A DNA stretch of 64,000 nt from Gemmatimonadales bacterium. Lineage in GTDB: Bacteria > Gemmatimonadota > Gemmatimonadetes > Gemmatimonadales > GWC2-71-9. The notes under the pieces were generated by a model, which was not told the origin of the DNA, did not search any database, and worked only from the letters and a program-made list of their open reading frames with translations. Position 1 is the first letter of the stretch, and each line of letters starts with the position of its first letter. The stretch is from assembly GCA_041613315.1 (NCBI GenBank), contig JBFJHJ010000011.1:1-64000 (forward strand), in the 5' to 3' direction. This document shows positions 1-64,000 of this stretch, one piece after another. The position numbers were made by a program, and so were the translations under genes.

Positions 1-999
1 CGCGGCGTCGCGACGCGCGCGGCGGCCGGGATGCTCGCGCCATTCGCGGAAGCCATCGCCGATGATCCTCTCCTCGGCTTCGCCGTGCGCGCCCGGGATC
101 TCTACCGTGAGCTCGCCCCCGCCCTCCGGGAGGAGACCGGCATCGATATCGGGCTGCGGACCGACGGGGTTCTCCGCGTCACCTTCACCGAAGAAGAGGT
201 GGCGCGCGCGAAGAACGACGTAGCGTGGCAGCGACAGGCCGGGTTTCCGGCGCACTGGCTCTCGCCAGAGGAGCTCCAAGAGCGGGCGCCCGGGATCAGT
301 CCGGACGCCAGCGGGGCCGCCCTCGCGCCGGAAGACGGCTGCCTGGAGCCGGAGAAGCTCCACCGGGCTCTGCTCGAGAGCGCCACGGCGCATGGCGCGA
401 CCGTGCACCGCAGCAGCCGCGTCGAGGAGCTCCTCGTCGAGGACGGTCGAGTCGACGGCGCGCGCGGGCGATCCGAACGGTACGAGGCGGGCGCCGTGGT
501 GATCGCCGCCGGCTGCTGGTCGGGTCAGCTCCGCGGGCTTCCCCGACCGCTGTCGGTCGAACCGATCCGCGGCCAGATGGTGGCGCTCGATTGGCCGGCC
601 GGCGAGCCGTCCGCCATCGTGTACGGCAGCGACGGCTATGTCCTAGAACGCCACGGCCGGGCCGTGGGCGGCACGACCATGGAGCATGCCGGTTTCGACG
701 CGAAGGTCACGCCCGAGGGGGTGGCAGCGATCCTCCGAGTGGTGCGGCGGATCTACCCCGCCCTCGAAACCCACGGCGTGCGGCGCCAGTGGGCCGGGCT
801 GCGACCGATGACGCCCGACGGCCGGCCGCTGCTCGGGCGCGATCCCACGGTGCCGAATCTGTGGTATGCCACCGGCCACGGCCGCAACGGCGTGCTCCTC
901 GCGGGCCTGACGGGGGAGATCCTCGCCGGCCTCTACGCCGAAGAGTCGGTGGAGCACGACCTGCTGCCGATGGATCCGGCCCGCTTCTGGACGCTCTGA
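1..999 (+). CDS. thiO: Glycine oxidase ThiO / FAD-dependent DAO-family oxidoreductase (5' truncated by window edge)
   Basis: Frame open from base 1 (RGVATRAAAGMLAP); motifs WAGLRP, ATGHGRNGVLL, PIRGQM. Confidence 0.8.
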   Translation, partial: RGVATRAAAGMLAPFAEAIADDPLLGFAVRARDLYRELAPALREETGIDIGLRTDGVLRVTFTEEEVARAKNDVAWQRQAGFPAHWLSPEELQERAPGISPDASGAALAPEDGCLEPEKLHRALLESATAHGATVHRSSRVEELLVEDGRVDGARGRSERYEAGAVVIAAGCWSGQLRGLPRPLSVEPIRGQMVALDWPAGEPSAIVYGSDGYVLERHGRAVGGTTMEHAGFDAKVTPEGVAAILRVVRRIYPALETHGVRRQWAGLRPMTPDGRPLLGRDPTVPNLWYATGHGRNGVLLAGLTGEILAGLYAEESVEHDLLPMDPARFWTL

Positions 1000-1117
1000 C
1001 CCTGGGGGCGCCGGCCCACGGCGCTCTGCGATCTTCCCGCGGCGTTCAACTGTCCGGTTGAGCGACATGCGTTCGGTGCTGGTCCCGCTTCGGGTCAGTG
1101 GCTAAGTTTCCACGCTT

Positions 1118-2020
1118 ATGGAACTCGTTCAGTTGACGTCGCACCGGCTCTCCGCGACGGCGGCGCGCAAGCCCACGTGGCTCAAAGTGAAGGCGCCCGG
1201 CGGCCCGAACTACGTCGAGCTCAAGCAACTGATGCGCGAGCTGGCGCTCCACACCGTGTGCGAGGAAGCCCGCTGCCCCAACGTCGGGGAGTGTTGGGAG
1301 CATCGCACGGCGACCTTCATGGTGCTGGGCGACGTCTGCACGCGGAACTGCGCGTACTGCGCGGTCGCCCACGGCACGCCGGGCGCGCTCGATCCGGACG
1401 AGCCACGGCGGCTGGCCGAAGCAGTGGCGCGGATGGGGCTCGCGCACGTGGTGATCACGAGCGTGGACCGCGATGACCTGCCCAACGGGGGCGCGGAGAT
1501 CTTCGCGGGCTGCGTCGAGCAGATTCGTGCACGGCTGCCGGGGGCCTCGGTGGAGCTGTTGATCCCCGATTTCAAGGGCTCCGATGCGGCGCTCGCGATC
1601 GTCGTGGCCGCGCGCCCCGACATCTTGAATCACAACCTCGAGACGATCGAGCGCCTCTACCGGATCGCCCGTCCGGGCGGGCGTTATTCCCGGGCGTTGC
1701 GGCTCCTGCGACGGGCGAAACAGATGGACCCCGGCCTCATGACGAAGTCCGGCATCATCTGCGGGTTAGGCGAAGAATGGGACGAGCTGCTCACCGCCAT
1801 GCGGGACCTCCGAGCGGAGGACGTGGATATTCTCACCCTCGGCCAATACCTGCGGCCGTCGGCGGCCTATCTGCCGGTCGCCCGGTACTACACGCCCGAC
1901 GAGTTCGCCGAGCTCCGGGCGTTCGGGCTCGACCTGGGGTACCGCCACGTCGAGTCCGGCCCCCTCGTGCGCTCGTCGTACCACGCGTGGGATCAGGTGC
2001 AGCGCGCGGCCGCGGTCTAG
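1118..2020 (+). CDS. lipA: Lipoyl synthase
   Basis: [20 protein letters not shown] radical-SAM motif, VRSSY. Confidence 0.97.
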
Positions 2021-2040
2021 GATCTTCGGAGATACGCCAC

Positions 2041-3039
2041 ATGGCACAATCAGCGACGCTGAGGGAGCTCGACGCCGACCGCGTGGAGTTCTACACACAC
2101 CTCTTGCGGCAGATGCTGCAGATCCGGCGCTTCGAAGAGAAGGCCGGGGAGGCGTACGCCCAGGGGAAGATCGGCGGCTTCTGTCATCTCTACATCGGCC
2201 AGGAAGCGGTGGCCGTCGGGGCGCTCGCCGCGCTGCGTGAGGATGACTACGTCTTCACGAGCTACCGGGAACATGCCCACGCCCTGGCGCGCGGGATGAG
2301 CGCCCGCGCCGTGATGGCGGAGCTCTACGGGAAGGCCGATGGGTGCTCGAAGGGCATGGGCGGCTCGATGCATCTGTTCGATCGCGAGCGGAACTTCCTG
2401 GGCGGCCACGCCATCGTGGGATCCCACATCCCCCTGGCCGCGGGCGCGGGGTTCGCCGCCAAGTACCGCGGGACGGACCAGCTCGCCATCTGCTTTTTCG
2501 GTGAGGCGGCGGTCAATATCGGCGCATTCCACGAGACCCTGAACATGGCGGCGCTCTGGAAGCTGCCCGTGGTCTTCCTCTGCGAGAACAACCGCTACGG
2601 GATGGGCACGGCGCTGGAGCGCGCCTCTGCCGTCTACGATATCGCGCAGCGCGCCTGTGCCTACGACATGGCATCATTGACCGCCGACGGCATGGATGTC
2701 CTCGCGATGTACGACGCCACGGTCCAGGCAGCGCAGCGGGCGCGGGACGAGAAACTTCCGACGCTCATCGAGGCGCGCACCTACCGCTATATGGGACACT
2801 CGATGGCCGACCCGATCCACGGGCACTACCGCACGAAAGAGGAATTGGAGGAGCAGAAGGAACGCGATCCGATTGCCAATCTGAAAGCGCGCATGCTAGA
2901 GGAGCGGCTTCTGGAAAAGGAAGCGTACGAACGCATGGAACACGAGGTGGCGGAGGAGATCGCGGATGCCATGGAGTTCTCGGACCGGAGTCCCGACCCC
3001 GACCCGGCCACGCTCTACGATCGCGTCTACGAGGACTGA
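2041..3039 (+). CDS. pdhA: Pyruvate dehydrogenase E1 alpha subunit
   Basis: [32 protein letters not shown] 2041 preceded by GGAG. Confidence 0.95.
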
Positions 3040-3041
3040 CC

Positions 3042-4025
3042 ATGGCCACGATCACGTATCGCGACGCGCTCAATCACGCTCTGCGGGAGGAGATGGAACG
3101 GGACCCCGACGTCTTCCTCATGGGCGAAGAGGTGGGCGTGTACCAGGGGGCCTACAAGGTGAGTCGCGGCCTCCTGGAGGCGTTTGGGGAGCGGCGCGTG
3201 GTCGACACCCCCATCGCAGAGTACGGATTCGCCGGGATCGGCGTCGGCGCGGCGATGGCAGGGCTCCGGCCGGTGATCGAGTTCATGACCTGGAACTTCG
3301 CGCTCCTCGCCATCGACCAGGTGGTGAACTCGGCCGCCAAGATGTTGTACATGTCGGGCGGTCAGATCCCCATGCCCCTGGTGTTCCGCGGCCCCGGGGG
3401 CGCGGCGCTCCAGCTCGCCGCGCAACACTCGCAGGCGTTCGAGTCGTGGTTCGCGAACGTCCCCGGCCTCAAAGTGGCGGCACCGGCGACGCCGTACGAT
3501 GCCAAGGGGCTCCTCAAGGCCGCGATCCGGGACAACAACCCCGTGGTCTTTCTCGAAGGCGAGATGCTGTACAACACCAAGGGGGAGGTGCCCGACGAGG
3601 AGTACGTCATCCCGCTCGGCTCGGCAGACATCAAGCGTGAGGGAACGGACGTCACGCTCGTGTCCCACTCCAAGACCGTGGCCGTGGCGCTCAAGGCGGC
3701 GGAACAGCTCGAGGCGGAGCACGGCGTCTCGGCCGAGGTGATCGATCTCCGTACCATCAGGCCGCTGGACGTCGAGGCGATCACGATGAGCGTCCGAAAG
3801 ACGAACCGCTGCGTGATCGTCGAGGAAGGATGGCCGTTCTGCGGCGTCGGCGCGCAGGTCGTGGACGATATCCAGCGCGATACGTTCGATTACTTGGACG
3901 CGCCGGTGCTGCGGGTCACCGGCGCTGACGTCCCGATGCCGTACAACAAGCACCTCGAGCGCTCCGCCAAGCCGAGCCCCGACAAGGTCGTGCAAGCGGT
4001 GCAGCGCGTAGCCTACCTCGACTGA
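3042..4025 (+). CDS. pdhB: Pyruvate dehydrogenase E1 beta subunit
   Basis: [34 protein letters not shown]. Confidence 0.95.
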
Positions 4026-4042
4026 CACAGGCCGATTCGGCG

Positions 4043-5284
4043 ATGGCGACGAAAGTCTTGATGGAGGCGCTTTCCCCGACCATGGAGGAAGGCAGAGTCC
4101 TCACCTGGCAAAAGGGCGAGGGCGAGGCGGTGAAGTCGGGTGACGTGCTGGCGGAGGTGGAGACGGACAAGGCGGTGATGGAGCTGCAGGCGCGCGGGGA
4201 CGGCGTCCTGCGCAAGATCCTCGCCCCCGCGGGCGCCACGGTGGAGGTGGGGCGGCTCGTCGCCGTGATCGCCGCCCAGGACGAAGACATCGACGCCATC
4301 CTGGCCGAGGCGGGGGACGGAAAGAAGGCGGAGCGGGAGGCGCGGCGACGCCACGAGGCCCCGGCCCCGAAGCCGGCGACGGCCGCCGCGACCGCGGAGG
4401 CCCCAGCCGCGGCGAGGGCGAGGGCCGCGGACACCGATGACGGAGCGCGGGTGAAGGCCTCGCCCCTGGCACGCCGTGTGGCTCGGGAGCAGGGCGTCGA
4501 CCTCGCGCGCATCACCGGGTCCGGCCCCGGCGGCCGAATCATCAGGCGCGATGTCGACGCCGCCGAGGCCGCCCCCGCCGCCGCGGCGGCCATGCCCCTG
4601 GGCGGGTACCACGACGTGGAACTCCCCCAGATTCGCAAGACGATCGCGCGGCGGCTGGCCCAGTCCCTCGGCCCGATTCCGCACTTCTTCCTCACGACCG
4701 AGATCGACATGGAGCGGGCCGCCGAGGCCCGCGCCGCGCTCAACGCCCTCGAGGACGGCGTCCGGATTTCGTTCAACGACATCGTCGTGAAGGTCACGGC
4801 CGCGGCGCTCCTGCAGCACCGCGCGTGCAACGCCTGGTGGCAGGACGATCACATCCGCTATTTCAACGAGGTCCACATCTCGATGGCCGTGGCCGTCGAG
4901 GACGGACTGATCACGCCGGTGATTCGTGATGCGCACGCGAAGTCGCTCCGAGCCATCGCGGAGGAATCCCGTACGCTCGCCCAGCGGGCCCGGGAGCGGA
5001 AGCTCCGGCCCGACGAATACACCGGCGGCACCTTCTCCATCTCCAACCTCGGGATGTTCGACATCGAGCAGTTCACGGCGGTGATCAACCCGCCCGAAGC
5101 CGGCATTCTCGCCGTCGGCACGATCGCGGCCAAGCCTGTTGTCGAGGCTGGCGCCGTCACCGTCCGCAAGCGGATGCTCGTCACCATGAGCTGCGACCAC
5201 CGGGTGATCGACGGCGCCACGGGTGCGCAATTCCTGCAAACCGTGAAACGGATGCTGGAGAACCCGCTGGCGATCGTGTGGTGA
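4043..5284 (+). CDS. pdhC: Dihydrolipoamide acetyltransferase E2 (one lipoyl domain)
   Basis: EVETDKA lipoyl site, ASPLARR...GSGPGGRI PSBD, DHRVIDG. Confidence 0.95.
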   Translation: MATKVLMEALSPTMEEGRVLTWQKGEGEAVKSGDVLAEVETDKAVMELQARGDGVLRKILAPAGATVEVGRLVAVIAAQDEDIDAILAEAGDGKKAEREARRRHEAPAPKPATAAATAEAPAAARARAADTDDGARVKASPLARRVAREQGVDLARITGSGPGGRIIRRDVDAAEAAPAAAAAMPLGGYHDVELPQIRKTIARRLAQSLGPIPHFFLTTEIDMERAAEARAALNALEDGVRISFNDIVVKVTAAALLQHRACNAWWQDDHIRYFNEVHISMAVAVEDGLITPVIRDAHAKSLRAIAEESRTLAQRARERKLRPDEYTGGTFSISNLGMFDIEQFTAVINPPEAGILAVGTIAAKPVVEAGAVTVRKRMLVTMSCDHRVIDGATGAQFLQTVKRMLENPLAIVW

Positions 5285-5343
5285 GGAGCGGCGGGGGCGG
5301 CCGTCGCAGCATCGCGAATCCCTCGAACGACGGAAACTGAACC

Positions 5344-6738
5344 GTGTCCAAGACCTTCGACGTGATCATCCTCGGCGGCGGACCCGCCGGGTACGTCTGC
5401 GCCATCCGGGCAGCCCAGTTGGGACTCAAGACCGCGATCGTGGAACGCGAGAAGCTCGGCGGAGTGTGCGTCAACCTCGGCTGCATCCCGAGTAAGGCGT
5501 TGCTCCACAGCGCCTGGGTCGCCAACATCGTCCGGCACGATGCGAAGACCCTGGGCATCAACGTGGGGAGCGTGTCGCTCGACTTCGGCACGGCGATCAA
5601 GCACTCGCGCCAGGTCAGCGAGCAAAACTCGAAGGGCGTTGGGTTCTTGATGAAGAAGCACAAGGTCGAGGTGATCACGGGGGAGGGGACGCTCCAGCCG
5701 GGCCGAAAGGTCAAGGTCGGCAAGGACTCCTACACGGCGACCAAGGCGGTGGTCATCGCCACCGGCACGCGGGTGAAGGGCTTGCCGAAGGTCGGGCTGG
5801 AGCTCAACCGGACCACGGTCATCTCGTCCGACGAGGCGCTGTTTCTCAGCGAGGCACCCGCGTCCCTCGCGATCGTGGGCGCGGGCGCGGTGGGGATGGA
5901 ATTCGCCGACATCTTCAACGCCTTCGGGACGGCGGTCACGCTAATCGAGGCGCTCCCCCGGATCCTCCCCCTCGAGGACGCCGACGCGTCGGACGCGCTC
6001 GCCAAGATCTACAAGAAACGGAAGATCACGGTGCTCGCGGGTGCCACGGTGAAGGGTGCGAAGGTGACGCCGAAGAACATCACGCTCGAGGTGGAGGCCG
6101 GCGGGAAGACCGAGACCGTCGAGGTGGAGAAGGTCTTGATGGCGGCCGGCCGCGCGCTCAACACCGACGGCCTGGGTCTCGCGGACGCCGGTGTCACGCT
6201 CACCGATCAGGGCTTCGTACAGGTGGACCGGCACCTGCGCACCACCGCGGAGGGGGTCTACTGCATCGGCGACGTGGCCGGTCCCCCGATGCTTGCGCAC
6301 AAGGGAAGCCGGGAAGGAGTGTACGTCGCGGAACTCGTCGCCGGGAAGACACCTCACCCCATCCAGTATGACAACGTCCCCAGCGTCACGTACTGCCACC
6401 CCGAGGTCGCGAGCATCGGGCTCACCGAAGAGCAGTGCAAGGAGCGCGCGCTCGACTACGTGGTCGGGACGTTCCCGCTCAGCGCCAATGGCCGAGCCCG
6501 CGCCGCCCTCGAGACCGACGGCTTCGTCAAGATCATCCGCGACAAGAAATACGGTGAGATTCTGGGCGCGCACATCGTGGCGTCACATGCGAGCGAGATG
6601 ATCCACGAACTCGCCGTCGCCCGCGCGAACGAGTACACCGTGGAAGAGGTGGACCTCGCCATCCACGCCCACCCGACCCTGTCAGAAGCGGTCGCCGAAG
6701 CCGCGCTCGACTCGCTGGGCCGGGTGATCCACATCTAA
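5344..6738 (+). CDS. lpdA: Dihydrolipoamide dehydrogenase E3
   Basis: GGGPAG, GGVCVNLGCIPSK, HAHPTLSE. Confidence 0.97.
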   Translation: MSKTFDVIILGGGPAGYVCAIRAAQLGLKTAIVEREKLGGVCVNLGCIPSKALLHSAWVANIVRHDAKTLGINVGSVSLDFGTAIKHSRQVSEQNSKGVGFLMKKHKVEVITGEGTLQPGRKVKVGKDSYTATKAVVIATGTRVKGLPKVGLELNRTTVISSDEALFLSEAPASLAIVGAGAVGMEFADIFNAFGTAVTLIEALPRILPLEDADASDALAKIYKKRKITVLAGATVKGAKVTPKNITLEVEAGGKTETVEVEKVLMAAGRALNTDGLGLADAGVTLTDQGFVQVDRHLRTTAEGVYCIGDVAGPPMLAHKGSREGVYVAELVAGKTPHPIQYDNVPSVTYCHPEVASIGLTEEQCKERALDYVVGTFPLSANGRARAALETDGFVKIIRDKKYGEILGAHIVASHASEMIHELAVARANEYTVEEVDLAIHAHPTLSEAVAEAALDSLGRVIHI

Positions 6739-6741
6739 CCG

Positions 6742-7197
6742 GTGCCGACCTATGGCCCGGCCGCCGCCACGTCCCCTCGACTCTCGGCGTCTTCGCAGGG
6801 CGCCGTGACCCGCGATCCGGTGGCCCTCGCGCTGGCGTCCCTGGCGGCCGCCGCGTCCGCGGGCGCCGCGGTGATCACCGGCGGCCTCCTCGCGCTGCGG
6901 ATCGCCTTCGGCACGCCGCCCCCCGAGGCGAGCGCCCATGTCGTCTTGCCCGTCAGCCTCTTCATCGGCATCGTCGTGGCGGCGGTCGCCGGATGGCTCC
7001 TCGCGCGCGCCATTCCAGATCTGTTCTACCGCGGGCTCATTGCCGCCCTCGGCGTTTTCGGCGCCCTCCTGCTGGCCGCGCTGGCGGCGCCGGCGGACGC
7101 GCTCGGGCGGCGCCTGGGACTCGCGATGTACCTCGTCCTCCTCGTGACCCTGGGCGTTCTCGCCATGCGCAAAGCCCGGGCGGCGGCAGCCGCATGA
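6742..7197 (+). CDS. Hypothetical membrane protein (~4 TM)
   Basis: Four hydrophobic segments; fills the lpdA-lipB gap, ATGA overlap with lipB; start uncertain. Confidence 0.7.
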   Translation: MPTYGPAAATSPRLSASSQGAVTRDPVALALASLAAAASAGAAVITGGLLALRIAFGTPPPEASAHVVLPVSLFIGIVVAAVAGWLLARAIPDLFYRGLIAALGVFGALLLAALAAPADALGRRLGLAMYLVLLVTLGVLAMRKARAAAAA

Positions 7198-7901
7198 GCG
7201 CCGAGCTCGCCGTCGTGGGACTCGGCCGCATGAGCTACGGCGAGGCGCTCGACCTCCAGCGCGCGTTCGCCAGCGCCCGGATCGCGGGTACGATCCCCCG
7301 TGACCTTCTGCTCCTGGTCGAGCACCCCCCCGTCATCACGCTGGGACGGTCCAGCCGAAACGAGCACCTCACCGCCTCGGCTGAGTCCCTGCGCACCCGC
7401 GGCATCGAGGTCTTCGACATCGAACGCGGCGGCGATGTCACCTACCACGGCCCCGGCCAGCTCGTCGGATACCCGATCTACGACCTCTCGGAGCATCGGC
7501 GAGACCTCCACTGGTTCCTCCGCCGCTTGGAGGAGGCGCTGGTGCAGACGCTGGGGCACGTCGGCGTGTCGGCGGAGCGCCGCGAGGGCTACACCGGCGT
7601 GTGGACGCACGAGCGCAAGATCGCGAGCATCGGCATCCACGTGAAGCAGTGGGTCACGTGGCACGGTTTCGCACTCAACGTCACGACGGATCTGTCCGCC
7701 TTCGAGCTGATCGTGCCATGTGGAATCCCGAACGTGGTGATGACGAGCATCGCGCGGGAGCTCGCCGAGCGGACGCCCCGAGATGTCTGGGGACGGACGC
7801 TGGAGACCGTCGTGCTGGCCTTCGCCGAGGTCTTCGGGCAGGCACCGCAGGCAACGCCGGTAGAGGACGTGGTGGCGAGGGCCGCCCGGAGCGCGCCTTA
7901 G
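7194..7901 (+). CDS. lipB: Lipoyl(octanoyl) transferase
   Basis: EHPPVITLG, RGGDVTYHGPGQLVGYP, KIASIG, HGFALNV, PCG. Confidence 0.95.
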   Translation: MSAELAVVGLGRMSYGEALDLQRAFASARIAGTIPRDLLLLVEHPPVITLGRSSRNEHLTASAESLRTRGIEVFDIERGGDVTYHGPGQLVGYPIYDLSEHRRDLHWFLRRLEEALVQTLGHVGVSAERREGYTGVWTHERKIASIGIHVKQWVTWHGFALNVTTDLSAFELIVPCGIPNVVMTSIARELAERTPRDVWGRTLETVVLAFAEVFGQAPQATPVEDVVARAARSAP

Positions 7902-9280
7902 CCGGCTCCGCCGTTCGTCCCGTGCTGCAACAGCGTGAAGAACCGACCGAACACCCGCACACCCTTGAGAAACTGATCGACCGCAATCTTCTCGTTCGGG
8001 GCGTGCAGGCGGTCATCCGGCAGGCCGATGCCCGACAGCACGACCGCGGCCCCTCGGGACCCCAGGGCGGGCACCACCGGGATCGATCCGCCTGAGCGGA
8101 TCGGTACCATCCCTCGCCCTTCGACATCGCGGAACGCCCGATCCAAGTGGTCGAACACCGGCGCGGACGTGTCGACGAGCACCGGGTCCGCGCCGTGGAG
8201 GAACCGCACGGCGACCGTGGCGTACGCGGGGGCCAGCGCCTTGACGGCCTTGGCGAGCTGGCGCCGGACCGTCCGTTCCCGCTGGTTGGGCACGAGGCGC
8301 AAGCTCACCTTCGCGGTCGCCACGGCGGGAATCACCGTCTTCGCGCCGGCGCCGGTGAAGCCGCCGGTGATGCCATGGATCTCGAAGGTGGGGAGCGCCC
8401 AGATCCGCTCCAACACCGAGTACCGAGCGAGTCCGGTGACGGCCCGCCCCCCCACTTCCTGCTTGAGGAACGTTCGCTCGTCGAATGGCAGCTTGCCCCA
8501 CGCCTGCCGCTCGGCCTTGCTCGGGCGGGCTACCGCTTCATACAGCCCGGGGATCCGGATCCGCCCCCCGGGCGACTTGAGTCGACTCAGCAGACGAACG
8601 AGCTCTTCGTGCGCGTTCGGGGCGACGCCGCCGTACAGGCCCGAGTGGAGGTCGCTGGCGAGCGTTCGCAGCTCGATCTCGGCGTAGCAGAGGCCGCGGA
8701 GCCCCACTTCGACGGCCGGCCACCCGGGGGCGTAGTAGGGCATGTCGGCGATCAGGACCGCATCCGCGTGGACCAGGTCGGAGCGCCGCTCCAGCAGCTC
8801 GAACAGCACCTTACTGCCGGACTCCTCCTGACCCTCGATCAGGAAACGGATGTTGATGGGCGGAGGGCGGTCACGACTCACCGCCTCGAAGGCCTTGACG
8901 ATCGCAAAGACCTGCCCTTTGTCGTCGGTCGCCCCCCGGGCATACAGGTTGCCATCCCGCTGCGTGGGCTCGAAGGGCGGTGACTCCCACAGCTCCAGGG
9001 GATCGGGCGGTTGCACATCATAGTGGCCGTAGACCAGCACGGTGGGTGCGCCGGGGACCGCCGGGCCCTCCCCCCACACGATGGGATGCGTCTCGCTCGC
9101 CAGCAGCTCGACGTTACGGCAGCCCAGTCCCCGCAGATGCTCGGCCAGCCAGGTCGCCGCCCGGCGGCAATCGCCGGCATGCGCCGGGTCCGTCGAAACG
9201 CTGGGCACGCGGAGCAACTCGGTCAGCTCCCGAAGGAACCGGTCGCGATGGCTCGCGACGAAACGGTCGATCGGCGTCAT
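7898..9280 (-). CDS. M20 family dipeptidase
   Basis: YGHYDVQP, RGATDDKG, EGQEESGS, DLHSG, HAPNE; ATG 9280 preferred over GTG 9286. Confidence 0.92.
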   Translation of the reverse strand: MTPIDRFVASHRDRFLRELTELLRVPSVSTDPAHAGDCRRAATWLAEHLRGLGCRNVELLASETHPIVWGEGPAVPGAPTVLVYGHYDVQPPDPLELWESPPFEPTQRDGNLYARGATDDKGQVFAIVKAFEAVSRDRPPPINIRFLIEGQEESGSKVLFELLERRSDLVHADAVLIADMPYYAPGWPAVEVGLRGLCYAEIELRTLASDLHSGLYGGVAPNAHEELVRLLSRLKSPGGRIRIPGLYEAVARPSKAERQAWGKLPFDERTFLKQEVGGRAVTGLARYSVLERIWALPTFEIHGITGGFTGAGAKTVIPAVATAKVSLRLVPNQRERTVRRQLAKAVKALAPAYATVAVRFLHGADPVLVDTSAPVFDHLDRAFRDVEGRGMVPIRSGGSIPVVPALGSRGAAVVLSGIGLPDDRLHAPNEKIAVDQFLKGVRVFGRFFTLLQHGTNGGAG

Positions 9281-9311
9281 GGGCACGGAATATACCGCCC
9301 TGCACGCGGCT

Positions 9312-10406
9312 TCAGGGCGCGCCCTTCACCGCCAGGCGGCTCAGCGCCGCGAACGGATCCGACGCTCCGTCTCCTTGGACCGCGCGGGCAATGCGCCGGA
9401 TCGCCCCCGGCAGATCCCCGTCGGCGGCGTCCAACACGGCGTCGAACCGCTCGAGCTCCGCGCGGTAGATCCTCGCGCCGATGATGCTCGCGTTATTGAG
9501 CGTGAGCTGCGCGAGGCGTTGCGGCCGGTACACTTCGAACTCCCCGCCCGCCAGTGCGGCGCGGGCATTGGCAATCACCACGTCGCGCGCCGCCAGCAAC
9601 TCGTGCTCGGGCCGGTCCGACGCGTACAGCGTCTCCAGCTCGCCCGACAGCGCCCGGTAGAAGCGGCCGAGCCGCTGTTCGTCGCGCCACAGAGAAGCCG
9701 CCCGATGCGCCCCGACCGTATCGCCTCTGCTGCGGAACAAGAGCTCCGACCCGCGGGCCCCGACGAATGACGCGAAGCTCTCGTCGAACGCCGTTTGGCC
9801 CGGCACGTACACGGTGTTGTGCGCGATCTCGTGCAGGACGAGCTGTGCCAGGAGGACGTGATCGTCGCTCACGGCGGTCGAGAGCAACGGGTCTTCGAAC
9901 CAGCCGAGCGTCGAAAACGCCGATGCGGGCCGGAGGTAGACGTCATAGCCGCGCGCTTCCAGCTGCGCAGCGGCCGCGCGCGCGGCGTCGCGATCGAAGA
10001 AGCCCTTGTAGGGCACCGTGCCCACGATCGGGTAGCGCCAGGTGTAGGGCGCGAGCCGGGTCTTGGGGCTCGCGGTCAACACGAGCAGCAGCGTATCCCG
10101 GCCGACCTCCGCAAAGGTCGTGTACGTCCGACCCGCCGCGAGGCCGAGGGAGTCGGCGGCGAACGCTCGAGCCTCGAGCACCAGGGCGAGCTGCGCTCGG
10201 CGCGCGGGCGACGTGGCCGTGTCTGCGAGGAGCGCGGTGATCGGTCGGCGGCGCAACAGAATACGCGCCTCTTCGTAGCCGGCGCGAAGGAGAAAACGCA
10301 CCTCTCGGCTCAAGGCCGCGGTCAGCAGGCCCGCCGACACGAGCGCGATCGCGCCGCCCGCCGCGATCCAGCGCCACCGCCGGCGCGCCGACGGTGAGCC
10401 CGTCAC
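9312..10406 (-). CDS. Predicted Zn-dependent aminopeptidase (DUF2265-like), N-terminal TM/signal
   Basis: [38 protein letters not shown]. Confidence 0.85.
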
Positions 10407-11353
10407 AGCGTGAGGCGGAGACCCAGCCGGTGCGCTGCCCGGTCCAGCACGTCCGCCTGTTGGTAGGCGTAATCGACGTTGAGCCGGGTGAACGCGAGGG
10501 TGGCGCCGAACGTCCCCTGCGATCGGCCCTCGACGATCGGCCGCGATCCCCAGGCGAACCGCCCGATGAGCCCCACCCCGCCCACGACCACCCCGGCCTC
10601 ACCCCCCAGCACGAGACGGGAGCCCTCGTCTTGCGGCCACTGCACCTCGAGCGTCGAGAGGAGTCGGAACTCCTCCTGGGGATCCACGTAGTTCATCGTG
10701 AACCCAAAACGGGTGAGCCGCGGCATGGTCAGCGGCGACGACCCTTCCCAGTTGTCACTGACGTTCTGGACCGCAAACGCCAGCGCCATGATGTCGAACA
10801 GGGCGATCGCCACACCGATGTCCGCGGTGTACGCACGGCTGTCGGTGGCGCCCGCCCGGCGGCGTACGTGCTTGACGCTGGTGCCGAGGGCGATGAGGCC
10901 GAACCGATAGACCAGCGATCCTACCGCCAGGAGCTCGTCGGCCTCGGGCGCCGCCGCTGGTCCGGCGTAGCGCGCGGGGTCGATCCCGAAGTCAAACCGC
11001 TGCAGCCCGACGCCGATGTCGAACTGGCGCAGCCGCCAGGCCAACGCGCCCGTGGCCACCCACGCGTCACCAGGTGCCGCTCGGTACGCTCCCTCGAGCG
11101 CGACGTTTGCCAGTGTCGCGAGTCCGGCCGGATTCGTGAAGACGGCGCCAGCATCCCCTACGAGCGCCACACCGGCGCCGTTCAGCGCCGCGCTCCGCAC
11201 CGACGCTGGCTGGAACAGCACGAGAGGAACGAGGCGAGGAGTGGTCTGGGCCAGCGCGGTCCCGGGCGCGAGGGCGAGGGGGATCAGCGGGAGCGCGCAC
11301 AGCGGCGCGTGGCGGCCCGCCCACCGGGCGCGCCGCGCCTGCCCGTCGCTCAC
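10403..11353 (-). CDS. PorV/PorQ/FadL-like outer-membrane beta-barrel
   Basis: Signal peptide; [30 protein letters not shown]-terminal motif; C-terminal beta strand HRLGLRLTL. Confidence 0.7.
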
Positions 11354-11360
11354 GGGGGCC

Positions 11361-13532
11361 TCACTGGATGCGGAGCACGTTGAGCCGCGGCACCACCGTC
11401 GCGGTGATGGGCCCCCCGGCCCCGTCGTCGAACGTCACCGTGAACCCGCGTTGGCCGGGACTCTGCAGGACCCGGAAATACGCCCCAGAGCCCGAGCGTA
11501 GGGTCCCGGTAGCCTCGAACGTTCCGCCCATGAACGTCTGCGGCACGATCGGGAACGGGCGGTCGAACGTCGTCGGGTCTTGCTGATTGAGCGACTGATA
11601 CGTGGTCCGGAAGCGCCAGGTCGCATAAGTGAGACGCGGGGGCGGGGTGAACCCCGGGAGGTCCGACACCCAGTTCGTGAGGAACCAGTCGGCCAGAAGC
11701 CGCGCGATCGGCTCGCCCGTCGCCGCCTCGATGTTCTGCGCGCCGACGGTGCTCGTCTCCACGAGCCGTCGAGCCAGCGCGTCGCCCTTCTGGTCCACGA
11801 GCCACCGGAGGAAAAGCCAGACCGCGCCGCGCTCTTCGAGGCTGCCGGTGCCGTCGCCGAACACCACCCACTCCGGCTCGGGGTTCTTGAGATAGAGGAA
11901 CGCGTTGAAGATGTCGTTGATCGCGAACCGCGAGAACCGTGTCTGATCGCCTTGGGCCTGGAAGTGGAGCGCCGCGAGCTCCTCGGCCAGGTGGGACAGG
12001 GCTTCGTTGAGCCACACGACCTCCGACCCGCCGGTCCGCGCCAGGACATGCTGGTTGTAGTTGATCATGTGCTGGTGCTCATGCACGAACGTGACGGGCA
12101 CCAACCGCCGCACCCGGTCGGTCGCATGCGAGCACGTCACCGAACCGGTCGGGTCGGGGGTGATCGCATAGAAGACCTCGGCCTGGTTCGACCGGTTGTC
12201 GTTCGAGAAGCGCGAATCGACATCCAACGCAAAGAAGAAGCCGGTGATGAAGCTCTGGTCGCACTGTGCTTTCGGGGTGAGCCGGTTCACCACCGGCGTG
12301 AGCAGGATGCTCACCAGACCGTCCTGGTCGACGTCCGACTCGGCGCCGAAGGCGCGGGCGTTCACCTCGTAGAGCTCCTCGTCGAACAACTTGCCCAGGT
12401 CCGTGAAGTCGGTTTGCGTAAAGCCACCGGTGGGCGCGGTCAGGTCCTGATAGATGACGGCGTGCCGGCCGACGTACTTCGCCTCCGCCGTGATCGAAGT
12501 GAAATCCTCGAGCTTGCTGCAGGTGACCACGTTGCACACGCGGAAATTCCGCCGGTCCCCCACTTTGGTCGCCGCTGCGACGGCCTCGACGCGGGCCGCC
12601 CGGAGCGGACCGGGCGGCAATCGGCCGTACTCGGCTTCGCGTTCCCGAAGAAAGGTGTGGAACCGGTCCGCCCACAACGGCGGCGCCGCCCGACGCTGCG
12701 GCGCAGGAATCATCGTCGTGAACGAGTCGCCCCGCAGCCGGTAGGCGCCGGAGGCGCCCGGCACGCCCGCTACCGACTGCGGGGTGAGGAGATATTCAAC
12801 GGTCGAGACACCGGCGTCGGGGAACGTGGCGCAGTTATTGAGCTGCACCGGATCGAGCGAGACGTACTCGCCCACCCGCAGGGTGACGGGCCCGCCCGTC
12901 GCTTGAAACGTGCCCGTCACCATGCCGGATTGCCACAGATCGGTGACCAGTCGGACGTTCACCGACCCGGGCACCAGGCAGCGCGGAACGATCGCCCGCA
13001 GCGTGTCCGCCGCGGCGGACACGCGCACCACCGTCCCCAGCGCCCCTCCGATCTCGGGCCGAAGCGTGGTCGAGAGCCGGGCTCCCACCAGCGAGATCGT
13101 ATCGCCGCCCTGGAAGGTGGACGGCACGATCTCCGTGAAGAGCGGTGGGTCGAGCGCTCGCGCCGTGAACATCGCCATCACGCCGGTGTTGACCGCGAGC
13201 GCGGCACGAACCGCGTAGTCGCCAACCGCCGGCCCGAGCGTCAGCTCGACCTGCGCCTGCCCGGTGCCGTCGGCGAGGGTCACCGCGTCCGAGAGGACCG
13301 CCCCACTTCCCCCCGTCACCGTCCATTGCACCCGAGCCCGCGGCACGATGGTCGCGTCTGCCGCTCGGGCGATCACCGCGAGCGGGAGGGAGAGGCGCCC
13401 GCCGGCGTAGCCTTCCTGGCCGTTCGTCGCGGCTACGACCTCGATGCTGGTGGGCATGGGCAGGTCGACGCCGCCGCCGCAGGCTTGAGACAAGACAGCC
13501 GTCGTCAGGACGAGGATGCACGTAGGACGCAA
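11361..13532 (-). CDS. Lipoprotein zinc metallopeptidase (M30-like) with Ig-like/IPT domains
   Basis: AGGAGG then TTG at 13532; lipobox LSQAC; HEHQH...WLNEALS; Ig-like N-terminal half. Confidence 0.75.
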   Translation of the reverse strand: MRPTCILVLTTAVLSQACGGGVDLPMPTSIEVVAATNGQEGYAGGRLSLPLAVIARAADATIVPRARVQWTVTGGSGAVLSDAVTLADGTGQAQVELTLGPAVGDYAVRAALAVNTGVMAMFTARALDPPLFTEIVPSTFQGGDTISLVGARLSTTLRPEIGGALGTVVRVSAAADTLRAIVPRCLVPGSVNVRLVTDLWQSGMVTGTFQATGGPVTLRVGEYVSLDPVQLNNCATFPDAGVSTVEYLLTPQSVAGVPGASGAYRLRGDSFTTMIPAPQRRAAPPLWADRFHTFLREREAEYGRLPPGPLRAARVEAVAAATKVGDRRNFRVCNVVTCSKLEDFTSITAEAKYVGRHAVIYQDLTAPTGGFTQTDFTDLGKLFDEELYEVNARAFGAESDVDQDGLVSILLTPVVNRLTPKAQCDQSFITGFFFALDVDSRFSNDNRSNQAEVFYAITPDPTGSVTCSHATDRVRRLVPVTFVHEHQHMINYNQHVLARTGGSEVVWLNEALSHLAEELAALHFQAQGDQTRFSRFAINDIFNAFLYLKNPEPEWVVFGDGTGSLEERGAVWLFLRWLVDQKGDALARRLVETSTVGAQNIEAATGEPIARLLADWFLTNWVSDLPGFTPPPRLTYATWRFRTTYQSLNQQDPTTFDRPFPIVPQTFMGGTFEATGTLRSGSGAYFRVLQSPGQRGFTVTFDDGAGGPITATVVPRLNVLRIQ

Positions 13533-13649
13533 GGGATCCTCCTGGGGGTCGACTCGGCCGCGGAGCGCCGCGCAGCCGTTTACGGACGCCGGGAAGGCGG
13601 ATTCACGTAAGCCCCGGCACCAGCGCAACATACGGCAGCGGGCGCAGTT

Positions 13650-13681
13650 TTGACAATGCCTGACGCGGCGCGTTAGCTTTC
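13650..13681 (+). promoter_or_regulatory. Sigma70-type promoter of dnaE
   Basis: TTGACA-N18-TAGCTT(TC). Confidence 0.6.
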
Positions 13682-13693
13682 GACCTCACATCC

Positions 13694-16600
13694 ATGGCCT
13701 TCGTCCATCTCCACACGCACTCGGAATACTCGCTGCTTGACGGCGCCAACCGGATCCCGGACCTCGTGCGAAAGGTCGCCGAGCTGGGGATGGACAGCCT
13801 CGCCATCACCGACCACGGCAACCTGCACGCGGCCTGGCGATTTTATGAGGAGGCCCGCGCGGCGAAGATCCGCCCGATCTTGGGATTCGAGGCGTATCTC
13901 GCCTTCGGCCCGCGGCAGGAACTGGAACGGCCGCCGGACGCGCCCGCCAACTACTCCCACCTGGTGCTCCTCGCGCGCAACCGTACCGGGTACAAGAACC
14001 TGATCAAGCTCTCCTCGATCGGCTATCTCGAGGGGTATTACCGGCGGCCGCGGATCGATAAGACCGTGCTGGCCGAGCACGCCGGCGGCCTCGTGTGCCT
14101 GGCCGCGTGTCTCTCCGGTGAGATCGCCCTCTGGCTGCGCCACGGGAGCTACGAGCGCGCTCGTCGCTCGGCGGCGTGGTTCGCCCAGACGTTCGGGCCG
14201 AACGGATTCTGGCTGGAGGTGCAGGACCACGGGATGGCGGACGAGAAGACCGTACAGGAGGGCATGTTCCGCTTGGCGGACGACCTCGGTCTGCCGGTCG
14301 TCGCGACCAACGACGCTCACTACCTCGAGCGCGCCGACCACCAGGCGCACGACTGCCTGCTCGCGATCGGCACCGGCAAGGACCTCGACGACCCCGGCCG
14401 GTTCCGCTTCTACGGCTCCGAGAGCTACGTGAAATCGGAAGCCGAGATGGCCACGTTGTTTCCGGGCCGCCCCGACGTCCTGGAGCAGACCCAGCGCGTG
14501 GCGGAGTTGTGCGAGTTCGAGTTCGAGAAACGGTACTTCCTCCCGGAGTTCCCGCGGCCCGACGGCTACGCGTCCGATAACGACCTCGTGATCGAGTTGG
14601 CCACGCGCGGGGCGCGGGCCCGCTACGGATCCACCCTGTCGCCGGCGGTGCAGGAACGGCTCGACTACGAGCTGGGCGTCATCACGAAGACGGGCTACGC
14701 CGGGTACTTCCTGATCGTCCAGGACTTCATCAACGCGGCGCGGGAGCGGGAGATCCCGGTCGGCCCGGGACGCGGCTCCGCCGCGGGCTCCCTCGTCGCC
14801 TACGCGCTCGGCATCACGAACGTGGATCCGCTGCGGTTCGACCTGCTGTTCGAGCGGTTCCTGAACCCCGAGCGCGTGTCGATGCCGGACATCGACGTGG
14901 ATTTTTGCTTCGAGCGGCGCGGGGAAGTCATCGAGTATGTGCGGGAGCGCTACGGTCGGACGAGCGTCGGGCAGATCATCACGTTCGGGACGCTCAAGGC
15001 CCGGGCGGCGGTGCGCGACATCGCGCGGGTCCTCAGAGTGAGCCTGGCCGATGCCGACCGGATCGCGAAGCTCATCCCGTCGGGGCCCGGCTACCACCTG
15101 CCGCTCGCGGAGGCGGTCGAACGGGTGCCCGAGTTAGCGCACCTCGTCGCCGGGGACGCCACGATGGAGCGGCTGGTCGATCTGGCGCAGCGAATCGAGG
15201 GACTTTCGCGCCATGCGTCGGTCCACGCCGCCGGGATCGTGATCGCCCCGGGCCCGCTCGACGAATACGTGCCGGTGTGCACGCCACCGCAGCGCGGCAG
15301 CACCGCCGGCCAGAACGGCGACGAGGCGATCATCACCCAGTACGACATGATCGGCCTGGAGCAGGTCGGCATGTTGAAGATGGATTTCCTGGGGCTCAAG
15401 ACCCTGACGGTCATCCACGACGCCCTCACGATGATCCGCCTGCGCCACGCCACGACGGTGGACCTCGATGAGCTCAACCTGGACGACCCCGCGGTCTACG
15501 AGCTGCTCCGCGCGGGACGCACCGCAGGCGTGTTCCAGTTCGAGTCGCCGCTCGCGACCGACATGTTGCGTCAGCTCCGCGTCGACCGCTTCGACGACCT
15601 CGTGGCCACCAACGCGCTGGTGCGACCTGGGCCGCTCGATTCCGGCATGCACCAGGTCTACACCAGGCGGAAGCGCGGCGAGGAGACGGTCCGTTACCCG
15701 CACGCTGACCTGCAGGAGATCCTCGAGCCGACCTACGGCGTGATCCTCTACCAGGAACAGGTGATGCGGATCGCCAACGTCCTGGCGGGCTTCACGCTGG
15801 CGGAAGCGGACGTACTGCGCAAAGCCGTTGGGAAGAAAGACCAGGAGCTCATCGAGCAGGAGCTGGAGCGGTTCGCGGGTCGCGCGGCGGCACGAGGGTA
15901 CGACCGGCGGTTGGTCGAGGACATCGTCTCGCAGATCAAGACGTTCGGGCGGTATGGGTTCAACAAGTCGCACTCCGTCGCCTACAGCCTGCTCTCGCTC
16001 CAGACGGCATGGCTCAAGGCGCATTTCCCGGCCGAGTTCATGGCGGCGCTGCTCTCGTCCGAAATCGGCGACACCGACAAGGTGGTGGCTTATATCAACG
16101 AAGCGCGGGAGCTGGGCATCGAAGTGCTGCCGCCCTCGGTGAGCGAGTCGGGGTGGAAGTTCACGGTCATCGGGGATCGCCAGATCCGCTTCGGCCTCGG
16201 CGCCGTGCGGCACGTCGGGCGCGGCGCCATCGAGTCAATCATCGCCGGCCGCGGCTCGGACCCCTACCGCTCGCTGTCGGACTTCTGCGAGCGGATCGAC
16301 CTCCGCCTCTGCAACAAGCGCGTGTTGGAGGCCCTGATCGCCGCTGGCGCCGTGGACCAGTTTGGCCACCGTGCCCAGCTCATGGCGGGGTTGGAATCCG
16401 CGCTGGGCGAGGGGCAGCTGCGCCAATCCGAGCGCGCGGCGGGCCAGGGCTCGCTGTTCGGCGAGCTGCCGGCGGCCGCCTCTCCGGCCGCGCCCGCAGG
16501 TCCGCCGGACGTTCCGCCCTGGACGGAGGCGGAACGCCTCGCCAAAGAGAAGGAGGTCATCGGGTTCTTCATCTCCGGCCACCCGCTGGAGCGGTTCCGC

Positions 16601-17176
16601 GCCGAAGTGCAGCTGTTCGGGACCCGGACGTCGGCGACCTTGGGCACGTGGAGCGAGCACCAGGTGGCGGCGGCCGTGGTGGTGACCGCCGTGAAGCGGC
16701 GGATCAGCAAGAAGACCGGCGCGGAGTACGCCCGGCTGACGCTGGAGGACTTCCATGGAACGGCGGACGCCATCGTCTTCCCGGACGCGTGGAGCAAGCT
16801 GTCGCAGGTGATCGTGCCCGACGCGGCCCTGCTCTTGACGGGCAGCTACAGCGCGCGAGACCGGGGGGAGGACCGAGCGCCGTTCATCGTCGAGGATGCC
16901 CGGCCGTTGGAGGCGCTCCGGCGCTCCGGCGCCATCGGGGTGGCGCTCGAGCTGCACGCGGGCGCTGAGGCGGACGCCGACGTGGCGCAGGCCCTCCGCG
17001 CGCTGTGCGCCGCGCACCCGGGACCGGCCCCGGTCTACGTCCATTGGAGCGACGGGAACGGCACGACCGCCGCCTTGCGCGCTCGCGCGGTCCGCGTCAC
17101 GCTGGATGAGGAGTTTCTGGACGCCTTGCGCGAGTTGATGGGCGCCGAACGGGTCCGCCTGGTCCGGGCTCGATAA
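13694..17176 (+). CDS. dnaE: DNA polymerase III alpha subunit
   Basis: HLHTHSEYSLLDG PHP domain, GRGSAAGS, MPDIDVDF, KMDFLGL, YGFNKSH. Confidence 0.98.
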   Translation: MAFVHLHTHSEYSLLDGANRIPDLVRKVAELGMDSLAITDHGNLHAAWRFYEEARAAKIRPILGFEAYLAFGPRQELERPPDAPANYSHLVLLARNRTGYKNLIKLSSIGYLEGYYRRPRIDKTVLAEHAGGLVCLAACLSGEIALWLRHGSYERARRSAAWFAQTFGPNGFWLEVQDHGMADEKTVQEGMFRLADDLGLPVVATNDAHYLERADHQAHDCLLAIGTGKDLDDPGRFRFYGSESYVKSEAEMATLFPGRPDVLEQTQRVAELCEFEFEKRYFLPEFPRPDGYASDNDLVIELATRGARARYGSTLSPAVQERLDYELGVITKTGYAGYFLIVQDFINAAREREIPVGPGRGSAAGSLVAYALGITNVDPLRFDLLFERFLNPERVSMPDIDVDFCFERRGEVIEYVRERYGRTSVGQIITFGTLKARAAVRDIARVLRVSLADADRIAKLIPSGPGYHLPLAEAVERVPELAHLVAGDATMERLVDLAQRIEGLSRHASVHAAGIVIAPGPLDEYVPVCTPPQRGSTAGQNGDEAIITQYDMIGLEQVGMLKMDFLGLKTLTVIHDALTMIRLRHATTVDLDELNLDDPAVYELLRAGRTAGVFQFESPLATDMLRQLRVDRFDDLVATNALVRPGPLDSGMHQVYTRRKRGEETVRYPHADLQEILEPTYGVILYQEQVMRIANVLAGFTLAEADVLRKAVGKKDQELIEQELERFAGRAAARGYDRRLVEDIVSQIKTFGRYGFNKSHSVAYSLLSLQTAWLKAHFPAEFMAALLSSEIGDTDKVVAYINEARELGIEVLPPSVSESGWKFTVIGDRQIRFGLGAVRHVGRGAIESIIAGRGSDPYRSLSDFCERIDLRLCNKRVLEALIAAGAVDQFGHRAQLMAGLESALGEGQLRQSERAAGQGSLFGELPAAASPAAPAGPPDVPPWTEAERLAKEKEVIGFFISGHPLERFRAEVQLFGTRTSATLGTWSEHQVAAAVVVTAVKRRISKKTGAEYARLTLEDFHGTADAIVFPDAWSKLSQVIVPDAALLLTGSYSARDRGEDRAPFIVEDARPLEALRRSGAIGVALELHAGAEADADVAQALRALCAAHPGPAPVYVHWSDGNGTTAALRARAVRVTLDEEFLDALRELMGAERVRLVRAR

Positions 17177-17189
17177 CGCGGGAGACACG

Positions 17190-18161
17190 GTGACCGCCAC
17201 CTCCAACCTGGACTTCGAGAAGCCGATCGTAGAGCTCGAACGGCAGATCGCGCACCTCAAGCGGCTCGCGACCGACCGGCGCCTGGATGTGCAGCAGGAG
17301 ATCGCACCGCTGGAATCGCGACTCGCTGACCTGCGGCGGGAGATCTACCACCGCCTCACGCCGATGCAGCGGGTCCAGGTGGCGCGTCACCCCAAGCGAC
17401 CGTACGCCCTGGACTACGTTCGGTACGCCTTCACTGATTTCATCGAGCTGAAAGGGGACCGGTTGTACCGCGACGACCCGGCCATCGTCGCGGGCTGGGC
17501 TCGCCTGCGCGAGCGCCCGGTCGTGGTCATCGGCCAACAGAAGGGCCGCGACACCAAGGAGAACCTGCGGCGCAACTTCGGCATGCCCCATCCGGAAGGG
17601 TACCGCAAGGCCCTCCGATTCATGCACCTGGCCGAGCGGTTCGGCGCACCGGTCATCACGTTGATCGACACCCCCGGCGCCTATCCGGGCCTCGGTGCCG
17701 AAGAGCGGGGGCAAGCTGAGGCCATTGCACGGAACCTCGAAGAGATGGCCGTCCTGGAGACCCCCCTCGTCGCCGCCGTGATCGGCGAGGGTGGATCGGG
17801 CGGCGCGCTGGCCCTGGGGCTCGCCGACCGGGTCCTCATGCTCGAGAACGCCATCTACTCCGTGATCTCGCCCGAGGGGTGCGCCGCGATTCTGTGGAAG
17901 GACGCGAGTCAGAAGGAGCGGGCGGCAGAGGCACTCAAGCTGACCGCGGACGATCTCCACGCCCTGGGCGTCGCGGACGAGATCATTCCCGAGCCGCCGG
18001 GCGGTGCCCATGCCGATCCCGAGGGCGCGGCGGAGGCGCTGGGCGATTCGCTGGCGCGGCACGTGGCGGACCTCGCCGCGCTCGACGCCGAGGAGCTGGT
18101 CCGGCAGCGGGCGAACAAATACCGGGCGATGGGCAAGTTCGTGGAGGGCCGCGGTGCCTGA
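17190..18161 (+). CDS. accA: Acetyl-CoA carboxylase carboxyltransferase alpha
   Basis: LDFEKP, RNFGMPHPEGYRKA, IGEGGSGGAL, YSVISPEGCA. Confidence 0.97.
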   Translation: MTATSNLDFEKPIVELERQIAHLKRLATDRRLDVQQEIAPLESRLADLRREIYHRLTPMQRVQVARHPKRPYALDYVRYAFTDFIELKGDRLYRDDPAIVAGWARLRERPVVVIGQQKGRDTKENLRRNFGMPHPEGYRKALRFMHLAERFGAPVITLIDTPGAYPGLGAEERGQAEAIARNLEEMAVLETPLVAAVIGEGGSGGALALGLADRVLMLENAIYSVISPEGCAAILWKDASQKERAAEALKLTADDLHALGVADEIIPEPPGGAHADPEGAAEALGDSLARHVADLAALDAEELVRQRANKYRAMGKFVEGRGA

Positions 18162-19218
18162 CGTCGTCGAAGTCCGGTTCAAGGGCAACCGCACCGGTTT
18201 CTACACCTGGGCCGCCGACGCCCCACTCGCGGTGGGCGACGCCGTGGTCGTCGAGGTCGAGCGGGGCCGGGACCTGGGGCGGGTCTCGGCGGTCGGCGAG
18301 ACGGCGCAACGGAAGTGCGGGGTCGGATGCCACGGCTGCGCGATCGCCGCGCCCAAAGAGGTCGGGGGGAAGATCCTGCACAGCGCCTCGACCGAGGACA
18401 CCCACCTGAGCGACGAGCTCCGCAAAGCGGAGGACGACGTGCGCCGCAAGGTGATGGAGCGGGTGCGCGCGCACGGGCTTCCGATGAAGGTCTCGGACGC
18501 CGAGTGGCAGTGGGACCGCAAGAAGTTGACGGTGTTCTTCACGGCCGAGCGGCGCGTCGATTTTCGCGCCCTGGTCCGCGACCTCGCAGCGCTGTTCCGG
18601 ACACGGATCGAGCTGCGGCAGATCGGCGCGCGGGACGAAGCGAAGCGCCTGGATGGCGTGGGGCGGTGCGGCCGCCAGTACTGCTGCTCGTCGTGGTTAC
18701 CGGAGCTGCGGCCCGTGAGCCTCTCGCTGGCCAAGGACCAGCGGCTTTCACTCAACCCGGCGCAGATCTCGGGTGGCTGCGGTCGGCTGCTCTGTTGCCT
18801 GCGCTACGAGCATGAGTTCTACGTGACCAGCCGGAAGCGATTCCCGAAAGAGGGCCGCGTCGTCACGACCCCACGGGGACACGAGTCAGTGCAGGCGGTG
18901 GACATCTTCCGTGATCGGGTGCTCCTGCGAGCCGAGGACGGGACGACGCGCACGCTGGCGCTGGCCGACCTCAAGCGGGACGTGGCGGCCGGGGGCGGCG
19001 ATGGCGAGGTTCGAGAACCTGCGCGGCCTCCGTCTGGGCTGGTCACGTTCGACGAGGGCGAGGCCACCGTCACGACCGAACAGGCCGTGGACGCGGTGAG
19101 CCCCGGGAAACGGCGGCGACGGCGCGGCCGGCGCGGTCGGGCGCGGCGGCGCGAGCGGGACCGCGGCGCGCGGGACAGCGACGCGCCCGACACCGACGCG
19201 CCTGGCGATGAAAGATAG
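18154..19218 (+). CDS. ricT: PSP1-domain Fe-S protein RicT/YaaT
   Basis: RVDFRALVRDLA, RIELRQIGARDEAK, CGRQYCC, ISGGCGRLLCCLRYE; GTG overlaps end of accA. Confidence 0.9.
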   Translation: MPDVVEVRFKGNRTGFYTWAADAPLAVGDAVVVEVERGRDLGRVSAVGETAQRKCGVGCHGCAIAAPKEVGGKILHSASTEDTHLSDELRKAEDDVRRKVMERVRAHGLPMKVSDAEWQWDRKKLTVFFTAERRVDFRALVRDLAALFRTRIELRQIGARDEAKRLDGVGRCGRQYCCSSWLPELRPVSLSLAKDQRLSLNPAQISGGCGRLLCCLRYEHEFYVTSRKRFPKEGRVVTTPRGHESVQAVDIFRDRVLLRAEDGTTRTLALADLKRDVAAGGGDGEVREPARPPSGLVTFDEGEATVTTEQAVDAVSPGKRRRRRGRRGRARRRERDRGARDSDAPDTDAPGDER

Positions 19219-20734
19219 CTTCTACATCACCACCGCCATCGACTACTCGAACGGCGAGCCGCACCTCGGGCACGCCTACGAGAAGATCGGGGCCGACTGC
19301 GTCGCTCGGTACCGCCGGCTCCGCGGCCAGCGCGTGCGCTTCCTCATGGGGATGGACGAGCACGGGCAGAACGTCGCACAAGCCGCGGAAGCGGCGGGGA
19401 CCGACCCCCAAACGTGGGTGGACCGGATCGCCGCTAAGTTCGAGGCGGCCTGGGCCGACCTCTACATCAGTCACGACGACTTCATTCGCACCACCGAGGA
19501 CCGTCACACGACCGCCGTCCAGGAGCTGCTGCGCCGCATCCAGTCGGCCGGCCATATCTCCGAAGGCGTCTACGGCGGCTACTACTGCATCGGATGCGAG
19601 GCTTTCAAGGTCGAGAAAGATCTCCACGACGGCGTCTGTCCGCTCCACCCCACACGGCAGATCACCTGGGTCGAGGAACCCAACTACTTCTTTGAGCTGG
19701 GCCGGTTCCGCCAGGCGCTGCTGGACCACTACGAGGCGCATCCTGAGTTCGTCCAGCCCCAGGCCAAGCTCAATGAGGTCCGCAACGTCGTCAGGGACTG
19801 GACCGACGATCACCGCATGTCGGTCAGCCGGTCGCGGGTTCCCTGGGGAATCCCCTGGCCGAGCGATCCGAGCCACACCGTGTACGTGTGGTTCGACGCG
19901 GTGATCAACTACTTGTCCGCGACCGGGTTTCCGGCGCCTGGCTATGAAGCGCGCTGGCCTGCCGACGTCCACGTCATCGGTCCGGACATCGTGCGGTTCC
20001 ATGCCGCCATGTGGCCGGCGATGCTCATGGCCGCGCAGCTCCCCGTCCCGCGCCGGGTGTGGTGCCACGGATGGATCAACACGCAGGGTGCGCGGTTCTC
20101 CAAGTCCGCCGGCGTGTCGGTGACGCTCCACGATATCATCGAGCGGCACGGGCCCGACGCCCTCCGCTACTTCGTCCTCCGCGAAGTGCCGTGGCACGGC
20201 GATGGCGATTTCACCTGGGAGCGGTTCGACGCCCGCTATACGGCGGACCTGGCCGACGGCTATGGCAACTTGGTCAGTCGGGTGATCGCCATGATCAGTC
20301 GCTACCGCGGCGGCACGACGCCTGACGCGGGCGAGACCGCGCTCGACCGCGCCGCGAACGACATCGTGGCGACGTACGCCGACGTCATGGACCGCCATCT
20401 CCTCCACGACGGGGCGGACGCAGCCTGGCGGCTGGTGGACCACGCCAATGGCTTCGTCGAGCAGTCCGCTCCATGGCAGCTGGCGAAAGACGGACGGGAC
20501 GACGAGCTGGATCGGTGCCTCGGTGCACTGGCACGCGCGGTCGCCCGGATCACACTCCTCGCCTCGCCCTACCTTCCCACGAAGACGCAAGCAGTGTGGG
20601 AGGCGCTCGGGCTGGACGGAAATGTGACGGAGCACACATGGCCGGCCGTCGAGCGACCCCCGACGGCGGGCCGAAGGGTGCGAAAAGTTCCACCGCTGTT
20701 CCCGAAACCGGCGCAGAAGGCCGTAAACGCTTGA
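19208..20734 (+). CDS. metG: Methionine-tRNA ligase (short form, no C-terminal tRNA-binding domain)
   Basis: FYITTAIDY, HLGH, GMDEHG, YVWFDA, RFSKS (KMSKS variant). Confidence 0.95.
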   Translation: MKDSFYITTAIDYSNGEPHLGHAYEKIGADCVARYRRLRGQRVRFLMGMDEHGQNVAQAAEAAGTDPQTWVDRIAAKFEAAWADLYISHDDFIRTTEDRHTTAVQELLRRIQSAGHISEGVYGGYYCIGCEAFKVEKDLHDGVCPLHPTRQITWVEEPNYFFELGRFRQALLDHYEAHPEFVQPQAKLNEVRNVVRDWTDDHRMSVSRSRVPWGIPWPSDPSHTVYVWFDAVINYLSATGFPAPGYEARWPADVHVIGPDIVRFHAAMWPAMLMAAQLPVPRRVWCHGWINTQGARFSKSAGVSVTLHDIIERHGPDALRYFVLREVPWHGDGDFTWERFDARYTADLADGYGNLVSRVIAMISRYRGGTTPDAGETALDRAANDIVATYADVMDRHLLHDGADAAWRLVDHANGFVEQSAPWQLAKDGRDDELDRCLGALARAVARITLLASPYLPTKTQAVWEALGLDGNVTEHTWPAVERPPTAGRRVRKVPPLFPKPAQKAVNA

Positions 20735-20768
20735 TAGACAAGAGGTTAAAAATTTGTGACGTACTTGG

Positions 20769-20798
20769 TTGACACCCCCTTGCCCAGGCGTCTAACTT
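20769..20798 (+). promoter_or_regulatory. Sigma70-type promoter of M23 peptidase gene
   Basis: TTGACA-N18-TAACTT. Confidence 0.55.
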
Positions 20799-20894
20799 CA
20801 TCGCGCCCGTCCCCTCAGGCGCCCGGCGGTAACTGCCTGGCGCGCCTCTGGGATTACGTCTGTCGTGCGCATGCCAGCATGAGGATCCCTCTCG

Positions 20895-21833
20895 ATGGCT
20901 GAACGCCAGTGGACCGTCGTCATCGTGCCGAACGGGGCCCGACATTCGCGTTCCGTTCGCGTATCGTTGCGGGCGCTGCGGGTCAGTCTCGGTGTCCTCG
21001 GCGTCCTCGTCGCAGGGGGCGCCGTCTTCGGATACTCGGCCGTGTCGAAGACGATCGACCTCTCGCGGCTCGACCGCCTCGAGCGCCGCAATCAGCTGTT
21101 GACGCAGGAACTCGAGCGCGCGCAACTCCTCGTCACCGACCTGAGCGATACCGTGGCGGCGATTGCGAAGCGCGATGTGCAGGTCCGCCTGCTGGCGGGC
21201 CTCGAGCCCACGGACCCTCAGGTGCAGCTGGCCGGCATCGGCGGTCCGACACCCACGTGGACGGAGCGTGAACACATCCTCTCGGAAGGGTTGGAAGGCC
21301 GGCAGGCGCTCACGATGCGCTCGGACCTCGACGCGCTCCTCAGACGGGCCAACCTGCTCTCGAACTCGTACGGCGAAGCGCTCGAGAGCTTGACGGTCCA
21401 CGTCGATCGCCTCGAGCGCACCCCGTCGATGTCGCCGATCTCCCCGACGCAAGGCTGGTTCACGAGCCCCTTCTCCGCATCCCGCATCCATCCCATCCAC
21501 CACGACGCCCGCCCGCATGAGGGCATCGATATCTCGGCCCCCAAAGGCACGCCCATCCTCGCCCCGGCAAGCGGGCGAGTCGTGGACGTGAGCACGCGGT
21601 CCGGGTACGGAAAGATGGTGACGATCGACCACGGCCACGGCGTCGTGACGCGGTACGCGCACTGCGAGCGGACGCTGGTGCAAGTGGGACAGTGGCTGAA
21701 GCGGAACGAGAAGATCGCTCTGGTGGGGAACACGGGCATCGCGACGGCGCCGCACCTCCACTACGAGGTGCTGTACCGCGGCCGTCCGGTGGATCCCAGG
21801 ACGTACATCTTCCCCGACCAGATCGTCGATTAA
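20895..21833 (+). CDS. M23 family peptidoglycan endopeptidase
   Basis: N-terminal TM plus coiled coil; HEGID, RYAH, HLHYE. Confidence 0.92.
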   Translation: MAERQWTVVIVPNGARHSRSVRVSLRALRVSLGVLGVLVAGGAVFGYSAVSKTIDLSRLDRLERRNQLLTQELERAQLLVTDLSDTVAAIAKRDVQVRLLAGLEPTDPQVQLAGIGGPTPTWTEREHILSEGLEGRQALTMRSDLDALLRRANLLSNSYGEALESLTVHVDRLERTPSMSPISPTQGWFTSPFSASRIHPIHHDARPHEGIDISAPKGTPILAPASGRVVDVSTRSGYGKMVTIDHGHGVVTRYAHCERTLVQVGQWLKRNEKIALVGNTGIATAPHLHYEVLYRGRPVDPRTYIFPDQIVD

Positions 21834-21903
21834 CCGGCGCGCCGTCGCGGTCAGCATGCACATCCCGGCCCGTCGCCGCACACTGACTCGCGGCGGCGGG
21901 CCG

Positions 21904-22665
21904 GTGCGTTTTACCGCCTGCGCGGCGCTCGCCCTGCTCGGCGCTCCGGCGGCCACGGGGTGCGGCGGCTCCGCACCCGTCGAGGTCCGGGTCTCGCTGG
22001 GCCCCGCCACGCCCCTCCCGGACCTCGTCGTCACGGTTCTGCCGTTCGACCCTTCCGCGCTCCTGGACTCCCTCGCGGCGGCCGCCCCGCGCCCCCGCCC
22101 CACGTTCCCCGACCTGGAGCAGACTCTGGCGGCGTTCCGCCTCCAGGACGATGGGGGGCAACCGTCTCCAGACCAGGCGGTTCGCGCCCTGCGGGACACC
22201 GTGACCGGGCTCGCCGACTCGCTCAACCGGGCCGACCGAGGCGGACCCGGCTACGCGGCGGCGTATGGCCGCTTTCGGCAGCTCTACGCGCGCCTGGTGC
22301 AGCGTAGCGCCGAGCAGGACGCCGAGTTGCGAGCAACGCGCCGCGACGAGTTGGCCCTGGCCCGCCGGGCCCGCGCGGCGGCGGAGTCGCTCCGGGCCTG
22401 GGAAGCGGACGCGTACGCACCGTATCCCGAGATTGCCCGCGCCACCGCCGAGCGGACCGGCCGCACCCCGCGCCAGGCGGCGACCGACAGCACGGGCGCG
22501 CTGCGGCTCGAGCTCGGGGCCGGTGCGTGGTGGCTCGTCGCCAGGACCCCCGACCCGGACAACCCGTTCTTCGAGTATCACTGGACCGTCCCGCTCCGTG
22601 TGGCCGGCCTCCCCGTGGCCCTTCCGCTCAGCGGCCGGAACGCCACCCGTCACTGGCGCCACTAA
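21904..22665 (+). CDS. Hypothetical lipoprotein
   Basis: Hydrophobic signal ending ATGC lipobox; helical middle; start could be 21856. Confidence 0.65.
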   Translation: MRFTACAALALLGAPAATGCGGSAPVEVRVSLGPATPLPDLVVTVLPFDPSALLDSLAAAAPRPRPTFPDLEQTLAAFRLQDDGGQPSPDQAVRALRDTVTGLADSLNRADRGGPGYAAAYGRFRQLYARLVQRSAEQDAELRATRRDELALARRARAAAESLRAWEADAYAPYPEIARATAERTGRTPRQAATDSTGALRLELGAGAWWLVARTPDPDNPFFEYHWTVPLRVAGLPVALPLSGRNATRHWRH

Positions 22666-22748
22666 CGTCGGCGGGAACGCGCGACGGCTATATTGCGAGA
22701 CCGACGCACCGCCCGCGCGGCGGTTCCCCCGGCTGAAAGCGAGGCACC

Positions 22749-23447
22749 GTGCGAAACGCGAAGGTGATGGGACTCATCGCGGTTGGCGTCGTCGCGGCGG
22801 GCGCCGTCGCCTGGCCGATCGCCTCGCGGGTGCTCGACAAGCCCGGGGCCGCTGAGCCCGAGGCAGCCGCCCCCGCGACCCAGGACGGGACCGAGGCACT
22901 CATGTTGCCGGCCCGGACGAAGGGCCGGACTGATGCCCCGATCACGGTCTACGAGGTGTCCGACTTCCAGTGCCCGTATTGCCGCATGTTCTGGCAGGAG
23001 ACGCTCCCCGACCTCGAGAAGGAATACATCCAGACGGGCAAGGTCCGGTTCATCTTCCTCAACTTCCCGGTCCCGCAGAGCCACGCCAACGCGCCCGCGG
23101 CCCACGAGTTCGCGATGTGCGCCGCGCGCCAAGATCGCTTTTGGCCCGCGCACGACATTCTCTACCGGCAACAGACCACCTGGGCCAAGCTGAACGACCC
23201 CGCGTCCTACCTCCGGAGCCTCGCGGATTCGATCGGCCTCGATCGCAAGGCGCTCGAGCAGTGCTTCGGCGCGGGAGACGTGCGTTGGCTGATCCAGGCG
23301 GAGGCGGAGATGAGCTGGCGGGCCGGCGTCACCAGCACGCCGTCGTTTATCGTCGAGGGCGCCCTGCTCAAGGGATTCGCGCCGATGGAGGTCTGGCGGC
23401 CGATCCTCGATTCGCTCCATGTAGCCCGGACAGCGGCCAAGCCCTGA
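22749..23447 (+). CDS. DsbA-family thioredoxin-fold protein
   Basis: N-terminal TM, SDFQCPYC, GVTSTPSF. Confidence 0.9.
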   Translation: MRNAKVMGLIAVGVVAAGAVAWPIASRVLDKPGAAEPEAAAPATQDGTEALMLPARTKGRTDAPITVYEVSDFQCPYCRMFWQETLPDLEKEYIQTGKVRFIFLNFPVPQSHANAPAAHEFAMCAARQDRFWPAHDILYRQQTTWAKLNDPASYLRSLADSIGLDRKALEQCFGAGDVRWLIQAEAEMSWRAGVTSTPSFIVEGALLKGFAPMEVWRPILDSLHVARTAAKP

Positions 23448-23465
23448 CGGAACCCCGCCGGCGGG

Positions 23466-24200
23466 TCACAGCAGCGCCAATCCGACGTCGTACAGGGCGT
23501 GGGTCCAGGCCGTGATCCCGAACCCGCGGGCGACGTAGAGACCGCTCAGCAGGACGCCGGCCACCGTCCGGAACGTGAAGGACGCCAGCGTCAGCTCGTC
23601 GCCGTAGGGCCCCACGTAGTGGAATCCGCTGAAGATCAGCGCGGACCCGAGCACGGCGACCACCAACGAGACCGGCCGCCCCCAGCCCGCCCGGCGCCCG
23701 AGCGCCACAAGCGCCGAGACCAACAGCACCCGGAACAACAGCTCCTCGTAGATGCCGGCCCCGAGCGAGACCACCAGCTGCGTCCCGACGGGGAGCTCGC
23801 CCATGGGCCCGGCCTGCCACGCGAGCGCTAGCCGCCCGTCGAGAAGCCAAGCGGTGAGAAGCAGTACCACATTGCCGAAGACGGCGGCATACCCCACACT
23901 TTCGAAGAACATCCCGGCGAACACCCCGGCGCGGAGGGGCCCGGGGCGGCGGCGAACGTCCTGTACGACGAACCACGCGCCGGCGCCCAGCAGCAGGATG
24001 CCGAACACGGTGAGACCGGTCCGCCCCCCCAACACCACGAACAGGGTCTTGAGGAGGACATCGGCCCCGTTGCGCACGCCCGCCGCACCCGCCGGCGTGA
24101 GCAGGGCGGCCGTCGCCTCGTAGAGGAGGAGCAGTGGCAGGGCGAAGAGGAGGCTGTAGCGGGGCTCGCGGCTCGCGGCCACATAATGGTGGAGCGACAT
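23466..24200 (-). CDS. CPBP/Abi-family intramembrane metalloprotease
   Basis: YEELLFR, FSGFHY, HALYD; multiple TMs; ATG 24200. Confidence 0.88.
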   Translation of the reverse strand: MSLHHYVAASREPRYSLLFALPLLLLYEATAALLTPAGAAGVRNGADVLLKTLFVVLGGRTGLTVFGILLLGAGAWFVVQDVRRRPGPLRAGVFAGMFFESVGYAAVFGNVVLLLTAWLLDGRLALAWQAGPMGELPVGTQLVVSLGAGIYEELLFRVLLVSALVALGRRAGWGRPVSLVVAVLGSALIFSGFHYVGPYGDELTLASFTFRTVAGVLLSGLYVARGFGITAWTHALYDVGLALL

Positions 24201-24228
24201 GGCGGCAAAGCTAGCACATTCGCGGTCC

Positions 24229-25515
24229 GTGCACGTGGCCTTGTATCGCCTCGCCGCCCGCCTCATGCATCGCCTGCCCCTCCGCCGAGGGACGGTGGCA
24301 GCGAGCATTGCCGGGCGGCGCGAGGCGGCTCAGGAGTGGGCGGCGTGGGCAGCGACGTCCCGCCGCCGTGGCTCCCCGCTCGTCTGGGTCCACGCGGCCT
24401 CCGTCGGCGAGATCCTGGTGGCGGATCCGGTGATCGCCGCGCTCCGCGAGCGGATCCCCGCGCTGCAAGTGGCTCTCACCCACTCGTCTCCCGCGGTGGC
24501 GCGGTGGCCGTGCGGGCTGCCGGCCGATGTCGTCGGCTATCTCCCCCTCGACGAAGCTGGCCCGGTCACCGCGGTGCTCCGCACCCTCCGGCCCACGCTG
24601 ATCGCCTTCGCCCGGGGCGACGTGTGGCCGGAGGTCGCGATCCAGGCCGCGGCCCACGGCGTCCGGCTCGCCGTGATGGGCGCGACGGTGCGGCGCCACA
24701 GCCGCCGCCTGTCCCCTCTCGCGCGCCCGTTCTATCGTCGCATCTACCGGCTGCTCAGCTGGGTTGGTGCGGTGTCGGCGGACCATGCCGCTCGCTGGAT
24801 CCGACTGGGCGCGCCCGCCGCTCACGTGGAGGTGACCGGCGATCCGCGGCACGACCTGGTGCTCCAGCGCGCCCCCGATCCGGCCGCCGCGCCGGCGCTG
24901 GTACCCTGGGCGGCAGGCCGGACGGTGCTCGTCGCGGGGAGCACGGAACCCGCCGACGAAGGCGTGCTGCTGCGTGCGGCGGCGCTGGTGCTACCCGACC
25001 ACCCGGCGGCCCGGCTGCTCGTGGTGCCGCATGACCCCACGCCCGCCCGGATCCGCCGGCTCATTGCCCGGGCCCGGCAGCTGGAGCTGGCCGTTGCGGT
25101 GTGGGACCGGCGTGCTCCCACGCCTGACCGCGCGATCGTGGCCGTCGCCGAGGCGGGACTGCTGTTTGATCTGTACGGTCTGGGGGAGATCGCCTACGTC
25201 GGGGGTGGCTTTCGACCAGGGGGTCTCCATGCCGTCATCGAGCCGGCGGCGCTTGGCCGCCCGGTGGCGTTCGGCCCATGCGACCCCGGGGTAGCGGACG
25301 CCGAGGCCTTGGTGGCCAGGGGTGGTGGGATCGCGTTGCCGCGTCGGCGGCCGCACCGAGCCCTGGCGAGAGTCTGGCGGGGCTGGCTCGCGTCTGCCCG
25401 AGGGCGCGAGGCTGCTGGTCGGGCCGCTCAAGATGTGCTCCGCGATGGGTCCGCGGAGGCCACCGCCCGCGCCCTGCGGGCGCTGGTCGAAGGCCGGCTC
25501 ACCCCGGGGTATTGA
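24229..25515 (+). CDS. waaA: 3-deoxy-D-manno-octulosonic acid (Kdo) transferase
   Basis: WVHAASVGE, YLPLD, AGST, LVVPH, YVGGGF, EPAALG; start 24229 or 24199. Confidence 0.88.
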   Translation: MHVALYRLAARLMHRLPLRRGTVAASIAGRREAAQEWAAWAATSRRRGSPLVWVHAASVGEILVADPVIAALRERIPALQVALTHSSPAVARWPCGLPADVVGYLPLDEAGPVTAVLRTLRPTLIAFARGDVWPEVAIQAAAHGVRLAVMGATVRRHSRRLSPLARPFYRRIYRLLSWVGAVSADHAARWIRLGAPAAHVEVTGDPRHDLVLQRAPDPAAAPALVPWAAGRTVLVAGSTEPADEGVLLRAAALVLPDHPAARLLVVPHDPTPARIRRLIARARQLELAVAVWDRRAPTPDRAIVAVAEAGLLFDLYGLGEIAYVGGGFRPGGLHAVIEPAALGRPVAFGPCDPGVADAEALVARGGGIALPRRRPHRALARVWRGWLASARGREAAGRAAQDVLRDGSAEATARALRALVEGRLTPGY

Positions 25516-25579
25516 CACGCGGACGGGTCCGTACACTCTGTGCGGTGCCCCACCAACACCCTCTCTCAATGAGGCAAAC

Positions 25580-26119
25580 ATGCGAAGCACGATGGCAGTA
25601 GTGGCGGCGATGCTGCTGGCTCCGGGCGTCGCAGTGGGTCAGGGACAGCCGATTGTCGAGATCGGCACAAACCTCGGCGTTGCAATCCAGAACGCCGGCG
25701 GCTCGACGCTCACGCACTTTGGCGCGCCCGGGCAGGGCATCCTGGGCCAGCCAACGATTTACGCCTCGGTGTATGCGGGGCCGTCCATGCTGGTCGAGCC
25801 CCAACTCGCCTTGAACATCATCTCCAGCGGAGGAGAGACGGCAACGACGGTTGGCCTCGGCGGCCAGGTCGCTTACGCGTTCTCAGGCACCAGTACGAAC
25901 TCGGGGTACCTCGCAGGCACGGCGGGTTTCCAATCCGTGTCGGGGGGCGGCTTCTCCGACAGTGACTTCGGAGCGGGGGCGAAGATCGGGTACCGCGTGC
26001 TCATTGGAACCAGCGTTGGTGTGCGATTCGAGGGCGGCTACCGGCGGTGGTTCGACTCCGAACTGAACGAGTTCTCGATCGGAGTCGGCGTGGGCGGCAT
26101 CATTCACCGGACACGCTAG
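25580..26119 (+). CDS. Outer-membrane beta-barrel protein (~8-stranded)
   Basis: Signal peptide, alternating Gly/aromatic strands; GAGG before ATG. Confidence 0.7.
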   Translation: MRSTMAVVAAMLLAPGVAVGQGQPIVEIGTNLGVAIQNAGGSTLTHFGAPGQGILGQPTIYASVYAGPSMLVEPQLALNIISSGGETATTVGLGGQVAYAFSGTSTNSGYLAGTAGFQSVSGGGFSDSDFGAGAKIGYRVLIGTSVGVRFEGGYRRWFDSELNEFSIGVGVGGIIHRTR

Positions 26120-26219
26120 CGTCGAGCGGAGGTCGCAGCCGCGGCGCGTCGAGGCAGTGGGCCGGCGGCCCGATGGGGCGCCGCTGGCCTTTACTCGGCC
26201 AGTGCCGGAGGCCGCCATC

Positions 26220-26585
26220 TCACGGCTTGACGATCAGCCCCTCGTAGGTCACGCTGCGCGGCACCACCAGTCCTCCCGTGATCACCGTGAAGAACACATC
26301 GGACCAGCGACTCCGTACCCTGATCTTGAGATCGGTGACTTTGGCCGTGCCCGTCACCTGGCCGGCAAGCGCCTTGTCGAGCGACGGCGTGGACGCCGGC
26401 ACGAGTCCCCACAGGAGGAAGACGGCTTTGCGGTTGATCCGGAACGACTCGCCGCTCGGGGCGCTCGCGGCGGGCGAGGCCATCGACGCGTCCACGCCGA
26501 GAGTCGTGGCATCGAATGTCTGAGCACAGGCAACGGTGCCGGCGACGAGCAGGAGGAGACACAGGGCGCGGAGAGTTGGTCGCAC
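26220..26585 (-). CDS. Bor/Iss-like small lipoprotein
   Basis: Lipobox TVAC; FLLWGLVP and ITGGLVVPRSV resemble Bor-family motifs. Confidence 0.6.
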   Translation of the reverse strand: MRPTLRALCLLLLVAGTVACAQTFDATTLGVDASMASPAASAPSGESFRINRKAVFLLWGLVPASTPSLDKALAGQVTGTAKVTDLKIRVRSRWSDVFFTVITGGLVVPRSVTYEGLIVKP

Positions 26586-26700
26586 GGGTCGTGATCTTAC
26601 CGGGTCAGGGTTCGGGGGTTGGGGCGCACGCAAACGGGGCACCCCCGAACCAGCCGGGAGCGCCCCGTCAAGCTATGTCACGGATCGCAGAGAGGGAACC

Positions 26701-27405
26701 TTACATCCCCACCATGCCGAGACCCGGAATGCTGAACTTGAAGTGCGCACCGACCCCCAGGCGAAGCGGGTTCACATCCGCGATGCTCAGCCAGTCGAGC
26801 GCCGCGTGGAACCCCAGACCGGTGGGCAGGCCGATGTTGATGCCGCCCGAGGCACCGAAGCCGGTCTCCGACGCCGAAAGCCCCGAAACCGACACCCGCT
26901 GCACGTGCAGGCGGGGGGCCACCCACGGAGTTATCGACAGGACGGGGCTCGGGACCTTCAAGCCCAGGGCGACGCCGAGGGGGAGGTCGAGGTTCGTGAC
27001 GTCGGACCCGGGCCCGCCCCCGCCGAACTTCACATAGCCCACGCCAGCCTGGAGGGCCACCGCCACCGGCACCGCGGGCACATTGAAGAGGCTGACGCCA
27101 AAGTTGGCGCCGAAGCCGATCTCACTGTCGAGACCGCCCTTCGGGTTGATCATGCTGGCGCCGGCCGTGACCGTGAACTTCGGGACGCCGAGGGTGATGC
27201 GTCCGCCGTAGGCCAGCGGCTTTTCCCCGAACACGAGCTCGGCGTCGCTGTTGACGCCGAGAGCGAAGTCGCCCGCGATCGTCAGCCCGATGCCGTGTGT
27301 CGGCTGGTAGTACACCGGCTGGTTGAAGATCTGCGCCCTCGCCGGACCGGCGACGAGCGCCAGGGCGAGCGCGAGCGCCGCGGTGCGTGCAAGATGCTCT
27401 TTCAT
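26701..27405 (-). CDS. Outer-membrane beta-barrel protein
   Basis: Signal peptide ending ARA-Q, amphipathic strands, C-terminal AHFKF; GGAG SD. Confidence 0.7.
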   Translation of the reverse strand: MKEHLARTAALALALALVAGPARAQIFNQPVYYQPTHGIGLTIAGDFALGVNSDAELVFGEKPLAYGGRITLGVPKFTVTAGASMINPKGGLDSEIGFGANFGVSLFNVPAVPVAVALQAGVGYVKFGGGGPGSDVTNLDLPLGVALGLKVPSPVLSITPWVAPRLHVQRVSVSGLSASETGFGASGGINIGLPTGLGFHAALDWLSIADVNPLRLGVGAHFKFSIPGLGMVGM

Positions 27406-27544
27406 TGCCATCTCCTGCGACAGGTTGATGGTTTCCGCCGGTACCACCTATGAGTGCCGGCGGCGTTCCACCCGAGAGGCGCACGATGCGCCACCGGGGA
27501 CTACGCGTTGGTCGGGTTGAGCCCGTCCGCGCGTTCCGAGGTAC

Positions 27545-28159
27545 CTACCGAACCCAGACGGCGCTGAGAGCGAAGCCCTCGAGGTCGCCGAGCGACGCGC
27601 TGGCGCGGATGTCGAACACCCGGCTGAGGCGGAAGTCGGCCCCCAACCCCAGCGCGAAGATGACGTCGGTCTCATCGAGCGGACCGCCCACGGTGATGAA
27701 CAGCGTCGGCTGCGCGTACGGAATGATGCTGACCTGCGACCCCTCGACGTCGAGCCGGCGGCCCAACGAGAGGCCGGCCGGAATCAACAGGGTCGAGGCA
27801 TTCGACACGAACTGCCCGCCGACCCCCAGGACGAGGGCGCCGTCCAGCGGGAAGTCCTGCGTGTGGGTGATCACCCGAACGCGGGCTTCGACGCCCGCCA
27901 GGATGATCGCGTCACCGGGCCCCTCCGGCTCCAGTACGCCACCCCGGAACCCGATGTCCCAGTTTCGATACCCGAATCGGTACTGCCCCTCAACGGAGTA
28001 GTCCGACCCTTGCTGGAATGCCAGTGTCCCACCGAACTCGTGGCGCGCGAACGCCCGGTACGGCGCGTTGTAGGACGGCGTGCCCGTCGCTTGCGCGAAC
28101 GCCGACGCGGTGCCCGCCAGCAGGACGACGAAGAGGACTCCGACGCTTTTGCGAATCAT
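27545..28159 (-). CDS. Outer-membrane beta-barrel protein
   Basis: Signal ending AFA-Q, amphipathic strands, C-terminal FALSAVWVR. Confidence 0.7.
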   Translation of the reverse strand: MIRKSVGVLFVVLLAGTASAFAQATGTPSYNAPYRAFARHEFGGTLAFQQGSDYSVEGQYRFGYRNWDIGFRGGVLEPEGPGDAIILAGVEARVRVITHTQDFPLDGALVLGVGGQFVSNASTLLIPAGLSLGRRLDVEGSQVSIIPYAQPTLFITVGGPLDETDVIFALGLGADFRLSRVFDIRASASLGDLEGFALSAVWVR

Positions 28160-28169
28160 GGGCAGTCTC

Positions 28170-28427
28170 CTAGGCCTCTGCGGCCGGTTCGGCCTGTTCG
28201 GCCACGACTCTCACGGTATCCTGCAAGACCTGCAGGAACCCGCCCCGGACCCGAAACTCGTGCGTTCGCTCGCCATCGCGGATCGTCAGGCGCCCGTCGC
28301 CGAGCAGGGTCATGAATGGGGCGTGCCGGGGGAGGATTCCCACCTCCCCGTCGTACGCCGCGGCGATCACCGCCGTAGCGCCGCCGTCATATACGGATCG
28401 CTCGGGAGAAATAACCGTAACGCGCAT
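28170..28427 (-). CDS. atpC: F1 ATP synthase epsilon (N-terminal beta-sandwich only)
   Basis: VISPER, GEVGILPRHAP, GGFLQV; no C-terminal helices. Confidence 0.92.
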   Translation of the reverse strand: MRVTVISPERSVYDGGATAVIAAAYDGEVGILPRHAPFMTLLGDGRLTIRDGERTHEFRVRGGFLQVLQDTVRVVAEQAEPAAEA

Positions 28428-28460
28428 CACAGTGATTCCCAGGTCACAACCGGTTCATCG

Positions 28461-30828
<2,368 letters not shown>

Positions 30829-30837
30829 CGCGCCTGG

Positions 30838-32373
<1,536 letters not shown>

Positions 32374-32412
32374 GACGTAGCCGGTCGTGGGTTGGCAGTG
32401 GTGGAATCTAGA

Positions 32413-32430
32413 TTGTGAAAAATATCACAA
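32413..32430. promoter_or_regulatory. Rex-like (or CRP/FNR-like) operator in the atpA promoter
   Basis: TTGTGAAAAATATCACAA palindrome next to minus-strand -10 TAGATT (32410-32405). Confidence 0.65.
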
Positions 32431-32520
32431 GGAGGCCGATGGGACCAGACCTGCCGCTCCCGCCGCTCCTCCCTCGCCGCCCTCCTGCCCCCTCGGGAAA
32501 TACCGGGCCGGGTCGATGCC

Positions 32521-33282
32521 TCACAGCCGGCTCCGCGTCCTCCCGCGGGCGAAGCGGAGCAGCACCCCGCGGGGGCCCAGCCGGCCCAACTCCGTGGGAG
32601 CCACGCCGGCCACACGGCGGCTGTTCTCCGCCAAGTGACTGGCGGACGCGAACCCGAGGATCTGGGCCACCGTCAACACGCGGTAGCCCGGGTTGGCCAA
32701 GAGGTCCGCGGCGCACGCGGCCCGGGCCAGATCGATCAGGCGTTTCAGGTTGGGCGCGCCGCCCGCGGCGAACTCCCGCGAGACGTGCTCCCGCGTGCGG
32801 CGAAGGGTGCGCGCGATGTCCTGCGTCGTCGTCCGTCGCCCCACCCGAAGCAGCACCTCGTCCCAGACCCGCAACTGGAGCGGCTCGGTGAGCCGCAGGA
32901 GTCGCGGACCGTCGGCCAACTCGGCGCGGCGCACCATGGACGCGGCCCGGGCGAGCACGATCTCCCCCGCCGCGGCGTCGTCCACGCCCTCCACCAAGAG
33001 GGTCACGCCCGCGCGGCGGCACGCGTCGATGCGGGGACCGTCGTCCGGGCGGAACGGCCCGGCGATCACCATGGGGATCCGCGGATAGCGTGCGGCGAGC
33101 GTGAAGACCGGCTCGAGGTTGCCGGTGCGTGCGTCCACCACCACCGCGTCCACCAGATCACGCGCCAGTCGACGCACGACGGCGTCGAGGGACCGGCAGC
33201 TCACCACGCGGAATCCCCGCCGTGGGATGCCGCGACGGATCGCCGTCCGCAGCGACGCGGATCGGTGGAGGACGGGGATTAC
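32521..33282 (-). CDS. AraC-type HTH regulator with receiver-like N-terminal domain (start unresolved)
   Basis: VDAVVVD receiver-like strand; TQDIARTL..TREHVSREF; VAQILGFASASHL...GVAP. Confidence 0.7.
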   Translation of the reverse strand, partial: VIPVLHRSASLRTAIRRGIPRRGFRVVSCRSLDAVVRRLARDLVDAVVVDARTGNLEPVFTLAARYPRIPMVIAGPFRPDDGPRIDACRRAGVTLLVEGVDDAAAGEIVLARAASMVRRAELADGPRLLRLTEPLQLRVWDEVLLRVGRRTTTQDIARTLRRTREHVSREFAAGGAPNLKRLIDLARAACAADLLANPGYRVLTVAQILGFASASHLAENSRRVAGVAPTELGRLGPRGVLLRFARGRTRSRL

Positions 33283-33752
33283 CCCACGGCCGTCCTCCGA
33301 CGCCGGGCTTTCCGGCAGAGAGTCGGTGCCGAGCGCGCCGCTTGCTCGAGAATCGCTCGGGCATTCGCGTAGGGGATGATCGCCAGCGCGCCGTCGAGCT
33401 CCTGCCACTCGCAGCGGGTGATCCCCTCGGCTTCCTGCGGCGTCGGACGGCCGCGGGCCGACTCGAAGAGGAAGAAGTGGCAAAACTTGTGGATCAGCCG
33501 ACCGCGAAAGCGAAAGTACCAGTCGATCACGCCGAGCGGCACGTGGAGCTCCAGCCCGTCGAGACCGGTCTCTTCGCGGACCTCCCGGCGGGCCGCCGCT
33601 TCCGGCGCTTCATCGCCGTGCACGTGACCCTTGGGGAACCCCCAGTTCTCGTACGCGTCCAGGATCATGAGGTAACGTGGCCCGTGCGCGGTGCATCGGA
33701 ACACGACCCCGCCCGCGCTCGTCTCGCGCTTCGCCCGCGCTCGCCGCGCCAC
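33279..33752 (-). CDS. NUDIX hydrolase (Ap4A hydrolase-like)
   Basis: SAGGVV; WGFPKGHVHGDEAPEAAARREVREETG Nudix box. Confidence 0.92.
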   Translation of the reverse strand: MARRARAKRETSAGGVVFRCTAHGPRYLMILDAYENWGFPKGHVHGDEAPEAAARREVREETGLDGLELHVPLGVIDWYFRFRGRLIHKFCHFFLFESARGRPTPQEAEGITRCEWQELDGALAIIPYANARAILEQAARSAPTLCRKARRRRTAVG

Positions 33753-34760
33753 CTAGAAGACCGAGAACTTGAAGTATTTCCGCGGGTTGCGCTCGATGTC
33801 CGCCAACAGCTGGCGCAGTTGGATCACGGTCGCCGTGGCCTCGCGGTAGAGGGTCGAGTCCGACAGCAGGAGCCCGAGCGTGCCCCGGCCGTCTTGCAGG
33901 CGGGAGATCACGGTGTCGGCGCCCTGGATGACGCGCACGATGCTCGCCTGGTTCTCCCGCGCGACGGCGATGAGCTCCCGGAAATCCTGCGACGCTTCAC
34001 GCACACGGGCGGAGGCGGTGGCCGCGTTGTCCAGGATCGTCGTGAGCTCGCCCTGCTCGGTGGCCTCGTCCACGCGGGCCAATGACGTCTGGAGCCGCCG
34101 CGCGGCGTCCGCCAGCACGTCGGAGCCTTCCCGAAGATTGCTGCCGACCTCGCCCATGAGCGTGGCCTGCTGCTCGGTGAGCCGGTTGATGTTGTCCACG
34201 ACGCCGCCGAAATCCCGAATCGCTTCCTGGAGCTCCCGCACCGCCTGGGAGTCGAACACCGTCTGCACCCGCGAGGACACCGTCTGGATGTCGGTGGCGA
34301 TCCGGTTCGCCTGAGCGGTGAGCTGCCCGATGTCGGGGAGTGTCGAGCCCGGCCAGGCGTCTTCCCCCTCGGCCAGCGCCTCCTCGAGGTCGCGGCGCAC
34401 GTTGGGGTCGTCGATCGTCTGGTCGCGGCTGATGATCCCGGCCTGCCACTCGCCGAAGAGCGAGGCGGACGCGGCGATCACGGCCGGGTTGGCGGGGAGC
34501 GCCACGCCCTCGTAGATCTCCAGCTGCGCTTCGACCCAGTTGCGCTCGCCGAGGCGGATCTCGCGGACCCGACCCACCCGGACCCCGCGCAGCACGACGG
34601 GCGCGCCGGCGGTCAGTCCTCCCACCGTGCCAAAGCGCGCTCGGTGCAGCTCGGCGCGGCCCGCGAGATGCGCCTGGGAGAGCCACAGCGCGCCCGCCAC
34701 CACCACGCCCGCCGCGATCAGGATCGTCGCGCCGACGACCAGCTCGTCCCGCCGCTTCAC
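33753..34760 (-). CDS. mlaD: MlaD/MCE-domain protein
   Basis: N-terminal TM, GLTAGAPVVLRGVRVGRV, coiled coil, GTLGLLL..D.TLY. Confidence 0.85.
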   Translation of the reverse strand: MKRRDELVVGATILIAAGVVVAGALWLSQAHLAGRAELHRARFGTVGGLTAGAPVVLRGVRVGRVREIRLGERNWVEAQLEIYEGVALPANPAVIAASASLFGEWQAGIISRDQTIDDPNVRRDLEEALAEGEDAWPGSTLPDIGQLTAQANRIATDIQTVSSRVQTVFDSQAVRELQEAIRDFGGVVDNINRLTEQQATLMGEVGSNLREGSDVLADAARRLQTSLARVDEATEQGELTTILDNAATASARVREASQDFRELIAVARENQASIVRVIQGADTVISRLQDGRGTLGLLLSDSTLYREATATVIQLRQLLADIERNPRKYFKFSVF

Positions 34761-35524
34761 GACCCCACCCCCCGGGCCGCGCCCTCGGCGTCCGCGGCCG
34801 CCTCGGGCCGCCCCTCGATGAACTGCCGCACGATGGGGTCGTGCGTCCGGCGGATCTGGTCCACCGTCCCCACCTGCCGCACGCTGCCGCGATAGAGCAT
34901 CGCGATACGGTCCCCCACGGTGTAGGCGCTCTGCATGTCGTGGGTCACCACGATTCCGGTCGCGCCAAGCCTCTCGCGGGTGCGGATCATCAACTGGTTG
35001 ATCACCGCCGAGGTCACCGGGTCGAGTCCCGTCGTCGGCTCGTCGTACAGAATGTACCGCGGCTTGAGCGCGATTGCGCGGGCGATGCCCACGCGTTTGC
35101 GCATCCCGCCGGACAGCTCCGCCGGATACTCGTTCTCGACGTCGATCAACTCGACGAGGTCGAGGGACTCCGCGACTCGGGCGGCGATCTCCCGCTCGCC
35201 CAGGCGCTGTCGGAGCAGCCCGAGCGTGAGGTTCTCCCGCACGGTCATCGAGTCGAACAGCGCGGCGAACTGAAACACGAACCCGATCTGCGCGCGGAGC
35301 GCCGTCAGCCCCTCGCGGTCCAGCTGGTGGACAACCCGGCCGTCCACCACCACCTCGCCCCGGTCGGGCTCCAGCAGCCCGACGACGTGCTTCAAGGCCA
35401 CGCTCTTCCCGCTGCCCGAGTAGCCCAGGATCACCATCGTTTCGCCGTCCTGGACCTCGAGGGAGAAGTCGTCGAGGACGCGTTTGGGGCCGAAGCTCTT
35501 GGACACGTGCTGAAAAGCGATCAC
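34757..35524 (-). CDS. mlaF: MlaF-type ABC ATPase
   Basis: GYSGSGKS, FQFAALFDSM, LSGGMRKRV, YDEPTTGLDP. Confidence 0.9.
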   Translation of the reverse strand: MIAFQHVSKSFGPKRVLDDFSLEVQDGETMVILGYSGSGKSVALKHVVGLLEPDRGEVVVDGRVVHQLDREGLTALRAQIGFVFQFAALFDSMTVRENLTLGLLRQRLGEREIAARVAESLDLVELIDVENEYPAELSGGMRKRVGIARAIALKPRYILYDEPTTGLDPVTSAVINQLMIRTRERLGATGIVVTHDMQSAYTVGDRIAMLYRGSVRQVGTVDQIRRTHDPIVRQFIEGRPEAAADAEGAARGVGS

Positions 35525-35546
35525 CGCCCCGCTCCGGTGGTCCGCC

Positions 35547-36308
35547 TCACAGGAGCACCACGGCCCAAAACGCGTCGAGCACGAGGATCATCTCGGCGCT
35601 CAGGACCACGGCCCCAGTGGTCTCGCGGCCCACACCCGCAGCGCCGCCGCCGGTGCGCAGGCCCTTCACGCAGCCGATAAGCGCGATCACCATCCCGAAG
35701 GAGGCGCTCTTCACGAGGCCGAACCAGACGTCTTTCGCCTGGTAGAAGAGCCGTAGCCCCTTGATGAACTCCGCCGTCGACAGATCCAGCAGGTTGATCG
35801 CGGTGACCCAGCCGGCGGCGACGCCGACCAGCATGGAGAGCGCCACCACGACCGGGAACATCAACGTAGCGGCGAGGACCCGCGGCACGACGAGATAGGC
35901 GTAGGGGTCGTACGCGAGGGTTTCCAGCGCATCCACTTGCTCGGTCACGCGCATCGTGCCGAGCTCCGCGGCGATGTTCGCGCCGACGCGGCCCGCCAGC
36001 GCGAGGCCCACGAGCACTGGGGCCAACTCGAGCATGACGGTCTTGCCCACCAGGGTGCCCACGAAGTACAGCGGGACCGCGCCGGAGAAACTGTAGCGGG
36101 ATTGGAGAGCGAGGACGATGCCGGTGAAGCTCGAGATGAAGAGGGCGATCGGAACCGATTGCACACCGATGCGCCGCATTTGCACGACGAGGAGGCGGGC
36201 CCACACGTCGACGTCGCGCAGGCTGGTGGCGACATCGGAGAAGAAATGGCCCAAGCGTCCGAGCGCCTGGAGCCACCCCGTGACACGGACGGCGACGAGG
36301 TTTTGCAC
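35547..36308 (-). CDS. mlaE: MlaE-type ABC permease
   Basis: ELAPVL..LALAGRVG..AAELGTMRVTEQVDALE. Confidence 0.92.
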   Translation of the reverse strand: MQNLVAVRVTGWLQALGRLGHFFSDVATSLRDVDVWARLLVVQMRRIGVQSVPIALFISSFTGIVLALQSRYSFSGAVPLYFVGTLVGKTVMLELAPVLVGLALAGRVGANIAAELGTMRVTEQVDALETLAYDPYAYLVVPRVLAATLMFPVVVALSMLVGVAAGWVTAINLLDLSTAEFIKGLRLFYQAKDVWFGLVKSASFGMVIALIGCVKGLRTGGGAAGVGRETTGAVVLSAEMILVLDAFWAVVLL

Positions 36309-36439
36309 GGGGCGAATTTAGGCCGGGGTCGAGGGGGCGGCTAGTGGAACTGACGGGCGCACGCCCACGCCGCGAACGACGGTGGCCGCCCGCCGCGGGC
36401 GGCGCGGCGCCGAGCAAGGTCGGCGCCGCAGTGGGAATG

Positions 36440-37330
36440 TTACGCCGTGAAGCTCGCCAGCGCCTTCCCCACGTCGCCTTCGCGCAGCCGCTTGAGCGCC
36501 CGATCGCGGAGCTGCCGCACACGCTCGCGGGTGACGCCGAGCATACCGCCGATCTCCTCGAGGGTGTGCTCGCGCCCGCCGTCGAGACCGAAGTACAGCC
36601 GCAGCACCTTGGCATCGCGCGCCGGGAGCGTCCTGAGCGCCTGTTCCACCTCATCGCTCAAGAACCGCTCCATCGTCGCTTCCTCGGTGTCCGGCAGATC
36701 CTCGGCGATGAACCGCTCGATCAACGAACGGTCGCCGTCCGGGTCGAGGGGCGCATCGAGCCGCACCTCGCCCGTGTTGAGAGCCGCCAGCGACTGCACC
36801 ACCTCGAGCGACAGACCGGTCGCCGACGAGATCTCCTCCGGCGTGGGCTCGCGCCTGAGCTCCTGCCGGAGCGCCTCCGCGGTCTTGACGATCTTCGAGA
36901 GATCGGCCGTGCGGTTGAGCGGCACGCGAACCGTCCGGCCCTGCCGCGCGAGGGAGGCCAGGATCGCCTGGCGGATCCACCACACGGCATACGAGATGAA
37001 CTTCACGCCCTGGTCCGGATCGAACTTCCGCGCCGCGGTCAGGAGCCCCACGTTGCCCTCACCGATCAGATCGGTGAGCGGGAGGCCCCGATTCTGGTAC
37101 TTCTTCGCCACGGAAATGACGAACCGGAGGTTGCGCTTGGCCAACTCCTGCATCGCCTCGGTGTCGCCCTGGCGCACACGCTTCGCGAGGGCGATCTCCT
37201 CAGGCGGCTTGAGGAGCGGCGTCTTGCTCACCTCGAACAAGTATTGGTCGAGCAGATCGCGGTCGTCCTCGTTGACGGCGATCGCCGCCGCCGTGCGCCG
37301 ACGCCGCGTCTGCTTCTCGCGCTTCACCAT
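36440..37330 (-). CDS. RpoD/SigA-family sigma factor, short form lacking region 1.1
   Basis: NLRFVISVAKKY, DLIGEGNVGL, KFISYAVWWIRQ, TLEEIG..LGVTRERVRQ. Confidence 0.93.
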   Translation of the reverse strand: MVKREKQTRRRRTAAAIAVNEDDRDLLDQYLFEVSKTPLLKPPEEIALAKRVRQGDTEAMQELAKRNLRFVISVAKKYQNRGLPLTDLIGEGNVGLLTAARKFDPDQGVKFISYAVWWIRQAILASLARQGRTVRVPLNRTADLSKIVKTAEALRQELRREPTPEEISSATGLSLEVVQSLAALNTGEVRLDAPLDPDGDRSLIERFIAEDLPDTEEATMERFLSDEVEQALRTLPARDAKVLRLYFGLDGGREHTLEEIGGMLGVTRERVRQLRDRALKRLREGDVGKALASFTA

Positions 37331-37460
37331 GTCGTCGATCTATCCCTATTGTACGCCGGCCGCCGCTGAGGCAGTCGGCGGGAGGTACCTGCCCAAACTC
37401 CGTCCACGGCGCTCATACCCCAGAGGCCGGGCGGAGGTTCACGAAGGCCCCAGGAGCTGC

Positions 37461-37489
37461 TTGACACTACCAAAACGCCCGGCTAGCTT
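37461..37489 (+). promoter_or_regulatory. Promoter of tRNA-Ala
   Basis: TTGACA-N17-TAGCTT. Confidence 0.65.
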
Positions 37490-37531
37490 GCCAAGTTCCC
37501 TGGCGTTCGGACCCGGGGCGCCTAATATAAT

Positions 37532-37604
37532 GGGGGCGTAGCTCAGTTGGGAGAGCGCGTGAATGGCATTCACGAGGTCAGGGGTTCGATCCCCCTCGCC
37601 TCCA
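37532..37604 (+). tRNA. tRNA-Ala(GGC)
   Basis: Cloverleaf, G3-U70, anticodon loop ATGGCAT; CCA not encoded. Confidence 0.96.
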
Positions 37605-37794
37605 TCGCCGCCGCCGCCCGGACACGCAGGCGCTTGCACGATCACGGGGAGCTCCAGACGCTCCGCCGCAGGTCAGCATGTGGCGGCGATCACGCTTGAC
37701 GCGCTCCAAGACGTGACAGGGGCGATCTCGCGATTAGATTTCCGCGTGGCGGAACGTTGAGCATCTGAGCATCGCATCGTGCGTCTGGCGTGTC

Positions 37795-37867
37795 GCGGGA
37801 ATAGCTCAGTTGGTAGAGCACAACCTTGCCAAGGTTGGGGTCGCGGGTTCGAGTCCCGTTTCCCGCT
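37795..37867 (+). tRNA. tRNA-Gly(GCC)
   Basis: GCGGGAA/TTCCCGC acceptor stem, anticodon GCC, GTTCGAGTC. Confidence 0.96.
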
Positions 37868-37928
37868 CTCGGGGGCAGGGCTCACGCCCTGACCCTTCGG
37901 ATGGAGGCGGCGGACGCCGCCGACTCGG

Positions 37929-38002
37929 CGCGGGGTGGAGCAGTCTGGTAGCTCGCCGGGCTCATAACCCGGAGGTCGTGGGTTCAAATCCCACCCCCGC
38001 TA
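37929..38002 (+). tRNA. Initiator tRNA-fMet(CAT)
   Basis: C1:U72 mismatch, GGG/CCC anticodon-stem pairs, anticodon CAT. Confidence 0.95.
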
Positions 38003-38011
38003 TTGCAGGCC

Positions 38012-38069
38012 GACGGGCGGACAGGCGGTCCGCGAGGCACCACGCCATCTGACCGCCTGCCCGCCCGTC
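38012..38069. repeat. Octamer-based inverted repeat (19-bp arms)
   Basis: GACGGGCGGACAGGCGGTC ... GACCGCCTGCCCGCCCGTC, 18/19 complementary. Confidence 0.75.
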
Positions 38070-38085
38070 CGTCTGTCCGACCCCG

Positions 38086-38159
38086 GGGCGGTTAGCTCAG
38101 TTGGTTAGAGCGCCACGTTGACATCGTGGAGGTCACTAGTTCGAGTCTAGTACCGCCCA
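38086..38159 (+). tRNA. tRNA-Val(GAC)
   Basis: GGGCGGT/ACCGCCC acceptor stem, CCACG-TTGACAT-CGTGG. Confidence 0.95.
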
Positions 38160-38163
38160 CTCC

Positions 38164-38237
38164 GCGCCCTTAGCTCAACTGGATAGAGCGTTTGGCTACG
38201 GACCAAAAGGTTGGGGGTTCGAGTCCTCCAGGGCGCA
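38164..38237 (+). tRNA. tRNA-Arg(ACG)
   Basis: GCGCCCT/AGGGCGC acceptor stem, TTTGG-CTACGGA-CCAAA. Confidence 0.95.
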
Positions 38238-38360
38238 CTGACAGCCACAATCCGCACTCGGCAGTCCGCCGACCGGCCCGTCGGGGCCACGACGTTTTCC
38301 CGACGGCTGCGCGCCCGAACACTCCGGAATGCTGATTGCGGATCGCCAATTGCCGTTGTT

Positions 38361-38434
38361 CGGGGCGTAGCGCAGCTCGGTAGCGCGCCTGCTTCGGGAG
38401 CAGGAGGTCGCCGGTTCAAATCCGGCCGCCCCGA
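38361..38434 (+). tRNA. tRNA-Pro(CGG)
   Basis: CGGGGCG/CGCCCCG acceptor stem, CCTGC-TTCGGGA-GCAGG. Confidence 0.95.
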
Positions 38435-38462
38435 CTCCGATCGACCGTCAAAGTGCGTCGGG

Positions 38463-39209
38463 TTACTTGGAAACGCTCGGGCCGGCCAGCGTGAGCGGCG
38501 CGGCGCAAACCCCCGGCGCCACCACCGCCTCCCACCACCCCTCCTCAGTCGCGACCCGCTCCGGCCGACCCTGGACCCCATGGTCCTGGGCGCCGGCCGT
38601 CACAGACGACTCGCATCCGCGCAGCAGGACACACGCGGCGATGCCGCGCAACGCTCCGCTGCACACCGCGGCACTCACCTCGACAGGATCTCCCCACATA
38701 CTCCCGGGCCGCGGAAGCAGAACGGGCACCCGAGCCGCGCGGCTCAGCTCCCAGCGCGTCCACCAACACGCAACGTCGGCGTTCACCTGGACGAACTGGA
38801 GCGGCGGCGCGTGCGGCCGGAGCGCCTCGCGAATGTCAATCCCGGAGAGGTAGCACGCGTATTCCGGCGCAGGCTCCCCCCGCTGCGGATGGTTGTGCCA
38901 CAGGGCGAGGGTGGCCACTGGGCACGAGCGATAGACCACCGAGTTGGGAGTGCTGGCATCGATCGGTGGTTGCCAGGCGAGGTCGATATAGGCGCTGTCT
39001 CCCTGCACGGCGCCGATGAGACAGCGCACCGTCTCGACGTGCAGCGTATCGGCCAACGCCCCGAGCTCGTGCAAGACATGGGGGGCGATCACGAGACGCA
39101 GCGCCTCCGCGGGCTTGGCCGCACGGGTGTCCGCCTGAGTGCTCGCCTGCTGCACACGCAGCGGGACGACGAGCGTCGCGGCCAGGACCACCACAGTTAG
39201 GCGTCTCAT
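38463..39209 (-). CDS. Exported hypothetical protein with JAB/MPN (JAMM)-like motif
   Basis: Signal peptide; ETVRCLIG; LWHNHP...LSGID; GGAG SD. Confidence 0.6.
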   Translation of the reverse strand: MRRLTVVVLAATLVVPLRVQQASTQADTRAAKPAEALRLVIAPHVLHELGALADTLHVETVRCLIGAVQGDSAYIDLAWQPPIDASTPNSVVYRSCPVATLALWHNHPQRGEPAPEYACYLSGIDIREALRPHAPPLQFVQVNADVACWWTRWELSRAARVPVLLPRPGSMWGDPVEVSAAVCSGALRGIAACVLLRGCESSVTAGAQDHGVQGRPERVATEEGWWEAVVAPGVCAAPLTLAGPSVSK

Positions 39210-39266
39210 GTCTCCAGCCTCCTGGATCCGGGCCTCCTCGGTGAGGCCCTCCAGGAGTGATGAAGG

Positions 39267-39281
39267 GCACGTTGCATGCCA
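39267..39281 (-). promoter_or_regulatory. Putative sigma54 (-24/-12) promoter
   Basis: TGGCATGCAACGTGC: GG-N10-GC, 58 nt upstream of ATG 39209. Confidence 0.5.
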
Positions 39282-39611
39282 TGCGCCGCCTCGTAGTGCG
39301 ACGCCATAAGTCGGTGCGGTAAAATGATTTATTGGATTACCACTGGACGGCAGAAGCCAGCAAGCCTGTGCCGCGTTACGGTACGGTAACTAACCTCGGG
39401 ACGGGCAGGACTCGGGCGATCGACGCCCCGGGGCAGGGGGCCCGATGCTCGCGCGGCGTTCTTTACGCGTTTGGGCTCGGCTTTACCGGGGTGTCGGGCC
39501 GGGGTACCTTCTTTGGCAGGAGCGTCGGCACGGGCTCGACTCAGGCAGCCCCGGGGAGCGGGTGGTGGATGCACATCAGCGGTGCCGTGCTCGGACTCGC
39601 CCTACCGTTTC

Positions 39612-39685
<74 letters not shown>

Positions 39686-39695
39686 TCACGGAACG

Positions 39696-39734
39696 AACGG
39701 CCCTGCAACGGGTTGGACCGCTGCGGGGCCGTTT
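39696..39734. terminator. Hairpin terminator between tRNA-Arg and the convergent kinase gene
   Basis: AACGGCCCTGCA/TGCGGGGCCGTT 12-bp stem with short T tract. Confidence 0.55.
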
Positions 39735-39832
39735 GCCATGACCCATGGTCGGACGGCCGCGCCGGTCTCGGGACCCGAAGCGTCGTGGGCCGCCCGCCGT
39801 TCCACCCTCGGCCGAGGCCGCGGCGGCATCCG

Positions 39833-41983
39833 TCATTCCGACCACAGCAGCGCCTGGAACCGTGGATCGTCCCGTAGGGAATCGAGATCGGGATCGTGCT
39901 CGATCCAGTCGCGATTGGCGAACCCCACTCGAAACGCCTCTTCCAGACATGCGATCGCCCGGTCGTGCTCCCCCTCGAGTGCGAACAGACACGCCACGTT
40001 ATAGCGCACGCTTGCGTCCTCGACATCCACCGCGAGCGCCCGCTCAGCCCACTCGAGACCGCGCGCGCGGTCCCCGATCCGGCTGAACGAGACGGCTCCC
40101 ATCGTGATCGCCCGTGCGTCATCGGGGTTGAGCGCCAGGTGCCGCTCGATCACCGGGAGCGCGCGCCGGTAGGCTGAGTCGGCCGCATTTGCTTGACCCA
40201 TCGCGGAGTAGCTCTGCGCCGCGAAATAGCGCGCTTCATGATCCTCCCGGACGCCGCACGCCTCCTCGAACAGCCGCGCCGCCTCAACCAGCCGTCCCTG
40301 CTGATAGCACGCGCGTGCCCATACGTAGCGCGCCTCGAACTGCTGCGGCTCCAGCTCAATCGCCCTCCGGAACGCGCGCTCCGCCTCTCTGTCACGACCC
40401 ATGAGCCAGAGCACGAACCCGCGGGCGGCGTGCGCTTCCGGGAGGCTCGGATCGAGCTCCAGCGCCTTCCGACTCGCCGCGTCCGCCTGCTCCAGGTTCC
40501 TGCGGCGATGGGCATCCCGATAGAGGTGGACCAGGAAGGAGCAGCAGTCCGCGATGCCGGCGTAGGCACGGGCATATCTCGCATCGACCCGAATCGCGCG
40601 CTTGAACATCTGGCGCGCAAAGATAAAGCCCTTCTTGCGGCGTTGGTGGAAGAACTGGAGCCCACGAAGGTAGAAATCGTACGCCTTCACCTCGGCCGTT
40701 GGCGCCTTGGTCACGGCGCGCCGCTCATCGTCTCGCAGCATCACCCGCAGGGACCGGGCGATACTCGCCGCGATTTCATCTTGGATGGCGAACACGTCGA
40801 CCATCCCGCGATCATACCGCTCCGACCAGAGTTGATACCCGTCCGCGACCTTGACGAGCTGGGCCGCGATGCGAAGGCGCGTGCCGGCCTTGCGTACGCT
40901 CCCCTCCAGTACGGCGTAGACGTTCAGCATCTCACCGATGGCCCGGATGTCCTCGTGCTTCGCCTTGAACGCAAAAGCCGACGTGCGCGACGCGACGCGG
41001 AGTCCCACGATCTTGCTGAGGGCGTTGATGATCTCCTCGGCGATACCGTCCCCCAGGTAGTCGTTCTCGGCGTCGCCGCTCAGGTTAACGAAGGGCAAGA
41101 CCGCGACCGCTGTGATGGCGTCGTCCTGCATCGGCGTCACGAGCGCCTCCGCGAACGCCCGCAGGGTCGCGAAGCGGTCCGCCGGTGCCTTGGCGAGGGC
41201 GGTCGTCACTGCCCGGGTGACGTGCGCGGGCACGCCCGGGCGCACGGTCACGAGCGGCGGAATGGCGTCCATCACATGGCGGGCGAGCACCGCCCGCGCC
41301 TGGCGTCCCATGAACGGCGGCTGTCCCGCGAGCATCTCATACAGCACACAGCCCAGCGCGTACTGATCGGCGCGGCCGTCGATTACCGTGTCGCCGCTCG
41401 CCTGCTCGGGGCTCATGTACTCCGGCGTCCCGATCGCGAGGCCGGCCTCCGTGATCGGCTCGTCGCCCGCTGCCGAGATGGCCCGGGCGATGCCGAAGTC
41501 CGTCACGACCGCATGGCCTTCCTCGAGGAGGATGTTCTCAGGCTTCACATCCCGGTGCACCACGCCGTGCTCATGGGCGCAGGCGAGTGCATCGGCGGTC
41601 TCACACGCCAGGGTGATGGCCGCCTCGAGCGGGAGCTGCCCCTCCCGAAGAAGGCGGTGCCGGAGCGATCCACCCGCCACGTACGGCATCACGTAGAAGA
41701 ACACGCCGTCCTCGACACCGGATTCGTGGAGCGGGAGGATGTGGGGGTGGGTGAGGCTCGCGGCGATCTCGATCTCGCGAACGAAGCGGCTGGCCGCGAG
41801 GGACGCCGAGAGGTCGGGGCGCAACATCTTCAGGGCGACATGGCGCCGATGCCGCAGATCCTGCGCCAAGTAGACGACCGCCATCCCCCCGGCGCCGAGC
41901 GGCCGCTCGACCGTGTAGCGATCGCCCAGGACCGCTTGCAGGCGGGCCAACGGGTTCGTTTCACCGGCGTTTGCGTGGGCCAC
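39833..41983 (-). CDS. Hanks-type Ser/Thr kinase with TolB_N-like and TPR domains
   Basis: GAGGMAVVY, VALK, HRDVKPEN, DFG, GTPEYMSPE; AVAVLPFVNLS; TPRs; start approximate. Confidence 0.9.
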   Translation of the reverse strand: MAHANAGETNPLARLQAVLGDRYTVERPLGAGGMAVVYLAQDLRHRRHVALKMLRPDLSASLAASRFVREIEIAASLTHPHILPLHESGVEDGVFFYVMPYVAGGSLRHRLLREGQLPLEAAITLACETADALACAHEHGVVHRDVKPENILLEEGHAVVTDFGIARAISAAGDEPITEAGLAIGTPEYMSPEQASGDTVIDGRADQYALGCVLYEMLAGQPPFMGRQARAVLARHVMDAIPPLVTVRPGVPAHVTRAVTTALAKAPADRFATLRAFAEALVTPMQDDAITAVAVLPFVNLSGDAENDYLGDGIAEEIINALSKIVGLRVASRTSAFAFKAKHEDIRAIGEMLNVYAVLEGSVRKAGTRLRIAAQLVKVADGYQLWSERYDRGMVDVFAIQDEIAASIARSLRVMLRDDERRAVTKAPTAEVKAYDFYLRGLQFFHQRRKKGFIFARQMFKRAIRVDARYARAYAGIADCCSFLVHLYRDAHRRRNLEQADAASRKALELDPSLPEAHAARGFVLWLMGRDREAERAFRRAIELEPQQFEARYVWARACYQQGRLVEAARLFEEACGVREDHEARYFAAQSYSAMGQANAADSAYRRALPVIERHLALNPDDARAITMGAVSFSRIGDRARGLEWAERALAVDVEDASVRYNVACLFALEGEHDRAIACLEEAFRVGFANRDWIEHDPDLDSLRDDPRFQALLWSE

Positions 41984-42161
41984 GGCGACCAACGAAGCAG
42001 TTCCGCAAAGTCCCGGCCGCACCCCACCCCAACGCGTAGCCTTCGCCCGATCACGTGAACCGGGAATGAATCGAAGGTGAACCACCGATTCACCGAAACC
42101 GGGGCGACGCGCGACGACGTGCCGCAAACCGCCGCGGCGCCCAACCGGTGGACGCCCGCCG

Positions 42162-43361
42162 TCAACGCCGCGATGGCGGGGCGAGCGTTCGGATCACCGA
42201 CACCGCTTCGTCGATCTCGTCCTCCGTGTTGTAATAGTGCGGCGACAGCCGGACGGCCCACTCGACGTTCTTGTCCGCGTAGTCGATCACGGCGTACGCA
42301 CGCCGGCTGATCGCCGTGTTGATCCGCCGCTGGAGCAGCGCCGCGTGGAACGGCTCCGGCGCCCACCCCGAAACGGCGACCGTCACGATACCGCAGAGCT
42401 CGGGGCCCCGGTCCAGGACACGGAGCCCGGCCTCCCCGAGCCCCGCGCGAAGCCGGCCCGCCAGTCGCCCCACGCGCTCCCGGATCGCCCCCAGTCCGAC
42501 GCGCGCCGCGTAGCGCGCTGCTTCGCCCGTCCCCAGCACCAGCGCATACGCAAACTCCCACGTCTCGAACCGCGCCGCCGTCGAACGGCACGCATAGCTG
42601 TCGGGGCCCGTCCAGTCCGCTCCCTGCATGTCGATGAACAGCGGCTCCAGCTCGGACTCGAGGACACGGTCCGACACGTAGAGCACACCGGAGCCCCGTG
42701 GCCCGCGCAGGAACTTGCGAGCCGTCGCGGCGAGGAAGTCGCATCCGACGGCGTCCACCCGCACCGGGATCTGGCCCACGGACTGGCAGGCGTCGACGAG
42801 ATACCACACGCCGGCCTCGCGGCACGCCCGGCCGATCGCCTCGATCGGCTGCACCAACCCCGAGTTCGTGGGGACGTGCGTGACAGCGACCAGGCGCGGC
42901 ATCCGCTCGCGGATGAGACGCCCCATGGCGACCGGGTCCACGCCACCCTCGGGTGCGTCCGGCGCGCGCACGATCTCGATCCCGAATCGCCGCGCGAGCG
43001 ACAGGTACATGAGTTGATTCGAGATGTAGTCGTTCCGGGTGGTGAGGATGACGTCGCCCCGCCCCATGGGAACGGCGGAGAGCGCCTGCGCAACGGCGGC
43101 CGTCGCATGTTCGACGAACGCGACCTGTGTCGTCCCGCATCCGAGCAGGCTCGCCACGGCCTGATAGGCCGCTCGGATCGCCTCGCCCGCCTCCTCCGCG
43201 GCCTCGTATCCGCCGATCGCCTGCTCGCGCTCCAGGTGGCGGTGAACCACGGCCGACACGGGATCCGGCATGAGAGCGGCGCCCGCATTGTTGAGATGGA
43301 TGCGCTGGGCGACGCCCGGCGTCTCGGCGCGCAGCGCGCGCACCTGTCGGTCGGTCAGCAG
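42162..43361 (-). CDS. Class V PLP aminotransferase / cysteine desulfurase-like protein
   Basis: HLNNAG, DACQSVGQ, ATARKFLRGPRG, VRLSPHYYNT; start uncertain (CTG 43361 after GGAG, GTG 43343, or 43466). Confidence 0.85.
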   Translation of the reverse strand: MLTDRQVRALRAETPGVAQRIHLNNAGAALMPDPVSAVVHRHLEREQAIGGYEAAEEAGEAIRAAYQAVASLLGCGTTQVAFVEHATAAVAQALSAVPMGRGDVILTTRNDYISNQLMYLSLARRFGIEIVRAPDAPEGGVDPVAMGRLIRERMPRLVAVTHVPTNSGLVQPIEAIGRACREAGVWYLVDACQSVGQIPVRVDAVGCDFLAATARKFLRGPRGSGVLYVSDRVLESELEPLFIDMQGADWTGPDSYACRSTAARFETWEFAYALVLGTGEAARYAARVGLGAIRERVGRLAGRLRAGLGEAGLRVLDRGPELCGIVTVAVSGWAPEPFHAALLQRRINTAISRRAYAVIDYADKNVEWAVRLSPHYYNTEDEIDEAVSVIRTLAPPSRR

Positions 43362-43557
43362 CGGCTGTCTCCGTAGGGATTGGGGGGGGTCTGGCCGCGG
43401 TGCGCGACACCGGAGCCTACCGTGCGAGGCGGCGCACGTCCAGCCGTGTCCTGAAGGATCATTCACCCCATCCTCCGGCGTCGTTCATCGCCGGCGGCGT
43501 TCCATGAGGGCGCCGCCGGCGCCGGTGCCGGCGCACGACGCCACGGAGACGACGACG

Positions 43558-44043
43558 ATGCTCGAGCACACCTTCGCGCTGACGCTGACGGGGAAGTCCG
43601 ACTACGAGTTCTCGGTCGCGTTCGACGAAAACGGGCTGCCGCCGCTCACGATGGACGAGCCTCCGCCACTAGGCGACGGCCGAGGCCCCAACGCGGCGCG
43701 ACTGCTGGGAGCCGCGATCGGACACTGCTTGAGCGCGAGTTTGCTGTTCTGCCTGAAAAAGTCTCGGGTCGCGGTGTCCACGTTTCGCGCCACGGTCGAA
43801 GGGACGCTGGTCCGCAACGACGCCGGTCGCTTCAGGATCGGGCGGGTCCGCGTGACGCTGGCACCCGGCATTGTCGACGACCGCGAGCGCGTGGCCCGTT
43901 GCCTCGGCCTCTTCGAGGATTACTGCATCGTGACCGCGAGCGTGCGAGAGGGGATCGACGTGGAAGTTCGGGTGGAACCCACCGGTGGCGCGGCCACGGT
44001 CCCCTCCACACCCGGTGTGGAGGGGACCGCCGAGCTGCCGTAA
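43558..44043 (+). CDS. OsmC-family protein
   Basis: MDEPPPLGDGRGPNA, GHCLSAS, FEDYCIVTASV; GGAG SD. Confidence 0.85.
   Translation: MLEHTFALTLTGKSDYEFSVAFDENGLPPLTMDEPPPLGDGRGPNAARLLGAAIGHCLSASLLFCLKKSRVAVSTFRATVEGTLVRNDAGRFRIGRVRVTLAPGIVDDRERVARCLGLFEDYCIVTASVREGIDVEVRVEPTGGAATVPSTPGVEGTAELP
43997..44029. repeat. Perfect 15-bp inverted repeat (REP-like) inside the 3' end of the OsmC gene
   Basis: CGGTCCCCTCCACAC-CCG-GTGTGGAGGGGACCG. Confidence 0.8.
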
Positions 44044-44104
44044 GCTGTTTGCACGCGCCCGCGCCCGCCGTTCGGATGGCGTGCGGACGTTCGGGCTGGA
44101 ACCG

Positions 44105-44425
44105 TTAAGTCATCCGGGCGGTGGCGAAGAGGGCCTTGAGCGCGACGACCAGGACGGCTGGGGCGAGGAACACGACCAGATTCGCCACCACACTCGTGAC
44201 CATCCCCCCGACGAATGGCACCGCCTGAACGGCTGTCGCCGAGAGCATGAGACCGATCGCGGCAAGCAGGAAGCTTTGCGTTTCCGGACCCTTCACGTTC
44301 ATGAACCCCACGATGAGGCCCAGCACCGCCAGGACCCACACGAACCACGTCTGTTCGAGTCCCAGGCCGCCGAGTACGGCGATCGCCAGCCCGCCGATAA
44401 AGGCCCATTTCCCGAGATTCGCCAC
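44105..44425 (-). CDS. Small hypothetical membrane protein (4 TM)
   Basis: AGGAGG SD, GTG start, four hydrophobic helices; promoter-like TAGGTTTG at 44479-44472. Confidence 0.8.
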   Translation of the reverse strand: MANLGKWAFIGGLAIAVLGGLGLEQTWFVWVLAVLGLIVGFMNVKGPETQSFLLAAIGLMLSATAVQAVPFVGGMVTSVVANLVVFLAPAVLVVALKALFATARMT

Positions 44426-44547
44426 GTGTCCTCCTGGTAGGAGTGAGGGAGAGCGGGCGCACAGCCTGAGGCAAACCTACGTTTCAGCTCGCAACGCGCA
44501 ACCTCGGGCGCGTCGTGGCGGCCGAGGGCGGTTGCGGCTGGATCCGC

Positions 44548-45531
44548 TCACACCTCGCCGCCGACGACCCGAGCGAGGGTCGCCTGATCGATGTTACCGC
44601 CCGTCAAGATCACGGCCACCGAGCGGCCGGCGAGCCGGTCCCGCAGCTTGAGCAGGCCGGCGAGCCCCGCCGCGGCCGCTCCCTCGACGAGGTTGTGCGT
44701 GGTGCGAAGCAGCAGCCGCAAGGCTTCGGCGATCTCGGCGTCGGTCACGGTGATGAAGTCGGTGAGCCCCTCGCACAGCGCCGGGAAGGTGAGGGCGTAC
44801 ACGTCGCGCGTGGCGATGCCGTCCGCGAACGTATCGGCGCGCTCGCCGCGCACGGGCTGCCGGGCGTGCCATGATCGCTGCATCGCCGCCGCTCCCTCCG
44901 CCTGCACACCGAAGACGCGGGTCTCCGGCCGGAGTGCCCGGAGGACCGTGAGGGCGCCGACGGCCTGCGATCCCCCGCCGATGGCTATCACGATCGCGTC
45001 GAGGTCCGGCGCGTCCTCCACGATCTCGAGCGTGATGGTTCCGGCGCCGGCGAGGATGAATCGGTTGTTCGTCCCATGGAGCAGCGTGAGCCCGCGCTCC
45101 TGCATCAGCCGCTCCGCGGCCGCGAGCGACTCATCGTAGTCGCGACCCGCCTCCATCAGCTTGGCCCCGAACCCGCGCATGGCCTCGTTCTTCTCGGGAT
45201 TGTTGTCCCGTGGCACCACGACGGTCACAGGCACCCCCAGAAGCCGCCCCGCGTAGGCGACGCCCTGACCGTGATTGCCCCGCGTCGCCGTCACCACGCC
45301 GCGGCGGCGTTCGTCGTCCGCCAGGGCGCTGACGGCCGCGAGCCCGTTGCGCACCTTGAACGAGTTCGTAGGGTTGTGGTTTTCGTGCTTGACGAGCACG
45401 CGGATACCGCCTCCCACGGCGGCATCGAGCGGCGCGTAGGTGCGCAGGGGGGTCCGCTGCAGGTAGGGCTGCAGGCGCTCCCGCGCCGCACGGATATCCG
45501 CGAGTTCGATCGGCCAGATCTGATCGGGCAT
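44548..45531 (-). CDS. Threonine/serine dehydratase-like PLP enzyme (fold type II)
   Basis: KHENHNPTNSFKVRN, ATRGNHG, IGGGS, TGGNID. Confidence 0.88.
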   Translation of the reverse strand: MPDQIWPIELADIRAARERLQPYLQRTPLRTYAPLDAAVGGGIRVLVKHENHNPTNSFKVRNGLAAVSALADDERRRGVVTATRGNHGQGVAYAGRLLGVPVTVVVPRDNNPEKNEAMRGFGAKLMEAGRDYDESLAAAERLMQERGLTLLHGTNNRFILAGAGTITLEIVEDAPDLDAIVIAIGGGSQAVGALTVLRALRPETRVFGVQAEGAAAMQRSWHARQPVRGERADTFADGIATRDVYALTFPALCEGLTDFITVTDAEIAEALRLLLRTTHNLVEGAAAAGLAGLLKLRDRLAGRSVAVILTGGNIDQATLARVVGGEV

Positions 45532-45600
45532 GCTAGCGGTCCCTGCCGCGACGACGCGGGTGTCGCGGCGCACCGGGAGGCGTCGCGCACGGGCGCCCCA

Positions 45601-46719
45601 TCAGCGGCGCACCTCGAGGTGGACCGCGGCACGGAACCCGCGGAATCCGACGCGGGAGCCCGCCTGCACCACGAACCCGCTCACTCCGCTGCCCTGCACC
45701 ACGACGGCGGCCTGCGGACCAACCTCGGCGCGTACATCGGTGCCGAACCGGAGCGACCGCCCGGCGAGGACGAGGTCGCCCGCGTCCTCGACCCACGAAC
45801 TGCGAAACTCCGCGAGCGGGGCGAGCGACACGCGCGACCCTGCGGGGAAGGCCACGCGGAGCCCGGCGCCGGCCAAATTGCCTCGCGGCAGCACCGCGGC
45901 GCCCAGCGTGGTTGGTTCGACCTGGGGATCGGTTCGAAGGGCGTCGAACGCATACGCCACGAGCCTCGCGCTCCCGATTCCCTGGTCCACCGACAGGTAG
46001 CCGACGAACCGGTTGCCCACGCCGTTCTGCGTCGTCCCGGCCACTTCAGCCTTCGCACGATGCGCGAACATCCCCGCGGCCCGCACATAGGTGCGTCGCG
46101 CCAGCGGCCCTTCGGCGCCGACGCGCACCCGCGTATCCGCGCCCGGTCTCAGTTCGCCCGGCTCCTCCACGACGGGTCGGTAGCCCAGCGGCTGCCGCAC
46201 GGTTCCCCCGACCCCCAGCGCCCACTCCCCTATCGGGAATGCGGCGGCGAACCCGGCACCCACGTTGCCGCCGTTGCCCACGCTCGAGGTCGCGAACCCG
46301 ATCAGGTCGCTCGAGATCGCACCCAGGATGCTCAACTCCTCACGCTCGACGGTCTCGACGCCGGAGGGGATGACGCCGGTGGCAAAGACGATCAGGCGCC
46401 CGGGCACGGCGTCGAGTGAGAGCCGCGCCTCCGTGTCGAGGGCACCAGCGATCCGCTGATGCGGCAGTAACTGGGGGTCGGCCGAGCGGAGGTCCACCCA
46501 CACGTAGCCGCCAGCGAGCGCGAAGCTCGCGCGCCGGCCGAGGCCCACGCTGACCCCCACCGGCACCGTGACCTCGGTGACGCGGTCGAGGACGAGCCCG
46601 CGCTTGAAGCGATAGCTCTCGATGAACACCGCCGAGCTGGCCTCCATCGTCTGGGCGGCCAACTCGCCCCCACCGAGGGCTGCCGCGAGGAGCGTGCCGG
46701 CGAGTTTCGCCCGCGTCAT
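45601..46719 (-). CDS. Outer-membrane beta-barrel-like protein
   Basis: Signal ending LAA-Q, many amphipathic strands, C-terminal FRAAVHLEV. Confidence 0.65.
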   Translation of the reverse strand: MTRAKLAGTLLAAALGGGELAAQTMEASSAVFIESYRFKRGLVLDRVTEVTVPVGVSVGLGRRASFALAGGYVWVDLRSADPQLLPHQRIAGALDTEARLSLDAVPGRLIVFATGVIPSGVETVEREELSILGAISSDLIGFATSSVGNGGNVGAGFAAAFPIGEWALGVGGTVRQPLGYRPVVEEPGELRPGADTRVRVGAEGPLARRTYVRAAGMFAHRAKAEVAGTTQNGVGNRFVGYLSVDQGIGSARLVAYAFDALRTDPQVEPTTLGAAVLPRGNLAGAGLRVAFPAGSRVSLAPLAEFRSSWVEDAGDLVLAGRSLRFGTDVRAEVGPQAAVVVQGSGVSGFVVQAGSRVGFRGFRAAVHLEVRR

Positions 46720-48035
46720 GGGAGTCGCAGCAGCAGGCGCAGGGTGCCGGTCGCGGTGTCACCCGCCCCCACGCTCACGATCGTGGGCGGCGGCAGCGCC
46801 GTCGTCGAGCCCGTCGCCCGCCGCGTGGTCTCCGCGAGCATGGTGGGGGCAGTGAGTTCCGCGAGGGTCGGAGCGAGATCGCCCACGGTCGCGCCGATGG
46901 CGCCGACCATGGCGGCGCGAACGGGAGCCGCGACGGTGATCGCGGCTACCGCGGTCACGCGCGTCGCGGGGATCCGCAAGACCTCCGGCATCGCCGCAGT
47001 CGCCTCGTACCGCACCCGCGCCGCCTCGAAGGTCGGATCGTCAGCGACGGCACGGCGGTAGAACGCCGCGGCGCCGCTCCACTCACCGCGGTCTTCGGCG
47101 TCGAGCCCGCGCGAATACGCGAGAAACGCGGCGAGGTTCTGCGTCCCGTTCTCCAACACGCGACGCCGTTCCGCTTCGGAGAGCACGTATCCGAGGTGGG
47201 CCGCGAGCTCGACCACCAGCTCCTTCTCCAACCGCAGCAGCTCCCGAAACCGCCCGGTCGCCACCGCCGGTTCGGTGACGGTGCCGTCGGCGCGCACGAC
47301 GCTCGCCTCGAGCCGGACGACGTCATCAGGCGGGAGCGCCGCGAGACCCTGCACCATCCGCCCGGCCCGCAGCAGACGCCCTGCGCGCGCCGCAGTCGCA
47401 GGGTCCACCCGTCCGGTCTCGGCCAGGTGGATCTCGTCCAACAGCGCGCCCACCTGGAGCCGTTCCACCAACCGGAACTGCTGGAGCAGCGCGAGGTCGG
47501 AGACGAGCATCTGCGCCAGCCCCCGCCCCAGGGGCCGGTGACCACTGTCCCCGCTCACGATGTCGAGCGGCAGCACCGCCACGGTGCGCGGGTCCGCGGT
47601 GTCACTCGTGAGCTCGGTTTCACGGGCGAGAGCGGCCCGGGCGTGCTCCACGGCGCGGGCCCGAAGCGCCAGCACTTCGCGGGCCCGGACCGCGGGAGCG
47701 CCCGGGCGCTCATCGTACGCCGCGAGATACTCTCGATAGATCGCGACCGCCTCGTCGTATCGACCGGCCCGCTCGTAGCATTGCCCCAGGACCAGCGGAC
47801 CGAGTGCCATGGCCGGGGCGTGGGCGCGGCCTCGACGAGCAACGCCCTGGGCGCTGTCGCAGCGGTGGGCGGCAAACAGGGCAGCGGCGTAGCGCAGCAG
47901 CACGCCGGCATGCTCGGGCTCCCGAGCCAGGCGCGCTTCGAGGTCGGGGATCTCGGCCGGCGATACATCGGCCATCCGCCCCGCGGCGCACGCGCTGCCG
48001 ACGAGGGCCGCGCCGACGAGCAGCAGCGGCCGCAC
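46716..48035 (-). CDS. TPR lipoprotein with CsgG/HfaB/FlgO-like domain
   Basis: Lipobox GSAC; TPRs; TVAVLPL...LVER...GRLLRAGRMVQG; start may be 48092. Confidence 0.7.
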   Translation of the reverse strand: MRPLLLVGAALVGSACAAGRMADVSPAEIPDLEARLAREPEHAGVLLRYAAALFAAHRCDSAQGVARRGRAHAPAMALGPLVLGQCYERAGRYDEAVAIYREYLAAYDERPGAPAVRAREVLALRARAVEHARAALARETELTSDTADPRTVAVLPLDIVSGDSGHRPLGRGLAQMLVSDLALLQQFRLVERLQVGALLDEIHLAETGRVDPATAARAGRLLRAGRMVQGLAALPPDDVVRLEASVVRADGTVTEPAVATGRFRELLRLEKELVVELAAHLGYVLSEAERRRVLENGTQNLAAFLAYSRGLDAEDRGEWSGAAAFYRRAVADDPTFEAARVRYEATAAMPEVLRIPATRVTAVAAITVAAPVRAAMVGAIGATVGDLAPTLAELTAPTMLAETTRRATGSTTALPPPTIVSVGAGDTATGTLRLLLRLP

Positions 48036-48298
48036 GCGGTGCCGGGCGGCACGCGCGGCGAGCGAGACGACGGTAGGCTCCACCCTCAGCACGAGCTGCC
48101 GCGCTCTGATGCGGGGCGGGAAGTTGCCGCCCGCGGCGGGGGCGCGGCAAAGACGAGCGCCGTAGCATCGGGGTCGCCCACCGGTGCGGGGGACGAGCTC
48201 ACGTCGTGGTCGCCCGCCCCGCGCTGCGCTTGACCCGAGGATCGCGGCGTGGGAGGCATCGAGGGAAGTGAGACCCGAGGAACCGGCGGCGGTGCCGC

Positions 48299-48490
48299 TC
48301 AGTCCTTCTGCTGCAGCATGCTGCGCATGCGGCGGGACAGTGCCTCGATCTCGCGGAGCCCCGTGACGGTCTCTTCGTCGAGGGCATCAGCCCGCATCAG
48401 CATGAGTTGCGTCTCCGCAAGGATCGCGGACAGCGGGTTGGACAGGTCGTGGCGCAGCTTTCGCATTCGTTGTTCAGCGCTCTCCGTCAT
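48299..48490 (-). CDS. Stand-alone HisKA (DHp) domain protein
   Basis: RKLRHDLSNPLSAILAETQL H-box plus second helix; ATGA overlap with upstream gene. Confidence 0.75.
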   Translation of the reverse strand: MTESAEQRMRKLRHDLSNPLSAILAETQLMLMRADALDEETVTGLREIEALSRRMRSMLQQKD

Positions 48491-48774
48491 TCGGACACCG
48501 ACCGATACAGGTCGCGAAGGTGGTGATCGCGCAGACCATAGACGCACTCCCACAGATCGGTCTCGGTGCCGGCGCAGAAGATATCCGCGGTCGAGACCCC
48601 GCCGTCCCCTTCAGCGGGACCGAACAGCAGCCTCCCGCGCCAGTATCCGTCGTCGGTGCGTCGCAGCTCCAGCCGCAGCGCGATCACCTCTTCGCCGTAC
48701 CGCAGCGGCGGGAGTTCGTGCTGGACCGGATCGTTCGGGTTATGAGGGCCGTAGCGAACCGGCGTTCCCGGCAT
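48487..48774 (-). CDS. Hypothetical protein
   Basis: 95-aa ORF with DGYWRGRLLF, STADIF, LRDLYRS; coupled to HisKA gene; upstream promoter. Confidence 0.7.
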   Translation of the reverse strand: MPGTPVRYGPHNPNDPVQHELPPLRYGEEVIALRLELRRTDDGYWRGRLLFGPAEGDGGVSTADIFCAGTETDLWECVYGLRDHHLRDLYRSVSE

Positions 48775-48797
48775 GCACCGCAGCCTGTGGGTTTGCG

Positions 48798-48828
48798 CAA
48801 ATATAAAAGGCTCCTACACTTGGGCAAA
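48798..48828 (-). promoter_or_regulatory. Bacteroidota-type -33/-7 promoter
   Basis: TTTG-N19-TATATTTG. Confidence 0.55.
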
Positions 48829-48896
48829 TGACGGCATAGCGCGCAACACGACGCATGACTCCCAAGAGAGGCCGACGCCGGTGTCCCGTGCTGCGC

Positions 48897-50063
48897 TTAC
48901 ATGGAGTAGATGGGAACCGGCGTAAAGGTGACGGCGAAGAGCGCGAGGGTCGCCCACGCGAGGACACGGCGGTCGCGGGGGAGCGGCCGGTGCCGGTCGA
49001 GGACCTCGGGATGGGCGATGCGGCCGCGTCCCAAGACGAGGATCAGCACGGCCCACACCCACCACCAGAGCGCCTCCCAAGCGTACGGCGGGAACCACTG
49101 CCAATAGGCGATGCCCAACACGATCATCATCCACCAGGTCGCCACCCCCCACTGTGCCTGGCGCCGCCCCGCCAGCGCGTAGAGCACATGCCCGCCGTCG
49201 AGCTGCGCCAGCGGCAAGAGGTTCAACATCGTGACGAAGAGACCGAGCCATCCGGCGAGCGCGAGCGGGTGGAGCAGCACCATGCCGTCGCCGACCAGGA
49301 GATGTCGCGCGACGTACATGAGCGGCGAGTCGCCCAGCCGAATCTGGCCATACGGCAGCACGACCAGCTGGCCGCCGCCGCCGCCGTCACCAGGCAGGAT
49401 CTGTGAGCGGAGCAGTCCTACGACCAGGGCCACGAGTGCCACGGCGAACCCGGCCCAGGGCCCCGCGGCCCCGACGTCGAGCAGTTGGCGGCGGTCCACG
49501 ATCGGGCTGCGGAGCCGAATGAACGCCCCGAAGGTCCCGATCCAGTTCACGGCGGGTGGCGCCGGGAGGAAGTAGGGCGGCGACGCGTTGATTCCATAGC
49601 GTCGAGCCACCAGGAAGTGTCCCGACTCGTGGGCGAGGAGAATCGCCATCAGCGCCATCGCGAAGTCGAGGGCCGGGCTGGGCGAGAAGAGATCGCTGGC
49701 GAACCGGCTCACCAGATCGGACAGCAGCGTGAGATCGCCGGTGAGCGAGTACGGGAATCCCTGCGGCACGGGGGCCCCGGCGAACAGGGCCCCACCCATC
49801 CACACGGTGATGAACGTGATCAGGAACAGGAGCGCATGGAGCCACCAGCGCTCTCGGTCGGGCGCCGCGAGGACGCGGATCAGCACGAGCCGACCTGCCC
49901 CGTCGTCCGGGGTCCAATAGTGCGGGCCTGGCCACGCGTCGAGCGCGGCGGCCAATTCCGGGGAGGGCGCGCGGTGCTCGGGCCGCACCATTGCATCCAC
50001 GATCTCGCGGTCGCGGACGACGGTTGTCCGCCACCAGAGGAAATACGGTGCCAGCGGATTCAC
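48897..50063 (-). CDS. Site-2 protease (M50 family)
   Basis: AHESGH, IGTFGAFIR, AGP, NLLPLAQLDGGH. Confidence 0.92.
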   Translation of the reverse strand: MNPLAPYFLWWRTTVVRDREIVDAMVRPEHRAPSPELAAALDAWPGPHYWTPDDGAGRLVLIRVLAAPDRERWWLHALLFLITFITVWMGGALFAGAPVPQGFPYSLTGDLTLLSDLVSRFASDLFSPSPALDFAMALMAILLAHESGHFLVARRYGINASPPYFLPAPPAVNWIGTFGAFIRLRSPIVDRRQLLDVGAAGPWAGFAVALVALVVGLLRSQILPGDGGGGGQLVVLPYGQIRLGDSPLMYVARHLLVGDGMVLLHPLALAGWLGLFVTMLNLLPLAQLDGGHVLYALAGRRQAQWGVATWWMMIVLGIAYWQWFPPYAWEALWWWVWAVLILVLGRGRIAHPEVLDRHRPLPRDRRVLAWATLALFAVTFTPVPIYSM

Positions 50064-50068
50064 GGCTC

Positions 50069-50097
50069 TTGACGCCTCCCAGGGACGGGGGTATGAT
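50069..50097 (+). promoter_or_regulatory. rho promoter
   Basis: TTGACG-N17-TATGAT. Confidence 0.7.
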
Positions 50098-50235
50098 TAT
50101 GCACCTTCACATCTGAACCCCCGAACAGACCCTCGATTCACGGCGTCATTCCGAGGCAGCCGCCCGGGCCGACGACCTTACGGTCGGACTTCGGATTGCG
50201 GTACCAACCCCTCCCCCTGATGGAGCCCCAAGCAC

Positions 50236-51486
50236 GTGGACATCGCTGAACTCAAGAAGAAATCGGTCGCGGAACTCCACGCGATGGCCGAAGAGTTGAA
50301 CATCACCAACTACTCCGGCCTCCGCAAGCAGGATCTCATCTTCCGCATCGAGCAGTCATTGCTCGATTCCGACACCGTCCTCCGCGGCGAGGGCGTGCTG
50401 GAGATCTTGCCCGAGGGTTACGGCTTCCTGCGCAGCCAGGACTGGAACTACCTCTACGGCCCAGACGACATCTACGTCAGTCCCAGCCAGATCAAGCGGT
50501 TCGATCTTCGAACCGGCGACACGGTGCTGGGCCAGGTGCGACCGCCCAAGGAAGGGGAGCGGTATCTCGCCCTCCTCAAGGTCGAGCGCGTCAACTTCGA
50601 CGACCCAGAGAAGGCGAAGCACCGGATCGCGTTCGACAACCTGCGGCCGCGCTACCCCGACCGCCGGATTCGCCTCGAGCGCAAGGACGCCGACCTTTCG
50701 ATGCGTGTGATGGATGTGCTCACGCCCGTCGGGTTCGGCCAGCGGGGCTTGATCGTGTCGCCGCCCAAGGCGGGCAAGACGATCCTCCTGCAGAAGATCG
50801 CCAACTCCATCACCGAGAATCATCCCGAGGCGGTGCTGATCGTCTTGCTCATCGACGAGCGCCCCGAGGAGGTGACGGACATGGAGGAGCAAGTCCAGGG
50901 CGAGGTGATCTCCTCCACGTTCGACGAGCCCGCGGATCGCCACGTCCAGGTCGCCGACATGGTGATCGAGAAGGCCAAGCGTCTCGTCGAGAACGAGCGC
51001 GACGTGATCATCCTCCTGGACTCGATCACCCGGCTCGCCCGGGCGCACAACGTGGTCATCCCGCACTCCGGGAAGATCCTCTCGGGCGGCGTGGACGCGA
51101 ACGCCTTGCAGAAACCGAAACGCTTCTTCGGCGCGGCGCGGAACATCGAGGGGGGCGGGTCCCTCACGATCGTCGCGACCGCCCTCATCGAGACGGGCAG
51201 CCGGATGGACGAGGTCATCTTCGAGGAGTTCAAGGGCACCGGCAACATGGAGCTCGTGCTCGACCGCCGCATCGCGGACCGGCGGATCTACCCCGCGATC
51301 GAGGTGCAGCGGAGCTCGACGCGGAAGGAAGAGCTTCTCCTGGACAAGGACGAGCTCAACAAGATCTACCTCCTCCGCAACTTCCTCGCGGACATGCCGC
51401 CCGTCGAGGCGATCGAGTTTCTGCTCGAGCGGATGAAACGCACGAAGAACAACAAGGAGTTCTTCGGAACGATGCAGCAGGGATGA
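50236..51486 (+). CDS. rho: Transcription termination factor Rho
   Basis: [39 protein letters not shown]. Confidence 0.98.
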
Positions 51487-52004
51487 TGGGCGGGCAGGCG
51501 GACCGGCGGTCAGACGGTCGGGGGAACGCGCCCCCTCACGACGACAAGACTGCCAGGCCGCCCGACCGCGCGACCGTCGTCCCGCCCGAGGGCCGGCTGC
51601 TTGGGGTCGACCACGGCGAGAAACGCATCGGCCTGGCGCTCTCCGATCCCTCTCAGGTCATCGCGCAACCGCTCGCTACCCTCACGCGGCGTGCCGGCCG
51701 CCGCTTCCCGATGCAGACCCTCCGCCGCCATCTCGACGCCCATCATCCCGTGGGGATCGTCATGGGGCTCCCCCGCGCGCCTGATGGCTCCGAGGATGAC
51801 CGGGCCGCGGCCGCGCGCGCCGTCGGCCGGCTGATCGGCGACAAGACCGGGCTGCCGGTCGCGTACTGGGACGAACGCATGAGCACCGCGCGCGCCCTCC
51901 GGGCGGTTAAGGACTTGGGCGGGGGGTTGCGGGGCCGCAAGGGCGACGTGGACCAGCTCGCCGCCACCGTGCTGCTCCAGAACTACCTCGACAGTCGCCG
52001 ATGA
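51483..52004 (+). CDS. ruvX: YqgF/RuvX RNase H-fold nuclease with repeat-encoded N-terminal extension
   Basis: [31 protein letters not shown]. Confidence 0.9.
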
Positions 52005-52978
52005 GCCGGCGGCGATGGCTGCTGGCAACGACGCTTGCGGTGCTGGGGTGCGGCTTCCCGCAATCGGCCGGCGACACCGTACGCGTGACCATCCCCCGGG
52101 GCGCGACCCTCGCGGCGGTGGCGGAGTCGCTGCACGCCGCGGCTGTGATCCGATCGCAGAGCCTGTTTCGCTTCTACGCCCGGCTCGGCGGACGCGCCCG
52201 CACGGTGCAAGCCGGCACCTATGAGCTGCCCCGGGGCGCGCGCCAGCGCCGGCTGCTGGAGCTCCTGCAGACCGGTCGGCCCGCAGCCAAGCGGCTGGTG
52301 TTACCGGAAGGGCTCATGCTCACGGAGATCGCCGACCAGGTGGAGCGCCAGCTCGGGATCCCCCGCGACAGCGTCCTCGCCGCCGCCCGCGACTCCGCGC
52401 TGCGCGCCCGATTCGATGTGCCGGCGGCATCGCTGGAAGGCTATCTCTATCCCAGCACGTACCTCGTCCGGGCGGACGCGCGCGCGCGGGACGTGGTGCG
52501 ACAGATGGCGGAAGAGTTCGCGGCCCGGTGGCGGCCCGCGTGGGACGCCCGGCGGGACAGCCTCGGTCTCACACGGCACGAACTGGTCACGCTCGCCTCG
52601 ATCATCGAGGGGGAAGTGCGCGTGGCCCGCGACCGGCGCTTCGTCTCATCGGTATACCACAATCGGCTGCGCCGTGGCATGCGTCTCCAGGCTGACCCCA
52701 CTGTGATCTACGCACTGGGACGCCGGCGCCGGCTCTTCGAGAAGGATTACCAGACGCGGTCGCCGTATAACACCTACCTCATCAACGGCCTGCCCCCAGG
52801 GCCGATCGGGAGCCCCTCGGCGGCGAGCATCGACGCCGCGCTCTCCCCCGCCCGGACCGATTTCCTGTATTTCGTCGCGCGCCCCGACGGGCAGCATGTC
52901 TTCTCCCGAACCCTGCAGGAGCATCTGGAGACCATCCGGGACGTGCGGCGCCTGGAGCGCGAACTGGGCGTGCGCTAG
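52001..52978 (+). CDS. mltG: Endolytic transglycosylase MltG
   Basis: LEGYLYPSTY, LASIIEGE, LQADPTVIY, SPYNTY, GLPPGPI. Confidence 0.95.
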   Translation: MSRRRWLLATTLAVLGCGFPQSAGDTVRVTIPRGATLAAVAESLHAAAVIRSQSLFRFYARLGGRARTVQAGTYELPRGARQRRLLELLQTGRPAAKRLVLPEGLMLTEIADQVERQLGIPRDSVLAAARDSALRARFDVPAASLEGYLYPSTYLVRADARARDVVRQMAEEFAARWRPAWDARRDSLGLTRHELVTLASIIEGEVRVARDRRFVSSVYHNRLRRGMRLQADPTVIYALGRRRRLFEKDYQTRSPYNTYLINGLPPGPIGSPSAASIDAALSPARTDFLYFVARPDGQHVFSRTLQEHLETIRDVRRLERELGVR

Positions 52979-53610
52979 CCGGCCGGCGCCCGGTCGGCCA
53001 CGTCGCGTACGGCCCGCGCCGCCCGTTCGACGTCGCCGGTGCCGAACACGGCCGCGCTCACCGCGACCCCGAGCGCCCCCGCCGCCAGGATCTCGCCCGC
53101 GTTCAGGGCCGTGATCCCGCCGATCGCGATCAATGGCATACCCGGCGGTGCCAGCGCCGCGAGCGCGCGGAACCCGGCGGGACCGATCGGTGCACCGGCG
53201 TCCGGCTTCGTGGTGGTGGCGTAAACCGACCCGATGCTCCAATAATCCACGTCCGCGCGGGCGGCGTCGTCCGCCTCCGCCGGCGAGCCGGCGGAGACCC
53301 CGATCCGGAAGGGCCGCGGAGCGAAGGCGCGCACCGCCCGAGGGGGTACGTCGCTGGCGCCGAGATGCACGCCGGCGGCACCGGCGGCGAGGGCCACGTC
53401 TGCCCGGTCATTGACGAACACGGGCACGGGCAGCCCACGGACCAGAGCCTCCGCGAGCCGGAAGAGCTTTCGGGCGGGCGCACCTTTCCAGCGGAGTTGC
53501 ACGGCGGTGACACCGCCGGCCACGGCGCGGCGGCAGGCCTCCAGAAGGTGACCGGGATCGACGAGGGGCGGGCCGGCGATCGCGAGGAGCCGGAGGTCAG
53601 ACACGGGCAT
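52975..53610 (-). CDS. thiE: Thiamine phosphate synthase
   Basis: VQLRWK, VNDRADVA, GVHLG, YATTTKPD, AIGGI. Confidence 0.92.
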   Translation of the reverse strand: MPVSDLRLLAIAGPPLVDPGHLLEACRRAVAGGVTAVQLRWKGAPARKLFRLAEALVRGLPVPVFVNDRADVALAAGAAGVHLGASDVPPRAVRAFAPRPFRIGVSAGSPAEADDAARADVDYWSIGSVYATTTKPDAGAPIGPAGFRALAALAPPGMPLIAIGGITALNAGEILAAGALGVAVSAAVFGTGDVERAARAVRDVADRAPAG

Positions 53611-53621
53611 CGGAGAGGCGT

Positions 53622-53978
53622 ATGGCGGTACGCGGCATACGGGGCGCCACGGTCGTGGCGGACGACACCCCGGAAGCAGTGCGCGCAGCGACGCGGGAGC
53701 TCCTCACGCAGCTGGCGGACGCGAATGAGGTGGCGGCAGAGGCGATTGCGAGCATCATCTTCACGGTGACTCCCGACATCACGAGCGAATACCCGGCGCG
53801 GGCCGCGCGCGAGCTCGGCTGGACCCATGTGGCGCTGCTCGGCGCGACCGAGATGGCCGTACCCGGCGGCCTCCCGCGCTGCATCCGGGTGCTCATGCAC
53901 GTGAACACCGACCACCCCGCCGCGGCGCTGAAACATATCTATCTCCACGAGGCCCGCACGCTCCGACCGGACCGATGA
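53622..53978 (+). CDS. aroH: AroH-type chorismate mutase
   Basis: VRGIRGAT, FTVTPD, PARAAR, CIRVL, LRPD. Confidence 0.93.
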   Translation: MAVRGIRGATVVADDTPEAVRAATRELLTQLADANEVAAEAIASIIFTVTPDITSEYPARAARELGWTHVALLGATEMAVPGGLPRCIRVLMHVNTDHPAAALKHIYLHEARTLRPDR

Positions 53979-55138
53979 GGGCAACGGTCAGGGTGTCCGC
54001 CCGTGGGACGGCGCGGTGGCGGCTCGGGCACCCGTGGATCTACCGCTCGGACGTCGACGATGCCGCCTACCCGCCCGGCATCGTGCGCGTGATGGATCGG
54101 CGCGGGCGCTATCGCGGACAAGCGCTCTGGAGCCCGAGATCGGAGATCCGGCTGCGGCTCCTCACCGGGGCGGACGCTTCCGTGGACGGCGCCTGGTGGC
54201 GCGGCGCGCTTCGCGCGGCAGGGGCACGCCGGGCCGACCTCGCACCAGATGCCACCGCGTTCCGCCTCGTGCACGCCGAGGCCGACGGCCTCCCATCGCT
54301 CGTGGTGGACCGCTACAGCGACTACCTCGTCGCCCAGCTGCTCTCCGCCGGGCTCGAGGCCGAGCGCGACACGGTGGTCGCCGCGCTGCTCGAGAGCTTC
54401 GAGTCGAAGGGGCTGCTGCTCCGCCACGACGTGTCCGTCCGGCGGCACGAAGGGCTGCCCATGGAGATCGTGGACGCGGCGGGCACGGTGCCGGACCTCG
54501 TGGAGGTGCGGGAAGGTCCCGTGCGGTACCTCGCCGCGCTCCGCACCGGGCAGAAGACCGGCGCGTTCTTGGATCAGCGGGAGAACCGGTTGCTGGCCGG
54601 GCGCCTCGCAAACGGCCGCGCGCTGGACCTGTTCTGCTATCAGGGGTTGTTCGCGCTCCATCTGGCACGGGGCGGCGCCGATCACGTGCGCGCCGTCGAT
54701 GCGAGCGCGCCTGCCCTCGCGCTCGCCGCGCGGAACGCCGAGCTGAATGGCCTCACGAACGTGGAGTGGATCGAGGGGAATGCTTTCGATCTATTGCGCG
54801 CGTGGGCGCGAACCACCGAGCGATTCGACGTGGTCGTGGTGGATCCGCCGGCGTTCGTCAAGCGGAAAGACGCCCTGGCGCGCGGGCTCGCCGGCTACAA
54901 GGAGATCAACCTCAGGGCGATGCAGCTCCTGGCGCCCGGGGGCCGGCTTCTCACGTGCTCGTGCTCATTCCACGTGGACCGCAGCCGATTTCTCGGCATG
55001 CTGGCCGACGCGGCCGCCGACAGCGGGCGGCGGCTCGTGCTGGAGCGGGCCGTCGGCCAAAGCGCCGACCACCCCGAGGTGCTGACGATTCCGGAGACCG
55101 GCTACTTGAAGGGGGCGCTGCTGCGGGCGCTCGACTGA
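53975..55138 (+). CDS. rlmI: RlmI-family 23S rRNA m5C methyltransferase
   Basis: GHPWIY PUA domain, GQKTGAFLDQRENR, DPPAF, TCSCS, YLKG. Confidence 0.88.
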   Translation: MRATVRVSARGTARWRLGHPWIYRSDVDDAAYPPGIVRVMDRRGRYRGQALWSPRSEIRLRLLTGADASVDGAWWRGALRAAGARRADLAPDATAFRLVHAEADGLPSLVVDRYSDYLVAQLLSAGLEAERDTVVAALLESFESKGLLLRHDVSVRRHEGLPMEIVDAAGTVPDLVEVREGPVRYLAALRTGQKTGAFLDQRENRLLAGRLANGRALDLFCYQGLFALHLARGGADHVRAVDASAPALALAARNAELNGLTNVEWIEGNAFDLLRAWARTTERFDVVVVDPPAFVKRKDALARGLAGYKEINLRAMQLLAPGGRLLTCSCSFHVDRSRFLGMLADAAADSGRRLVLERAVGQSADHPEVLTIPETGYLKGALLRALD

Positions 55139-55188
55139 CCGCGCACCGCGACAACTGAAGGAGGGATCACGGATGCCGGGTGGGTCGA

Positions 55189-55848
55189 TCAGTCCTGTCT
55201 GCCCTCGGCCTGTTCGGTCTGCTCGCGTCGCCACAGGACGTACGACTGCACCACCGGCACCAGCACGGCCACGGCGATGACGACGAGGACGGCAGTGACC
55301 GACACGCGGCTGGACCAGAACCCCAGGGCGGCCGTCGCGGCGCCCGCGCCAACGAACAGCCACCCACCCGCGCGGTGCGTCTTCCGCCAGACGCGGTCAC
55401 TCGAGAGCGTCCACGGCGTGCGGATGCCGACGAACCAGTTGGGTTCGACCCGGGTCAGGTAGTTCCCCAACAGCACGAGCAGGAGCCCGACCCCCAGCGG
55501 CACCACCCGGTTGACGCGCACGTCATACCCCAGTCCGACGGCGAGCAACATGCCGTGGATGCCCGCAAAGAAGAGGACGACCCCGTTGATCAGCAGCCAG
55601 TAGGTGTCCCGGAACTTCTCGTAGTTGCGCCCCTTGGGATCGATCTTCGGCACGACGGCCATCAGGGCCACAAAGGCCGCGATCACGAGGGGCACGATGC
55701 TGACCGCGAGGAGTCTGGGTCCGTGTCCGTCGATCTCGCCGCGCACGTTCCAATGGACCGGCATGCGGTCCGGCAGGTGCGGATAGGCGAGTACCGAGGC
55801 AGCGACCGCGATCGCCGCCACGACCGGGCCGAGCCACGGGCTACGCAT
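55189..55848 (-). CDS. sdpI: SdpI-family membrane immunity protein (DUF1648 + SdpI)
   Basis: LPDRMPVHWN..GEIDG; NWFVGIRTPWTL...VWRKTHR. Confidence 0.88.
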   Translation of the reverse strand: MRSPWLGPVVAAIAVAASVLAYPHLPDRMPVHWNVRGEIDGHGPRLLAVSIVPLVIAAFVALMAVVPKIDPKGRNYEKFRDTYWLLINGVVLFFAGIHGMLLAVGLGYDVRVNRVVPLGVGLLLVLLGNYLTRVEPNWFVGIRTPWTLSSDRVWRKTHRAGGWLFVGAGAATAALGFWSSRVSVTAVLVVIAVAVLVPVVQSYVLWRREQTEQAEGRQD

Positions 55849-56113
55849 CCGTCCCTCCCGCGAACACGTTCATCAAGTATTTCACGGTCTCCTGGAACAC
55901 CGTCGTGTTGAGCCGGTAGCGCACATGTTGGCCCTCGCGCTCCGCCGCCACCAGGCCGGCGTTCTTGAGGACGCCCAGATGATGCGACACCGACGCGAAC
56001 GCAATCGGAAACTCGTCGGCGATCTCCCCCGCCGTCCGGTCCCGTGTCGCCAGGAGCTCGAGGATCCGCCGGCGCGTGGGATCGGCCAAGGCCCGAAACA
56101 CCCCGTCTCTCAT
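55841..56113 (-). CDS. sdpR: ArsR-family repressor SdpR
   Basis: FRALADPTRRRIL, TAGEIA, SHHL..LK.AGLV, YRLNTTVFQE. Confidence 0.88.
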   Translation of the reverse strand: MRDGVFRALADPTRRRILELLATRDRTAGEIADEFPIAFASVSHHLGVLKNAGLVAAEREGQHVRYRLNTTVFQETVKYLMNVFAGGTDA

Positions 56114-56120
56114 GGATTAG

Positions 56121-56149
56121 ATGATTAGATAAGTATCTAAATAAGTCAA
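56121..56149 (-). promoter_or_regulatory. sdpR promoter with palindromic operator
   Basis: TTGACT-N17-AATCAT; TTAGATA-AG-TATCTAA palindrome at 56125-56140 in the spacer. Confidence 0.65.
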
Positions 56150-56229
56150 GCGGCACCTTCCCGCTCCGTCCCCAACCTCTGTTCCCCCATCCCGTTGACA
56201 GGCTTGCCGGCCCCGACGAACGTGCATCC

Positions 56230-57108
56230 ATGCCGCTCGCCCCGGCGCACGCACGCGACCGCACCACACAGATCCGTCGAGTCCTGATCGGCATCCTCCT
56301 CGCCAATCTCGGCGTCGTGGGGGCCAAGTTCGTCATCGGCTTCGGCACGGGCTCGCTCGGGGTGTTAGGGGACGCGGTGCACTCGTCGGTGGATGCGATG
56401 AACAACGTGCTCGGGCTCGCCGTGATGCGCGTGGCCGCCCGCGAGCCGGACGAGGATCATCCCTATGGTCACGGCAAGTTCGAGACGCTGGGCGCCCTCG
56501 CCATTGTGGTCTTTCTTTCCGTGAGCGGCTTCGAGCTGGTGAAAGGGGCCATCGGCCGGCTCCTCTCGGGCGCCGCCCCGCTCGAAATCAGCGGTATCGA
56601 GCTGGCGCTCCTGGCCGGGACCCTGGGGGTCAATATCGTGGTAACGGCGTTCGAGTCGCGCCGCGGCCGTGAGCTCGACAGCGAGATCCTCCTGGCCGAC
56701 GCGGCCCATACGCGCGCCGATGTGTTCATCACGCTCGGCGTGCTCACGGGTGTCCTGCTCTCTCGGCAAGGCTACGGCTGGGTGGACCCGATCGTGGCCC
56801 TGATCGTGGCCGTCGTGATCGTGATCCTCGCGTGGGGGATCGTCGCCCGTTCCGTGCCGGTCCTGGTCGACGAGCAGGCCGCGCCGTCCAACGAGATCCA
56901 GCTCGCCGCCGAGTCGGTGGCCGGTGTGATGACGGCCTACGACATCCGGTCCCGCGGCTCCCACGCCCGGCGGTTCGCCGAGATCACGATCGCCGTGGAC
57001 CGGAGTTCCAGCGTGGACGCGGCGCACCGCATTGCCGACGCGGTCGAGGCCCGGCTCCGCGAGCAGCTCGATTTCCACGAAGTCATTGTGCACATCGAGC
57101 CGTGCTGA
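56230..57108 (+). CDS. Cation diffusion facilitator (FieF-like)
   Basis: DAVHSSVD, HPYGHGKFE, DAAHTRAD, VHIEP. Confidence 0.93.
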   Translation: MPLAPAHARDRTTQIRRVLIGILLANLGVVGAKFVIGFGTGSLGVLGDAVHSSVDAMNNVLGLAVMRVAAREPDEDHPYGHGKFETLGALAIVVFLSVSGFELVKGAIGRLLSGAAPLEISGIELALLAGTLGVNIVVTAFESRRGRELDSEILLADAAHTRADVFITLGVLTGVLLSRQGYGWVDPIVALIVAVVIVILAWGIVARSVPVLVDEQAAPSNEIQLAAESVAGVMTAYDIRSRGSHARRFAEITIAVDRSSSVDAAHRIADAVEARLREQLDFHEVIVHIEPC

Positions 57109-57911
57109 CCGAGCGCCGACCCACGCGTGCGCCGCCGAGGCGGCCGCAGCAGTCGCTGCGCCAGGAGTACGAAGAATTCATCCTCCAGCGCATCGAGGAA
57201 TTCAAGGAGCAAATCACCCGCACCGAGCTGTTGACGATCGCCGACGACGCGGTGCGGGAGCTGGAGGCGGGTGCCGAGGACCAGCTCGTGCTCACGGAGG
57301 TGCTCGTGCTGGAGCACGTGGACCGGCTCATCATGCGCCGGCTCAACCTCCCGACCTACCGGCGCTGGCGCGACCGGCATCTCAGGCTGCGGCGCGCCCA
57401 ACGCCAGCCCACGCACTGGGGGCTCGAGCCCGATGCACCGCTCGTGGCGCTCGCCGGTGCGCCCGACTGCGAGCGCGTGGCGCTGGTCGCCGGCGCGGGC
57501 GCGGCGCCGGCGGCGCTCTTCCTCGCGGCGTACGACTGGCCCGTGCTGTTCATCGACGGCACGCTCGGCACCGTCGAGGCGATGGAGACGCGCGCCGCTG
57601 CTGAAGCGCTCGCCGGACACTTCCAGGCTCTCGTGGTGCGCTTCGGTGATTGGTTCCCCGATGTCGCCCCCGCGCTCACCGTGCTGGACACGATGACGCT
57701 GGACCGCCTGCCCGGCCGGCGGCGCGCCCGGTTCCTCGGCACGCTCCGGGATCGGACCCCGCCCGGAGGCGCGCATTGCTTCCTCCCACCGCCGGAGGCG
57801 GACGGCGCCCCGCAGGCCGTGGCGGCGCTCCCTTCGGAGTACGCCGGCTGGCGGCTCGAGCGGACACGCGGCGACGGCCGCCCGCCCTGGATCGTGACGG
57901 TCAAACCGTAG
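57102..57911 (+). CDS. Hypothetical protein with degenerate class I SAM-methyltransferase-like C-terminus
   Basis: GTG overlaps CDF stop; helical N-terminus; LVAGAGAAPAALFLAAYDWPVLFID. Confidence 0.6.
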   Translation: MLTERRPTRAPPRRPQQSLRQEYEEFILQRIEEFKEQITRTELLTIADDAVRELEAGAEDQLVLTEVLVLEHVDRLIMRRLNLPTYRRWRDRHLRLRRAQRQPTHWGLEPDAPLVALAGAPDCERVALVAGAGAAPAALFLAAYDWPVLFIDGTLGTVEAMETRAAAEALAGHFQALVVRFGDWFPDVAPALTVLDTMTLDRLPGRRRARFLGTLRDRTPPGGAHCFLPPPEADGAPQAVAALPSEYAGWRLERTRGDGRPPWIVTVKP

Positions 57912-57926
57912 TCGCCAAAACGTTGC

Positions 57927-57949
57927 GGGGCCGGCAGCGTGCCGGCCCC
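57927..57949. terminator. Hairpin terminator between convergent genes
   Basis: GGGGCCGGCA-GCG-TGCCGGCCCC 10-bp stem; TTTT follows on minus strand. Confidence 0.55.
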
Positions 57950-57985
57950 TGAGCAACATCGTGCGACGTATCGTCGCGACGGCCG

Positions 57986-58105
57986 CTATCTGCGTTTCCT
58001 CCGGCCCGCCGCCTTCTTCGTCGCTTTCTTGCGCGCCCGCCGCTTGGTCCGACGCTTCGCGGCGGTTTTCGCGGTCGCCCTGCGGGCTCTCCGACGTGCG
58101 GCCAT
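57986..58105 (-). CDS. 39-aa Arg/Lys-rich protamine/histone H1-like protein (absent from ORF track)
   Basis: GGAGG-N5-ATG; MAARRRARRATAKTAAKRRTKRRARKKATKKAAGRRKRR; downstream hairpin. Confidence 0.7.
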   Translation of the reverse strand: MAARRRARRATAKTAAKRRTKRRARKKATKKAAGRRKRR

Positions 58106-58253
58106 GAGATCCTCCGGGGTGAGTGGTGCAACCCGCCCATGGGGGACGGGTCAAGGTGCGAGCGGCGCCACACCGCCCGCGCGACAGCCTCCCCTCCGCT
58201 CCGCTGCACGCCCGCCGGCCGGCGCCCTCGCCGGCGGCGATCGCGCGCCGTCG

Positions 58254-59603
58254 TCAGACGGCGTCCGAGACGGACGTGAAATGGAAGTTGCGCACCACCA
58301 ACGGCGGCACCACGACCGCCGTCCCCAACCCACCGGATTCGGAAGCGACCACTCGCACGGGCCGTCCCAGGGCGACCACGTTGCGCAGCATCGCCGCAAT
58401 GCTCTCGTTGAACCGGAGGTTCTGCACCGCCCCGGTCACCTGGCCATTCTCAATGCGGAACGTCCCGTCGCGGGTGAGCCCGGTGAACTTGAGCGTGCGC
58501 GGGTCCACCCCGCGGATGTACCAGAAGCGGGTGACGAGCAAGCCGCGCTGAACCGTCGCGACCAGATCGTCCGTAGTCCCCTCGCCGCCTACCATCTTCA
58601 GCCCGCCGGCCAAGGGGACGGGCGCGCGGTTCTGGCGCTGAGCCCAGTACCGGCTGTACGCCAGCGTGCGGAGCACACCGCTGTCGATCCACATCGCGCG
58701 GCCGACCGGCACGCCTTCGTCAGTGAAGGGTTGTTCGAGCAGATCGGGATCGGCCGGGTCGGAGTAGATGGTCACCCGCCGGTCCGCCACCGTCTCCCCG
58801 ATACGATTGCCGCCGCCCGATTTCGCGAAGAACGACCGCCCCTCGTCGGCCTCGCGGGCGTCCAGCCCGACCCGCAGCAGTTGGAGGAGATTCCCGACGG
58901 CGGTGGCTTCGAGGACCACCGTCTCCGCCCCGGGCGTCGCCGTCCCGGCGCCCGCGCTCCGCCGCGCCTTGGCGATGGCGCGCGCCGCCAACTCGGCCGG
59001 CGGTGTGAGTCGCGCCCAGTCGTTGTGTGTGCTCCCGCTCCACCCCGACCCCTCACCGGGAGGCGTCCGCACGGTCGTCGTGAGGGACGCGGCGGTCGAA
59101 TGGTGGTACGCGAACAGGCCGGCGGAGTTGGCGACGGCGGAGGAGCCGGCCCGTCGTTCCAAGAAGCCGGTAGATACCAGGTCGGCCGCCGCCGCGGGTT
59201 CCATGATGCCGAGGACCGCGTCGGCCCGCTCGCCCGCGCCCAACTTTTCCGTGGACTCGAAGAACGCCGGCACCTCTTGATAGGTCTGGTCGGGGAGAAG
59301 CGGCATCTGCTCGGGGTCCTCGGGCGCCAGCTTGGCCAGCGTCTCGGCACGTTCGGCCGCCGCTTTGATACCCGGGTCGTCCAGCCTATTGAAGGCGACC
59401 GAGGCGCTCCGCCGCCCGAAGCGAACGGTGAGCGTGGCCCGCACGTCCACCGCATCGCCGGCGGTCGAGATCTCGTTGCGGGCGAATCGCGTGTACCCGG
59501 CTACCCCACCCTCGACGTTCACGAGCGCGCCCTCGGCACCGGTGGCGGCGAGGATGCGCGTGCAGAGCGCGCGGGCTTCGTCGCGGGTGAGAATATCCGC
59601 CAC
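58254..59603 (-). CDS. TldE/PmbA-family protein
   Basis: TRFARN, PFTDEGVP, GLLVTRFWY, TGLTRDG, NLRFNES; no HExxxH. Confidence 0.88.
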   Translation of the reverse strand: MADILTRDEARALCTRILAATGAEGALVNVEGGVAGYTRFARNEISTAGDAVDVRATLTVRFGRRSASVAFNRLDDPGIKAAAERAETLAKLAPEDPEQMPLLPDQTYQEVPAFFESTEKLGAGERADAVLGIMEPAAAADLVSTGFLERRAGSSAVANSAGLFAYHHSTAASLTTTVRTPPGEGSGWSGSTHNDWARLTPPAELAARAIAKARRSAGAGTATPGAETVVLEATAVGNLLQLLRVGLDAREADEGRSFFAKSGGGNRIGETVADRRVTIYSDPADPDLLEQPFTDEGVPVGRAMWIDSGVLRTLAYSRYWAQRQNRAPVPLAGGLKMVGGEGTTDDLVATVQRGLLVTRFWYIRGVDPRTLKFTGLTRDGTFRIENGQVTGAVQNLRFNESIAAMLRNVVALGRPVRVVASESGGLGTAVVVPPLVVRNFHFTSVSDAV

Positions 59604-59613
59604 GAGCGCCCGC

Positions 59614-61215
59614 TCAGGTCCGCGCCGTGTTGATCACGGTGACGTTCTGGAAGCGCGCCGGCGGGCACCCGTGGCTCACGGCGTTCGCCTGCGCGGGCTG
59701 CCCCTTGGCGTCGAAGAAGGTGCCCCCCAGCTCGTAGCTCCCCGCGCCGCCCAGCATATCCATGGCGTTCCAGAATTCGGGCGTACGCCCCTGATACGCC
59801 ACGTCTTTGAGCATGCCGGTGATCTTGCCGGCCCGCACCTCGTAGAACACCTGACCACCGAACTGGAAGTTGTAGCGCTGCTGGTCGATGCTGTACGAGC
59901 CATTGCCCCGGATGAGGATGCCGCGGTCCGTGGCGGCGACCAGATCGTCCAGCGCGTGGTCCTCCTCGCCCGGGAGCAGCGAGACATTGGGCATCCGCTG
60001 GAACTGCACGTCGTCCCACGACGCGGCAAAGGAGCACCCGTGTGACCGGGTCACCCCCGTGAGGCGGGCAATCCAGCCTGCCTGCTCGCGCGTGGTCTGG
60101 TAATCCACGAAGATCCCGTCCTTGATGATCGGCCAACTGTCGGCCGGCACGCCCTCGTCGTCCCACCCCACCGTGGCGAGCGCGCCCCGTTGTGTGCGGT
60201 CGCCCTGCACGTTCATGAACTCGGGACCGTACTGGAACGTTCCGATCACGGCCTCGGGCGGTGCGAGGAACGACGTGCCCGCGTAGTTGGCTTCGTAGCC
60301 CAGCGCCCGGTCGAGCTCGGTCGGGTGGCCGATGGACTCGTGAATCGTGAGGTAGAGGTGGCTGGGATCCAGGATCAGCGTGTACCGCCCGGGTTCCACC
60401 GGCCGGGCCGAGAGCTTCTCCACCGCCTGCTCGGCCCACTCGGGCGCGCGGCCGACCAGATCCGCGCGCTCGACATGCTCATACCCCAGCCCCATGGGCG
60501 CGACCTCCGCAGCGGCGCGCGACTGGAAGTCCGAGAAGTCCGACGCCACGGCGGTGACGCTGAGCTGCGGACGGGTGCGGTACAGCGTCTGCACGATCAC
60601 GGATCCCACGCTCGACGCGAAGGTCGTTTCCGACCGGACGAACGCGAGCGACGAGCGCGCGAAACGCGCACCCCGCACCGTGAGCGCCGCCGCGTTCGCT
60701 TCCAGGAGCAGCGCCACCTTGTCCGCGACCGGCACGTCGAACGGGTCCCGCACGATCGGGCTACGCCACGCGGCGTTGGGGAACGGATCGACGGGGGCGA
60801 GCGTGACCGGTGTCCGAAAGGCGCGGCGGTTCGCCTTCGCCTGCGCCACGGCGGCGCCGGCGAGCCGCACGCTCTCGTCCCACGTCACGCGGCGGCTGGC
60901 GGCGAACCCCCACGCCCCCTCGACCAGCACGCGCACGCCCATACCGAACGTGCTCCGATCGTCGAGGTCGGTGACCCGCGCTTCGCGAGTCGCGATCGAC
61001 TGGAGGCGGAGGTCGGTGACGCGCGCGTCGGCGTACGATGCGCCCGCGCTCCTGGCGGCGTCCAGCGCCACCATGCAGAGCTCTTTGATGGCCGGGTCAC
61101 CCTGCGACGGCAGTGGGACTGGCCGAACGGCGGACGCCGCGCGCGGCGCTGACACCGCCAGCGCGGCAGCGGCGAGCGATGTCTGCGTCAGGAAGTCGCG
61201 GCGCGTAACCGACAT
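59614..61215 (-). CDS. TldD-family metalloprotease with Tat signal peptide
   Basis: MSVTRRDFL; HESIGH; WDDEG; QRMPN; SHGCP; GGAG SD. Confidence 0.9.
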   Translation of the reverse strand: MSVTRRDFLTQTSLAAAALAVSAPRAASAVRPVPLPSQGDPAIKELCMVALDAARSAGASYADARVTDLRLQSIATREARVTDLDDRSTFGMGVRVLVEGAWGFAASRRVTWDESVRLAGAAVAQAKANRRAFRTPVTLAPVDPFPNAAWRSPIVRDPFDVPVADKVALLLEANAAALTVRGARFARSSLAFVRSETTFASSVGSVIVQTLYRTRPQLSVTAVASDFSDFQSRAAAEVAPMGLGYEHVERADLVGRAPEWAEQAVEKLSARPVEPGRYTLILDPSHLYLTIHESIGHPTELDRALGYEANYAGTSFLAPPEAVIGTFQYGPEFMNVQGDRTQRGALATVGWDDEGVPADSWPIIKDGIFVDYQTTREQAGWIARLTGVTRSHGCSFAASWDDVQFQRMPNVSLLPGEEDHALDDLVAATDRGILIRGNGSYSIDQQRYNFQFGGQVFYEVRAGKITGMLKDVAYQGRTPEFWNAMDMLGGAGSYELGGTFFDAKGQPAQANAVSHGCPPARFQNVTVINTART

Positions 61216-61512
61216 CACCAGCGCTCCGATCAGTAGAACGTTCGCGCCCGAATATGGGACATCGCGAAACAACACGCAATACGATCCGGTGGCGTAATGC
61301 GCGCGCGCGCAGCAACTTGCCGCCGTCCGGCCCGCGCTCCAAATTCGTCGCCGACCCTCGAAGCCGATCACGTCGCATCGCGACCGATACCAACGAGGAC
61401 CTCGTAACGTGCAACGCTCTGTCAGCTCTCTCGATCTCCGGCTCGAGCCGGTACGCGCCATCACGCGCTGCCAACTTCGCCGCGCGCGCGGACGGTGGCG
61501 GAGGACGCCAGC

Positions 61513-62304
61513 GTGGATTTGAAGATCGACGGTCGCGTCGCCCTGGTGTGCGGCTCCACGAGCGGCCTCGGTCGCGCGATCGCCACGAGCTTCGCGACCG
61601 AGGGATGCCGCGTCGCGGTCAATGGGCGGGACGACGAACGGCTGACTCAGGCCGTGGCGCACGTCGCCTCCCACGCGTCGGAGGCCGTCCAGGGCTTCCG
61701 AGCCGACGTGAGCGATCAGGGGCAGGCGGAGGACCTCGTGCAGCGCGTCGCCAAACGATTCGGCTCGGTCGACATCCTCGTGTGCAACGCCGGCGGCCCG
61801 CCGGCGGTGCACTTCGGTGACGCGGCGGCGGAGAGCTGGCAGGCCGCGCTCGATCTCAATCTGCTGTCCACGATCCACCTGTGCCGCGCCGCCGTCCCGG
61901 CGATGCGACGCCGCCAGTGGGGTCGCATCATCTGTCTCACGAGCATCGCCGCGAAGCAGCCGCTGTCGGACCTCATCCTGTCGTCCACGGCCCGCGCCGG
62001 TGTCCTCGCGTTCGCGAAGGCGCTGGCGCGGGACGTGGCGCCGCACGGGATCACGGTGAACTCGGTGTGCCCGGGGTACATGCACACGCAACGGGTGGAT
62101 GAGCTGATCGAGCGGCAGGTGACGCAGCTGGCGCGGTCGCGAGACGCGGTGGTCGGCGCGATCGTGGCGGAGATCCCGATGGGCCGCATGGGGGAGCCTG
62201 CCGAGCTCGCGCACGCGGTCGCGTTCCTGGCCTCGGATCGGGCCAGTTACATCACGGGCGCCGCCCTCCAGGTGGACGGCGGCTTCATTCGGAGCATCGT
62301 CTAA
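61513..62304 (+). CDS. Short-chain dehydrogenase/reductase
   Basis: GSTSGLG, CNAGGPP, SSTARAG, NSVCPG, YITG..LQVDGG; GGAGGA SD. Confidence 0.9.
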   Translation: MDLKIDGRVALVCGSTSGLGRAIATSFATEGCRVAVNGRDDERLTQAVAHVASHASEAVQGFRADVSDQGQAEDLVQRVAKRFGSVDILVCNAGGPPAVHFGDAAAESWQAALDLNLLSTIHLCRAAVPAMRRRQWGRIICLTSIAAKQPLSDLILSSTARAGVLAFAKALARDVAPHGITVNSVCPGYMHTQRVDELIERQVTQLARSRDAVVGAIVAEIPMGRMGEPAELAHAVAFLASDRASYITGAALQVDGGFIRSIV

Positions 62305-62319
62305 GGCGCCCTCGAGCCC

Positions 62320-63360
62320 ATGCGCGCCATCACGAAGCCCGCCGCGTCGCCCGGCCTGACCGTGACCGACGTGCCCATCCCCACCTGCGGGCCGCTCGAC
62401 GTCGTGATCCGGGTGCGCCACGCCGGCGTGTGCGGCACCGATCTGCACATCGCCGACTGGAACGAGTGGGCACGGAGCCGGATTCGCCCCCCCATCGTCG
62501 TCGGACACGAGTTCGCCGGCGAGATCGCGGCGGTGGGCGAGGACGTGGGCGCCGAATTCGCCGAGGGCCAACTCGTCACGGCCGAAGGTCACATCGTCTG
62601 TGGACACTGCCGGCAGTGCCGCACCGGCAACGCGCACATCTGCCAGCGTACGCAGATCATCGGCGTCGATCGCGACGGCGCCTTCGCCGAGTACATCGCC
62701 ATGCCCGCGATCAACGTGATGCCCCTGAACGGGATCCCCACCGCCGTCGGAGCGATCATGGACCCGCTCGGCAACGCGTTCCATACCGTGCTCACCGGCG
62801 AGGTCTCCGGCGCCGCGGTGCTCATCCTCGGGTGCGGCCCGATCGGGTGCTTTGCCGTGGGTATCGCGCGGGCCGCCGGCGCGAGCCGCGTCATCGCGTC
62901 CGACGTGAATCCGACACGGCTGCAGTTGGCCCAGCGGATGGGCGCTCACGTCCTGCTCAACCCCACGAGAGACGACGTGGTCGCCCGTGTCTTGGACGAG
63001 ACCGGCAACGAGGGCGCGGACCTCGTCTGCGAGATGTCGGGACACCCCGACGCGATCGCCCAGGCGTTCCGCGCCGCACGCCTCGGCGGACGCGTGAACC
63101 TCCTCGGGCTCCCCAAGGGCGCCGTGCCGCTGCAACTCGGGGCGGATGTGATCTTCAAGGGCCTCACCGTGTACGGCGTCATCGGCCGCAAGATGTACGA
63201 AACCTGGAATCAGATGCGCAGCTTTCTCGGCTCGGGCCTCCTCGACCCGACGCCCGTCGTCACCCACACGTTCCGGCTCGAGCAGATCGACGAAGCCCTG
63301 GAGACGATCCGCTCCGGCGAAGCCGGCAAGGTGATCCTCGAGATCGGGGGAGACGGATGA
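62320..63360 (+). CDS. tdh: L-threonine 3-dehydrogenase
   Basis: VCGTDLHI, GHEF, CGHCRQCRTG..HIC, PLGNAFHT, GRKMYETW; adjacent to kbl. Confidence 0.92.
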   Translation: MRAITKPAASPGLTVTDVPIPTCGPLDVVIRVRHAGVCGTDLHIADWNEWARSRIRPPIVVGHEFAGEIAAVGEDVGAEFAEGQLVTAEGHIVCGHCRQCRTGNAHICQRTQIIGVDRDGAFAEYIAMPAINVMPLNGIPTAVGAIMDPLGNAFHTVLTGEVSGAAVLILGCGPIGCFAVGIARAAGASRVIASDVNPTRLQLAQRMGAHVLLNPTRDDVVARVLDETGNEGADLVCEMSGHPDAIAQAFRAARLGGRVNLLGLPKGAVPLQLGADVIFKGLTVYGVIGRKMYETWNQMRSFLGSGLLDPTPVVTHTFRLEQIDEALETIRSGEAGKVILEIGGDG

Positions 63361-64000
63361 GGTCGTCCGTGGATCAGCGTCTCCAGCAGGAGCTAGACCA
63401 GTTCAAGCGGGACGGCGTCTACAAGCGCCTCAACTACCTCGACTCCCCGCAGGACGCCCGCGTCGAAATGGAAGGCCGGGGAGAGATCATCATCCTCTCG
63501 AGCAATAACTATCTCGGCCTGTCGGCGGCGGCACCCGTGGTGGCGGCCGGCAAGGCGGCGCTCGATCGCTTCGGGGCAGGCACGGCGAGCGTCCGCTTCA
63601 TTTGCGGGACGTTCACCATCCATCGGGCCCTGGAAGCGGCGCTCGCCGACTTCGTGGGCACCGACACCTCGCTCAGCTACGTCTCCTGCTGGAACGCCAA
63701 CGAAGGGCTGGTCGCGACTCTGCTCGGGCCGGACGACGTCGTCATCTCCGATGCGCTGAACCACGCGTCCATCATCGATGCGATCCGGCTCGCCAAGAGC
63801 ATCAGCAAGTGTCGCGCCGCGATCTACGACCATTCCGACATGGACGACCTCGCCGCGAAGCTCCGGGCGGCGCAGGGCGCCCGCACCCGCCTGATCTTCA
63901 CCGACGGGGTGTTCTCGATGGAGGGCGACGTGGCGCGGCTCCCTGAGATCCTGGAACTCGCCCATCGGCACGACGCGATCGTGGCCGTAGACGACTCCCA
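63357..64000 (+). CDS. kbl: 2-amino-3-ketobutyrate CoA ligase (3' truncated by window edge)
   Basis: ATGA overlap with tdh; SSNNYLGL, GTASVRFICGT, SDALNHASIID, TDGVFSMEG. Confidence 0.92.
   Translation, partial: MRSSVDQRLQQELDQFKRDGVYKRLNYLDSPQDARVEMEGRGEIIILSSNNYLGLSAAAPVVAAGKAALDRFGAGTASVRFICGTFTIHRALEAALADFVGTDTSLSYVSCWNANEGLVATLLGPDDVVISDALNHASIIDAIRLAKSISKCRAAIYDHSDMDDLAAKLRAAQGARTRLIFTDGVFSMEGDVARLPEILELAHRHDAIVAVDDS

Follow-up and report, generated by a model that had tools for sequence, protein, structure and literature searches.

We have identified a gene of a Gemmatimonadales bacterium that very probably encodes an exported, active zinc hydrolase of the JAMM fold. New here is the observation that, beyond its own clade, the relatives closest to it are found in phage-like contigs, many of them beside wall-hydrolase genes. 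JAMM-type zinc enzymes normally clip ubiquitin-like (Ubl) tags inside cells; the substrate of an exported clade of this size whose site is intact must be a different one. Our preferred reading, which we rate at somewhat under an even chance, is a zinc amide hydrolase in the periplasm, directed at a cross-link of the envelope, used late in phage infection and kept by some hosts. Computation established the gene and its fold, the conservation of its motif, leader and paired cysteines, and the phage context of its relatives. The gene lies in a stretch of 64,000 nucleotides (the window; contig JBFJHJ010000011.1, assembly GCA_041613315.1), where the following features were placed:

38463..39209, minus strand: open reading frame of 248 amino acids with an ATG start, predicted exported JAB/MPN+ (JAMM-fold) zinc hydrolase
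39218..39223, minus strand: Shine-Dalgarno-like AGGAGG, 9-14 nt 5' of the ATG, seen in the sequence
39129..39209, minus strand: predicted Sec/SPI leader (heuristic), residues 1 to ~23-27, cleavage site uncertain in this protein
38694..39104, minus strand: JAB/MPN core in the model, residues 36-172, pLDDT mostly >87
39033..39035, minus strand: E59, predicted general acid/base, present in 78/78 close homologues, role by analogy with E22 of AfJAMM (available text of PMC300881)
38889..38897, minus strand: H105-N-H107, predicted zinc ligands, from conservation
38835..38846, minus strand: S122-x-x-D125, S122 predicted to stabilise the intermediate and D125 to be the third zinc ligand, with 14 residues between H107 and S122
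38766..39023, minus strand: C63, C96, C119 and C148, two putative disulfides (63-96, 119-148), from conservation and pairwise loss
38466..38663, minus strand: C-terminal extension with the C183/C193 pair, then a variable tail with C199/C235, from the model and homologue counts
37531..38435, plus strand: ancestral tRNA cluster Ala-Gly-Met-Val-Arg-Pro, convergent with the gene
38361-38435, plus strand: tRNA-Pro(cgg)
39612..39685, plus strand: tRNA-Arg(ccg), last gene of the Ala-Gly-Met-Val-Arg-Pro cluster

Codon comparison indicates that the reading frame at 38463-39209 is genuine, a conserved Gemmatimonadota gene on which purifying selection acts. When it was compared with the homologue from one other genome (L011), differences at codon positions 1, 2 and 3 numbered 40, 37 and 84 over 165 core codons, and the roughly twofold excess at third positions marks a selected coding gene. 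At 0.83, GC3 ranks among the lowest 4% of the 594 genes predicted for the host, in a comparison biased by the gene caller, and is only a hint of possible foreign origin. No promoter or terminator consensus was found at the gene.

Searches with the protein against Pfam, PHROGs and, by sequence profile, the PDB gave no match. An AlphaFold2 model was built from a 78-sequence alignment (mean pLDDT 77.8; >87 over most of the core), and all Foldseek matches listed for it were JAMM/MPN proteins. In VIA comparisons Cap3 ranked first (Z 10.7, rmsd 2.8, 126 aligned), with PfJAMM1 at Z 10.2 (rmsd 2.4, 110 aligned), AfJAMM at Z 9.6 (rmsd 2.0, 93 aligned) and RadC at Z 5.7. An ESM Atlas search led to Gemmatimonadota clusters, one with Prok-JAB on 81% of its members, and a BFVD fold search returned generic JAB proteins and nothing else. 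An earlier note, made from the sequence alone, had proposed a JAB/JAMM fold; for the predicted model this is borne out, the top Foldseek and VIA-align ranks all being MPN/JAB. The model also has a beta-hairpin at residues 83-93, at the position taken by Ins-1 in other JAMM proteins.

The motifs that the note had read are present, namely E59 within ETVRCLIG, H105-N-H107 and S122-G-I-D125. All five residues, together with C63, C96 and C119, are invariant in 78/78 close homologues. A search of all representatives gave 183 proteins at E<=0.001; from the best 150 of the 183, which were listed, 134 were aligned after 16 sequences (fragments, fusions and one spurious repeat protein) were dropped. The complete E/H/H/S/D set, whose conservation the note had proposed as a check, occurs in 122 of these 134 diverse homologues as well as in every close one. 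The loop between HxH and SxxD is lengthened as claimed, with 14 residues from H to S against 7 in the canonical H-x7-S-x2-D spacing (available text of PMC300881), and it ranges from 7 to 60 across the 134 members. Because two members keep the canonical 7 and the site is complete in 122/134, the long loop is an insertion that leaves the site intact. By analogy with the AfJAMM site (PMC300881, in the part available), in which E22 is the counterpart of E59, the residues H105, H107, D125, E59 and S122 would carry out catalysis.

Catalytic residues are lost in P0080 (L046:4893-5612), P0083 and P0087, and G127 is a genome with an intact copy as well as a degenerate one; a homologue in another genome (L061:4797-5456, G023) is split over two frames by a frameshift or a sequence error. 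The position three residues after the Glu (E+3), usually Gly in JAMM proteins, is R, L or V in this family. Tested against the profile Prok-JAB (PF14464), 8/134 members matched weakly (best E 0.0054), 2/134 matched RadC (PF04002) weakly, and none matched Toxin-JAB1 or DUF4329 at E<=1.

The protein begins with MRR and a hydrophobic stretch. A crude hydrophobicity test was passed by 74/78 close and 119/134 diverse homologues as against 232/589 host proteins, and nine of the 15 diverse homologues that failed it are N-terminally truncated. A cleavage site of the form small-x-A/G, cut before Q, occurs in 65/78 close homologues and is missing from the query, for which a cut near A23 or A27 can be proposed only tentatively. 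Lipoprotein-like leaders were seen in 17/134 diverse members (~13%), and no Tat motif was found in the family leaders. Of the Sec-type signal peptide proposed earlier, the n and h regions and a family-wide leader (by heuristic) held up, and the family cleavage motif proved absent in the query. Judged from these leaders, the query and its family are probably exported.

The further cysteines that had been pointed out are confirmed and follow a pattern. C63, C96, C119 and C148 occur together in 133/134 diverse homologues; in the close set the C183/C193 pair is present in 72/78, C199 in 15/78 and C235 in 12/78. Among 16 sister-clade rows the equivalents of 63 and 96 are kept in 16/16, 119 and 148 are both lost in four, 119 has a strand-5 partner in four and a strand-5/strand-6 pair appears in seven, with one row (L075) fitting no pattern. 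In AfJAMM the disulfide C74-C95 joins the cysteine at the query's 119 position to strand 5 (available text of PMC300881). Since cysteines appear and vanish pairwise, disulfides and an oxidising compartment are indicated, and the four conserved residues would form the bonds 63-96 and 119-148. A DsbA-family oxidoreductase gene is present in the host (window 22749-23447, plus strand). The low-complexity tail that had been described did not hold up: the lowest 12-residue entropy in residues 200-248 is 2.36 bits, above the SEG trigger of 2.2 bits. This tail is variable and poorly modelled (pLDDT 46-66).

As the note had stated, the gene stands between tRNA genes, with tRNA-Pro(cgg) and tRNA-Arg(ccg) on either side. 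The same cluster is present in 29 other family genomes, with Pro(cgg) and Arg(ccg) <200 bp apart in 10/29, and in the 2-3 kb fetched none of the 29 relatives has a JAB gene there. The close Pro/Arg spacing in relatives indicates that the JAB gene is an insertion into the cluster, one that the query shares with one other genome (L011). A link to tRNA biology was considered and rejected, since tRNA genes flank 1/12 homologue loci, 0/29 relatives carry the gene at the cluster and no att-like repeat was found at the gene beyond tRNA self-similarity. The tRNA setting is incidental and uninformative on function. The cluster itself, next to a sigma-factor gene (37531-39685; L144-L172), is an insertion hot spot, followed or split by different genes from one genome to the next. 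Elsewhere in the window, ARAGORN called a possibly spurious 98-nt tRNA-Arg(ccg) with an odd anticodon position at 1356-1453. Upstream of the JAB gene and on its strand, beyond tRNA-Arg, lies a Ser/Thr kinase with TPR repeats (39833-42127, minus strand); similar kinases occur near several homologues, and kinases are common in the phylum.

All 12 genome-collection loci of homologues belong to Gemmatimonadota. Within the phylum, 94/401 genomes match at E<=0.001, a tally that includes two unpublished genomes with weak matches only (G057, G157), and 37/401 match at E<1e-25. The 22 weak-match regions fetched all hold sister clades of leader-bearing JABs. No shared operon was found across 51 loci. 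Neither Ubl, E1 or E2 proteins nor a recurring wall-synthesis neighbour of chromosomal copies was found among 53 neighbour proteins scanned from these loci, mainly representatives of recurring clusters, with 148 singletons outside the scan. No ThiS/MoaD gene lies on the query contig; the host's three are on other contigs and are leaderless, ordinary thiamine/molybdopterin genes. For its Ubls the host already has a cytoplasmic Prok-JAB, encoded on another contig next to genes for a MoaD-ThiF protein and a cysteine synthase-like protein, and the host RadC is a separate gene. The earlier remark that no ubiquitin-like, E1 or ThiF neighbour accompanies the gene therefore agrees with both the query contig (for ThiS/MoaD) and the neighbours scanned.

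Several sister-clade settings were also seen. In two genera, leader-bearing four-Cys JABs end an xox-like operon of a PQQ dehydrogenase, a binding protein, a cytochrome c, a pentapeptide protein and a beta-propeller protein, as a tandem pair in L065, L066, L067 and L079 and singly in L078 and L083; the tandem copies recall MPN heterodimers. Another sister clade (L068, L070, L072-L074, L076, L077, L080, L082, L084) has the first Cys pair only, Gly at E+3, a helical insert before the catalytic Glu and varied neighbours. A secreted TPR protein of ~470 aa adjoins chromosomal JABs at L049, L050, L053, L054 and L061, where it is a possible partner, and lies two genes from the JAB in L004/L048.

One phylum match, L064, occurs in a phage-like stretch after a Hydrolase_2 endolysin. 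Viral and metagenome contigs were searched with alignments of its branch, chosen by sequence and not by context, which gave 27 metagenome loci and 4 viral contigs, or 21 distinct elements by eye, one of them chromosomal. In 12 of the 20 phage-like or short elements a wall-hydrolase gene, of seven kinds in all, lies 0-2.05 kb upstream on the same strand, and in four of the 12, with three lysin types, the reading frames of lysin and JAB overlap. Ten of the 12 have matches at E<0.01 (Hydrolase_2, M15_3 twice, SLT, phage lysozyme, GH25, VanY and PHROG endolysins); the other two are one DUF5675 protein and one SLT fragment cut by a contig end. We take DUF5675 upstream of the JAB to be an endolysin, a role also inferred from its position. 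By our own estimate, at one lysin per genome of ~45 kb, chance alone would put a gene within a 2-kb stretch of this kind about 1 time in 20. The type of hydrolase varies among elements while the JAB stays. Genes resembling holins and spanins often accompany the hydrolases. A Pfam 3TM holin was found in two loci; the other holin- and spanin-like genes were called by eye and were unmatched in PHROGs. No lysin was found near the JAB in phage contigs L086, L088 and L108, five of the 20 elements are too short or cut to judge, and several contigs are of 1.6-4 kb, phage-like and not proven viral.

The phage copies are 29-41% identical to the query. A quick tree built on 62 rows places the 12 chromosomal members of the query's clade (SH-aLRT 98) together with the 18 phage rows (SH-aLRT 91) and separates both from the other chromosomal clade. 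No lysis cassette is present at the query's own locus on the chromosome. Many further exported genes also occur in these phage regions (among them TIMP-like lipoproteins, an HExxH protein and an HNH protein), some with host chromosomal homologues, so closeness to a lysin may just mark a late-gene zone for exported extras. Gene position thus speaks with more certainty for a late function on the envelope side than for one in lysis itself.

Among cultured phages (50,697 records) neither P0001 nor P0159 found a match, and viral contigs gave none to the close-homologue alignment, to P0180 or to one DNA motif. A looser motif picked out 50 stretches of viral contigs with no family member among them, the best five being oxygenase-like; one low-GC phage (L181, L182, L187, L200, L221) has a run of ~8 small 2OG-Fe(II) oxygenase-like genes by eye. 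A search for longer fused forms of the JAB scored none, which is weak evidence. Three joined forms were seen: P0103 has SLT and JAB in one ORF, with a leader-like stretch between them that suggests read-through of two genes; P0111 joins the JAB to a small phage membrane protein and may also be read-through; and P0109 joins it to a C-terminal beta-rich region.

In 5/20 elements a lipoprotein gene adjoins the JAB; the predicted structure of the lipoprotein (pLDDT 83.6) is closest to OB folds of the NTR/TIMP type (agrin NtA, Z 8.8, rmsd 2.7, 100 aligned; N-TIMP-3, Z 6.3; Atlas TM 0.56), all of these scores being middling. The lipoprotein loci are L096:2590-3111, L113:2996-3517, L092:1250-1660, L091:943-1347 and L116:825-1220, with L117-L131. 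They represent an unannotated NTR/TIMP-like lipoprotein family found in phages and two host genera; 11/401 genomes carry it. An obligate partnership was rejected, as the lipoprotein is absent from the host genome (82.9% complete) and neighbours the JAB in none of the 15 chromosomal loci fetched. A role as JAB inhibitor is possible and is a lead only.

The query has the JAB/MPN fold and the order E, HxH, S, D, and departs from the exact H-x7-S-x2-D spacing. With the minimal JAMM/MPN+ isopeptidases (AfJAMM 1r5x, PfJAMM1 5ld9, Cap3 9ild, Prok-JAB PF14464) it shares the fold (Z 9.6-10.7) and E...HxH...SxxD, and with AfJAMM also a Cys three residues before the Ser (C74). It differs from these prokaryotic enzymes in its export leader, two to four putative disulfides, H-to-S spacing of 14 instead of 7 and lack of a Ubl, E1 or CD-NTase neighbour. 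It cannot be placed in the Prok-JAB group of sulfur-carrier, CBASS and Bil-Bub systems, having no Pfam match above the cut-off and no cytoplasmic setting with Ubl/E1/E2 or CD-NTase, nor among RadC-like JABs, the family showing weak matches in 2/134 and no HhH fusion. Eukaryotic JAMM deubiquitinases (AMSH/Sst2, Rpn11, CSN5, BRCC36) were the top Foldseek matches (E 8e-5 to 1e-3) and share the hairpin at the Ins-1 position; by comparison the query is stand-alone, exported, bacterial or phage-borne, 15-20% identical and has no known ubiquitin substrate. Tox-JAB-1 (PF15659) and Tox-JAB-2 (DUF4329) are likewise JABs that leave the cell with no Ubl system; a lipoprotein serves the former as immunity partner, and some viral members of the latter are secreted (available text of PMC3482391). 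Compared with them the query is stand-alone, with its own Sec leader and Cys pairs and with no RHS or delivery domain, obligate immunity gene or Pfam match. In the literature we found no description of a Sec-exported, Cys-paired JAB family or of JAB genes in lysis cassettes; secreted JABs may be among the forms tabulated in the supplements of PMC3482391 and PMC3239186.

The host wall narrows the choice of substrate. The host MurE carries DNPR, which we take to indicate the meso-DAP type; neither FemAB nor an L,D-transpeptidase was found in the host genome at its 82.9% completeness, and the latter is present in 43/101 family genomes. A Gly-Gly-Lys/Orn wall bridge as a ubiquitin-like substrate found no support, since the meso-DAP type MurE and the lack of FemAB make a Gly-Gly bridge unlikely in this host. 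By analogy with the Gly-Lys bond cut by JAMMs, the D-Ala-meso-DAP cross-link, likewise an amide on a side-chain amine, would be the simplest wall substrate. The phage lysin context of the relatives favours an envelope bond as the target in our best reading, as does the cytoplasmic JAB that the host already has for its Ubls, and an envelope cross-link is for us a tentative assignment that falls a little short of even. Against it, no wall-binding domain is fused to the JAB, the neighbours scanned around chromosomal copies include no recurring wall-synthesis gene, and the lysin link comes from relatives' loci only. That no L,D-transpeptidase was found in the host genome, at 82.9% completeness, tells against a protein tether. 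The envelope cross-link that the earlier note had suggested thus gains indirect backing from the lysis cassettes of relatives and none from the query's own locus, which has no lysin. The wider proposal of an extracytoplasmic isopeptidase or peptidase agrees with the fold, the catalytic set, the family-wide leader and the paired Cys.

Our preferred envelope reading would work as follows. The protein would be exported through Sec, stabilised by disulfides and active in the periplasm or at the envelope, where it would hydrolyse amides by zinc-dependent JAMM chemistry. Zinc would be held by H105, H107 and D125, water activated by E59 and the intermediate steadied by S122. The conserved hairpin may hold a short extended peptide, and the variable loop, stapled by C119-C148, may read the amine-side partner. 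The bond cut would be an isopeptide-like envelope amide, either a peptidoglycan cross-link at the meso-DAP side-chain amine or a protein-wall tether. Phages, in which the gene falls within the lysis cassette or directly behind it, would use it as an accessory alongside the endolysin and not as its replacement. The chromosomal query copy, of a clade next to the phage copies and inserted in a tRNA cluster, would probably serve remodelling of the host envelope, and transfer may have run towards the hosts. Mycobacteriophage LysB and the E. coli DpaA/LdtF amidase for Lpp reportedly free the outer layer from the wall. They resemble our proposal in cutting an envelope link, here alongside an endolysin; their folds and chemistry are unrelated, and the analogy is of function only.

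The enzyme might instead be an exported JAMM-fold peptidase acting on a periplasmic or surface protein or peptide and not on the wall, a close rival that we rate somewhat below the envelope reading. Phages would then carry it as a moron-type accessory for receptor removal, superinfection exclusion or matrix escape, and hosts for optional processing or scavenging. The unrelated exported genes of the lysis-adjacent regions, also known from host chromosomes, speak for this, as do the patchy presence of the family (37/401 at E<1e-25) with no conserved operon, an HxH loop so variable (7-60 residues) that substrates may differ, sister clades in other settings such as the tandem pairs after the PQQ dehydrogenase operon, and the possible NTR/TIMP-fold inhibitor in 5/20 elements. 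The four loci that overlap a lysin reading frame, with three lysin types, argue the other way, and no candidate protein substrate recurs nearby. A reading in which the site is catalytically silent and merely binds zinc, or in which an uncleaved N-terminus anchors a scaffold in the membrane, could draw on the missing cleavage motif of the query, the three members that lost catalytic residues and the ~13% of lipoprotein-like members; E59 and S122, which do not bind metal, are nevertheless kept across 26-54% identity, and we regard this reading as very unlikely.

Two further readings keep closer to known JABs. A review of the fold (available text of PMC3239186, PMC3482391), which counts against the envelope reading, argues that JABs act as peptidases on Ubl tails alone and that the divergent ones are nucleases. 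A secreted nuclease or nucleotide hydrolase acting on extracellular DNA, RNA or nucleotides, as proposed for RadC and Tox-JAB, would follow from the inference in these sources that JABs with no Ubl partners are nucleases, and from the secretion of some viral Tox-JAB-2 proteins (PMC3482391, PMC3239186, in the parts available); an exported HNH protein in one cassette and the 2/134 weak RadC matches point the same way. The model lies nearer the peptidase JAMMs (Z 9-10.7) than RadC (Z 5.7), no member matches Toxin-JAB1/DUF4329 at E<=1 and weak Prok-JAB matches (8/134) outnumber those to RadC, all of which makes a nuclease unlikely. Equally familiar would be an exported deubiquitinase-like enzyme that strips Ubl tags from foreign or virion proteins, such as host Ubl on phage particles: all characterised close folds are Ubl isopeptidases, the hairpin is retained and phage carriage would fit counter-defence. 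Ubl conjugation needs ATP and is cytoplasmic, which makes export hard to explain on these terms; the usual E+3 Gly is replaced by R, L or V, and the host ThiS/MoaD proteins are leaderless. The scan of recurring neighbours turned up neither Ubl nor E1 nor E2; the foreign ubiquitin-like conjugate that had been suggested earlier found no support, and such an enzyme is quite improbable.

If the envelope reading is true, the family would give the wall hydrolases a new catalytic class and phage lysis a component not recognised so far, and its phage context makes the substrate question directly testable on cell walls. In its widest form, which we hold to be doubtful but worth stating, a disulfide-bonded JAMM clade may have left the ubiquitin world to become a new class of envelope isopeptidase. 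It would then be a fourth lysis-cassette component in Gemmatimonadota phages, beside holin, endolysin and spanin, restrained in some cases perhaps by a TIMP-fold lipoprotein, and would have been taken up by hosts, as at the tRNA cluster described here, in a soil phylum that is abundant and has seen little work on its envelope or its phages.
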